NCBI RefSeq assembly: GCF_030684315.1
Contig: NC_081356.1
Location: 101,537,242-101,601,241 of the forward strand
Direction of reading: 5' to 3'
From: Stegostoma tigrinum
Taxonomy: Eukaryota
DNA: 64,000 nucleotides
Part shown: positions 1-64,000 of the stretch, one piece after another
Numbering within the stretch: position 1 is the first letter of the stretch
Layout of the letters: each line of letters opens with the position of its first letter
Position numbers and translations under genes: made by a program
The notes under the pieces: generated by a model
What the model was told of the DNA's origin: nothing
What the model saw: the letters and a program-made list of their open reading frames with translations, nothing else
Databases searched by the model: none

Positions 1-37
<37 letters not shown>

Positions 38-78
38 TCTCTCTCGCACACACAAACCCCTCGCGCGCGCACACACCC
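1..78. repeat. (CT)n microsatellite with CA/CG dinucleotide tail
   Basis: Directly visible. Confidence 0.9.
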
Positions 79-79
79 G

Positions 80-572
80 CAGATGCATTTTATTTTGTTC
101 AAAAGGCATATAATTTATGGACAGTCAGTGAATTGTAGTGTTTTATAAATTCCTACTTTAGAAATAAAACCAGACTCAAACTAAAACAAACAGATTCTAA
201 ACAAGGACTCAACATAACATGCATTGTCTGACCTAAAATGTTACCTCTTCTTTACACTGGTAAAACATTTAGTTCTGTCAGGATCATGACTTGAAAGGAA
301 TTCAGGGATTTATGTGTGGATATTAATCAATTAAAACCTTCTAACTGATTAAAGAATTAATGGCATCTTAGGTTTGTGTAATACATCCTGATTAATGGTG
401 TGACCCTTTGATCTTTTACTTATAAATCATGTGTCTGATACTACCTCTGTCACTAACATCTGAAGAAGGACCAAAAGCTTGTGTTTTCAAACAAACCTGT
501 TGGACCATAAGCTGGTATTGTGTGATTTCTGACCTTGTCCACCCCGGTCGAACACCAGCACCTCCACATCAA
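80..572 (+). mobile_element. Degenerate Penelope-like element 3' terminus (second family)
   Basis: CTGAAGAAGG..aaagctt, a damaged hammerhead-like core near 460, followed by aaacctgttggaccataa...acaccagcacctccacat. I recall this terminus from shark PLE repeats. Confidence 0.45.
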
Positions 573-1000
573 TATACTGTAAGGTAGAGATTTTGATTGC
601 TTTCCTTCTCTGAGTACCAACATTACCTAGATCATTGTTAATGATTAAATAATGCTGTATTGCTCAGCAAAGATCTAATTAAAAATGCCTTTGAAGTTGG
701 GATTACAGGCACTGAGAAAGTGTTCTCGTGTGGTACTCCAACAGTATGTTAGAATGCCATCGATTTGCTTTTAGAAAATTAACCATTTCAGATGCAGCGT
801 AATCTTGTCACAATAGAGGCTTTTAAAAGCTGTTATGCTACAATTAAGCTCAAATATGTTATTAAAGAAAAGTTATATGAAAGGAGTTGTGAAGTTTAAT
901 GACTTTTAGGAGCATATTTATGCTTTATTTGTCATTTTCCCCCTTCTTCACTGTATATGCCCACCTCCCACCTGTCCTGAAGGTTTTAATATCACTTTTG

Positions 1001-1325
1001 GGGGTGGCACGGTGGCTCAGTGGTTAGTACTACAGCCTCACGGCACCAGGGACCCAGGTTCAATTCCAGCCTCTGGCGACTCTCTGTGCGGAGTTTGCAA
1101 GTTCTCCCCGTGTCTGCGTGGGTTTCCTCCGGGGGGGGTGCTCTGGTTTCCTCCCACAGTCCAAAGATGTGCAGGTTAGGTGGATTGGCCATGCTAAATT
1201 GCCCGTAGTGTTCAGGGAATGTGTGGGTTATAGGGGGGATGGGCCTGGGTGCGATGCTGCAAGGGGCGGTGTGGACTTGTTGGGCTGAAGGGCCTGTTTC
1301 CACACTGTAGGGAATCTAGTCTAAT
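1001..1325 (+). mobile_element. HE1-like tRNA-derived V-SINE, full length
   Basis: A box TGGCTCAGTGG, B box GGTTCAATTCC, V-domain core GGGTTTCCTCCGGG..GGTTTCCTCCCACAGTCCAAAGA, and a CR1-like tail. Confidence 0.85.
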
Positions 1326-2252
1326 TTTCTATAAAGTTTCCATCCAGTACGTGGTCCAAGCCACTGTAGTCCTAAGCAAGTAAGTGAAAGCCAGCATTTA
1401 GTTATGTCAAGATCTGAGCAAAACCTACAGCTTTACTAGCAGAGATAACTGCATGTAGTATGCATTACCAGCAGGGATTGCTAGACAGTTATTAGGGACA
1501 TTAACCTAATCTATTTTCTCCCTAGTTCTTCATGAATTCTAGATAGCTTCTGATGTCTCAGCTCTTTCATTGTCTGATGGCAGCACAAATCAGCATGCAA
1601 ATGCAGAAGCTACCATATATATAAATCTGTTGCTTCTTATCCAGTTAAGTGTTGGGGGTAGGCCTTACAAGCATCTTTAAATAGAATGTTTGTGGTGTCT
1701 ATTCAGAATTGTGTAGCTGTGCAACATCCGCACCTAATGCTGCATTCTGCACTAACATGAAGATATGAGCGTTGGTATTTGCATTAGCATTTGAGAGGGG
1801 CAGCTCTACAGATGTGAACTTATGCAATCTTTAAACTGAATCTTTGGTGCCGGAGATGAATGAAAAAATCTCTATTCACTGACAAGGATAATACAGAAGC
1901 ACACATTCATGTTGCTGAGCTTTGGAGCTTTTCTTACAGTCATTCTTTTTCACTTACTGTGAAGCACTAACTCTGATATCCACTACTCTTAGTGAGAATT
2001 ATCAGTAAAATATAGTTTAAGTAAACAGGGCATAAGAATTTCCTTGGGACACTTATGGGAACTTTGACAATCTCTGACTATTGAGCCCAATTTATTTGTG
2101 AAGTATGATTATTTTTGAATTGACTTTTTAAATGGTTTGTATTTTTGGTATTGCGTAATTGCTTGTAAAATTAGAAATATTGTACACATGGAGGGTTCCA
2201 CATCAGTGAATGTGTGTTATTATATGTCTTCCTACTTGCCTTATGCATTCAG

Positions 2253-2558
2253 GCAAAAATGTGACGGAACTAGAAAGTGATCCTGATGACCCTGATCCAG
2301 TTGAAGTTGCTGACACTGAATTAGCTGAAGCTGATTCCAATGCTGTAGCGGAGGGAACTGAAGCATCTTGCAGTGTGGAATGTCAGGAAGACGCAAGTAA
2401 AAAAGAAAGCACATCAAAGCCCTATCCAACTAAGTGTAAGCGAAAACGGAAGAAAAAATCTACTCCAGAGCCAGCAGAACAAGAAACTGCTGAAGATCCA
2501 CCTCAGGAAGGAAGCACTTCTCAGAAATTAAAGCAGGAAGTGCAGCAGTGCAAGATCG
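2253..2558 (+). CDS. BDP1: BDP1 internal coding exon (first in window), phase 1->1
   Basis: ttcAG acceptor at 2251-2252 and GTAAG donor at 2559. Encodes the acidic/basic peptide KNVTELESD...KRKRKKK. Phase matches the next exon. Confidence 0.85.
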
Positions 2559-3081
2559 GTAAGAATTTTTTGAGCTCTCTATTGTAGTTATGACTGTGGG
2601 TTGTTCTGTTGAGCTTTATCATTCATCTTTTCACCACCCATTCACTTAGGCCAGTTATATATACTTTTTAAAAAAAAGCCAAGATGTTGCCAGTCCTCTG
2701 CCATGGGTACTGTTTAGTCAATTGCTGTAAAGTAAGAAAGACATCTATGGTGACTACTCCCTCGAGTTTCTTATTCCCTTTATATGGGCAAGTGCCTGGT
2801 TAGAATTTATCTTTCAGAAATGCCACAACCTGAAGATAAAAACTCGCTGCCTTCACAGTTGTAGGCTTGATCCCATACTGAAAGCAATAGAGCATTTCTG
2901 TTTGTTCTGCCTTGGTTTTGTTGTTCTTTTGGTGGTAATTGACTTAAAATGCCAGGTTAATTTACAGAAGAAACCTCGAGCTGTTGAAGTGTACTACAGC
3001 CTAGAGAGCAGATGATTACTTTAAATTTAACAGTCATCAAGGAGACATGAATGCATGATTGCACTTGATTAGCACTGATAA

Positions 3082-3500
3082 TTCCAGCTCTTCCCCTCCA
3101 CCCACTGCATCCCAAAACCAGTCCAACCTGTCTCTGCCTCCCTAACCTGTTCTTCCTCTCACCCATCCCTTCCTCCCACCCCAAGTCGCACCTCCATCTC
3201 CTACCTACTAACCTCATCCCACTTCCTTGACCTGTCCGTTCTCCCTGGACTGACCTATCCCCTCCCTACCACCCCACCTATACTCTCCTCTCCACCTATC
3301 TTCTTTTCTCTCCATCTTCGGTCCGCCTCCCCCTCTCTCCCTATTTATTCCAGAACCCTCACCCCAACCCCCTCTCTGATGAAGGGTCTAGGCCCGAAAC
3401 GTCAGCTTGTGTGCTCCTGAGATGCTGCTGGGTCTGCTGTGTTCGTCCAGCCTCATTTCATTATCTTGGATTCTCCAGCATCTGCAGTTCCCATTATCAC
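3082..3500 (+). mobile_element. Penelope-like element 3' terminal fragment (pLTR plus tail) with intact hammerhead core at 3376-3403
   Basis: C-rich body, CTGATGAAGGGTCTAGGCCCGAAACGTC and tail TTCTCCAGCATCTGCAGTTCCCATTATC. Same family as 39985-40582, which retains the ORF end. Confidence 0.8.
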
Positions 3501-3939
3501 AGATCGATTATCTAGTTTTCTTAGTAAATACAATTACAGGCTTATTATCAAAACAAAACTTATTCAGGAAAGGAGCAATAATTGGTTACCATATACTGTC
3601 AGAAAGATAGAAAAATAAATGCTTATTTATTGTAAATTTCCCCAAAACAGACAGGTGAACAAATACACCTTCTCTCTTTGGAGAAAAAAGATAAATTTTT
3701 TTTCAGAACTTGGCCTAATGGAGAAAACTAACACTTTGGGCCAATGGGTTATTCTTGAACGCAAAAGGACAAAATGTAGGTTACTCTGGCATTTTTGATC
3801 GTGACTAATCACACAAGATTGTCTCTGAGGTCTTATTCCACTTGCTGTGGAAATCAGGTGATGATCCTTCAGTTCCTGTTTCAAAAGAACAAAAGGTTTC
3901 CCTGAAATGAACAAGATCACCTGAACAACTGGTTCTTAG

Positions 3940-4313
3940 CAGGGTTTCCTCCAACACAGTTTGGATTGCTCCAGGGCCACTCAACTCCTGACATCATCAT
4001 AGCATTTGTTTTAACATTGACAAAAGAGCTGAATTATAGAGGTAAGGTGAGTGACTGCCCTTGACATCGTGCAGCATCAAGGAGTCCAAATAGAACTGGA
4101 GTCAGTGGGAAATGAGTGAGAAATCACTTTGTGCCAAGAATGGCTTCAACCAGCAAAGAAAGATGGTTGAAGCTGTTAAAGATCAGACATCCCAGCTTCA
4201 GCGCACATCTGAAGGAGTTCTTCAGGGTTATGTCCTACATCCAGCCATTTTCAGCTGTTTCATTAATGACCTTCCCTCCATCATAAGATCAGAAGAGTGG
4301 ATGTTCGCCAATG
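3940..4313 (+). mobile_element. CR1-clade LINE reverse-transcriptase fragment
   Basis: Degenerate GVxQG...FINDLPSII...FAND motifs. Confidence 0.7.
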
Positions 4314-4686
4314 ATTTTAAAGAACCTCCTTTCAGCACAGTCCTTAAAAGCTCAGGTCATCCAAGTAATTTTAAATGTATTGCGCCTTTAGAATAGAGCT
4401 AGGCATTGGAGGCTACCTGGTTTCTGGGACATCCTGACTTATTAAGGAAATAACACTTCGATAATACTAAGTAACAGAATTTAATAAGAAAGTTGCACCC
4501 AAATAAACAGTATATGTTTGTACTCTGGCTATTACTTCAACAAACAGGTTTTAGGGTTGTACCTGTTGGGTTGAAAGGAAACCAACCCATGTGAATTTGA
4601 CATAAAATCTTGTAAACGTAAAATACTTTTTATCTCGCTGCAATTGCTACTGATGCAAATATATTTTTAATCAACAATTTGAACAG

Positions 4687-4873
4687 GAATTCCAAAATCT
4701 TCAGCTTTGACTTCTGCCGAAGAAGACAGCAGTGGAGACCAGATTGCAGAACATGAAGATGAATGTCTTTTAGTGAATAGTGAAATATCGCTTGAGCAAG
4801 AGACCTCTGAAAACAAACTGCCTTCCAAAACACACAGAAAAGCGAATCACAATGATGAAGGCCGATCTTTGAG
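4687..4873 (+). CDS. BDP1: BDP1 exon, phase 1->2
   Basis: aacAG acceptor and GTAAC donor. Open frame IPKSSALTSAEEDSSGDQ...DEGRSL. Confidence 0.8.
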
Positions 4874-5167
4874 GTAACCTGTTTCTATAATGCTTTTAAT
4901 GTAATGGAGAATGATTTTAAAAAAGATGAGGGGCAATTTTTTTTTACACCGTAGGTCATGTGTGGAATGAACTATTGGAAGTAGGAGTAGGTGTGGCTAC
5001 AGTTACAACGTTTAAAAGACATTTAGATAAGATGAAATAAGCAATGTTTGGAGGGAATATGTGCTACGTGCAGATAGGTGGGACTAGTTTACTTTGGGAT
5101 TATGTTCAGCCTATACTGGTGGGACTCAAGAATCTGTTTCTGTGCCACCGTGCACCCCTAAAAATAT

Positions 5168-5240
5168 TGCTTGAATAGAGACTCGAACCCGGGACCCTCA
5201 GATTAAAAGCCTGATGCACTACTGACTAAGTTACCTGGGC
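5168..5240 (-). pseudogene. Degenerate tRNA-Lys(TTT) gene
   Basis: Reverse complement GCCCAGGTAACTTAGTCAGTAGTGCATCAGGCTTTTAATCTGAGGGTCCCGGGTTCGAGTCTCTATTCAAGCA is 73 nt and colinear with vertebrate tRNA-Lys-UUU, with about 14 substitutions by my count. Acceptor, D and T stems are damaged. Confidence 0.85.
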
Positions 5241-5354
5241 TCATGTGCAAACTATTAAACTCAGTCATCAACTTGGCTGAGATTTTTGCTGGAAGGAACA
5301 TTAAAGTAGCAAAATGCAAGACTTTCATGAAATTAAGGTAAAACATAGTAAGGA

Positions 5355-5725
5355 ATTGACCAGCATTTACTGCCCATCCTCAAAGTTAAAAGTAAACCAC
5401 ATTGCTATGGATCTGGAGTCCAATGTAGGCCAGATCAGGAGAAGATAGCGAAGACATTAGATGATTCTTAACCAAAGAGCTACAGATGCTGGAGATAAGA
5501 AATAAAAACAGAAATTGTGATGAACAGCATGCCTGGCAGGGTCTATGGGGAGAAAACACTTGATGTTTCAAGTCCAGTTATACATTGTCATTCGGCTAAC
5601 GTTTTATTTACAATCTTTAAAATATTAAATTCGAATTTCCGCATAGTGAAATTTGAACCAATGTCCTCAGCACTTTAGCCTCGGGCTCTGGATTACTCGT
5701 CCAATGACAGTACCATTATGCAACC
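5355..5725 (-). mobile_element. SacSINE1/DeuSINE-like SINE, degenerate, with a small PLE-terminus insertion
   Basis: Reverse complement of a tRNA head (GTAATCCAGAG) and Deu-like core GGCCTACATTGGACTCCAGATCCATAGCAATGTGG. Confidence 0.55.
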
Positions 5726-6433
5726 ATGTCATAGAACTTCCCATGCAGAGTTCCACAAGTGTTGCCTTAACAGTCCGAGGTGGTAAGTACACCAAACAAT
5801 TATATTGTTAAATCATTGGAGTTCAGATTAGCAGGAGCTGAACAATAATCTGGCTAGGATACATTTGAGTTAATTGATTTTTTTTAGTTGGCACAGTACA
5901 AATTATGGCCTGGCACAGTATAAGCTCAACAATGCGAAAAATACTCGAGTCAAGCTGAAAATCCATGAGAAACCATTTGATAAGTTGAGGTTCTTAGCCT
6001 CATGTTGTAATGCTTCTGAGACAGATTTAGTTGTGTTGGATAACTAATGGAATGTAACAAACTCGAAAATAAAATTTCAGATTTCTTGTTTAAAACAACC
6101 AAAAGATAAACAGTATATTCTGCAGAAGTGCAACGTTAGTGAAAAGTTCATGGATTAAAACTTCTCCAAAAGAAGTGTTTTTTTTAGGAATTGCAAAAAA
6201 TCGCGCAATTTATAAAGATGAGTGAAAATATCCTTGTGACCTGCATTAACCGAAGAAATGGTGACACCTTTGAATGGCATGATTATTCGAAAGAATTTGC
6301 TCATTGTTGTTCCATGAATTTGGGTTCTGTAGCAAATCATAATGGTGTGATAAAATGAGCTGTTCTCTGGTTGGGGATTAATTACGTAGCTTGTTTTAAA
6401 TTTTATTTGCTCTGTGAGTGCTTCATTTTGTAG

Positions 6434-6475
6434 AAATCCACATCATGGCGATGACAAAACAGAAACAAAATTCAG
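6434..6475 (+). CDS. BDP1: BDP1 42-nt symmetric micro-exon, phase 2->2
   Basis: ttttgtAG acceptor and GTAAA donor. Encodes NPHHGDDKTETKF and can be skipped in frame. Confidence 0.65.
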
Positions 6476-6544
6476 GTAAAATGGAGATATGTAGCAGGAA
6501 ACTCTGTTTTAATTGGATTTTTTTTGAATTCCACTAAATAATTG

Positions 6545-9500
6545 AAAGATGGCTGTGGTTGTTGGAGGTCATTCATCTCAGCCACAGGATATCACAGCAG
6601 GAGTGATGATTGATGAGGACAGGGCAGTGGATACAGTCTACACGGACCAGGTATCTCATGGCAGACTAATATGGAAGCTGAAGTCACATAGTATCCGCAG
6701 GGAGCCAGTAAGGTGGATACAGAGCTGGCTTGGTCATAGAAAACAGAGTAGCGGTGGAAGGTTGTTTTGCTGGATAGAGATCTGTGACTCATGTTCCACA
6801 GGGATTGGTGCTGGAACCTCAGTTGTCTGTAATATATATGAATGATCTGTTTGGATTTATTTATTGTCATGTGTATTTTGTTACAAAATATAGTGAAAAG
6901 TGTTGTATCGTGTTGCCACTTTCTGGTGCCGTCTTAAAACTCAGAAAAATAAACCTAAACATAGCAAATAAAGGCAGAAAAGTAAAGAAATAAAAAGTGC
7001 TCAAATTTACAGTCCTCCTTGTTAAATGCTCTGCCGTGGGCCATAGGCCCGCTGGCCAGGCACGAGTCCCCTTGGCCGCACCACTGCTACTGAAGAAAAA
7101 GTTGAACTCTTCAGCTGCATCTCGCCTCTAGTGATGCTCTTGAGTCCTTACTGGACCTTGCCAATACAGACATCCCGACTTTGGGTACCGTTATGGCCCA
7201 AATGCACCTCCACCATTGTCAGGAGTCTGCTTTGGGCCCACCTTGTTGATGCAGCCACTGCTGATGCTTCAGAATCTTGTCCTGGGTCCAAACTCTCCTC
7301 CACTTCCATGCATCTGCAACGCACACAGATGCCACCAGGAACCTAAACTCTCCTCTGCCACAGCAGTGTGATTTGGCACTAGGACTGCCTCATCGACGCA
7401 GAAGCCAGCAACCCAAACTTGTTTCCGCCACTGCCATGTTTTCGTGTTGAGCTATACTTGTCACTGTCAATGCCATTACTGTGATTGAGCTCTTCAACAA
7501 GAGGTAAGTAAAATAAAAGAAAAGAAAGGAAGATCAGAAGAGGGAGGGAAAAAAGAAATCAGAAATTGGCTTGCTGAAAGAAGACAGAGGGTGGTAGTTG
7601 ATGCGAAATGTTCATTCTGAGACCAGTTACTAGTGGTGTACCGCAAGGGTCGGTGTTGGGTCCACTGCTGTTTGTCATTTTTATAAATGACCTGGATGAG
7701 GGCGTAGTAGGATGGGTTAGTAAATTCGCTGACGACACTAAGGTCGGTGGAGTTGTGGATAGTGACGAAGGATGCTGTAGGTTGCAGAAAGACATAGATA
7801 AGCTGCAGAGCTGGACTGAGAGGTGGCAAATGGAGTTTAATGCAGAGAAGTGTGAGGTGATGCACTTTGGTAGGAGTAACCAGAAGGCAAAGTCCAGGGC
7901 TAATGGTAAGATTCTTAGCAGTATAGATGAGCAGAGAGATCTCGGTGTCCATGTACACAGATCTTTGAAAGTTGCCACCCAGGTTGACAGGGCTGTTAAG
8001 AAGGCATACAGTGTTTTAGCTTTTATTAATAGAGGGATCGAGTTCCGGAACCAAGAGGTTATGGTGAAGCTGTACAAAACTCTGGTGCGGCCGCACTTGG
8101 AGTATTGTGTATAGTTCTGGTCACCGCATTATAAGAAGGATGTGGAAGCTTTGGAAAGGGTGCAGAGGAGATTTACTCGGATGTTGCCTGGTATGGAGGG
8201 AAGGTCTTACGAGGAAACGCTGAGGGACTTGAGGCTGTTTTCATTAGAGAGAAGGTTGAGAGGTGACTTAATTGAAACATATAAAATAATCAGAGAGTTA
8301 GATAGGGTGGATAGGGAGAGTCTTTTTCCTAGGATGGTGACGGCGAGCACGAGGGGGCATAGCTTTAAATTGAGGGGTGAAAGATATAGGACAGATGTCA
8401 GAGGTAGTTTCTTTACTCAGAGAGTAGTAAGGGAATGGAACGCTTTGCTTGCAACGGTAGTAGATTCGCCAACTTTAAGTACATTTAAGTCGTCATTGGA
8501 CAAGCATATGGATGTACGTGGAATAGTGTGGGTTAGATGGGCTTGAGATCGGTATGACATGTCGGCACAACATCGAGGGCTGAAGGGCCTGTACTGTGCT
8601 GTAATGTTCTATGTTCTAAATAAAAAGAAAGGCAGACAGAGCAGATGAGTCCTGGGCTCAGAAGCCCTGCTTCATTGTCATCTTGCCAGAATGATTTGGA
8701 GGAGAGTGTAGGTGGTGTGATTAGTAAATTTGTGGATGACACAATGATTGGGGGAGCTGCAGATAGTAAAGAAGATTGTCAAATGATACAGCAGGATGTA
8801 GATAGGCTGGAGAATTGGGTGAAGAAATGGCAGGTGGAATTTAATCCAGACAAATATGAGGTGATGCATTTTGGAAGGTCTAATGCAGGAGGGAGGTAGA
8901 CAGTAAATGGCAGAATCCTTAAATGCATTAACATGCATAGTGATCTAAGCGTTCAAGCCCAAAGTTCCATGAAAGTGGCAACACAAGTTGATAAGGTTGT
9001 CAAGAAGGTCAAGAATGCTCACCTTCATTGGTCAGGGCAAAGAAAATAAAAGTTAGCAAATCATGTTGCAGCTGTATAGAAATTTAGTTAGGCCACAAGT
9101 GGAATATTTTGGCAACCACGACTGTACACATGGCTAGAAGAATGTAGAGGCTTTTGGTGAGAGTATAGGAAAGGTTTACCTGAGTGAAGAGTGACTTAGA
9201 CTCCGTGTTAGCTGGCGCGCTCTCCCTGGATGCTGTCTGACCTCCAGCATTTGTTGTTTTCGATACAGGTTCCAGCATCTGCAGTAATTTGTTCTTAGTT
9301 GAATGTTGCCTGGTTTGGAAGATATTAACAATGAGGAGAGGTTGAACAAAGCGGGTTTGTTTTCATTTGAAGGAGAGGCTGAGGGACGACCCAGTAGGAG
9401 CTTACAAGATTATGAGCAGCATGGATAGAAAAGATAGAGGTTTTTTCCCAAAATAGAAATTTCAGTTACTAGAGGACATTGGCTTGAGTTAAAAGGTGGA

Positions 9501-10570
9501 AGGTTTAAAGGAGTTGTTAAAAGCCAGGCACCACTCAAAGGGTAGTATGTGCTTGGAATGCACTGCCAGAGGAGATGGTAGAAACAGATACATTTAGGGG
9601 GCATCTTGTCAGATACATTAACAGTCAGGAAACATAGGTGCAAAAAGCTGAAAGGTTTTTAAATTTAGAAAGGTGTCATGAGTTGGCGCAGGATTGTTGG
9701 TCCAATAACCTGTTCCTCTGCTGTACTGTTCTTTGTTCTTTTGAGTTCCTCCGGGTAATGTTCTATGCGCAATCATCTTCAGCTGCTACATCATGCCCTT
9801 TATTCCATCATAATGTGAAAAGTGGGAATATTTGCTGATAATTGATTGCACAATGTTTAGCACTGTTTGCAATTCCTTAAATACTGAAGCAGTCCACTTC
9901 CAAATGCAGCAAGACCAGGACATCATACAGACTTGAGTTGATGAGAGGCATATTTGGTATTAAAATAATTGAAATGCCAGGAAATGCCATTTCCCATAAT
10001 AAACAATCCAACCATTGCCCCTTGACATTGAATAGCATTGCCATTGCTAATTACCCCAACTCCCTACATCCTAGAAGTTATCATTGACCAGAAACTAAGC
10101 TGAATTAGCCTTCTAATTACTATTGCTACAAGAGCTGATCAGAGACTGGGCATTCTGCAGCAAATAATTCACCACTTGCCTTGTCAGTCCACCATTAAGA
10201 AGTCACAATCATGAGTGTGACGAAATACTCTCCATTTCCCTGCACGTGTTCAGCTGTAACAAGATTTGAGACTCATAATACTGTCCAGGATATGCAGTTC
10301 ACTTGGTTGGCATCCCATCTAGTACCTCCGATATTTATTCCCTTCACCATCAGCACACAGTGGCAAAGGTTGCAACATTTGCAAGATGCACTCCAACAAT
10401 TCACCAAGTCTCCTTCAGTAGTATCCTTCAAACTTACCTCCTCTACACCTTAAAAAAAGATGAAGGCTGCAGCTGTTCAAGAAGCAACTCGCTACCATCT
10501 TCTTGAGGGCAACAGGAAATGGATAATAAATGTATCCAAGCCAGTGACTATTACTAGTCTCGTACCATGC
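6545..10570 (+). mobile_element. Nested TE cluster: CR1 type A > CR1 type B > antisense unknown element > young CR1
   Basis: RT motifs are split and resume across the inserts (see findings). Confidence 0.75.
7556..8619 (+). mobile_element. Young 5'-truncated CR1 LINE (RT C-terminus and 3' UTR)
   Basis: GVPQGSVLGPLLF..INDLD..KFADDTK..LVRPHLEYCV*FWSP..LERVQRRFTRM with one in-frame stop. Ends in a (TGTTCTA)n tail. Confidence 0.92.
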
Positions 10571-10678
10571 CACCGTTTTAAAAACGCCACTGCTAATGGT
10601 GTGTTATGAATCTTGAAACTTAGAATGCATTTTGAATTTATTATTGAAATTATTCTGTTGCCTAAATATTTATTTCAG

Positions 10679-10964
10679 TGATCATGAAAGTGTAGCACCA
10701 TCAGAAACGTCCCCCCCAGTTACAACAGAAACTTCAAAGAAATCACGTGTTCGTGCGCAGAAATTTAAACCCAACTCAAAAGCAATTGGAACAAAAAGAG
10801 CAGGAGATAAAAATGGTGATCAAACTGCTCCAGAAGCTATTAGATTTTATGATGGTGACAACAAGGAAGACAAGAGTGAAAAAGTGCAAGAATCACCTGT
10901 ACAGGATGTCGATCCTCCTAACTGTGATCCCCCTGAGATCATGAATAATGAAGTGTCAGAAAAG
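10679..10964 (+). CDS. BDP1: BDP1 exon, phase 2->0
   Basis: tttcAG acceptor and GTGTGT donor. Encodes DHESVAPSE...RVRAQKFKPNSK...EVSEK. Confidence 0.85.
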
Positions 10965-11336
10965 GTGTGTGTATAATATGTACTGTCATTTAAGTGTGCA
11001 GCATAACCTGACATCTTGCATCGACTGCCATCTTTTGTTGATTCAGAATATTAGTTTCAAAATGGTAATTGTTCGCATTGTAAACTGCTTCCTAACAATC
11101 TTGAAAAGCCAGTTGACATTATGATTTACACCTAATCTAAGAATCTCCCTCTTCCATTACCACTTCTGGTTTCACAGTCTCATTTCCAATTCAAACTGCT
11201 TGCAGCAGAATAAAACTTCAGTTTTATTAGGTAAAATTAAGATACTGTCAGAAAAATGGGAGTGAGTAATGTGATGACCAATTTTCCTGGTACTATAAAG
11301 GCCATGTTATATAGAATTCTCCTGCACCTAGCAATC

Positions 11337-12051
11337 TTCGGGGATAGTACGAACTGCCAATGCTGGAGTCTCAGATAACAAGGTGTGGAGCTGGATGAAC
11401 CAGCAAGCCGAGCAGGAAAGCTGATATTTTGGGTCTGGACCCTTCTTCAGAAATGGAGGAGTGGAAGGGGACTGTGAAATAAATAGAGAGAGGGGGAGGC
11501 AATGATAGAAGTGGACAATGGTGCAGATAGGTGGAGAGAAGACGGACAGGTCAAGGAGGCGGGAATGGAGCCAGTAAAGGTGAGTGTCAGTAGGGAGTTG
11601 GAATGGGGTTTGGTCAGTGAGGAGAGGGGGGTGGGTAGATGGAAGGGAAGATGGACAGGTCAAGGAAGTGGGGATGAAGCTTGTAGAGGTGAGTGGAGGT
11701 ATGAAGGCAGGGTGGCGGTTGGGTGTGTTCCCACCTACACTCACCTCTACAAGCTTCATCCCTGCCTCGTTGACCTGTCCTCCCTCCCTCACTGATCAAC
11801 CCTCATCCCAACTCCCTACCGACACTCACCTTCACATGCTTCACCCCTGCCTCCTTGACTTGTCCATTTCCTTTCCACCTATCTGTTCTGCTATCCGTCT
11901 TCTCTCGCTGCCTCCCCCTCCCCCCATTTATTTCCAAATCCCCTTTTCCTTCCCCCATTGCTGAAGAAGGGTCCAGGCCCGAAACTTCAGCTTTCCTGGT
12001 CCTCTGATGCTGCTTGGCCTGCTGTGTTCATCCAGCTCCACACTTTGTTAA
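11337..12051. mobile_element. Inverted pair of Penelope-like termini with hammerhead-like cores at 11423-11450 (-) and 11961-11988 (+)
   Basis: Arms are reverse complements around about 11715. Flanked by AGCAATC at 11330 and 12052. Confidence 0.8.
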
Positions 12052-12506
12052 AGCAATCATTGAGAGTAGTTTTCCTTGTTCTAGCAACTGATTATTTTGT
12101 TGCCTCTCTCCTTCTGATCAAACCTCATTTATGGTATTTATGAGTGGCACCCACATTCATGTGACCTGGCATCCCCATTTCCTGTTCCTGCCCAACACTG
12201 GGAAGTTTACCCTATATTGACGTTTCTGAAAACAAGCTTTGGAACAGATAACAATTAAATTTGTTTTGTATATGATGCCTAAATGGCCTATAAAATAACA
12301 ACATTATTTATCTGGAAGTGTTGCCAAAACAGGCATCTGCAGAAATGGCCAAATTTAGACAATCATTTTGACATTAAGACAGGGCTTGTGAACCTCGTAT
12401 TAGTTTATTTTCTCATCAACAAAATTATTCTGTCTTTTTTAAAAATAATTGGCAGGTTTTTTTTCGACATTTGGCATAATCTTGAAATGATTTTACTTTT
12501 GTGTAG

Positions 12507-12601
12507 GAGAGCAACAGTTCCCCAATATCTGAAACAGCTGAAGCTGATAAAACCAAGAAAATATTGGAAAACAAAACACAAGGTTCTGATACTGAATCAT
12601 G
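12507..12601 (+). CDS. BDP1: BDP1 exon, phase 0->2
   Basis: gtgtAG acceptor and GTAAT donor. Encodes ESNSSPISETAEADK... and is needed to bridge the phases of the flanking exons. Confidence 0.8.
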
Positions 12602-14065
12602 GTAATGAATTACAGTTTACTATACCTATTAGTTTTTCTCAGCACAGGGCACTATTCAGCCATCCACTGGATGGACAGACAGACAGTTAATGTTCTCTCA
12701 GGTTGTTTTAAGTTTTGCTACGTGATCGGCTGTTAAGCAAATTTGAGAGTGACTTGTGACATCACCTAGTTTTTCAGTTTCTTCACTCTTAAAATTGTTT
12801 TGTGCTGATTGCTGTGTTATTCTTGGCTCTTACTCATAAGAAATATTAAAGTGAACAATTACAAGACTTGGTAACTAATAAGAAGGCTTTTTTAAAAAAG
12901 GAACTGTTTGTAAAGAATCAAGGTTTGTGGGGGGAGTTAACTTTTCTTTGAGAATAACAACTGCCCAGCTTAATTTTATCAAGGACTACCTTTTTCATTT
13001 TTGGGAGTAAGTTTTTTCGTTTTCACAAGTACAGAATTCCATTTCCTTATTTAATTGGTGTTTTCTCTCAAATTTGGATTCTTGATATAATTCCTTTTCA
13101 ATGATAAACTAAGACCTTACTGTGAGAGTTGTCTCATTCTAATGATTTGATGCAATGAAATGGCAATCAAACAGACATAAGCAGCTTATGTTGATTTGTA
13201 GCAAACTAAATTACCATCAACCATGCAGAAATTAATGTGCATCGCATTTCTGGAGGGCCAGTTGTGGCTAATGCGGCTTAAAACCTGTGAATGATAGATT
13301 TCTATTGCTGAATTAATCATAGACTACAGAATGTGTAATTTGGGAATTAGAATGTGTAATCAGAGAATAATATTCAGATGTGATATGAATAAAGTTAGTT
13401 ACAACTGGGATAGATTCACTTTACAGATGCTTGCCAATTAGCTGTGAAATTACTATACAGATGCTGTATTGTATATGCAGATGCACAGTAGCCCTTCCAA
13501 AAGGGGCTTTTATTCTTTTATGAGCTTCCTGATTGTCATGTGTGTTTACATGCTGTGATATTTGCAGTTCCAGCTTGAGAGAAGTGTTTAAAATCGTGAA
13601 GCATTTTGATCAAGTAAATTAGAGATTGTTTTTAGAAGAGTCAGTCCACAGAGGATGGATTTAAGGTTAAAAAGACGCAACAAGTAATGACCTGGAAGGA
13701 AGGTGGAAGCAGAAAATTACATTCAAAAGACTGCCTAGTAAATCAAAATAATACATAGGGAAAGAGCATGGGTATAGAATAATTAGATAGCTCTTCCAAA
13801 AAGTGAGAAACGTTCAATGTGACAAATAGCTAAGCTATATTAATCTGAGGCTTCTTTTCACCTTCGATACGCAGCATAGCAGCAACTGTTTTGTCGATTA
13901 ACTTGACTTTGCAGGTTATTTGTCAGACATAAGGGTGATTTTACCTGCTGTTACAGTGTATTGTAAATTCTGATCTATAGTGTACAATTGCCAAGGCTGG
14001 GAGGGATAAATAAAATATTTGCAGTTTAAAGATGCTAGATTTGGATTTTATTTTTGCTGTTTCAG

Positions 14066-14408
14066 GCCAATGGAGAAACAGGAGGAATCAATGCCCAAAC
14101 CAAACCATGCAGCAAGGAGACGGTTCCAGAAGCCTAAGCCAAACTTGGGAAGAGCAGTTGTGTTAATTGTTGAAAACAAGATTGCTCCAGAGCAAGAGAA
14201 AGTTGTTACAACCGAAGAGGAACGAGATCTCAGTCCAGATATCGCAATTGCTGAAGTTCGTGAAGCCAGTGAGAAGACTGGAGCAGATTCTTATTTTGCT
14301 TCAGAGGCACAAACCGTGGATACTTTAATACACAGTAATGTGCAGAGACAGCAGGATGCACTGCAGGGTTCATCAGAAGCCAGTAAACCAATAGCCCCAA
14401 TATCTCAG
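14066..14408 (+). CDS. BDP1: BDP1 exon, phase 2->0
   Basis: tttcAG acceptor and GTATA donor. Contains RRRFQKPKPNLGRA, a motif typical of vertebrate BDP1. Confidence 0.9.
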
Positions 14409-15250
14409 GTATACCTGAAAGCTGGTGTCTTTCATTCCTGATATCATTTTGATGAATCTGTACTGTACATTGTCTGCTTTTAATATTATTTTTACAATGA
14501 TACCTGGAACAGAATGCAGCAACCTTCAATATGATCTCCCTATTATCTTCCCTAAATTTATCATGCCCCTTTTCGTGCTATTTGCATCTCTGCCTCCCAC
14601 TCAGATGCTCATTAACTGATGGTCTGTCATATACTTCACACCCTGTGACACACTATGTACTTTGTCTCATTCTCCTACTGTCCAAGAGCCCTTGGTCACA
14701 GGTCATTGTTTGGAGATGTGTCCTGCATGTGTGACATTAAGTGCAGGTATCTCATAGTACAGACTTCAACTCCTCTGCCCTCCTGTATTCTAGTCCGTTC
14801 AAATGTTAAAGTCAAGCATTAATGCAATAATTTAATCCGTCTCATAATTGCCCAGCTACATTCCAGTACTAAACTCCTACATTTTTCTGCTGTGTGCTAC
14901 ACTTGATGTAGAGAATAATCACTTGCAAGTAAATTGAGTGAGTGCACTTCCACAGTAAAAACAGACACATAATCAATAATTTAAGTTATTGGCAGCTTAG
15001 AGCAAATATTTAGTATTTGCTAAAAACTTTAGCATTACTAAATGCTTTAGTATTGAAATGTCAAAATGGAACATTAAACCCAAAAAGTACAAAAAAAATC
15101 ACAGTACTCTAACTTCAGTTCCTCTCAAATCTCTGTTTTAGGTGATGTGTGAGGACATAGTTAATGTAAGTTTCCTGGAGTCTGCTCATTTATGGTTCCA
15201 AACATGTATATTTGTCTAACTTTAAAACTGTTATGTACTTTGATTTTCAG

Positions 15251-15462
15251 TCAAGAGTGCAATCTCTGGAGGCAGCCACTAATTCTATGGAAATAGAGGC
15301 ACAAAGTATTGTAGCTTCAGATAATGAGATGCCACGAACTGGCTACCAGGATTCTAGCGGAAAGCAGCAATCGCAAATGCCATCTGAGTATGACAGTCAA
15401 GAAGAACATGAAGATTTGAAGCTGGATTCCGTTCAGGACAATATTATAAGCAAACCAACTAG
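15251..15462 (+). CDS. BDP1: BDP1 exon, phase 0->2
   Basis: ttttcAG acceptor and GTATT donor. Encodes SRVQSLEAATN...ISKPT. Confidence 0.85.
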
Positions 15463-15889
15463 GTATTGTGCAAAGAGAAAGGGTTGACTTTTTTTGACAA
15501 TTGTATATTATTGAAATATGTAAAGGAAGATTTGGAAGTTGTTAAGACCTCAGTGTATAGGTCATTGAATGTCATATCTATTGTATTCTGATGAATGCCA
15601 CATTATCAATGAGTAAGCTTATCATGTAATTTGCCATTGGGTCGTAGAGATAAGAATGTTGATATCTGATTCAATTCCTGTCTTGAGCTCATGTGGCAGA
15701 ATATTGCCATTAGCCTTTATTGTCCTAAATTGTGAGAGGGGATAAAAATGAATGATTGTTAACCATTGACCATATCTGGGTGTGTTTGCATGGGAGAAAG
15801 CCTTTTGAGCACCTAGTCTCATTTGACATGGTCTCTGTTTTATATCTATGGTGTAGAGTATCAACTTTATCTAATGAATGACTACCATC

Positions 15890-16680
15890 TTTAGCTGATT
15901 CATCAGTGATCTTCACTGATGATTGCACAATGTTCAGCACCACTTGCAATTCCTCAGGTACTGAAGCAGTCCATGTCCAAATACAGCAATGTCTGGACAA
16001 TATTCGGGCTTGAGCTGAAAGTGGCAAGTAACATTCATGCCCCCCAAGTGCCTGGCAATGACCACCTCTAACAATGGAGAATTTAGCCATCGTCCCTTTA
16101 GTGGCGTTACCATCACTAAATCCCCCACTGTCAACATCCACCAATCCTGGGGGATATCAGATGGGAGAATGGAAATGCTGCATTGTGGGAACGTTTTCCT
16201 GACTCCTCGAACCCTGATCACCATCTACAAGGCACAAGTCAGGAATGTGATGAAACACTTTCCACTTGCCTAGATGAGTGCAGCTCCTACAGCACTCAAG
16301 CATGAACACCATCTATGACAAAGCAGCCCACATTCGCAGCAGTGTGTACAATCTACAAGTTTCACTACAAAAATTCAGCAAAGCTGTTTAGACAGTACCT
16401 TTCCAACTCATGGCAACTTCCATCCAGAAGGACAAGGGCAACAAACATATGGGAACACCATCATTTTCTAGACTTGGAAATATATTATTGTCCCTTTCGT
16501 GCTGTTGGATCAAAATTCCAGAATTTCTTTCCTCATAATATTGTGTTTCTACCTACAGCAGAAGGACTGCAGCAGTTCAAGAATGCAGCTCACCATCACC
16601 TTCTTAAGGGCAACTAGGGATGGGCAATAAATATTGGCCCAACCAGTGTTACCATGACCTGTATTGAATTAAAAAATAAA
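15890..16680 (+). mobile_element. CR1 type A 3' fragment
   Basis: TIYKAQVR motif and tail CACCATCACCTTCTTAAGGGCAACTAGGGATGGGCAATAAAT. Confidence 0.75.
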
Positions 16681-17034
16681 TTATTGAGATAAAGGAAGAA
16701 AAGAATATGTCAGTACCTCTAATTTGCCTCTGCTGTTGTCCTAGTAGCTGCCACTTCATAAAAAAACCTCAAATTAATTACAGTGCTTGGATGATGTAAG
16801 AGTAACTAACATTTCTGGTGACGGTTTGGAACATTGAATGCTACCTTAAGTGGTGTTGTTCAAAATACAGCATAAGTGGGATTATATTGCAGTAAACAAA
16901 ATTAGTGAGATGTAGCAAGGAAGACACAATATTATCCCCAGTTTTGGTTGATTTTACCAGGCCATCAGTTATATTAAAATATTTTTAAAATACTGTTGTT
17001 TAAAACAGAAAATTTAAAACTCTTTCTTTTATAG

Positions 17035-17428
17035 GTCTGGACGGCAACCCAGACCAACAGCATTTTATAAATCTCCAACAGAACAAAAACCATCATCCTC
17101 TTCTCCATTATTACCTGAAGCAGAAAATGAGGATAAAAGCAGGAATAGACGTGCACGGTCTCAAAAAACTAAACCTAAACTCAACAAAGGCTTGAATAAG
17201 AAAGAGATAAATAAGAATGCTGGGAAAGGCCAGGGAACATCAAAAGTGAGACTAGTGACCTTGAGAGCATCCCAGGAAGATGAAGAAGATGATGAACCTG
17301 AGCCGATAAAAGAGGATGATGTCTATCTCATCAATCCTGAGGAGGTCAACAAAGTACCAGCTTTTGTGCCAATCAGCCTACGCTCTCCTGAACCTGTTCA
17401 AACTGAAGTCGAGGAAACCATGGAAGAG
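17035..17428 (+). CDS. BDP1: BDP1 exon, phase 2->0, diagnostic conserved block
   Basis: LVTLRASQEDEE...PEEVNKVPAFVPISLRSPEPVQTEVEETMEE matches the recalled human BDP1 segment LVTLRASQEEDD...PEEVNKAPVFVPVGLRSPEPVSAQIEETMEE. Canonical splice sites. Confidence 0.95.
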
Positions 17429-17699
17429 GTATGATTAAACACTTGAAAATATGTTGTTAGAATCATTGCATGGCTGTGCTTTCAGTTGAAGATTCTTTTT
17501 GTCGGTGCAAGGTTTATGACAACTGTGTAGTTAAGAATAGTGTTTTACGACCCACCTTGATTGCTATTTCTTTGTTGTTTTAGTAGTGGTTTAGAATGTG
17601 GTAAATATTAGTCCAAACTTTTCATTCAGAATTTTTACAAATTGAAGTTCTTTTCTTCCCCTACACAAACAAACCCTGTTCAGTGGCGGAATTCATTTA

Positions 17700-19700
17700 A
17701 CAACGTAAGAAATAGGAACAGGAGTAAGTACTTCACCAATTCAAGCCTAATTTCCCATTCAGTGAAATTGTAGCTGAGCTTCGACTTCAAAACCGTTTTT
17801 TTGCACCATACCTGTATCCTTTCATGTGCTCAATCTGTAGAAATCTAAAAATCTCCGTCTTGTATGTACTTAACGACAGACTCTGCGCAGCTTTCCGGGC
17901 AGAGATTTCCAAAGATTCTTAATCCAAGTGAACAAATTTCCCTTCATCTCAGTCCTAAATGTCCTGTCCTCTGCTTGAAGAGGCCCCCACACCCTCCAGG
18001 GGAAACATTCTTTCTGCATCAACTCTGTTGATTTCTCATGTTTGAATATGGTGATCTCATTCTTCTAAAATCCAGAGGGCTAGTCTATCTAGTCTTTATT
18101 CATAGGAACAATTTCCCCTATCGTAGAAATTTGTTTGATAAACTTTATTGACGACCTCTGTCTATGATATAGCCGTCTTCAGGTAAAAAGACCAAATCTG
18201 CACCCACTTTTCCAGGTGTGCTATCACCAAAGCTCTTTGTAAGATACCTTTGCTCTTACACTTAATTCCTTTCGTAATAAAAGCCAGGACGCCATTTGTC
18301 ACCTTAAATTGCTTGCCATACCTTCATGTGAACTTTTCATGACTCTTGACCAAGGATACTTGACTGTCTTTCAAGTTAATCACTTCCCAGTCTCTTACCA
18401 TTTAAGAAGCACTCTGAACTTTCTGTTTTTCCCTCCAAAATGGCTGACCTTTTATTTTTTTTCACATTGTATTCCCTCAGCAAATTTTTTGCCACCCATT
18501 TGACCTCTGCTCACAACTGTACTTCCACCTAGTTTCAGTCATTTGCAAAAGTGGATATATTGCATTTAACCCTATATGCAAATAAATGATTTAGCTTGTG
18601 AATTGTTTGGATTTCATGCACTGATGTAAACAATACCCCACTAGTCACAGTATACCAACCTGTAAGTAACCCATTTATTTCTGCTGCCTGTTTTCTGTCC
18701 ATGAAACATTCATCGTCATTGTCTTTATTGGTCAGTGCATTGAGTATAGGAGTTGGGAGGTCATATTGCAGCTATATAGGATGTTGGCTTGGTCACTTTT
18801 GAAGTATAGCATGCAATTTTGGTCTCCCTCCTATAGGAGAGATGTTGTCAAACTGGAAAGAAACTAGAAACAGAGAAGATTTACTAGGGTATTGCCAGGG
18901 TTGGAGAGTTTGAGCTATAGAGAGAGGCTGAATAAGCTGTCTCTATGTTCCCTGTAGTATCAGAGGCTGAGGGATGACCTTATAAAGGTTTATAAAAACA
19001 TGAGGCACATGGATAGGGTAAATAGACAAGGTCTTTTCTCTGGGGTAGTGTTGCCCAAAACTAGAGGGCTCAGGTTGAAGGTTAGAGGGGAAGGATATAA
19101 AGGGGACCTAAGGGACAACTTTTTCACGCAGAGGGTGGTGTGTGTATGAAATGAACTGCCAGAGGAAGTGGTAGAAGCTGGTATGATTACAACATTTAAA
19201 GGCATCTGGATGGGTATATGAATAGCAAGGGTTTAGAGGGATATGGGGCAAATGTTGGTAAGTGGGACTAGATTTATCTAGGATATCTGGTTGGTATGGA
19301 TAAGTTGGACCAAAGGGGCTGATTCCATTCCGAATATCTCTTTGACTGTATGGCCCATACCAGTCTAATTGTCCCACCCTGTCCCATGTGCTCTAATTAT
19401 GTTTACTAACCTCTTGTGTGGAACCTTAGCAAAAGCTTTCTGAAATGTAAATCATATACACTGGGTTTCCTCTCGTTTACTTTGCTAGTAACGTGCCCAA
19501 ACATAATTCCCCTTTTGTATGCCCACGTTGATTCCACCAATCAAGCATTTTGTAAATGTACTGTTATCATATCTTTTATTATCATCTCTAGCATATTACC
19601 TTCGGGTGATGTTAGGCTCAGTGGGCTAACTTTTGCAATCTTCCAATCTTCTGGAACCAGTCTGGAATCCAGTCTTAATTGAATTTTGAAAGATGCCATC
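17700..19700 (-). mobile_element. Old antisense CR1 (resumes at about 23556), interrupted by a sense CR1 3' fragment at about 18715-19350
   Basis: Degenerate antisense RT and 3' UTR motifs. Confidence 0.65.
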
Positions 19701-19739
19701 TGTTGTAAAGCAGTGTGCAACCCCCCACCCCCTGATAAC

Positions 19740-22570
19740 TGGCATTTGACCTGTGCTCCGTAAAGACAATGGCAGAAATAGCAAAGTCCTCACTGATATC
19801 TGGGGACTAGTGCCAAAATTGGGAAAGCTGTCACACAGACTAATAAACGAGCCTTATGGAATCATACCTTACTGACACTGCCCCAGATACCACCACCACC
19901 ATCCTTGGATATATCCTGTCTCACCAGCAGAGGGGGCGGCACAATGGCGCACAGATGGTAGGACAAAACTCTGGGAGCCCTCAACATTGACTCCAGACCC
20001 TTTAAAGTCTCATGGCTTCAGGTTAAACATGGGCAAAGAAATCTGCTTTTGATTACCACATACCGTCCTCCCTCAGCTGATGAATCAGTGCTCCTCCATG
20101 TTGAACAACACTTGGAGGAAGTACTGAGGATGGCAAGGGCACGAAATGTACTCTTGGTGGGGGATTTCAATGTCCAACACCAGGAGTGGCTAAGCAGCAG
20201 TATTACTGTCGAGCTGGCCAGGCCCTACACTGGGTCTGCAGCAGGTGGTGAGGGAGCCAACATGACGGGAAAAATATGCTTGACTTCATTCTTATCAATC
20301 TGCGAGCTGTAATTGCATCTGTACATGACAGTGTCAGGGAGAGTGACCACTGCACAGACCTTGTGGAGACCAAGTCCTGCCTTCACATTGAGAATAATCT
20401 CCATCGTGTTGTGCCACAAAACAAGTGTTAGACAGAGCTAAGCGGCTCCACAACCAACGGATCAGATCTCAAGTCTGCAATCCTGCCACATTCCAGTCAT
20501 GAATGGTGGAGGACAATGAAACAACTCACTGGAGGAGGAGGCTCCACAAATATCCCCAATTTTCAATGATGGAAGAGCCCAGCACATAATTGCAAAAGGT
20601 AAGGCTGAAGCTTTCACTGCAATCTTCAGCCAGAAGTACTGAGTGGACGATCAATCTCTGCCTCCTTCAGTGGTTCCCAGCATTACAGACACCATTCTTC
20701 AGCCAATTCAATTCACTCTGTGATATCAAGGAACTGTTGGAGACACTGGATACTGCAAAGGCTACAGGCCCTTCCAACATTCTGGCAATAGTACTATGCT
20801 CCAGAACTTGCCACTCCCCTAGCCAAGTTGCTCCAATACAGTTACAGCACTGGTATCTACCTGACAATATGGGAAATTGCCCAAGTATCTGCTGTACATA
20901 AAAAGCAGGACAAGTCCACCTTGGCTAATTACCCTCCCATCAGTCTACTTCCAATCACCAGTAAAGTGTTATCAATAAGAGGTGTTATCAGTAGTGATAT
21001 CAAAGATGAAAGGTGTTATCAATAGTGCTACTACACAACACCTGCTCATCAATAATCTGCACAGTGATGCTCAGTTTGGGTTCCACCAGGATCACTCATC
21101 TCCTGACCACATTACATCCTTGGTTCAAACATGGACAAAAGAGCTGAATTCCAGAGGTTAGATGAGAGTGACATTTGACTGGGTGTGACATCGAGGAGCC
21201 CTCGCTAAACTGGAATCAATGGGTATCAGGGGGCAAACTCTGTGGTGGTTGTAGTCATACCTACACACAGGAAGATGGTCCTGGTTGCTGGAGGTCAATC
21301 ATCTCAGCACCAGGTCATCCCCACAGGAGTTCCTCAGGGTAGTGTCCTCGGCCAACCGTCCATCATCTGCTTCATCGATGACCTTCCCTCCATCATAAGG
21401 TCAGAAGTGGGAGTGTTTGCCGATGAGTGTACAATGTTCAGCACTATTCGTGACTCCTCATACAGAAGCAGTCCATGTTCAAATGCGGTAAGATCTGGAC
21501 AGTATCCAGACTTGGGCTGACAAGTGGCAAGGAATATTCGTGCCACACAAATGCCAGGCTATGACCACCAAGAATAACAAAATTTAACCACCTCCCCTTG
21601 GTGTTCAACAGTGTTGCCGTCTCTGAATCTCCCACTATGAACATCCTCGGGATTACCATTGACCAGAAATTCAACTGGACTCATCACATGAACACAGTCG
21701 CTACAAAAGCAGGTTAGAAACTAGGAATACTGTAGCGAGTAACACACCTTCTGACTCCCTAAAGCCTGTCCACCATCTACAAGGTACAAGTCAGGAGTGT
21801 GATGAAATACTCCCCATTTGCCTGGATGACTGCAGCCCCAACAGCGCTCAAGAAGCTAACACCAACCAGGACAAAGCAGCCTATTTGATTGGCACTACAT
21901 CCACAAGCATCCACTCCTTCCACCACCAATGCTCATTAGCAGCAGTGTGTATTATCTACAAGATGCACTGCAGAAATTCACCAAAGATCAGCATGGTGGC
22001 TCAGTGGTTAGCACAACCCCCTCAGAGCATTAGGGACCTGGGTTCGATTCCACTCTCGGGCAACTGTCTGTATGGAGTTTGCACATTCTCCCCATGACTG
22101 CGTGGGTTTCTTCCAGGTGCTCCGGTTTCCTCCCACAGTCCAAAGATGTGCAAGCTAGGTGGACTGGCTGTGCTAAATTGCCCACAGTGTTCAGGGATGT
22201 GTAGATTGGGTGGGATGCTCTGAGAGTCGGTGTGGACTTGTTGGGCCAAAGGGCCTGTGTATGATTCTCAGACAGCACCTTCCAAACCCACGACCACTTT
22301 CGTCTAAAAGGACTTAAGGCAGCTAGTATATGGGAACACCATCACCTTCAAGTTCCTCTACAAGCCACTCACCATCCTGACTTGAAAATATATCATTGTT
22401 CCATTTCTATTACTGGGTCAAAATGCTAGATTTCTCTCCCTCATGGCATTTTGGGTCAACCCACAGCAGATGGACTGCAGTGGTTCAAGAAGGCAGTTCA
22501 CCACCACCTTCTCAAGGGCAATAGATGCTGGCTAACCAGCAACACCCATATCCCACAAATGAATAAAGAA
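19740..22570 (+). mobile_element. Near-complete degenerate CR1-clade ORF2 (APE endonuclease plus RT) and 3' tail
   Basis: YRPPS..GDFN, NYPPISLLPI.SKV, GVPQGSVLG, VFADE motifs, with many frameshifts. Confidence 0.85.
21990..22269 (+). mobile_element. HE1-like SINE inserted in the CR1
   Basis: A/B boxes and V-domain. The host reads CCAAAGATC|...|AGACAGCACCTTCC across the insert. Confidence 0.85.
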
Positions 22571-25559
22571 AATGAAAATCGATATACCCGGAGAGGCATG
22601 TCCTGTCTTAGAATCTGTTAAAAGAGCCACCGATATGTTATATAGGAGTGGATAAATAAAATAAACCCTGATACTCCCTTTATAATCAACAAGTAACAAT
22701 ATATTTATCTAACTCCTAACAGTGAATAAATTAACTGAACTATTATCATACCAAATAAACCCCCTTCTAATTACTAACTATTCCCGAATTAAACCAGATT
22801 CTAATGGCACGCTGTTCCAATAAATAAAATCCCGCTTGTATAAAATCAAACCCGTAAAAAAAATTAGAATTTAGCCTCTCGAAATTGCAACCAAGTTACG
22901 TCTTCCGGAGTGTTCTGTGTCTTCTGCAATGAATTTTTCTATTGGAACGCCTTCCCGACAAATTCTTCTGTCAGGAACACCTCTATTTGTCAAGAGCATG
23001 AACTATTTGTGCCACAGGTACTGTACCTTTAGATGGAGCTAACTCTAAGGCTTAGATAATTCTGTGAGAACCATTGATTCTTTCTTTTAGAGCTGAGAGC
23101 TGTTTTTTTGTCAGATGATAATTGGCTTTCCTCCGATTTTTTTTTTTTCCAAATGCCCTCATCTCTTATACCCTCAATGACACATCAGTTTCTTACAATA
23201 GGATTGGTCCTATGTTGTCAAAACCATCAGATTTAAATTTAATTAGATTTGGTAACTGAGGGCCTGGTTTAAATGAATTGGCCAAATTCAAAAATCTGCT
23301 GGCTTGGTAATAATGCTGCTTTGCCTGCTAACAGCATAGCCTTTTGATACAAATGTTTCAATTCAGGTGTTCTGTGCACCTGCAAATTCTTCAGACATCT
23401 TTTTTGAATCTCTAAGCATAGAAAAAGCCCATAATCTTTTAAAGGGACCGCATACTGCTTTTTCCATAGCATTTGACAAACACCGACATTTTATAAACGC
23501 CAAATTCTAGCGGCCTGTCTGTCTATCCAGAAAACCTCTACCCAACTTCGCAACACCACCAAGCATCAACTATGTGTACAGTCACCTCTTTCAACACAGA
23601 TATAGGACATTAGGTCCAGAGCATTCATCTGCTTTAAAACCTAACAATTTCTCTAATACATTCAAAAATAACTAATGTTAATATCTTGCAGTGTCTTGCT
23701 TACAATAGTCTCCAGATTCTCATTTATGGGTGCGCTTTTTTCATTTTAATAAGGAGTTACTAACAGCTAACAATAAGTTCCAAAGTATGCAGGTGATTTC
23801 GTTTTAAAACTCTGGCCTTACAGCTCTTACTACTACTATCAATACAAAAATAGTTTGGAAAGTAACTTGTGAAAGAGACTGCAAAAGGATAGAAGTAAGT
23901 GTGATTGGAAAAAAAAAGGCCAATAGAGTATAATGTGGGAAAATGTAACTTGTCCATTTTGGAAGAAAGAGTGGAAAAGCAATATGTTATTTAAATGGAA
24001 AAGAGTTTTCAGATCTTTGAGTACAAAGGGATCTGAATGCTGTGGTGCATGAAGGGTTAGTATTCAGGTGCAGCAAGTGGTTAGGAATGAAATGGAATCT
24101 TGTATATTATTGCAAGTGGAATGGCTCATAAAATCAATGATACTTTGCCATAATGAAAACAGAAGTGCTGGAGATCACAGCGGGTCAGACAGCATCCATG
24201 GAGAGAAAGCAAGCTAACGTTTAGAATCTACATGACTCTTCTGTAGTTGTACAGGGCATTGGTAAGATTATATTTAGTATTTTGAAACATTGTTCCGCGG
24301 AGTGTGGTAGAGGTAGAGTCATTGAGTATTTTCAAGACAGATGTAGGTAAATTTTTGACTAATGAGATGTAGGGATTCTATGTCTATGTCTATGTCATGA
24401 AAATGGATTGAGGCCACAATCAGATCAGATTTAATCTTACTGAATGGCAGAAGAAGCTCCATGGGACAAATGCTCTACTCCTGCTAATTTGTATTTCTCT
24501 ATGTTTGCATCATTTACTCTTGAGGTTGGACATCTTGAGATCTTTCATTGAGCTGTCCCAGAGGTTCACCGGCTTTCCAGCAGTGTGAGACACTAGTTAG
24601 CTGAGCTGTCCCAAACCCCTTGACCTTGATGTTTCTCCCCAACTGCATCACTGAGATTGGGGATCAATGTAGGGACATCCAATTGTCTAGTTTTAAGGAA
24701 ACAACATTGTTGTTGCAATACACAGCATATTTTATAAAGAATTGACAAAGTGTTTTGCTGTAAAGAAATAAATGCCATGTGAACATTTTGTTTGTGGTTC
24801 CTTTTTAAACATTTAGTTGTACCTCTCATTGGCTTGTGTCATGTTTCTGATCCCTGGTCTCTCCAAGGTGTTTTAGTGTAGTGTGCATTAAACCGTCTTA
24901 AATGTGGCATAAGCAATTAAAAAATCATCCTTTACCTTTATCTTTCTTAAATCTTGCAGTAAGATTTATCACTGCGTAGTTGAGATTGGATTTGTATGAT
25001 AATTAATTCCAAGTTATTACCATCCAATTCACAATTTGGTCAGCATTTTGTTGAATGCACTAGCAGTGTGCCTATGCAATGATTGACTTGTAACTTGAAT
25101 CTGAGGTGAAGATAGAAGTTTTATGTGTGTTTGTATGTACGTTCCGGATTGTAAGTCATTATTGATGTGTGAATCTTCTTTTACTCCTGTTCTGGCCCAA
25201 TTCTGTAATTGGCTTTCTCTCTCTTTCTAACCTTGATTTGGCAAAACACCTTGACCTTCATTTGCAGCTATCCTGTTTTGTTGCTGCTAAAAGTAGGAAT
25301 TTATTAAACTGGGAGACATCAACATGAGCCTACACCTGACCACTCCGAACAAACTCACTTTAGTGCTTGTTTGAGTAGAAATTTCTTGAGTTTCTCTATC
25401 TAGCAAGTTAATTTTTGTTCTATTAAATAAAACAATGCATGGCATTAAACATTTTTTAGCATTTAATTTTGCTTTACTTCAAGTTATCTTTAAGCACTTA
25501 CTGACGTTTTCCGGCTGAATTTCAAACAAATCTGCTTTCCATTTTCATTCTTTCAGATG

Positions 25560-27150
25560 ATGGGAGGATCACTAGCGAGGCTAACATTCATTGCCCATCT
25601 CTAATTGTCTTTGAGAGTGTCATGGTGAGGTGCTGCCTTCAACCACTGTAGTTAGTTTGGTATAGGTGCACTCATAGTGTTTTTGGAAAGGTGTTCCAGA
25701 ATTTGACTCAGTAACAGCAAAGGAAAGGTGCTATAGTTCCCTATCAGAATGGTTTGTGGCTTGGAAGGGAGCTTGTCGATGGCCTCATTCTTATGCATCT
25801 GTTTATCTTTCTTACTAGGTAGTAGAGATTTTGCTTTGGAATGTGCTCTCAGAGATTAATTGTTGCAGTGCATTTTGGAGACATATGTAATGCTGCCAAT
25901 GTGCATTAGTAGTGGTGGAAGTGAATGTTTAGTGTGATGGATGTGGTGCCAATCCTTTTGAACTAGTGTGTTTTTGGAGTTGCACCCATCCAGGCAAGTG
26001 AAGATTATTTAATCTCAGTCTTGATTTGCACCTCGTAGATTGTGTACAGGATTTGGGAGAGGTCTGGAATTCAGATTGAGACTGGCAATTTAAACAAGTT
26101 GAGTAAGTGACCAAATGCATGGCAAATTCATTGTAATGTGGAAAGTCTGAAGTTGTCCTCTTTGGTAGGAAGAGCTGAATGGCAAATTATTAATTAAACA
26201 GTGATAGGTTTTGAAATCTTAATGTACAAAGGGATCTGAATGACCTTGTCACTGAAAGCAAGCGTGTTGTTGCAGCAAGCTGTTAGGAAGACCAATAGAA
26301 TGTTGGCCGTCATTGTGAGGGGTTTTGAGTAAATGACTAGGGAGTCTCACTGCAGCTGTACATGGCCTTGGTGCAACTGCACTCTTAAGTTTTGCCTGTT
26401 GTCTTGGTCTCCCTACTGAAGAAAAGATATTTTTGCCATAGAGAGAATACAATGAAGGTTCATCAAACTGATTCCTTGGATGACAGGTGTGTTGTATGAG
26501 GAGAAATTGGGTCAACTAGGCCTGTACTCACTGGATTTGAGAAGAATGAGTTGAGGGGTAGGTGGAAGAATCTCATTGAGAAGTGTAAAATGCTGACAGA
26601 CTGCAAGCAGGAATTATTTTTCCCCTATCTAGAAGGGATCCCGAATATATGCAGAGGCAGTTTTGAACTGTGATGAGGCAAAATATTTTCATTAAGAGGG
26701 TGGTGAACTTGTGGAATTCTTCATCACAGAAGACCATTATTGAATACATTTAAGAAAGAAATAGATTGAATTGTAAAGGCAATGCATGTCGGAGAGATTT
26801 GAGAGAGAGGGAATTATGGTATTGAGTTAGGATCAGCCATGAACATGAATGACAAAGTAGGATATGTGAGCTAAAACGTCAACTCGTCCTTTTTTCTGAA
26901 TTTTACTTGCCACAGAATTCCTAGCCTCTGACCTGTTCTCGTAGTCACAGTTTTAAGTGGTCATTCCAGTTCAGTTTCTGGTCAATGCAAAGCACCAGAA
27001 TGTTCATGCCATTGAACATCCAGTGAATATTTTAAGATTTTCTCTTGCTGGAGATGATCATTGCCTTAACGTGATACAGCACAAATGTTGCTCGAGACAT
27101 AGCAATGCGAACCTTAATGTTGTCCAGTTCTTGCTGGTGGATGATGTTGT
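25560..27150. mobile_element. Antisense CR1 type A remnant interrupted by a sense CR1 fragment (about 26060-26900)
   Basis: Reverse complement of the type A tail at about 25590 and degenerate RT motifs. Confidence 0.6.
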
Positions 27151-27251
27151 ACGCTAGACTGAAACCTGACGCTGAAAAAGAAGTGCAACTTTTAACAAGT
27201 TTTATTTTGAAAGTTTTTGTTTCTACCATAATACTTCCATTTATCTCGCAG

Positions 27252-27410
27252 CTTGAAATAGCAGTCAATGTCTGCGACAAGAACTATGATAGTGAAACTG
27301 AACAAACACTCTGTGAGTCACCTGATAAAAGTGAGCCCAGTCAGTCATGCAGCTTAACTCCAGAAGAAGATTACCACCCAGAAGCTACTGATCAGATTGA
27401 ACTTTTTGTT
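27252..27410 (+). CDS. BDP1: BDP1 exon, phase 0->0
   Basis: cgcAG acceptor and GTAAGT donor. Begins LEIAVNV; human continues EE-LEITVNV. Confidence 0.9.
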
Positions 27411-27658
27411 GTAAGTTAAGTTTTTTGTTTCAAGTTAAGTTTTTTGCTTACTACAGGACTCTTTTTCATAATAGATTTGGGATGTGTGCACTATCAACTG
27501 TGTTACCTATGGCCTTGACTGAATAATGTGTAGGGAAAGCAATGTTAAAGTTAATTCAGAAAATGTAATATTCAACATCAGGGTAATTAAAAATTTAATG
27601 TATTTTGTGTTCCTTATTTGTAAAAATTGAGGGCACAAACCCACATTTGTGAATAATA

Positions 27659-27884
27659 GATAATAAAATGTGAGGCTGGATGAACACAGCAGGCCAAGCA
27701 GCATCTCAGGAGCACAAAAGCTGACGTTTCGGGCCTAGACCCTTCATCAGAGAGCTCTCTGATGAAGGGTCTAGGCCCGAAACGTCAGCTTTTGTGCTCC
27801 TGAGATGCTGCTTGGCCTGCTGTGTTCATCCAGCCTCACATTTTATTATCTTGGAATTCTCCAGCATCTGCAGTTCCCATTATC
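27659..27884. mobile_element. Palindromic Penelope-derived mini-element with two hammerhead cores and a 13-bp TSD
   Basis: Perfect inverted repeat 27658-27851 centred at 27754/27755. TTTGTGAATAATA at 27646-27658 and 27885-27897. Confidence 0.92.
27759..27786 (+). ncRNA. Minimal type I hammerhead ribozyme motif
   Basis: CUGAUGA-A-GGGUC(UA)GGCCC-GAAAC-GUC: conserved core, helix II and GUC cleavage triplet. Activity untested. Confidence 0.65.
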
Positions 27885-28148
27885 TTTGTGAATAATACTT
27901 GACGTTTCAGAAATCTGTAAAATGCCTAAATATGGAAGTTGATGAACATTCTTGTGATGACTATCTTAAATTATATTTGTCTAACCTTGTCCTTGTGCAT
28001 GTACATATTCTACATTGTATTATTACAATATCAGGTATTTCAGAATTCCACATGTAGTGAACTGAACAGTTAATGGATGTTGAACTGGTCTTTTAAAACT
28101 AATCTTTATTTACCAGAACATTGAACTTTAACATTCATCTTTTTACAG

Positions 28149-28185
28149 GAAGTTATTGAAATTGCTAGTGAAGATCTAAGTCAGG
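28149..28185 (+). CDS. BDP1: BDP1 37-nt micro-exon, phase 0->1
   Basis: ttttacAG acceptor and GTAAG donor. Encodes EVIEIASEDLSQ and is required for frame continuity. Confidence 0.8.
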
Positions 28186-29099
28186 GTAAGAAAAATACTA
28201 ATTAATTTTAGGTACTTTTATTCCAATTAATATCAGAAATTACTATTTTGAATAATCATCATCAACAAGTTGCAATTTGCCATGTAGACTTTGAGGCATT
28301 TCCCTGAATCATTACTGAGAATAAATAAAGTATTTGAGTAGTAGTAACAAATGTCTTGGACTCCCAACTGATCAAATTAAATATAGAAATTAAAATACCC
28401 CCCGGCTTTGCCATTACAACCTGCCTGTCCTGTCTGATTTCTTGAAAGTGGAATATTAATGCTGTGACTGAGTTAAAGAGCTGCATCAACCTTGCAGCTG
28501 CACAACACTCCTTGGACTAATTTTCCTTTCATATTCCTCAAAGAGTAGAACGAACAATAACAGTGCATTTCTTCCAATCAGATGATGTTGTTGCAACTTT
28601 ATTATAGTGTCTTAATGACATTCTGTTCGAACATTGCAGAGTTACACTTTTTTCAGGTATCCTGGTAAAATTGTTTGACAAAACTATGTTAAGTGTGTTT
28701 GCAAAGAAGCTTCTGGGAGTATTTGAAATTACATTACATGATAATGTCATTGTCATTGCTAGATTCTTGTTTGAGAGCTGTATATTTTGTGGCTGTCTTT
28801 ATTTTCAGGCTGGAATGCTCAATGCTTATAAAGTGTTGTGAATTCTCCTTTTAAAATTATTTTAAGGTGTAATTTAAAACTGGGCACAGATTCTATTAAA
28901 AGTTTGATTCTAACAAATAACCAACATGCATTTTGTATAAACAATTGGTATTGAGGTAAGAATTATTCTGGTTACTATGTGTGACAACACTGGAAATGCA
29001 TTCCAGAAAAAATTGTTTATGATGTCACCACATACTTAATAAGCAGAGGAGTTCTCCTGTAGTTATGTTGATTGTAAATCTGTGTTGTTGGCCTTATAG

Positions 29100-29376
29100 A
29101 AGAGGACTATGATAATACAGAATCTGCTGATGGTTTCCAAGATGCTGCGTACACAAGTATAGGCAGTGTGGATCAGAAGAGCTTGGAGCAAGAAGCTATC
29201 CTTGGTGGTGATCCTTCTCCTATGCAAGTTGAAGTACATGACACTGCTCCTGATGGGTGCACTGAATCTAGCAGATGTGATGAGCAGCATATTCCAACAG
29301 AGAATAATCTGAAGGATGGGCTTGACTTAGAAGAATCTTCTCTTCCAAAAGAAGATTCTCACAATGCTAGCATTAG
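29100..29376 (+). CDS. BDP1: BDP1 exon, phase 1->2
   Basis: ttatAG acceptor and GTGAG donor. Encodes EDYDNTESADG...SHNASI. Confidence 0.85.
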
Positions 29377-29759
29377 GTGAGGTCACTAATGTTGTGTTTG
29401 TGAAGGATTAAATTTTTCCATGAATTGTGATTCATAATATTTCTCTCGTACTGCATAAAAGGATGAATGTACTATCATGACAGTGCCTCAGATTTGATCT
29501 AGAATTTAGCAGTGAACTCGAACCAATGGATAATAAACCTAGCTCATACAGTTTCAAAGCTTGAAATACGTCTTCCTACATATTCTTCCTTCCTTCTGTG
29601 CCTTGCAGTTGTCCTTTCCCTGGATTTCAATTATGAATTCCTATCAAATTAGTCTTTCCTTCTTTCTCTTGTCCTTTATCGAGTATTTAGAATTTAGTTT
29701 TGGTTTGCAATATTGGTTTCTTGATCTATCATATCCTTACTTCTGTTTTTCAACTTTAA

Positions 29760-32020
29760 GAACCAAAGAAATAGAGATTCAAGTTGACCATATGACCACT
29801 TGAGCCTGATACGGCATTCAGTGCAATCACCTTTTTCAGAAACTTCAATTTCCTCCATGCTGCTTATCAATTGAATGCCTGGTAAATTTTTCCAAACCTT
29901 GAAGTTACTGAATGATGGAGCATCCATAACCTTCCTGGATAGAGAGGTCCACAGATTCACAAGACTTGAAATGAAGAAATTGCTCCTCGATTTGTTTCTC
30001 ATGTATTGATCCGTTGTGCTGCATATTGACCAGCTGGGGAGACAACCTCTGTGCATCTACCCTTTCAAACCTCTTCAGAATCATTTTATTTTGATTTTGT
30101 TTTAGTCAACCTGTGCAGACATGTGATGACATACTTTTGGAGGGTCTTCTATACTCTTAAATATGCCCAATTTACTCAGCCTGTCATCACTGGGCAGCCC
30201 TTTCATTTGAGGCACCTATTTAATTAATTTTGGCTTACCACATCCAAGACAAATATATCCATTCTGAGATTTGGAGATAAAACTGCACTGTATTCCAAGT
30301 GTGATCTCACCAAAACCCTATAAGAATTGAAGCAAAATTTTTTTGTTCATGTATTGCAGTCAGCCTGCAATATAAGCCAGCAGGCCATTGTGTTGCTAAT
30401 TGCTTGCTATATTTGCAAGTTAATTTTATTTTCCTTCTATGATGCTCATCTTTCCAAGCATTGTCATTTAAATGCTTCAAACCTTTCAAACATGCAGCAG
30501 GATATAGATCAGCTGAAAAGTTGGGCAGAGAAATAGCAGGTGGAGTTTAATCTGAACAAATGTGAGGTGATGCATTTTGGGAGATCCAATGCAAGAACCA
30601 AGTATATTCAGTAAATCGCTGATCCTTAAGAGCATTAATAAACAGAGGGATCTTGGGGTTCAAATCCATAGCTTTCTGAAAGTGACATACAAGTGGATAA
30701 AATAGTAAAGAAGGCATACGTTCTGCTGGTAAACGCACTGAGTATAAAAGGCTGAGGGCTGACCTGCTAGAAATATATCAAATTATTAAGGTCCTGGATA
30801 GGTTGGAAATGTTAAATACTAGGGGGCATAGGATTAACATGAGAGGGGCAAAGTTTAAGGGTGATATGCAAGGAAAGTTTTTTTTTAAAACACTGCCTGG
30901 CGCAAGGAGGTGGTAGAAGCAGACGCGCTGGCGAAGTTTAAGAGGCATTTAGACAGACACATGAACAGGAAAAGAAAAGAGGGTTACGGATCATGTGTAG
31001 GCGGATGGGATTAGTTTACAGTAGCACCATGGTCAACACAGACATGGTGGGCCACAGGGCCCCTTCCTGTTTTGTGCTGTTCTACATGTTATCTGCTTTC
31101 CTGATCTGATTATCAAAGTGAAGAACCTCACATTTCACTATGTTATAAATCTGTGGAGACAATAGCTGCAAGTATGATGTTTCCCTGGTTAGGGAGAATA
31201 TAATTCTGGTTAAGGGGGTGTGGCAAAATTTGAAAATGATAGAGATACCATTAAGGTCTTGGATAAGAAATAATTTTTTTTTCACTCATAGTTGTGAGTC
31301 TTTGGGACTATTTACCACTGACCGCTGCGGAAGCTCAATCTTTAAGTATGTTAAACATGAAGATTGACACTTTTTTTAGATTAGATTAGATTCCCTACAG
31401 TGTGGAAACAGGCCCTTCAGCCCAACAAGTCCACACTGCCCCTTGAAGCATCCCACCCAGACCCATCCGCCTATAACCCTCACCTCCTTGAACACTACGA
31501 GCAATTTAGCATGGCCGATCCACCTAACCTGCACATCTTTGGACTGTGGGAGGAAACCAGTGGGCCCGGAGGAAACCCGCGCAGACAGAGGGAGAATATG
31601 CAAACTCGACACACACAGTCGTCCAAGGCTGGAATCGAACCTGGGTCCCTGGCGCTGTGAGGCTACTGTGCTAACCACTGAGCTACCGTGCTGCTCAACC
31701 AGGGTAACTTAGATGGATAAAATGCATTGAAGTAATCAATCAGTCATGATTCAAATGAATAGTGTAGCAGGTTTGGTTGGCTGAATGGTCTACTCATGTT
31801 TCTACGCCTCTTCTTCCTTGTCTTTTTCCTTGTTGCCCTTTCACTTGACCTGTACAAAACTCTTTGCAGCCTCCTTGTACCTTTCTTAAAGTTCATATTC
31901 ACACCTAGCTTAGTGTTGATAAACTTGAATGTATTACTCCATCTCTCTGTCTGAGTCATCAATTGTATTTTCTAATGGTGAAAACCCCAGTGCTGACCCC
32001 ATGGCACACCACTAATTATG
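29760..32020. mobile_element. Cluster of interleaved degenerate CR1 fragments on both strands
   Basis: WAEK*QVEFN..KCEVMHFG at about 30520 (+) and antisense CR1 3' UTR motifs. Confidence 0.6.
31376..31696 (-). mobile_element. HE1-like SINE, full length
   Basis: Reverse complement homologue of the 1001-1325 element with an (AATCT)n tail. Confidence 0.88.
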
Positions 32021-32384
32021 GGGAGACTCAAGTTCTTTACATCTAATATGATGAGTTTTTTGTAAGCTTTAGTTATTTCTTGCTTAAAACTGAGTTTGCT
32101 ACTATTGTCGAGCTTGTAAATTTATCTTGACAGTGACTAATCTTCACCCATACTGATACTTCTGATCATCTTTTCTCAATTTTTGGGTTTTCTGCTGCCG
32201 CATTTTCATTCTTCCAATGTTTTCAAAATATAATATCTTTAGAGTGTTACTTTTCCAACTTTGGACTTATCTTCATCTAGATTTCTTGCTGCATGGAAAT
32301 TATTCAAAATTATATTTTAAGTGATAATGTCAAAATTTATTTTCATCTGCGCTGATACTAAAAGGAATCCATTTCTTTTGTTAG

Positions 32385-32581
32385 TAGCTCCACAGTCACT
32401 GAGCAGACAAGTTTACAGACAAACCAAGCTATAAAAAGGTGCAGATTTCTTAAACCAAAACCCAACCTCAGTAAAACCACACGTAGAAGTCACGCTAATA
32501 AGACCTGTCCTATTACAGAGAGTAGACCGATACAGAACTCTGTAGAATCATCTGAAACAACATTGCAGAAGTCGAAACAGG
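32385..32581 (+). CDS. BDP1: BDP1 exon, phase 2->1 (TAGTAG tandem acceptor; alternative start 32388)
   Basis: Contains KRCRFLKPKPNLSK (human RSRLAKPKPNLEK). GTAAG donor at 32582. Confidence 0.9.
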
Positions 32582-33246
32582 GTAAGCAAAATGTAAGCAA
32601 AATGTATCAGGACCTGTATTAGTTAAATACATATTTTCTTTTTAAAACAAAAACAGTCTGTGTATTGAAGTTAGTTAGAAACTTGCTGACCTGAGATGTC
32701 ACTGGTTCCTTGCAACTATATGTTCCCAATTGTATGCATGCGTGAGAATATTTTGAAGCTTACGATAACAGTAATTGAAAGGCAGGCATTATAATTGGAG
32801 TGAGTGATTGTATTGACATGCATTTCAGACATAGTATTTACTTTTATCAGAAATGCACCATTTGTTTTAATTGTTGGATTTATTTGTGTTGTAAAGCAAT
32901 TTCCTCATGATTTGAAGTACTTAAAATGATTGCTTTTAAATTTGGAATTAAAGATCCTGAAAAGTAATTAATCGTTTTAAGTGGATATTTTAAAATTGCT
33001 GATAACAATTCATAGTATTCCTGGCAGTTTGCCAGGTATTTCCAGTATGGGAAATGTTGGCGCAAGGAAATGTTAACTGTTGAAAACCCAAAGGTCTGCG
33101 GATGCTGTAACTCAAACAAAAACAGAAATTGCTGGGAAAGCTCAGCGGATCTGGCAGCATTTGTGGAGAAAAATCAGAGTTAATGTTTTGGATCGAGTAA
33201 CCTTTCCTCAGAACTCAATGTTAACTGTTTATGATTTTACTTCTAG

Positions 33247-34474
33247 ACAATGAATCGAAGGACAGCCTTGGTGACTCCTTGCAGCTTCGCCTGGTTACAG
33301 CAGAAACTGATAAACAACGCCTAAACACCGAGCAGATTTCATTTGGGCAACCAAATGATAAGGTGTCACTGTCTGATGAACAAGGGAAATGTGTTGGAAA
33401 TCAAGATCAAATGAACAAAACTGAACATTTGGGTTGTAGCACTGAGCAACTGTGGGAAAAGTTATCAATATTTGAACAACAAGACATGGGGCATGGAAAG
33501 CAACCCAGTAGGACTGAGCATCTGGTTGATGAGATTCAGCATGTGGGTAAGCAGTCATCAATAAATGAACAACAAGATCAATACGTGGAAGATGAAGAAC
33601 AACTGAGTAGGACTCAGCATCTGGATGATGAGACCCAGCATGTGGTTGAACAGCTATCAGTATCTGAGCAACAGAACCAGTGTGTGGAAGCTGAGGAAGA
33701 ACAACCAAGTAGGACTCAGCATCTGGATGATGAGACCCAGCATGTGGTTGAACAGTTATCAGTATCTGAGCAACAGAACCAGTGTGTGGAAGGTGAAGAA
33801 GAACTACTGAGTAGGACTCACCGTCTGGGTGAACAGTTATTGATACCTAAGCAACAAAACCAATGGGTGGAAGACGAAGAGCAACTGAGGAGGACTGCAT
33901 ATCTGGGTGATGAGACTCAGTATAGGCATGAACAGTTATCAACACTCGAGCAACAAGACCAATGTATGAAAGATGAAGAAGGGCAATCGAGTAGGACTCA
34001 CCATCTGGGTGAACAGTTATCAGTACTAAAGCAACAAAACCAATGGGTGGAAGACGAAGAGCAACTGAGGAGGACTGCATATCTGGGTGATGAGACTCAG
34101 TATAGGCATGAACAGTTATCAACACTTGAGCAGCAAGACCAATGTATGAAAGATGAAGAAGGGCAATCGAGTAGGACTCAGCATCTGGGCGAACAATTAT
34201 CAATACTAAAGCAACAAAACCAATGGGTGGAAGACGAAGAGCAACTGAGGAGGACTGCATATCTGGGTGATGAGACTCAGTATAGGCATGAACAGTTATC
34301 AACACTCGAGCAACAAGACCAATGTATGAAAGATGAAGAAGGGCAATCGAGTAGGACTCAGCATCTGGGCAAACAATTATCAATACTAAAGCAACAAAAC
34401 CAATGGGTGGAAGATGAAGACCAACTTGAAAGAGCTAAGCAACTGGATGCTAGAATTGAGTGTCTGAGTGCAAG
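33247..34474 (+). CDS. BDP1: BDP1 large repeat-containing exon (1228 nt), phase 1->2
   Basis: ttctAG acceptor and GTAAA donor. Uninterrupted frame of about 409 codons that bridges phase 1 (32581) to phase 2 (34633). Confidence 0.85.
33507..34440 (+). repeat. Coding tandem repeat array (99/102-nt units, then 180-nt higher-order units)
   Basis: AGTAGGACT anchors at 33507, 33606, 33708, 33810, 33990, 34170 and 34350. Confidence 0.95.
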
Positions 34475-34632
34475 GTAAAAGAGGGTACTCTTACAGTATT
34501 TAACGAGATAATCACATCATTTTGATAACTGCTCAGGGCGTGATTGCACATTTTAACAAATAAATATTTAAAGTAGAATAGATATTGTAGACTTGGTTTT
34601 GTTGTTTGTACTGATGCCATGTCTTTGTTCAG

Positions 34633-34816
34633 TGTGTCTCCAGCAAATGATCAACGACAGACAACATCTGAAAGTCAAGAAGCACAATCAGGCATGTCCT
34701 GTGGTGCATACTTCTCTCAATCCACGTTGAGTCGGTGTCAGAGAACTGATGCAAAGCTATCCATAGGAGCTCCAGAATCAAATGCTGATGTTTCATATTT
34801 TGGTTACTCCCAACAG
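34633..34816 (+). CDS. BDP1: BDP1 exon, phase 2->0
   Basis: gttcAG acceptor and GTATG donor. Encodes VSPANDQRQTTSES...GYSQQ. Confidence 0.8.
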
Positions 34817-35120
34817 GTATGCGTGATGATTTTCAAAAATAATACTCCATTCACTTATAGGTTAGTTTTGCTTGTTTTAATAGGATGTGTGTGTCCGGGA
34901 AAGTCAGCTTTTATTACATACTTGCCCTTGAGAACGTGATGGTGAGTTGCATCACATACTGCAGTCTGTGTTTTGAAACTACCACAAAACTATTCGGGAT
35001 AAAATGCCAGAACTTTCTTTAAAAGACACATACTGCTGCTATGCTGAGTTGGTGCTGTAGAGTGCAAATGTTTATGGTGGTAGACAGAATTCATTCTTGA
35101 ATGCTGTTGGAGCTGCACTT

Positions 35121-35277
35121 ATCAACTACAGACAACATCTGAAAGTCAAGACGCACAATTGGGCATGTCCTGTGTGATGCATACTTCACACAATCCACGT
35201 TGAGTTGGTGTCAGAGAACTGATGCAGAGCTATCCATAGAGGCTCTAGAATCACATGCTGATGTTTCATATTTTGGT
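35121..35277 (+). pseudogene. Partial intronic duplicate of BDP1 exon 34633-34816
   Basis: Aligns to 34650-34804 with about 13 substitutions and a 2-nt insertion. Both splice sites are absent. Confidence 0.9.
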
Positions 35278-35439
35278 GGAAATAATTCAGAGATGGAAAA
35301 CATTCCACCATATTTTTAATTTATACAATGATGGTGGTAAGGTTGGAGCTTCAGCCTCCTTGTAGTACATCAGCTGCTGACTTGCTGTAGCCACTGTAAA
35401 TATGTTGCTGGTCTGGTTAAGATTTTGGTGATCCCCATG

Positions 35440-37110
35440 ATCCAGTGACTTTGCCTTTATTGCAAAAGGGTTTGAGTATAGGAGCAAGGATGTCTTATTG
35501 CAGCAATGTAGGGCCTTGGTGAGACTAAACCTGCATACAGATTTGGTCTCCTCACTTAAAAACAGTACTTGCCACTGTGGGAAGTAAGTGAAAATTCAGC
35601 AAACTAATATCTGGGTTAGATGCTGCTTGGCCTGCTGTGTTCATCCAGCTTCATGCTTTATTATCTTGGATTCTCCAGCATCTGCAGTTCCCATTATCTC
35701 TGGGTTGGTTTGATAGGTTTGTCATATGAGGGGAGAGTACTTTGACAGCCTGTATTCATTGGGTTGAGATCCAACTGAACTGGCAATTCAAAATGGGCTA
35801 GAAACACAGCAGAGCCCACATCTCTGAATGAATTTATGAAATTAAGGCAAGATCTGAAAAAGTAGACTGTGAACGTCAATTTAAGAGTAAATCTACACAA
35901 AACAGTGGGAGTTGTTCAGAAAGGTGTTGGGAAGAGAGTACAGACCTATCATTTTCCTTTTAGGATGAAATATAGGAGCAGCAAGCCCAGACTACCCTGG
36001 ATGTCTAGGAATATTCAGGACTGGATAAGAAAGTATAGCAGGTACAGAGGGAGAAAGTCAATGGTGGCCGTAGAAGCCTGTAGAAAGTGCAGGGGGAACC
36101 CATGAAACCAATTAGGAGAGCAAAGAGGAGGGAATGACTGGTCTCTTATTGTTTGCAACATAAATAAACTGTATGAATGAGAATGTAAGGGGGTTGGTAA
36201 ATAAGTTTGTGAATAGCACACCGATTAGCCAAATGGTTGACAGTAAGGAAGAGGATCTTAGATTACAGGAGGATATAAACAAATTGGTGACATGGGCTGA
36301 TTAGTGGCAGATGGAATTTAAATTTAATAAGTGTGAGGTGATGCACTTTGGGCGATGTCACAAGACAAGAGTATATTCAATGAATGGCAGGACAGTAGGA
36401 GCTCTGAGGAACCGAGGAATCTTGGAGTCACTTGTCCATAGATCCTTAAAGGCAGCAGACAGATTAATATGGTAGTTAAGATGACATACAAGGATACTTG
36501 GATTTATCAGTTGAAATATAGTTTATAAGGGCAGAGAGGTTATGTTGGAGCTGTACAAGAATTTGGTTAGGCTACAGCTGGACAACTCTGTGCAGTTCTG
36601 GTCACTGCCCTATTGGAAGGATAGGATTGCACCTGAAGGGATGCAGCAGCGATTCGTCAAGATGTTGCTTTGGATGGATTGCTTTAGCTACGAATAGAGG
36701 CTGGATAAGGCCAGGTTGTTTTCTTTGGAGTAGAGAAGATTGAGAAAGGATCTGATAGAGCTATATACGATTATGAGAGGAATGGACAGAGTGGACATGC
36801 ATAGAAAACAGCCAATCCCCTTAGTTGAAGGGTCAGTAACAAGGGGCACACTTTTCAGTTGAAAGTCAAGAGGTTTAGAGGCGATTTGAGGAAAACCTTC
36901 CACCCTCTGGGTGGTAGGAATCAGGAATGCACTACCTGTGATGGTAGGTAACCTCAACCTTTAAAAGATATTTGGATAAGCACTTGAAATATCATGACAT
37001 TCAAGTTTGTAGGCCGAGTGCTGGAAGTAGGACAAGTATGGATTTAGTGCAGTTTTGGTGATACAGACTCAATGGCCATAGGGCCTCTTCAGTGCTGTAT
37101 GATTCTCTGA
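35440..37110 (+). mobile_element. Degenerate CR1 fragments with a short PLE tail insertion (35618-35698, TSD TCTGGGTT)
   Basis: RT motif remnants. TSD copies at 35610 and 35699. Confidence 0.65.
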
Positions 37111-38083
37111 ATCAAAAAAGCTAGTCCAATGGCATTACCCAATGCCACTGTCTCCTTTCAACTGATGAGGATTAGACCAGGTCGGTTATTCTCTTGTGTT
37201 GGTTCACTCTCCGACTGCTGCAAGCTCAGTGGCAAACGTATCCTTCTGAAGAAGCCACTCTGGTGATAGACTTTTGAAGTTCCCCATGCAGATTATATTC
37301 TTTTCCCCTTCAGTGTTTCTTCCAGGTGATTTTCAATATGGAAGAAAACTGATTTATCAACTTGGGGCAAGACAGTACTGGTATTGAGCAAGAGGCTTCC
37401 TTGGTCAAGTTTGGCACGCTGCTGTGAGACCTCATAGTGTCAGATGGTGTGTTCAGCATTCCAGGGCCACCCTTTCCCTTCCTCCCATATCCTGCTCTCA
37501 GAGGCTTATAAAGTTAAATGGAAGGCCCATTAAATGTTCAAACTGTGACTGTTTTATTTGTCATTTTATAAATTTTGTTATTGTAGGAAGACAATTTTTG
37601 TAAAAATGTTTTGAAAATATTGAAAAGACAGAATCTTTTGAGAAACTAATGATGTTTTCAGTCTTTTGGTAAATAGAACTTAAACTAGCATTTGGAGACA
37701 AGCATGCCAGTTGGTGACCAGGGTGAACATAAAAACCTATGTGTGAATGTGTATCTGCTTGAAGTTGATAAAAACAAATGGAAAGAATACCTAATTACTA
37801 GTGGAATGCAATCTAAAGTCTAATGCAACTAGCACTTTTATGTCGACTTACTAAGTTCAAACTCAACTGTTGGAAAATAGAATCCTTACTCTGAATTGTT
37901 GTTTTGTTCTGAGGTGTAATGAAAGGAGTGTGCTTGGATTATCTTGCTTTCCAGGCAAAATTTTCTTGGGGGTGTAAAAGTATGGAAATTTGTTTTGAGC
38001 GCAATCAACACATATCATCAAAGAAGCGAAGAATGAATTGGTTCATATTACTTCAAACTCAGTTTTAAATCTGATGTTTTCAG

Positions 38084-38150
38084 ATTAATATCATAGAAGC
38101 TCAAAATGCAGAACACCAGGAGACATCGAACACTTCTGAAGAGAACCTAG
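38084..38150 (+). CDS. BDP1: BDP1 exon, phase 0->1
   Basis: ttttcAG acceptor and GTAAGT donor. Encodes INIIEAQNAEHQETSNTSEENL. Confidence 0.8.
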
Positions 38151-39984
38151 GTAAGTTTATTGCTGTCTTTTAAAACTTAATTGTCCATTTCCACTCATGT
38201 AAGTTTACTGCTTGAGCTTAAGATGGAGGGAGTAGTTAGCTATCATTGGGTCCAAATCATTTTGTTTAAAATACATTTACATTATGATTAAATACCACCA
38301 GCAAGGCTGGTATTTATTGTTCATCTCAAATATCGTTACGAAGCTCTTGAACTGTGATAAACACATATTGTAGCAGTTTATTACTTACTGTGTGTTTTAC
38401 TGGGGACTTCAAAGGGAAGTTAAGTGTTAACTACATTGGTTTGGGACTGCAGCCACCTCTAGCCTTGAGCAGATGAGGTTGTTCTTTTCCATTTTCTAAT
38501 GGAGCCAGTTATGATTTTATGTCATGATGATAGCTTCATGCTCATTTTTACTGATATTAGATCCTCTTCTGAATTTTTTTTCAAACTACCAAGTGAAGTT
38601 TAAATTCTCATATCCTGGATTACTGTGCTGCAATACCCATCATTAAGGAATTTATATTACATGCTATGTTTTCCTTTCAGATTTGTAAATGACATCTAGT
38701 GTTGTAGCTTTAACTGATGATTATGAAACGATTCTTTGTTTGACATAATGCATCAGAAAATTTTCGTTTTTTTGCGTGCTTAAATTGAATTGTCAGCTAT
38801 CTTTCATCTCTGAAATGATTGATCATTTCAGCTGCGCTCATGATTTTGAATATAAATAACCCAGGCTCTCTCTACCTCCACCTGATCTGCTTTCAAATAC
38901 CAGCTTTTAAACTTAAAAACTATAGGGGCAGTGAAATTTCTCCAATTCTTTAACTGAGGCCTTAACTGTCTTTGTGGATGTAAGAGTTTCCATGAACCTA
39001 TTGGAGAAAGTGTAAAGGAGGTCTTATAGTGTCCTAGACACAGACTGATCACTATTGTTGTGATTATCTGTCATGCCAAAATGGCCTCTGTGCATGTACA
39101 TGCACAAACACAGCCTATAATGTCACCAACAGGACAGACCACTGGAAATCTGTGCACTTGCCGCTGACATCACTATGTTCTGAACACAGTGATGTCAGCA
39201 ACAGCGCAAGCAGTGCTGCTGAGGGATCGAGGATGAATGGGGACAAGGGAGAGGCAGAGGTTGGTGCTAAAAAGGTGGAACTGGTGGGCGCAGCAACAAA
39301 CACCAGTTCCATGATTAGCAACAAGCAAGCATACCAGGTCCTAGCCTCTGTCACTGGAATGGAATTTGGAGAAGGATGGCAGTGGGAGCTAGGCTTCATT
39401 TTGTTCAGTGCCAAGGATAACTTGGAATGCTCTGCATACATTAAAAAAATTTGAAAATCGTCTGAAAACTTTGTCTAAATTTTCCACAACACATCTTAGT
39501 GACTGGCTTCCATTTTCTGTTGCTTACCAATGATGGTTTTCAACTAGTAATCACTGCTAAAGTTGTGAGCTATGTGGAAAGAATGACTTTTGCATTGAAA
39601 GGTGAAAGGGGATCTCAGAGAGTACAGAGTGGATAAACTTGCAATGTTATGAGCATACAACAGATAAATATTGGCCCATCCTGTTTCTTCTGTATAATTA
39701 TAATGCATTTTGCCTCATAAGACTTACATTTCAACCCCATTCCACTGTTGAAGCCTTGTCATCTGGGCTGATCACCATAGACAATTAGAATTCAGATGAT
39801 TGTTCTGGGCCCTAATTAATATCAATTCAAATTAACTTACAAATCTAGTGTAAGCAACAGTTTCAAAACATTCAAAGGCACATAATTATGGGGGCAAAAC
39901 CTCTGAATCATGGAGGATCAAGTTGATTCTTCAAATGCAGAGACATTATGCTCATTCTTATGGATGAACTAAGTGCCATTCAAT

Positions 39985-40582
39985 GTCCATCCTGGGCCTC
40001 CTGCAGTGCCACAACAATGCCACCCGAAGATTGCAGAAACAGCAACTCATATTCCGCTTGGGAACCCTGCAGCCTAATGGTATCAATGTGGATTTCACAA
40101 GCTTCAAACTCCACCCCCCACCCCCCCCCCCGCCCACCCACAACTGCATCCCAAAACCAGCCCAGCTCATCCCTGCCTGCCTAACCTGTTTTTCCTCTCA
40201 CCTATCCCCTACTTCCACCTCAAGCCGCACCCCCATTTCCTACCTACTAAGCTCATCCTGCTCCCTTGACCTTTTCATCCTCCCCGGACTGAACTATCTC
40301 CTCCCGACCTCCCCACCTACACTCACTTTTACTGGCTCCATCCCTGCCTCTTTGACTTGTCTGTCTCCTATCCACCTACCTTCTCCTCTATCCATCTTCG
40401 ATCCACTTCCCCCTGTCTCCCTATTTATTTCAGAAACCCCTTCCCCACCCCCATTTCTGATGAAGGGCCTAGGCCTGAAACGTCAGCTTTCCTGCTCCTA
40501 AGATGCTGCTTGGCCTGCTGTGTTCATCCAGCTCTACACCTTGTTACCTCGGATTCTCCAGCATCTGCAGTTCCTATTATCC
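39985..40582 (+). mobile_element. Penelope-like element 3' end including the GIY-YIG endonuclease C-terminus and a hammerhead core (40457-40484)
   Basis: RRLQKQQLIFRLGTLQPNGINVD resembles the end of PLE ORFs (R..EE..LI..LGT..P.G.N). Followed by pLTR and tail. Confidence 0.8.
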
Positions 40583-41035
40583 CTAATAAAATAGTTTGCT
40601 TTTCCTTTCTGCTAAGCTTTTTTAGAGAATAGGATCAATTTCACAAAAATATGCTTCAACTTTGCTGCTTCATTTAGTAGCAGTGCATACTGGAAACCTA
40701 CATGCCATGAATTTTTGCCTAATTTTACCCCTAATATGTTTTAGATAGTCTATACTTATGCCGTCATTGGAAGTTAAGGTTTGACACAATTGCTGAAGAC
40801 TTTGTAAATAGTTGAATAAGACAAATTAATGATTTGTAAATTATTGAAAGGATTTTATTACTGAAACTTCAGAAATTTTGTAAATGCTATCAAATTTGAT
40901 CCAGTAGTCATTCAAAGCTTAATTCTGGGTATCCTTTGTGTTTTATATGTGAAGTATTCAGTAACAACAGAAACAAGACAAATATGAAGTATTTTTGATA
41001 GAGGAACCAATTTGTTCAACTAGATATGTAGATGA

Positions 41036-41157
41036 GAGATAGTAGGAACTGCCGATGCAGGAGAATCTGTGATCACAAGGTGTTGAGCTGGATGAACACA
41101 GCAGGCCAAGCAGGAAAGCTGACGTTTCGGGTCGAGACCCTTCTTCAGAAATGCTTC
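41036..41157 (-). mobile_element. 122-bp Penelope terminus with intact hammerhead core (41121-41148) and 14-bp TSD
   Basis: Reverse complement reads CTGAAGAAGGGTCTCGACCCGAAACGTC. AGATATGTAGATGA at 41022 and 41158. Confidence 0.85.
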
Positions 41158-41473
41158 AGATATGTAGATGATTGCATTACCTTAAGTTTTCTCAAAGCAG
41201 CCTGTGTTTTCAGCCTAGTACTCATGGTAATTATTAAGAGGATCAGGTGTCAAACAGTGAACTTTTATTATTTTGCCTGTAGGCCCAGCTTGGAGGATTG
41301 ACAGATATGTAGCAATGTAAACTGTACCTTGCTGTGCCCATAATAATTGTCTTGTAGCCCTTTTTGAAAACTGTAGATGATTCATTGGGAATTCATTTGG
41401 AATTGGCCTATGACTTTCATTGTTTTGCACTTTCAGTTTAAATTCAGTGACCCTGTTGTTACTTTTGTTTTAG

Positions 41474-41666
41474 AGCACATGATGGAAATGGGAAATCCAA
41501 ATGAAGAAACATTTGTATTGACCCTAGTTGAGATACCAGTCTCCTCCTTAACGGATTATGATGCCTCTTCTGCTTCCTTCACTCCTGTCTCAGAAGGCAC
41601 CTTAACAGTGGTTGAACCAGTTCTTCCCTTGCCTACAGAAAATGTTGAAGTTAGTGAATCTGTGAG
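41474..41666 (+). CDS. BDP1: BDP1 exon, phase 1->2
   Basis: EETFVLTLVEIP matches recalled human EQAFILTLVEIP. ttttAG acceptor and GTAAG donor. Confidence 0.92.
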
Positions 41667-42627
41667 GTAAGCCCTTTATTTCCAGGATTGAGATGTAACT
41701 TGAGACTGTCTTGAATGGAAGACCTCTTATTTTTTAAACTGGGTCTGTTCGTTCTACTCTTGCCAATAAATGGAAACAGTGCCCTGGTAGCCACATAATC
41801 AAGTCTCCTCAGGATTTTATACATTTCGATAAGATTACTTTTTATTCTTCTAAACTCTGCTGAGTGTAGTCACAATCTGTTCGACCCTTCTTTATCAAGT
41901 AATCCCTTCATCCCAAGAGTGAATGCAATGTACCTGTAACTGCCTCAAATGCCATTACATCCTTTTCGAATAAGGAGATAAAAAAACTTAACCGTACTCC
42001 AACGCCCTGAACAACATTCACACTAACAATGAAAATGGCTTGGGCTGAAGAAATTATTTAAATTCAAACCACTGTCTTTAATCATTGAAGAAGGTGAACA
42101 GGCAATAGCTGCTTTAGCTGGTAATAGCTAGAGTGTACATATGTGGCGAGACTTCCTGGCCGTCTCATTCACCATGTCTAATTTGTTTATTTTCCAGTTT
42201 GGCGTTTTGCTTGATTTCCTAAGCTTACAGGAGTGGAAAAGCTATTATTGGCATCAATGTATTTTAGCTAGTTCTCAGTTTTAATATCAAAGATTGATTG
42301 ATTATATTTGATTGTATTAGCAGCAATATACATCAACTTATATGAATGTTTGCATTAATGATTGTAATATATAATTTGCACCATTGTGATCTCCAAAGAC
42401 AGAGAGCTTGCTTACTTCTCGGGTAGATGGTACACTTTAAGTTGATGCCTATGTTTGGCTGACACTGTTGAATTAAAAACTTTTTCTCCCTCTACTTTGC
42501 CCAGACTTATTTGCATATGATATTGACAATATCCAAGTGCTTCCAGCTGAGCATGCAACACCAAAGAAAATTACCTAAGTTTGCTAAGAGAAGAATGTAA
42601 GACAGTGAGACAGTTTTTGAACAGAAA

Positions 42628-42846
42628 AAACAAAGAACTGCAGATGCTGGAAATGAAAACAAACCCAGAAGTTGCTGGGTAAACTCAGCAGGTCTGGCAG
42701 CATCTGTGAGAGAAAGCAGAGTTCATGTTTCAGGTCTTCTTCAGAACCGAGAAGAGTCACTGGACTTGAAACGTTAACTCTCCTTTCTCTCCTCAGTGCT
42801 GCCAGATGTGCTGAGTTTTCCCAACAACCTCTGATTTTTGTTTTTG
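42628..42846. mobile_element. Older hairpin-shaped PLE-terminus element (third family, GAAACGTTAAC type)
   Basis: Imperfect inverted arms centred near 42745. Related pieces at about 24160, 33090, 42925, 52010, 61650 and 63350. Confidence 0.6.
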
Positions 42847-43220
42847 GACTAGCTTTTTTTAATCTAGTTAAGAGCTCGTGTAGATAGGGTGAATTTTGAG
42901 TGGTTTTTATCTACATTGAAAACAAAATGTTGTGGATGTTGGAAATTTGAAATAATAAGTAAAAATACTGCAAAACTCACCATTTTAGGAGAGATCTGGT
43001 AGCATATTTTGAAAGAAAAAGTTGGTTAATTTTTCAGGAAGATGAACTGAATTTTCATCCATCTGAAATGCTAACTCTGTTCTGTCATGCACTTTAAGCA
43101 GCTAATGGTTCTAAGTCCGCACAACCTTTGAAGTGACCATATTTATGATACAAACATTGTACATAGTACAAAAACATATATTTAAAGTATTTATTTTAAC
43201 CATTGTGCATCTACACGCAG

Positions 43221-43494
43221 CTCTGAACCACCAATGGAGGCACCCACAGTATCTAGCTTTTCAGATTCAGTGTCACATTCAGAAAATACACAACAACAAT
43301 GGAGTTCAAATGTGCCAAGATCAAATATAGGACAAATGCAGAGAAAAAGGAAAGCTCATGCTTTTGGTGATGAGCAAGATTCTCCAACTAAAAAAAGCCC
43401 AGCAATTATATCAATCAATGAGGAATCAACAGAAAAGGTTCAACTAAATGAAGGAATGGCTCAGTCAAAATTAGCCACCTTTACATCACCTGAG
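43221..43494 (+). CDS. BDP1: BDP1 exon, phase 2->0
   Basis: acgcAG acceptor and GTACA donor. Encodes SEPPMEAP...QRKRK...SPTKKSP...TSPE. Confidence 0.85.
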
Positions 43495-44426
43495 GTACAC
43501 TTTTTTTTCCTCTTTATATTAAGACTTTGAAGGAAGATTGACCTGCACTGTGGTTTATAGATGCAGTCTGTGAAATAGAGCTACTGGTGTTTGGTGAATG
43601 ATGTTTGACTAAACATGCTCTAAATGTTTTAGTTGGCTAGTTATTTTCCTCTTCCCATCAGTCTAGACTTGTGCCTTTGCTGCTCTGTGTGTGTGTGTTT
43701 GGTTTCTGGTTATATATCCACTTCAATGTGTCACCATCCACCTGAATGATCCTTTTTAATGGCTGCAGTTGATGTTGCTGTGACTGCATGGGTATATTTG
43801 TTGAACATGCAGTCACAGTGTCTGTGTTGCTACTGTCACTAAGACCACAAGTAGCTGCGTATTGTCGAAGAACAATATTTTGGATGGTTGTTGATTGCTG
43901 AGCCATTCCCAACCTTTTGCTGCCTTGCTCAACCACCCTGCTCACAGCCCCTCTTTCTCAACCACCACCGACTGTCCAAACCAGTGTTTATGAGATGCTA
44001 TAGAGCTGCACAGCACAATTCCTGCTCCACGTTTGGTAACACTTAGACTAGAGAATTGAACTCCAGCGCCTGGCATTATTACAGTGTAAGAGTACAGCAG
44101 TGTTAACTTGAATAACTAATGTGCAAGTAGATAGCTGCAAAGCTATTTTTCCATAGTATTTCCACAACAAGAAGGGACTGTTTATTTACATTGGTAAAGG
44201 GCTTCTAAAAATCAAGCACAACGATCCAGAATATTGAACTTCAGCTATACTTGATCAACTACCAGGCAAATTGGAAAAATGTTATCACTTTTCAGAATTG
44301 ATGAGCAAGAAATAAGCTCATTTCAGCAAGATACCATATGCCACAATACAGTAGTTGCTTCCTATTAATCTTCTGGCCTGTATTTCTTCTATTGAGTTTG
44401 GTAACTCTTCTATGTTTTTTGTGCAG

Positions 44427-44466
44427 GAATGTCCAGCAGCTGTTACAAGTGGAATATTAAATTCCA
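44427..44466 (+). CDS. BDP1: BDP1 40-nt micro-exon, phase 0->1
   Basis: ttttttgtgcAG acceptor and GTAAGT donor. Encodes ECPAAVTSGILNS and is required for frame. Confidence 0.8.
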
Positions 44467-45053
44467 GTAAGTCAGTTTTCTTATTTGAAGGATAATGACA
44501 GTATTTTTAGTGTTAGTAATAATTTTCATGTTGCCTTTCTACTGTTAAAAATTGTAAGGGAAGTATGATTGTCATGACCGGTTCTTTTTGATTGAACACC
44601 ATAACGACCTTACTTCTTCGAATCGTGTGCAAGTGTTTGAATCCTCTTTTAATGTGTAACCCTATTAATGTTAATGGATGTGAACTTGGGTAGATGTCAG
44701 TAGGAAGAAGCTGGCACATGGTTTCTTCTGCCCTAAACCTAACTTTGCATCTAGCTGCTAAATCCAGACTCTTCATATTCTGGTTGAATGATGCCCTTTG
44801 TTTCATCTGTGTAAGCTGTTTTTCACACTTTACTAAACTAGACAAAGTATTCCTTCCCCATAACTTCACTTCAGAAAAGAAGCACAATTTGCACCCCATT
44901 ATTTGTAATCAAAGCAGAAACTCCACCCAATTATGTTTTTTTTTAGATGATAACTCCATAGCATGCTGACACTGTGTTCATATTTGTGGGAGCCCATGTT
45001 TATGTTAACCATGTGTGGTCTATTTTGCAAGTATTCTCATTTGTTCTTCATAG

Positions 45054-45209
45054 GTGCTACTGAAATGAATTTTCAGTTGGAATCCAGAGAAGGCTTCATA
45101 TCTGTTACACGGGATAGCATTAGTAATCCTGTTCCTATTGAAACAGTGACTGAGACGCATTCTGAGTCACTTAAAGAAATAAAAAAGCCTAGTTCACGGA
45201 TAAGAAGAG
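45054..45209 (+). CDS. BDP1: BDP1 exon, phase 1->1
   Basis: tcatAG acceptor and GTACT donor. Encodes ATEMNFQLE...SSRIRR. Confidence 0.8.
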
Positions 45210-45763
45210 GTACTTAGCTAATTTCACAATGAATTGCTTTTATTGTATTTTTGCGTGGTGAACACTTACAGAAATGGGTTTACACAAGTCATTTGTTAAA
45301 CTTGAACAACAATACAGTTGAGAACTGACTTGATCCTGGTCATAACCTCTACATTATGTTGAACAGTTGGAGGATTACATTCTTGCATCCACTCATTTTT
45401 CTTAGTACTTCTGTTCAACTTAGCCCAATCCCCGGTCTTGATGAGTTTGCATTAAGCTTGTATTAACTACTAGTATTATTGACGTTAATCTGTTTGGAGA
45501 GTCAGACTGGATTTTTTTTTGCAGTCTCTGCAATTTATTTGATAGTTTAGTGCTGTGGTCTCACTCCTCCTTTTATACATGGTTTATTGATTTTTGTGCC
45601 AGAGTGCAGCTGTGACTAATTTAATGATTGATTTGATGACATTTTAAATGTAAACCTGCTTTGTGATATTCTGCACAATTTAGGAAGCATAGTTCTTAAG
45701 ATTTCAACCCATTGTTTAAAATTTGATTATTCCCTGTTTAACTTGGGTCTTTATACTTTCTAG

Positions 45764-46151
45764 GAAAACTCACTGTGAAACCTAATATTTCTACAAAGAG
45801 AGGTACATGTACTCTTGATACTAGCCTTCCCGGCAAAAGTAAAGACTCTTTGAAGCTTTCAAGAACGCCCAAAAATTCGCCTTCTGGAAAAAGTTTACAT
45901 GCTGAACCAGCATGTAATTTGTCAGTTGATATGGACTTTTCACAGCAAAAACTAGGATCTGCGTTCTGCAACCAGGATCAAACTGATGGCCAAATACATA
46001 CAGCTACCACTGAAGCAGGACATTCTGCAGAGACTTTGGCAGTAGATATACATGTGGGCGCAACAGTAAATAAAAATGTGGATATTTCAGCAGAGCAATC
46101 TGAAAGTAGTATGCAAGAAACACCTTCAACTTCTGGTACAAATCTGACAAG
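45764..46151 (+). CDS. BDP1: BDP1 exon, phase 1->2
   Basis: tttctAG acceptor and GTAAA donor. Encodes KLTVKPNIS...GTNLT. Confidence 0.85.
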
Positions 46152-46899
46152 GTAAAATTGGAAAAATATCACTTTGATATTTTCTACCCTGTATTACTGA
46201 ACATGGGTTTTACATATGAGGCTATCTTTGTGACTGATCTCTTTTGCACTAAGCTGCAACTGTTCTTAATCTGTAGCATTCTGAGTTTGCTACCGTAGAG
46301 TTAGGATTGCTCACATCTTCAGGAATGCTTTTTTAAGACTTGTATATTTGTAGATTACTGAATACAGCTGTCTTGTATAGTGTCTAATGCATGTTCTTCA
46401 CTTGTATCTCTCTCACCTGATTTTCTCGCTACCCCTCATATGTCAAACTAACATTATCAGTTACTACAGCATTTGCATAATCACATCTTCTATCTTCTCT
46501 CAAGTTTTCTCTTACTTCGTTCACATAATTCCAGCATAATGATGTTTAGCAACTTTATCGCCATCTCTTCACCACCTCAGCTATCCCTGTGTTGAAATCT
46601 CTTAGACCAGCATGACTTGGAACTCTATCACAACTTGATTCACTTGACTTCTGTGTAGGGGTGATTGTTCACTATCATTTATGAAAGTGCTGTACCATTC
46701 TATGTGACATTTGATGAAGTATGGTTGTCTCTGTCCCATACCCTGGTTTCGTCCTCCTTGGCTTGAGTAAGATTAGTGCCTTCCTCTTTCTTTTGAACAT
46801 TCCTTCTAGTGTGTGGACAAGCATGATCATGTTGATCTGCTCAATTAGTACTGTTCCCTCTGCTTGTCTTCCTGTAGTTGCCTGATCTAATTTCAAAGT

Positions 46900-47460
46900 C
46901 AGAGAGTCATACAGCATAGAAACACACCCTTCGGCCCAACTTGTGCACCTTGACCAGTTTCCTAAACTGAACTACCCTGAGTTGCCTGTGTTTTGGTCCA
47001 TATCCCTCTAAACCTTTCCTATCCATGTACCTGCTCAAATGACTTTTTACATCTTGCATTTGTACCCACCACTACCACTTCCTCTGGCAGCTCATTCCAT
47101 ATACATACCAACCTGTGTGTGAAAACATTGCCCCTCTGGTCCCTTTTAAATCTTATCCCCCTCACCTTAAACCTATGTCCTGTTGTTTTCGCCTGCCGTC
47201 CCCTGGGGAAAGGATGTTGGCTATTCACTTATCTATGTCCTTCATGACTTTACAAATCTGTACAATGTCATCCCTCAGCCTCCTACACTGCAGGGGAAAA
47301 AGTCCAGTCTACCAGCCTCTCCTTATACTCAAACCTTCCAGTCCTGGTAGCATCTTGTAAATCTTTTTGCACCGTTTCCAGTTTAATAACACCCTTCCTA
47401 TAGCAGGGCGCCCAGAATTGCACACGGTGCCCAAATGTGGCCTCACAATTACTTGTACAG
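46900..47460 (-). mobile_element. CR1 3' fragment
   Basis: Minus-strand ORFs with VRPHL, TTGHRFKVRG and WNELPEEVV. Confidence 0.8.
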
Positions 47461-48099
47461 TTACCAGTGGTTTTGCCCTAACTCTTGATTTATACCACAT
47501 TGATTGTTTTCTTCTGTGATCTTTTTCGATCTCTTTGACCTTTCCCTGGTTATGAGAAGATATGTTTAGCCTGAGATTGGACCTCATTTTATTCTTCTGC
47601 CTATTTTCATTCATTCATGTGAATGTGGGCATTGGTAGCTAGGCCAACATTTGCTGCGTATCCCTAATTATCCGGAAGAACATAATAGTGTGCAGTTACC
47701 TTCAACCATGACTTCGGGTGGATACACTTAGCAGCTTTGCTAGGAAAGGAGTACCAGAATTTTGACAGTGATTCAGCAGAAAATGTGATTATAGTCCCTA
47801 GTAAGGATGATGTGTGACTTGACGGGAGCTTTGGCGGTGTTGGTGTTCCCAAGTTTTCATGAGTGGTTCTGCCAGTGAATATCCATTGTTTCATTATTTT
47901 AATGTCGAGCTTAAGAGAGGCAAATTCTTGGGCATTAGTGACTTTACAGTTTTAACTGTGGTCTCTCCTCCTCTGTTTAACTGAAGATGAAGTGGAAACT
48001 TGCCAGTCATCAATATATGGCTCTGTAGTGAATATCTCGAATTTTTTTCACAAATTAAGCTCCTTTGACATGATGTAAACAATACCAAAAGAATGATTC

Positions 48100-48510
48100 A
48101 GAGATAGCAAGAATTGCGGATGCTGGAGTCAGAGTCAATACTGTGTGGAGCTGGAGGAACACAGCAGGTGGATGCTGGGAAGTTGTTTCCGTTAGGCGAG
48201 GGAGACTAGGACCTGTGGGCACAGCCTTAGAATTAGAGGGGGTAAATTTAAAACGGAAATGAGGAGACATTTTTTCAGCCAGAGAGTGGTGGGCCTGTGG
48301 AATTCGTTGTCACAGAGCGCAGTGGAGGCCGGGACATTAAATGTCTTCAAGTTGGGGATTGATAAATTCTTGATCTCAGAAGGAATCAAGGGCTGCGGGG
48401 AGAATGCAGGGAAGTGGAGTTGAAATGCCCATCAGCCATGATTAAATGGCGGAGTGGACTCGATGGGCCGAATGGCCTTACTTCCACTCCTATGTCTTAT
48501 GGTCTTAACA
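48100..48510 (+). mobile_element. CR1 3' end preceded by a short PLE terminus
   Basis: TRTCGHSLRIRG..FFSQRVVGLWNSL motif and (TATGGTCT)-like tail. Confidence 0.75.
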
Positions 48511-49396
48511 CTCTGTTAACTTTGAATACCACAAGAGTAATGTTAGATGCTATTTAAAATTGGTATGGATCCCTATGGTGCCTTGGTTAAACTTCTGATT
48601 CTCGATTTGGAAATTCTTTCAACTTGAAAGATTTCCATTAATGAGTACAACGTTCCTTGTTTAAAAGACAATTTTTTGCTTTAAACAGGAAATTTTATTT
48701 TTATTCAATGAATCCTTACCTGCGTTAATTATCTGATTAATTATTTAGACCAAACAGTACATACTGAACCTTTTTCTGTACTCTGGCCATGCTGACTAGT
48801 TCAAAAGGTTTTATCTGCGGACTAAATTGCTGTTTTGCATCACGGATTTGTGGAAGATTATAGTTGCCACACAGGAAATCCACGCTCTAGAGATATTGGA
48901 ATTGGCATGAACATGAGTTGTGAAGAGGAGAAAAGATGGTTTCAGTTTAATGTTTTGAGGCCTTGAACTCTAGTCTGTGGTAGACCTTACTCCATTGACT
49001 TGTTTTGTTCATATTAATGAAGGTTTTGTTTGCTTAATAATTTCTGAGGTATCTCATTGATAAACCAATTATTTACAGCTGTTCTGATTTGGTGACAATT
49101 TTTCTCTGTCCCGTAATTTAGTAACTTGCATCAACACTGTTTTTAAACTGATCTGTACTTTAGTGGTCAATAACGTTGGGAATCTGACTTAACTCACAAC
49201 TAGTGAAGTTTTTAATTTTAATATAATTGTGCAAAGTTTTATTTAACTTCAGATGTTTTACTTTATAATAATCATTTCAATTTGTACAATTTGTAGAGTT
49301 TTAATGCAGAGCATTCATATTCTCCTGTCATCGCACAATCCAAAAAAATAAATCAAATCGTTCAGCTACGATAATGAGCTTCTTGGTTTTCAATAG

Positions 49397-49649
49397 GCCT
49401 GGACGTAAACCACGAGGATTTTTATCATTTATATCTAAAAAACCCTCTGAGAATGAAAGTGAAACCAAACTGCAAAGAACAAAATTTCTGAAACCCCGTA
49501 TGAATCTTCCAAGGTTTGCTGGAAAAAGGCCAATTCCATCTGAGGAAAATCCTGAAGAAACAAAAATAAATACTTCACCTGTTGCAAAAGGAAAGTCATT
49601 TGAAAAGCCAGGTGGCCACCAACTTGACAGCAGAAGTATCCCAACTGAA
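49397..49649 (+). CDS. BDP1: BDP1 penultimate coding exon, phase 2->0
   Basis: RPGRKPRGFLSFISKK matches recalled human RPGRRPLGFLSLICSK. GTAAGT donor. Confidence 0.92.
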
Positions 49650-49979
49650 GTAAGTTACCCATTCTGCTTTTGACTTTCTTTTCCAACCCCACTCTGGGCT
49701 GTTCAGATGATTTTGTTAATATAGTTACTTGAAAGAAACTAACCAGTGGTGGGGGATGTGGTGGTCTCACATGATAGGAGATTCGGAAAGTTAAACTGAA
49801 AAGACAAAACAATCTTATGGATTAGCATTAGATAATTATAACCAGGGTGTGACAGGAAGGGAAAGACTATACAAGTGCATGTATTCACCAGCATATAAAG
49901 GTTACTGTAGAGAAAAATGGTAAAAGGATATCAGAGAAAGCTTAATGTTTGATTGGATGCAGCTTTCATTTAAAAAAAA

Positions 49980-52320
49980 ACACAACGGGTAGGATGTATA
50001 GAAATAAATGAGTGTGCTATGATCAGCATTACAGAGACATAGTGACATGATGAGCAGTGCTGGGAAAATAAATATCTGAGGATATTTGACATTTCAGAAG
50101 GACAGGATGAAAGAAGGAAGGAAGGAAGATAGCTTTGTTAATAAATGATGTGATCGGAATGGTATTGAGAAATGATATTCATTCGTAACAATCAGTTTAT
50201 TAGGAGATAATTATTTGTGACTAGCTAAGACAATTGAGGATGGTTTCACATTGAAAGGAAAAGTATACATGAAGATTAGTAGTAGTCCAGAAGGTCAGGT
50301 CATTTTTACACACCAGCATAGTATGACTGAAAGAATAACAAAATGGAGGAAATTAGAGTATGAGAGAAGATCAGCATGAAATTTGAAACTAGACAATGTG
50401 TGAAGAGAAAAAAAGTGTAGCTAAATTAAAATGGTGGTCCCTGAAATGATCAAAGTGGGAAATTTAGTAAACAAATAAGGAAATGATATAAACTTTGAAC
50501 AGAGTTTTGTCTTCACAGTAAAAAAACTCAAAAAAAAACTACCCTGGAATAGGGAAAAGAAAATCATGATGAAAATGGATGGAGGATTTAAAGCAGCTGT
50601 GATCACGAGAGAAAACGCGCAAAGAAAATCAATGGGACTAATGGCTGATGAGTTCTCTGGACCTGATGTCCCACATCCTGCGGCCTTAAAAGAAGTGCAT
50701 GTAATGGCAGAGATAATGGGAACTGCAGATGCTGGAGAATCCGAGATAACAAAGTGTGGAGCTGGATGAACACAGCAGGCCAAGCAGCATCTTAGGAGCA
50801 CAAAAGCTGACGTTTTGGGCCTAGACCCTTCATCAGAAAAGGGGGAGGGGAGAGGGTTCTGAAATAAAGAGGAAGGGGGGGAGGCAGATCGAAGATGGAT
50901 AGAGGAGAAGATAGGTGGAGAGGAGACAGACAAGTTAAAGAGGCGGGGATGAAGCCAGCAGAGGTTAGTGTGGGTGGGGAGGTAGGGAGGGGATAGATCA
51001 GTCCGGGGAGGACAGACAGGTCAAGGGGGTGGGATGAGGTTAGTAGATAGGAAATGGGGGTGCGACTTGAGGTGGAAGGAGGGGATAGGTGAGCGGAAGG
51101 ACAGATTAGGGAGGCGGGGACAAGCCGGGCTGGTTTTGGGATGCAGCAGAGGGAGGGGAAATTAAGCTTGTAAAGTCCACATTGATACCATTGGGCTGCA
51201 GGGTTCCCAAGCGGAATAATGAGTTGCTGTTCATGTGACCTTCGGGTGGCAACATTGTGTCACTGCTGGAGGCCCAGGATGGACATGTCTTTTAAGGATT
51301 GGGAGAGGGAATTGAAATGGATTTCACAAGCTTCAAAATCTCTCCTCCCCTACTGCATTCCAAAACCAGTCCAGCTCATCTCTGCCTCCCTCACCTGTTC
51401 TTCCTCTCACCTATCCCCTCCTCCCACCTCAAACTGTGTCCCCATTCCTACCTACTAACCTCATCCTGGCCCCTTGACCTATCCATCCTCGCCGGATTGT
51501 GACCTATCCTCTCCCTACCTCCCATCTACACTCACCTCTACTGGCTCCATCCCCACCTCTTTAACTTGTCTGTATCTTCTCCTCTATCCATCTTCGATCC
51601 ACGTCCCCCTCTCCTCCTATTTATTTCAGAACCCTCTCCCCCTCCCCCTTTTCTGATGAAGCGTCTAGACCCAGAACATCAGCTTTTGTGCTCCTGAGAT
51701 GCTGCTTGGCCTGCTGTGTTCATCCAGCTCCACACTTTGTTATCTGGCATGTAGTGGTTGACAGCATAGAAGCTGAGAGGATGTTTAAAACTAGCAGCAC
51801 AGCTTAAAATGAAGAAGTGTCCTATTTAAGACAGAAATGAGAAGGAATTTGTTTTATCAGAAGTTTGTTATTCCTTTGAAATGCTCTTCCTCGGAGAACA
51901 GTGGAGATCGGGTCATTGAATATATTCAAGATCGAGTTTGTCAGAGTTTGATCTACAAAGTGGTCCGAAGTTTTGTGGGCGCGGCAGGCAAGTGTAGCTT
52001 AAGGTACACACAAAAGCAGAAATTGCTGGAGAAGCTCAGCAGGAGTGGCCGTATCTATGGAGAGCACTTCATTCTGAAGAAGGTCATGAACTCAAAATGT
52101 TTAACTCTTGTTAATTCTTGTTTTCTGTTCACAGATACTGCCAGACTTGTTGAGTTCTTTCAACAATTTGTGTTGTTGTGTATTTCAGATTGCCCACATC
52201 CATACTTTGTTTTATTTAAGTGGAGCGAAGGATCCAAACAAATTTTATAACAATTTTATCAAATGGTGAAGCAGACTCAAGGGGCCAAATAGCTTATTCC
52301 TCTTTCTTACGATCTTGTAC
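49980..52320 (+). mobile_element. Old internally deleted CR1 hosting the inverted PLE insertion
   Basis: ITET / SGPD.PHP..LKEV / MRRNLFYQK remnants. Confidence 0.55.
50708..51746. mobile_element. Penelope-like insertion with inverted terminal copy and 11-bp TSD
   Basis: Minus-strand arm (tail, pLTR, ORF end) to about 51318, then a plus-strand pLTR lacking the tail. GCATGTAATGG at 50697 and GCATGTAGTGG at 51747. Confidence 0.85.
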
Positions 52321-52973
52321 TTATTTGCCTTTTTTTGCGATAGTACAGGTCAGTGTGGTGAGGGAAGAGTGACAAAAGCAAAATAACATGGATACTGGAT
52401 GTTTGAAATAGTAAGAAAATTACTCAAACCTCAGGTCCAGTTGCATCAATGGGACGAGATCAGAGTTGTTTTAGGCTGATGAACTTGCATCGGAACTGGG
52501 GGTACTTAGGGATATCAGGCTTGAAGTGCAGAGGCAGGAAATGAGGGAAGGAAGGAAAGAATGAAAGGGAAGATCAGTGAAAAGGTGGAAGTTGGAAGAG
52601 ATTAAATGATAAGAGATGATGGTGCAAGGCAAAAGGGGATGATGATAGAAACACCAAAAGAAGTGTGCAGAAAAGGTGTAAATGGGGAAACAAATAGTCG
52701 TAAATCCCTATTACACACATGATTGGCTGCTGGATATAAACTGGCAATGTGACAAGCCCCTGTGGAGATCCTGAAGGCTTACATTTAGCGTTAGGATTTT
52801 GATTCAAAACTTGGTTAAAGTGCTTGAAGGGAACCAAATTAGCACTGTCCTTTTTATTCTATCAGTACATTACTCCCTTCCCTTTTCCCTTGTTCTATTC
52901 CCAACAGGACATAAGCAGTCCAGAGTAGAGTATTAAAGATCTCCTGCCTTAGTTAACTATTTTGAAAGTACTT

Positions 52974-53314
52974 GGGCAGCACGGTGGCTCAGTGGTTAGC
53001 ACTGTTGCCTCCGCACCAGAGACCTAGGTTCATTTCCACCCTCAGGCAACTGTCGATGTGGAGTTTGCACATTCTGGATGTGTCTGTGTAGGTTTCCTCC
53101 ATGTGCTCCAGTTTCCTCCCACAGTCCAGAGATGTGCAGTTTGGATGGATTAGCCATGCTAAATTTCTCCATAGTGTCCAGGGATGCGCAGGTCAAATGG
53201 GTTAGCCATAGAAAATGCAAGGTTACAAATTAGGGGTCTGGGTAGGATGCTGTTTGGACGGTCGGTGTGCGTTCAATGAGCCAAATGGCATGCTTTCCAC
53301 ACTGTAAGGATTCT
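52974..53314 (+). mobile_element. HE1-like SINE
   Basis: A box, V-domain and tail. Confidence 0.85.
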
Positions 53315-53691
53315 TTTAAAGAAGTATTATATAAATTTCCCCGCGACCGTTTTCTGGAATGTAAGTGAGCAGGTGATTTTTTCATCCCCTGTCAATTTTA
53401 AAGAATTGAACCAAAGAAATTGGGGTTATTGACCCTTGTTTAAATAAACCCTCTTAACCTGGAAATGATATGCTATTATTTGTTTTTTTCCCTTTTAGTC
53501 CGATTCTCATCAGAAGCCGTCCATGTGAGCAAATTGTGTCCCAGTTTTCTCAGAAAGAATATGTTTATACATCAACATGCTTTACACTTTATCCATAAAA
53601 GAGTGCTTTCTCAAGATCGTCAACATTTCTAGTAAAGACATTGAGTCAGAGTGCAACACATATAATTACGTATATCCATTTTTTTCTCCAG

Positions 53692-53859
53692 GTAAAACGT
53701 AAGTCCTCACTGCAGAGTTGGCAGTCAGAGTCTTACACAGAGGAGGTCTGCTGTGCAATGGAAGAAGGCACAGAACAGATGCAGCCAACAAGAGTTGCTG
53801 AATATTTCTTCAGTGATATTTTCACAGAAGTGGAAGAGGATGAAGAAGAATGCTCATAG
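53692..53859 (+). CDS. BDP1: BDP1 last coding exon
   Basis: ttttctccAG acceptor, phase 0. VAEYFFSDIFTEVEE matches the recalled human C-terminus VSEYFFNDIFIEVDETE. TAG stop. Confidence 0.95.
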   Translation, partial: VKRKSSLQSWQSESYTEEVCCAMEEGTEQMQPTRVAEYFFSDIFTEVEEDEEECS

Positions 53860-56520
53860 CTGCATATTTAGCTGGTGCTGATACATACTATGTAATGTGA
53901 TATGTTCAATGATATGATACAATCACAGAATTGGAGGACAAATGACATTAAAATATACAAGCATTGTTAGCTTTTATCTGTTCTGCTGGCACTGAGACCT
54001 CTGATAAAATACTACGTTCATGCTATGAATAGGCAAACAAAAGGTTGGTCAATCACTATTACCTTTCATGGTTGGAAATATCAAGATTTTGCAGGCCAAT
54101 TAGTTGTAACAATGTATTTCTTATCAAATTCAAATGTGTTAAAAGTAACTGCTGTTTTACAATTCACAGTACATGATAACTCCCTTAACTATACAACAAG
54201 TTAATGTTTCATCAAAAAGTTGTTTACAATATTGATGAATTTCTAATACGTTTCTCCTTTAATCTGTGATTCCTTTGCTATAATGGGATGCTTTTGTCCA
54301 AGTGGATCTCACAATACAAAGTAGAAAAGTTTATTTTCATTTTCATTTTTTTTGTAGAAAGAGGAGTAGCAAGATGTGTGCTTTATTTTAGTAACCCACA
54401 ATTTTGCATTGATGTTCAAAGAACAGACTACATCCTCAAAGTATTGCACTTTAACATCCAAGTAATTAATCAGGATCACTTTTAAAATATTAAATTTAGA
54501 ATCCAAAATACTAATGGGTTACGATATATTTTGATAATTGCATTTAGCAGACACTTCTTTTTGGAAAAAAAAAGCAATGATTTCAATGATATATTTTTGC
54601 TTATGATAAATTTTAAATGCATCAGAATAAAGCAATAAATAGTGGAAACAAAATTAGAAAGCCCATATGAAACAGAACAAATGTATAGTCTGAAAAGGAT
54701 AAACTATTGTTATAAGTCATTGACATCTAAAATGTCAGTGAGTTTTAAGTTCTTGGATGCAAATTATGTTGGTAGTGGGATGAAATAAAGTTCAGGGCTA
54801 GATATTTTGCGCATAAGTTATTACACAAGTGGCTGGGTACTAAATCTGATTCCAACGGTTTTTTTAAAAGAAAATTACCGAGGAAGTTATTCAGAAAATT
54901 GCACTGATAAATTGACAACATTTTAAAACTTCAATCTCTTTAAGCATTGGTGTGATGATGTAGCTAGCATGTTGCTTGGTGAGCATTTCTGAGGTAAGGA
55001 TCTTTATCTTTATTACCTCATTTTATTTTCTTTGTAGATAATGTGCCTTGTCCAGCAAGTATTTTCATATTTCAGATTTAGTGTTTAGTGAAGGTGCTGT
55101 TCCTTTTAAAGTTTCAGAATGATGGCTGTATATTTGAGTAACTGATCAGAAAGAAACTTATACAAATTTGGATGTGAAACCGGCATCTCCAATGACAGCC
55201 CAACTTTAAAACTTTTCAGTGATTGATTTATATAAGATTGCTATGAACTGAGATTTATTTGCATGTCATACATGTCAACAATGAGATACACAAGTTTTCT
55301 TTTTGTGAAATTACTGGCACTTGTCTTTTGTGTCCTTTCAATGCAATTGTAAACAAAATTTCGAGACTACTTGTAGATATCCATTTGTGTTAAAGCGAAG
55401 TTATTCAAACTTATTTTGAAATTTTAATTTTTAAAAATAAAATCTGTTAGATATGTTCCCTTAGTTAACATTATGAACATGTGATATGTGTTAATTGAAC
55501 TGTATTTTAATGTGGGCTCAATCACATTTGCAGATAATTTATCTCATTTTTTGTCTATGAATTATTATTTAAGATAATCCAGATGTAGCTGTAATATTTG
55601 TATTGACTTAGAAATGGGGGGAAAAAGATGAGGAATGCCATTATTTGGAACAAATTAAAATGTGAACCAGTTACAACTGCTAAGTGACCCAACGGTAACT
55701 CATGCGGTAAAATATAGACATTTGGGACAGCATATCTTAAAGGTACCATTTCACATTTGATATATCAAAAAAGACTGAAAGGGACTCAAAAACCGAAAGC
55801 TTGTGTTGTGGTACAAGGCTTCAACTTTGGTTGGACATAAATTTCATAGTTATGTGTAATTAGTTTTGTAACCAGGCTGGAATGAAGAAATGGCCAAGCA
55901 CCATTGACACTGTCTGATTATAATCTCTGAAACAACATTAAGTTCAAAAGTTTATGCAAGATCTATAACAAATTCTGACTGATGACTGGGCATATAGAAG
56001 AAGAAATTAATCTTGGGCAGTGACATAGAAAAAAAGATATTGGATAAGCTCCATTGCATTCAAAAGAACTGAATACCAGGGACTGTAATGGGTACCTAAT
56101 CCAGTACTGCCATTTTGTGCCACTACTTTGAATTTCTACCTAGTACTGTTGGGAGCAGATTAAAAGTGTTGAGAAGGAACTCAAACAGGAAGTAACTAAC
56201 AAGTTAATTATGTTAAACTTCAAAAGTAATGCTAATATATGTGGTAATGCACAACAAATTATTTGAATTTAGCTTGTCCCTGTCAAAGCAACTGGGTCAG
56301 TTGCTTCACTCATATTGACATATACATATATGTAAATTACTGTTGAAGCATTGTTCATGTGATTGCAAATATGTATGTAGTTGTTTACTGAATGACTAAC
56401 TCCAGAGTCATTACAACATCTTCCTTGTTTGGAAGGAACATTACAGTATTACTGCATAGATGTATTAATCTGTGGACTGCTTGTAAATTCTGTAAATAAA
56501 ACATTCTTATATAATTTGTC
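53860..56520 (+). other. BDP1: Probable BDP1 3' UTR with several polyadenylation signals
   Basis: AT-rich, with no recognisable TE. AATAAA at 54626, 54634 and 56495; the last is followed by a U/GU-rich tract. The true end is not determinable without RNA data. Confidence 0.55.
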
Positions 56521-58209
56521 TTTGCATCTCTTTAATATAATTTAGCATTACCACAAGGCCCTTTATTATGGCAGGATTCCAAATTAGGTGAACATTTGTG
56601 TTTGTCTCCTGACACTTACAACCTCAGAAGTGTTCCAAATTCTTAGAGAGAGCTTGTCTTAATGCAGAAGAATGACTGTAACCTCATCAATGATCAAAGT
56701 GATTTTATCTTTGCAATTATAGTGCATAAAACTTCCTTAAAATGCAGCTCCCATTCCCTAGTCCATCTCTTAATTTATTAATAGTGTGACTTGCAGGTCA
56801 TCGTAATTTTTGAAAATCCATTCAAACTATTTGTGATCTACTGAATAGTTTGTTTATTTGCATTTTTTATGCTTATCGTTTTTAATCCAGTTTTGTAACT
56901 TTTCTCTGGAATTAAACAGTCTGAAGTTTGGATGCTTGAACCTACAAATGTGGTGAGGAAGATGCAAACTTTTTTGCATGTTGGAGTGCTTTTATTTATC
57001 ATTAAAATTCATAGATTATATTTCCCACACTTAAATGTTCTCTACAATCATTTCATTATTTTTTCAAGCTACCTCATCCTCTCTAAATATCCTGATCAAT
57101 TTCCTATTTGTCACCAATATTTATTTTAATCTCTTCCCAGTTGTTACTCTGAATCTGCTCTGCTTAAGATTTAATAAACTTTCATGCAGAAATTTGTTTT
57201 GAAAATGGTAATAACTTTTGGAAGTCCAGCCCTATTATGTGATAAGTTACCACCTTGTAGATATGTCTCAGGATCTTGTTACCTCATGTATGTGTTTCAG
57301 TGACCTGCAAAACCATCTTAAGCATTCTGATACTATTAAGACTTCAAGGTGGCTTTGTTCTTTTCAGGATCTTCCTTCTGGTTGGATACCAGATCAGCGC
57401 GTTGTAACATCAAGAATTTTGCTGAATTGGGAAGCTGTTGTAAATTGTAATTGTGTTTCAATGATACAAAAATAATTACATTCCAAAGTACATCATTTGC
57501 TACACAATTGTCCAATGGTTACAAAAACAATGCAAGTCTTTTAGCATGAAAATGAATAAACAGATCTGTGTATTGTATAGTTTATTAGGTCTGCAACCAT
57601 GCCCTGGATTTCCTATTGACCTGACAGTTGTTATTTCAGTCAAAAGGGAATTATGCTTCGAGACCCTGTAAAATCCCAAACACAGCCGACTTCAAAGGAA
57701 TTGCCTGGCAATTTAAGGATTGTGTGGGAAATTCCCTTACAGTTGGAATTTTTAAAAAAAATCTTTAATTGGAACTCAATTAAATTATATCATTAGTCAG
57801 GAAACATTAGACTATTAAATACATAGGCAAACACCTGAGTTCAACTGACTTAAAGTGTACTTCACTAGACCATTTATGCATCTGGACCTTGAACTGATGC
57901 CACCCTTATCCCACTTGCCCCTTGTTGGACATGATTCCCCTCACCCACACTGACCTACCCTAAACATTGCATCACTTACCTGACACCCTTGCACTTAACC
58001 TCCTTTCATTTTGACATCTTACCCAGATGACACTATCTTGCCTTGTATTTACTTAGTGTGTGACACTGATTGTCAGGTCCTTTAAATGTCAGAAAAATCA
58101 CAGTTGTCTACTACGAAAAGAGAGGCATGGTTGCCTCCACGGTTCTGCACCAGGAAAGAACTTTCAGAATGAAAACATGCTCTGCACTTCTGACAGAGCC
58201 CTCCTGTCA

Positions 58210-61200
58210 TTAGAATAGGAACAGGAGTAGGCCATTTGGACTCTTCAGACTGCTCCCACAGTTCTCCGTGGAAAGCAGTTCCAAAGAGACTCAGCCTTCA
58301 GAAGAAATTCCTTCTTATCTCAGTGTTAAATTGGTGCTCCTTTATTCTGTGAATATGCCTAAAGACTCCAATGATGGCAAACATCCTATCAGTATTTACC
58401 CTGGCAAGCCACTTAAGAATCCCATGTATTTCAAAACAATCATATCTCATTCTTCTAAACTCCAGGAGAATCCCAAACTGTTCAGCCTTTGCTCTGAAGA
58501 TAATCGCTCCATAGCACAAACCATTTTGCTGAACCTTCTCTGAACTGCCTCTAAGAAATAAAGACACCAAAACTGCTCACAGAGTACCCCAGAAATGGTC
58601 TCACCAGTACCTTGTACAGTTGCAGTAAGATTTCCTTACCCTTCTACTGCAACCCCCTTGAAATGAGAGCCAACATTCTATTAGCCTTCATAATTACCTG
58701 CTACAGCTGCGTGTTAGCTTTGTGTTTCAAGTACAAGGAGCCCTAAGTTCCATTGTATTGCAGCTTTACGCAGTTTGTGCTATTTAAATAATACCGGTCT
58801 TTCGTTCTCACTTCCAAAATAAACAGCTTCACATTTTCCCACTTAATATTCCATTGTCAACTTTTTGCCCACTTACTTAACCTATCAATATTTCTCTGTA
58901 AACTGCTGGTATCCCCCTCGCAAATTGTCTTTCTACATATTTTGTGTCATCTGTAAATTTGGCTATAGTAAATTCACTTCCTCCAAGTTATTAATATATA
59001 TTGTAAACAGTTGCAGTCCCAAGCCACCAACCTAAAAAAGAACCTCATCTCCATTTGCTGTTTCCTGCCCATTAGTCAATTCTCAATCCATACCTATACA
59101 GTACCTCCTACACCATGAGCTCTTACGTTATGACTTAATCTTCCATGAGGGACCTTGTTGAATGCCTCTGGAAGTTCAAACACACCTACCAATTCATTCT
59201 AGTTGATACTTCCTTGAAAAACTCTAATAAATTAGGCATGGATTCCCTTTCATGAAGCCATGCTGACTCTGCTTGATTAGGTTATGATTTTCCAAATGTT
59301 CTGCCATTACTTCCTTTATAACTGCTTCCAATACTTTTCCAACAATAGGTATTGGGTTGACCGACCTACAGCTACCTGCTTTTTGCCTCCTTCCCATTTT
59401 GAATAGAAGTGCCATGTTAAACATTTCCAATCCTCTGATACTTCTTCACAGTTCAACAGTTTTTGTAAAATTACAATCAATTCATCAATTGTGTCTATCT
59501 TTCTCCTTTAGGATCCTAGGATGCAAGCCATCATGCTAGGGGACTTATCTTCCCTTCACCTCATTAGCTTTTCTAATACCACTTTTGTGATAGTGGTGGA
59601 ATTTAATTCCTACCCTGTTTTCTCTGGTATTGATGGGATGTTCAAAATATCTTCCACCGATAAGACTGATGCAAAATATCTGTTAACTCTCCTGCCATGT
59701 CCTTGTTCCCGTAACCGTCTCCCCAGATTCATTCTTCAAGGGGCTTATGTTCACTCTGGCCTTTCTATTTCTTATAAATCAAAAGAAATTCTTATAATCA
59801 GTTTTTATATTCATTGCTAGTTTACCCTCATAGTTTATATCATTTATCTTTATTTTTGTTTTAGTCCTCCTTTGTTGGATTTTGAATTTATCCCAATCTT
59901 CACGTCTATGACTGAATTTGGCATCCTTGTATACTTTTTCTTCCAGTGTAATACTCCTTAACTTTCTTCATTTGCCATGGTTGATTTATTCCTCTCGAAG
60001 AATCTTTTCTCCTGACTGGGATGTATTTTTGCTGAGAGTTGCCACTGATTGTCTACTGTCATTCCCCATTAACCTATCTATCATTTTAACTACCTTTATA
60101 CTCCTTTCATTGTAATTCCCTTTTACTCTGAGGCCATTATTGAACCTGCTGCCTAGTTGGCTCCATTGCTCTAGGAAAATATCCCTAACGCAGTCTATGA
60201 ATTTGGCACCATAGTTATCCTTTTCAATATAATTAATCTTCACATTAAAGGAGTTAAAGTCATCTGTCAGTCATCTGGCATGGTTGCTTGGTGGTTAACA
60301 TTGCTACCTCACATCACCTGGGACCCAGGTTTGATTCCACCCTCGGATGACTGTCTGTGCGGTTTGCACATTCAACCTGTGCCTGCACGTGTGCGCTCTG
60401 GTTTCCTCCCACATCCCAAAGATGTGCAGGTTTGGTAGATTTTTATTGTACAACATGACAGTTACATATTCTGTCCCTTCTATTTTCTGGTAACAATTGG
60501 CCCATCGCTATCTGCAATCCTACCTTCTCCTTTACCTTTGATTTTATAATTTGCCATGCATCTGAACCTATCCTCTCTTGTATTTAGTTCAAACCTCAAT
60601 CAACAGCCCTAGTTATGCAATTCACTAGGACTCTGGCCCCAGCATCTCAGCATCCTATCAGAACAGCTCTCTCTTTCCCCAATATTGGTGCCCATGTCCC
60701 GTGAATTCAAACCCATTTTCCTCACAACAATCTTTAAGTCATGCATTTACCTCTTTAATCTTGTTGACCCTGTATCCGTTTGCTCGTGGCTCCGGAAGTA
60801 ATCTGGAGTGTATTATCTTTTTGGTTTTGTTCTTTAATTTAGTCCTTAGCTGCTTATATTCCCTCTTTTCACCAATATTGTTTGTACTTATGTGGACCAT
60901 GGCAACTGGATTGTTCCCCTACCAGTCCAAGCTGTTGAGATATCCTGAACCCAGGAACAAGGCAGGCAACACAGCTTTCAGGACTCTTGACCCTGGCCAT
61001 AGAGAAAGGTGTCTATTGCATGGATTCTACTATCCCCAATTACGACCACATTTCTCTCCTCCTACACCCCCACTTTGAATGACTTCCCGTATCATGGTTT
61101 GCACATCGTCCCTACTCTCATCCACACGTGTGAAGCAAAAATTTCACATTCGATACACAAGCTCAAGAAATGGGTAGCTCTCTTGGTTTGTTTAAAAAGT
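58210..61200 (-). mobile_element. Long degenerate antisense CR1 in the BDP1-MCCC2 intergenic region, with a partial HE1-like SINE at about 60276-60440
   Basis: Minus-strand peptides GKVLEAVIKE..HLENHNLIKQSQHGFMKG and FIDCVRDIFLEQ. Confidence 0.75.
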
Positions 61201-61799
61201 TGGAGTCAGAGTGGCAATCTGCTGGGATACTTGCGTGTTTTTATTGGAGCAGAAAGAAAAGTTATAATGAACGCCAAACATTAATTTTCTCTCTCCACCA
61301 ACTATTTCATCCTTTCTTTTCTACCCCTGTCACAATCCATATATTAAAGCAGAATTGTACACTGGAATAGGAAAAACTAAAAGATCAATTTTTAAAATAT
61401 AAACTCGAAAAACTTAAAAAGACGAGATAATTTGGAGACCCAACGCAAACAAGTTGGGCAGATCGGCCCTCTACCCTATGAAAACTATGTGAAGAGATAT
61501 TGCTGTCAATCTCTTAAAATCAGGGACAGCTGGCAACCTTAGTAGAGGCGCCAGAATTTAGACAAATCTGACCAGACACATAGAAGAGGTCGTTCGAGAA
61601 GTTTTTGTAATTTCCCTCCTTTGGAGGAGGAACTCAATTTTTAAACGAAACTTTTTGTTTCCCTCTACAGAAGCTGTTACTGTCTGATGAACGACCACAT
61701 TGTTGTGAATAGAGTTGCTGCAGCCAAAACGTTAACTCTGCTTTGCGCCTAGTCTCTATGTTTGTTTGAAAGGCCTGGAAGGATGGGAGGTTTGAAATG

Positions 61800-62250
61800 T
61801 GAGCAGCCTGGTGTATGTGGGCGGGCTCTGTGAAACAAGTGCAAGTCGATTCGCTGTGAGCGGGAGTGTTTTGAGGTGGAGCTCTGAAGGTTGTGTCTCT
61901 GTGCAGGCGGGGCCCCAGTGTTTGCAGACCCATTCCTCCCGTAGCTCGCGCCCGGGTCTGGCTGCAGGATGCTGCTCCAAGTGCGGAACCTGCGGCTCTG
62001 CGTTCCTCGAGCGCGCGCCTGGCCCGGCCCGCGACCTCGCCGTTACCACGGGGACAAAGTGGCAACGGTTGGCTCGGAGCCTGACACCAACTCGGCCCTC
62101 TTCCAGGTAGGCCGCGCCTGCAGCCTTGGGCTCACCCGGGGGGAGGGAAGTCACGGTGGGTAGCACTGAGTGGCTGGGGGAACGGCTTATTCTGACTTGA
62201 TCGCACGGGGAAGGATGGGCGTACACCGGTCGCCGCTGATACGACATTGA
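61800..62250 (+). promoter_or_regulatory. CpG-rich promoter/first-exon region of MCCC2 with GC boxes
   Basis: The clearest CpG-dense non-repeat region in the window. GGGCGGG near 61819 and GGCGGGG near 61906 upstream of the ATG. Confidence 0.7.
61969..62106 (+). CDS. MCCC2: MCCC2 exon 1: mitochondrial transit peptide and start of methylcrotonoyl-CoA carboxylase beta chain
   Basis: MLLQVRNLRLCVPRARAWPGPRPRRYHGDKVATVGSEPDTNSALFQ aligns with recalled human [43 protein letters not shown]. Phase-0 donor CAG/GTAGG. BDP1-MCCC2 adjacency as in human. Confidence 0.93.
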
Positions 62251-62699
62251 GTTTTGGTGGCAGTTCTTTTCGTCTGGCTCATGTGTCTGTGACCCCCCCG
62301 AAGTCCTTGAACGTTGCAGCTGTTCCATGTTTACTCGTGCTGCTGGTGCTAGCTTGAACCTTTCCTGCCACAGCACCAAGACTGGTCACAGTCTTAGAAT
62401 CATACAGTGAAGGCGGAGGCCATTCTCCCGTCGTGCCCGTGCCAGCAGACTGACTGAGTGACCTGAATAAATCAATTGTCCAACTCTTTCCTGGTACCTC
62501 TGGCACTTTTCTCCCCCGTTGTCTAATTCTTCTGTTTTGAATGTTAATATTAAATCTTTACTCTCATTACTTTTCCAAGCGCTTTTTCTGTAGTGACAAT
62601 TTGAAGTTTCTCCCTGCTGTTTTTCGCTTGATTTTCTACGACTGAGTATGGCAGCATTTATGTTGATCTTGAAAGCTCATGTTGTGCAATTGGTAGAAT

Positions 62700-62995
62700 C
62701 ATAGAATTGCTACAGTCTTTGATCTGCACGAGCCCATTAAAGAGCATCCCACACAGATTCAGCCCCCTGCCCTATCTCAGTACTGCCCACACATCCCTAG
62801 ACACTATGGACAGTTTGGCACAGTCAGTCTGCGTGAACTACACACCTTTGGACTGCGTTAAGAAACCGGAGTGCCCAGTGGAAATCCATGCAGACATGGG
62901 CTGAATGTGCAAACTCCACACAGTTGCCCAGAGTTGGATTCAAACCCAGGTGCAGTGAGGCAGTGGTGCTGACCACTGTTCCATCATGCTGTCCA
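62700..62995 (-). mobile_element. HE1-like SINE, diverged, in MCCC2 intron 1
   Basis: Reverse-complement similarity to the other copies. Confidence 0.7.
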
Positions 62996-63929
62996 CTGTA
63001 GTGTCGTTCTTTTGGATTAAGTGGCCTTGTTAGAAAAAACAACTTCTCTTTTTCCACTTGGATACCCTACAGAACTCAGTATCGAGTTCAATGACTTTAA
63101 GGGTTGAACACTCCTTCCATGTCCTGACTGCATCACCCATGAAAGAAGCCTTGTCATCCATGGGCTGTTGCCACAAACAACCCACTATCAGCTACTAATG
63201 GCTCCACTGAGCAATTTTTAACTTCCTCCACACTGACCTTTACTTATTCATTTGACTGTACAGCTGTTCTTTCTCTGGGCTTTATAGCTATCGATTGTTT
63301 ACTCTTCCCACCCATCCTCAGTGCATATAGCAACCTTTCCCGAGGTACCCTCAATTCTGAAGAAGGGTCACTGGACCAGAAAAGTTAACTTTTCTTTTTC
63401 TGTCTACAGATGCTGTCAGTCCTGCTGAAATTTCCCAGTAACTTCTGTTTTTGTTTAATTTTGAGTCACAGGCTGTGGCATCATTGTAAAGACGCTATAC
63501 TGAATCAAACGTGACACTTTTGGTTTCTGAATCTTTATCAACACTGAATCATCATCTTTACAATTTGTTGAATGACCTGATGGTGGTTTGTACATTAACA
63601 GCAGCCCACAATTTGATAATGAAATATTGCAAAAGATTCAACAAAATAAGGCATTTTTTCAAAATCTTTGTGAATGGCTATTTTCCTTTAACCATCTACT
63701 TGCCCTGTTTGGAGTAAATGTGATCTTTGAATGGCTTTTTAAGGCACACATTCTTGGGTTAGTGACCAATGATCCTTGCAAATAATTGCAGCTTGGGTGT
63801 TATTTCTTCAAAGGTGTTTTTTGATCTCATTGGTTATTTGGCTTCTAAGTCTTTTCCACACTACATTCTTCATTCTTTTACAGAGACTACTGGAATTTCG
63901 ATAAAACATGTTGAACTGCAGTTTGAGAG

Positions 63930-64000
63930 GAGGCGATGGCCTAGTGGTATTATCGCTGGACTGTTAATCCAGAGACCCAGATAATGTTCTGGGGACCCAG
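63930..64000 (+). mobile_element. 5' head of a SacSINE1-like tRNA-derived SINE (runs off the window)
   Basis: TGGCCTAGTGGTATTATCGCTGGACTGTTAATCCAGAGACCCAG: A box and characteristic head. Confidence 0.6.

Follow-up and report, generated by a model that had tools for sequence, protein, structure and literature searches.

A perfect head-to-head hammerhead palindrome in a BDP1 intron of Stegostoma tigrinum, and the case for its assembly from two primings

Introduction

Penelope-like elements (PLEs) leave insertions whose architecture has already been published, namely a tandem of pLTRs, an inverted and 5'-truncated copy, a tail and a TSD (PMC8557442, PMC3846280, PMC8969392), and the palindromes at the inverted junctions are likewise known from print. 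The origin of the inverted copies and of the one-sided tails is described as unresolved in PMC8557442 and PMC3846280. For rotifer PLEs, self-priming was proposed, and the inverted-junction palindromes were read in that sense (PMC3846280). The protein of an anole PLE was shown to nick both strands and to extend them, and its two RT start sites bound the tail, whose length is the distance between them (PMC11167929). The hammerhead of these elements is of a minimal type, described in PMC4209133; as a monomer it is not expected to be active (PMC4209133). What is more, the pLTR of D. virilis Penelope has an internal promoter, which is complete in the 3' pLTR too (PMC2377424), while in L1 an extra 5' G marks copying of the cap (PMC11702581).

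Here we analyze a window of 64,000 nucleotides from S. tigrinum, in which a first-pass annotation, made from the letters alone, had noticed a perfect palindrome of two opposed, hammerhead-bearing Penelope termini. We conclude that the locus is a real, young and probably inert insertion belonging to a common class, and we use this class to weigh the ways in which such palindromes could arise.

Results

The palindrome at 27658-27851 consists of two arms of 97 nt each, which are 100% complementary, with zero mismatches and zero spacer. Taking the C of CUGAUGA as element position 0, the inverted arm (27658..27754, minus strand), which has no tail, and the direct arm (27755..27851, plus strand) both run from element position -4 to +92, and they meet head to head at AG/CT (27753..27756). 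Only the right arm continues, on the plus strand, into a tail of 33 nt (27852..27884), which reaches element position +125. On either side lies a 13-bp TSD (27646..27658 and 27885..27897, plus strand), the two copies being exact direct repeats of each other, and as the left one ends on the very base with which the left arm begins, the insert itself comprises 27659-27884 (226 nt). The anatomy given in the first-pass annotation, that is, 97-bp perfect arms, a zero-spacer centre, a tail on one arm and an exact 13-bp TSD, is therefore confirmed throughout. It had also placed a hammerhead in each arm, and both are indeed present: CUGAUGA, helix II (27767-27778) and GAAACGUC occupy 27759..27786 on the plus strand, with the mirror motif at 27723..27750 on the minus strand. 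The two sit on opposite strands, however, so that any one transcript would carry a single sense hammerhead.

This motif fits the minimal type, with CUGANGA, a bulged base, a helix II with G10.1-C11.1 and GAA-palindrome-UC; stem I at 27759..27786 is of 2 bp only and helix III is absent. Helix II is paired at 96% in 16 sequences, in which no two-sided covariation was found and the covariation was not above that of shuffles; at the gathering score, Rfam gave 0 matches. The predicted RNA fold of the region has an energy of -205.8 kcal/mol (z -28 against 200 shuffles), which supports the earlier suggestion that the hairpin would bury the sense hammerhead. As a monomer, this type of hammerhead is in any case not expected to be active (PMC4209133), and with its hammerhead hidden in the hairpin the product of the insertion is most likely inert.

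As for the parent element, the exact 46-nt hammerhead stretch occurs 73,907 times in the 3.2-Gb genome, and it is preceded by the end of an ORF in which RT motifs are followed by GIY-YIG motifs. The parent unit measures 3,528 bp in copy L061, where the frame is broken; its ORF carries the motifs RYIDD (RT) and YIGET (GIY-YIG), and the corresponding Pfam matches (RVT_1, E 0.01; GIY-YIG, E 6e-4) are both below the curated cut-offs. There are 1,507 tail-to-ORF junctions in the genome, and pLTR-forming partial tandems are encountered, copies L108-L137 being structured accordingly. Among copies of the parent, partial tandems and inverted copies are the rule, and an inverted partner is present for 57 of the 95 arms from the first 100 listed places. 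The Penelope-like origin that had been claimed is thus borne out by the order of RT and GIY-YIG in the parent ORF, the partial tandems, the tail and the TSD, and on these sequence features the locus can be classed as a truncated insertion of an EN+ PLE. In the linker from RT to GIY-YIG, the parent ORF (L061:564-1840, minus strand) has a C-x4-C-x2-C pattern, which suggests the Neptune clade.

Retrozyme-like tandem arrays are also present, separately, in this genome: head-to-tail arrays were observed at G000:C1:49657914 (L126-L128), 104860927, 110519784, 135852192, 140329153 and 165409521, with unit lengths of 362, 329, 293, 336, 166 and 313 bp, respectively, and the one array examined, that of L126-L128, is made of the parent element's pLTR, hammerhead, tail and ORF start. 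Another family of hammerhead repeats, with a longer helix II loop and GUUAAC past the core, was seen at L221:2331-2372, L225:2072-2113 and L227:2088-2129.

The host gene is BDP1, as an exon at 17018-17431 matches TFIIIB B'' homologs with a best E of 7e-38, the best match being a sawfish protein. None of nine BDP1 exon frames reached the cut-off in Pfam, and the gene was identified through homology instead. The hairpin lies 248 nt past an exon at 27252..27410 (plus strand; tblastn to homolog P0001, 66% over 56 aa) and 298 nt ahead of a predicted micro-exon of 37 nt (28149..28185, plus strand), whose splice sites and phase were taken from the sequence and which matches homolog residues EVIE. Judged by this phase, the micro-exon is required to keep the BDP1 reading frame, and the placement of the insertion in a BDP1 intron ahead of a frame-critical micro-exon stands. 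Coverage in one small sequencing run comprised repeats and a short part of one exon only. Further copies of the same element family occupy BDP1 introns at window positions 50709-51745, 11343-12050, 3091-3498, 35618-35698, 39983-40584 and 41038-41153, two of them being older two-armed insertions. Within the large BDP1 exon at 33225-34478 of the window, Q/E-rich repeats are expanded in tandem, and to a greater length than in the sawfish homolog.

In a related organism, one contig matches 26999-27645 and then picks up again at 27885; the 239 bp that it lacks, 27646-27884, are exactly the insert plus one TSD copy. This empty site holds a single copy of the TSD, and its flanks differ by about 5-6%. 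In the species itself, contigs from two samples enter the element from both flanks. Taken together, the exact empty site and the flank-to-element contigs mean that the insertion is real and younger than the split from the related organism, and they agree, as do the identical arms, with the young age that had been proposed. That said, arms identical over 76 nt are found in 11 of 57 minis, as we call the short two-armed copies of this kind, and the locus is in this respect young without being exceptional. It is hardly credible that the palindrome is an assembly or hairpin artefact. Namely, no unique short-read contig bridges its centre, and copy L015 is palindromic deep into its own flanks, as an artefact might be, but such an origin is contradicted by the empty site, by the contigs of the two samples, by the asymmetric tail, by the TSD and by older copies with diverged arms. 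L015 itself (L015:1300-1730) has the exact junction, tails on both of its arms and a mirror symmetry that reaches 190 nt or more outward from the centre, into the flanks, owing either to a later inverted duplication or to an assembly artefact.

With a looser pattern, 8,564 head-to-head stumps are found in the genome, and the 26-nt centre junction of the present copy has 1,002 matches genome-wide, numbers that speak against a one-off truncation, one of the outcomes considered beforehand. Among the first 50 stumps listed of the 8,564, the exact junction was seen in 1 and is not clearly the commonest, while with a narrower pattern it is the commonest, at 21 of 66 loci. The TSDs of exact-junction copies differ from copy to copy. 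In the 14 one-tailed copies out of 15 that were examined, the left arm measures from 41 to 105 nt, and 16 exact-junction copies fall into at least 5 haplotypes, with no 14-mer common to their flanks. The inverted, tail-less terminal copy noted at the outset is typical of the class, the tail being on exactly one arm in 121 of 128 minis, a set whose loci were partly selected for starts near -4. In these 121, the tail-less ends range over +73..+110 with a peak at +91/+92 and the tailed ends over +113..+145 with a peak at +124..+128; the TSDs of minis are 4-18 bp long, with a mode of 14 bp. These ends recur in the long two-armed insertions of the parent (RT + GIY-YIG).

The two arms of one copy resemble each other more than chance would have it: in the diagnostic stretch, the arms of the 121 minis differ by 1.23, against 3.0 after shuffling, and non-consensus bases common to both arms amount to 0.32 per pair in 57 minis and to 0.23 per pair in 35 long insertions, where 0.047 is expected. 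Since the arms of one copy share both haplotype and rare variants, the palindrome is best read as a one-template product made at its own insertion. Minis and long copies showed no difference in shared variants (p 0.34), which gives no support for a more diverse source pool of the minis.

Arm starts favour the C at element position -4 (C-4). Namely, 30 of 95 arms (about 30%) start within the 6 nt from -5 to 0, against 4 of 95 from -6 to -50, and the starts of 82 unselected arms crowd between -7 and +45 and thin out immediately upstream. A non-parental base stands before C-4 in 7,339 arms, versus 55,715 that read through, and in the first 100 of these 7,339 listed it is G in 71, T in 25 and A in 4. 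G precedes 57 of 75 true C-4 ends against 15 of 38 deep ends after a parental C (p 2e-4) and, in one-armed copies, 15 of 22 C-4 ends against 8 of 25 deep truncations (p 0.02); the strictest comparison, 15 of 22 against 4 of 10, is not significant (p 0.24). At the control position -6 there are 1,511 purine-preceded starts, with 21 G and 79 A in the first 100 listed, and this excess of A is likely to come from microhomology with the partner arm. In a subfamily with CTTTT before the core, the matching perfect junction lies one base further out (L278, L289). The lengths of the two arms are coupled (n=35), 17 insertions having two short arms, 17 two long arms and 1 an arm of each kind. At L198:1470-1540 and L068:390-545, the hammerhead is duplicated in a short tandem whose second unit begins again at C-4, which shows template jumps at this position.

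Copies that read through the tail into the next unit behave otherwise. None of 35 starts within -8..+3, and none of the first 100 listed of 1,298 starts at C-4 with a G, where about 8 would be expected (p about 1e-3, allowing for tandem arrays). It follows that ORF-bearing templates do not begin at C-4 and that an RT elongating from the ORF side is not blocked there. On these two counts, an intrinsic RT roadblock at C-4 was rejected, and a full-length mRNA starting at C-4, with minis derived from its 5' pLTR, was weakened, so that one is led either to a separate short RNA or to a boundary of the priming complex. Cleavage by the hammerhead as the source of the template 5' end was rejected as the main cause: 4,469 arms do start at the cut site, +28, but these starts are mostly explained by the self-complementary AGCT, the 30 that were examined comprising 22 two-armed copies (10 of them AGCT-centred), 4 point variants, 3 tandem copies and 1 one-armed copy. 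In L312, L315 and L325, another perfect palindrome that recurs was noted; it has AGCT at the cut site as its centre and is devoid of the hammerhead core, and 13 such pairs occur among the first 100 listed of the 4,469. The TCT (polypyrimidine) initiator has the form YYCTTTYY, its C being the point at which transcription begins (PMC4102762); the start of the CTTTT subfamily fits this fly consensus, and the younger subfamily misses it by one base. A relaxed TCT motif has 4 matches in the last 400 nt. In this pyrimidine-rich region, the sequence around the C-4 start may be said to bear a weak resemblance to a TCT initiator.

Discussion

We think it rather probable that the palindrome is a short two-armed insertion built anew by two-primer cDNA synthesis on the same template, followed by a head-to-head join. 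In this process, the endonuclease would cut the target with a stagger of 13-16 nt, and priming, which we infer to occur from both nicks, would start at about +92 on one strand and at about +125 on the other, leaving a tail on one arm, so that the 33 nt at 27852..27884 would be the stretch that separates the two putative priming sites. Both cDNAs would run off the template 5' end at C-4, probably that of a short capped pLTR transcript, and would gain a C. The extra C would make both ends self-complementary, and the two ...AGC-3' ends, annealing via their terminal GC, would give exactly GAGAG/CTCTC with a zero-spacer centre. Of the long inverted junctions (n=29), 11 show overlaps of 1-6 nt, 3 are blunt and 15 have gaps, and this mixture indicates a mixed mode of joining there. 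One may ask instead whether the palindrome itself is the transposing unit, a MITE-like or retrozyme-like hairpin spread from one or few palindromic masters. The first-pass annotation had held that many copies with the same junction and different TSDs would reveal such an autonomous mini-family, and copies of this description do exist in great number; the stumps would, in principle, also be transcribable, considering the internal promoter of D. virilis Penelope. Yet their outer ends vary, the haplotypes are several, the flanks have no common sequence, and the junction is one of a continuum. What is more, tandem sense hammerheads are absent and the hairpin buries the motif. Fixed termini, uniform length and a constant short TSD, as in MITEs, were not found, the tail lying outside the inverted repeat, nor were the head-to-tail, same-strand type I hammerheads of non-LTR retrozymes, there being one motif per strand, head to head. 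The junction recurs because the arms end at a favoured position and not through self-copying, and a self-copying hairpin appears very improbable to us. More can be said for a single cDNA that folds back, primes itself and copies its own strand, with the endonuclease trimming the second arm, as this would account for the identical arms and for the few junctions with short palindromic extras (L178, L185), and it may hold for the present symmetric copy taken alone. Across 35 two-armed insertions, however, the tail-less arm extends further 5' than the tailed one in 9, the reverse is true in 19, and the two are equal in 7; in the 9, neither arm contains the other or is a copy of it, so that a simple fold-back fails there. 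One-armed copies, moreover, end at about +92 without any partner, and a zero-spacer centre is hard to obtain by folding back, which needs a loop. We therefore hold fold-back to be improbable and synthesis from two primers to be the better account.

Within two-primer synthesis, the end at C-4 can be explained in two ways, of which we prefer a short capped RNA to a boundary of the priming complex. In its full form, the preferred explanation says that a separate short capped RNA starts at C-4, that a dimer of the element's protein copies it at both nicks and that the cap-copied Cs zip the cDNAs together, and in this form we advance it tentatively. Its difficulties are that such an RNA has to be assumed, given that ORF-bearing templates do not start at C-4, that deep truncations are also somewhat G-rich (15/38), that the G of a two-armed copy can come from its partner arm, and that one-armed copies of the CTTTT subfamily show only 4 G, 2 T and 2 A. 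The other explanation, which we regard as doubtful, keeps the same assembly but takes C-4 to be the limit of template held by the priming complex, with an untemplated C added at the stall. Here no special short RNA is needed, and the protein would hold the hammerhead edge in the way that telomerase RNA bounds its template; the passage of C-4 by the RT coming from the ORF side assigns the stop to a freshly primed RT; the coupled arm lengths and the mild rise of G at all ends fit as well; and the anole hammerhead cleaves only with the protein added (PMC11167929). Against it, the excess of G is stronger at C-4 than elsewhere, the end tracks whichever C closes the C-run (-4 or -5) and not a fixed distance from the core, and stem I has just 2 bp.

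The locus itself is ordinary in its genome, and it is the class that matters for the mechanism of PLE inverted copies and tails: its thousands of minimal products serve as a natural read-out, which speaks for priming from both strands, and they lead to sharp predictions in vitro, namely that RT starts at two sites, that the end falls at C-4 and that the join is made through GC. The class also scatters perfect hairpins of 90-100 bp across the genome, the BDP1 intron included. If the short capped RNA is real, the stumps would be footprints of symmetric two-strand retrotransposition combined with a SINE-like class of short RNAs, as well as a large, self-made source of perfect intronic dsRNA. In the open-access literature, we did not find the mini class, the fixed 5' end or the GC join described.

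Compared with known systems, the locus is closest to the published EN+ PLE insertions (PMC3846280; PMC8557442), with which it shares the inverted copy, a tail of 30-40 bp, a short TSD, the junction palindrome, the pLTR hammerhead and a parent with RT followed by GIY-YIG. It differs from them in being 226 bp long, devoid of ORF sequence and one of thousands, and in that the arm starts pile up at the 5' edge of the hammerhead; moreover, whereas self-priming was proposed in PMC3846280, the genome-scale data favour two primings. With the Anolis Poseidon element PAc, as characterized in vitro (PMC11167929), the resemblance lies in two RT starts that bound the tail, in the nicking and extension of both strands, in AT-rich targets and in the lack, in the passages of that source drawn on here, of any sign that hammerhead cleavage defines the template; those passages say nothing about inverted copies, about the junction that these form or about a 5' end that is fixed. 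PAc is a Poseidon element and its ORF starts inside the hammerhead, while the linker of the present parent suggests Neptune and the first ATG of its long ORF lies 41 nt past the tail. L1 twin priming (PMC11702581) is similar in its second-strand priming, discrete TSD, joining by microhomology and extra 5' G, but the two pieces of L1 come from neighbouring stretches of the RNA that overlap little, whereas here both arms copy the same stretch and thereby form a palindrome. Finally, non-LTR retrozymes (bioRxiv 10.64898/2026.07.22.740005) are likewise small, non-coding, hammerhead-bearing and derived from PLE pLTRs. They are, however, head-to-tail arrangements with at least 2 hammerheads on the same strand, and the parts of the preprint drawn on here deal with tandem forms only, while the palindrome described here is head to head, with one hammerhead per strand.
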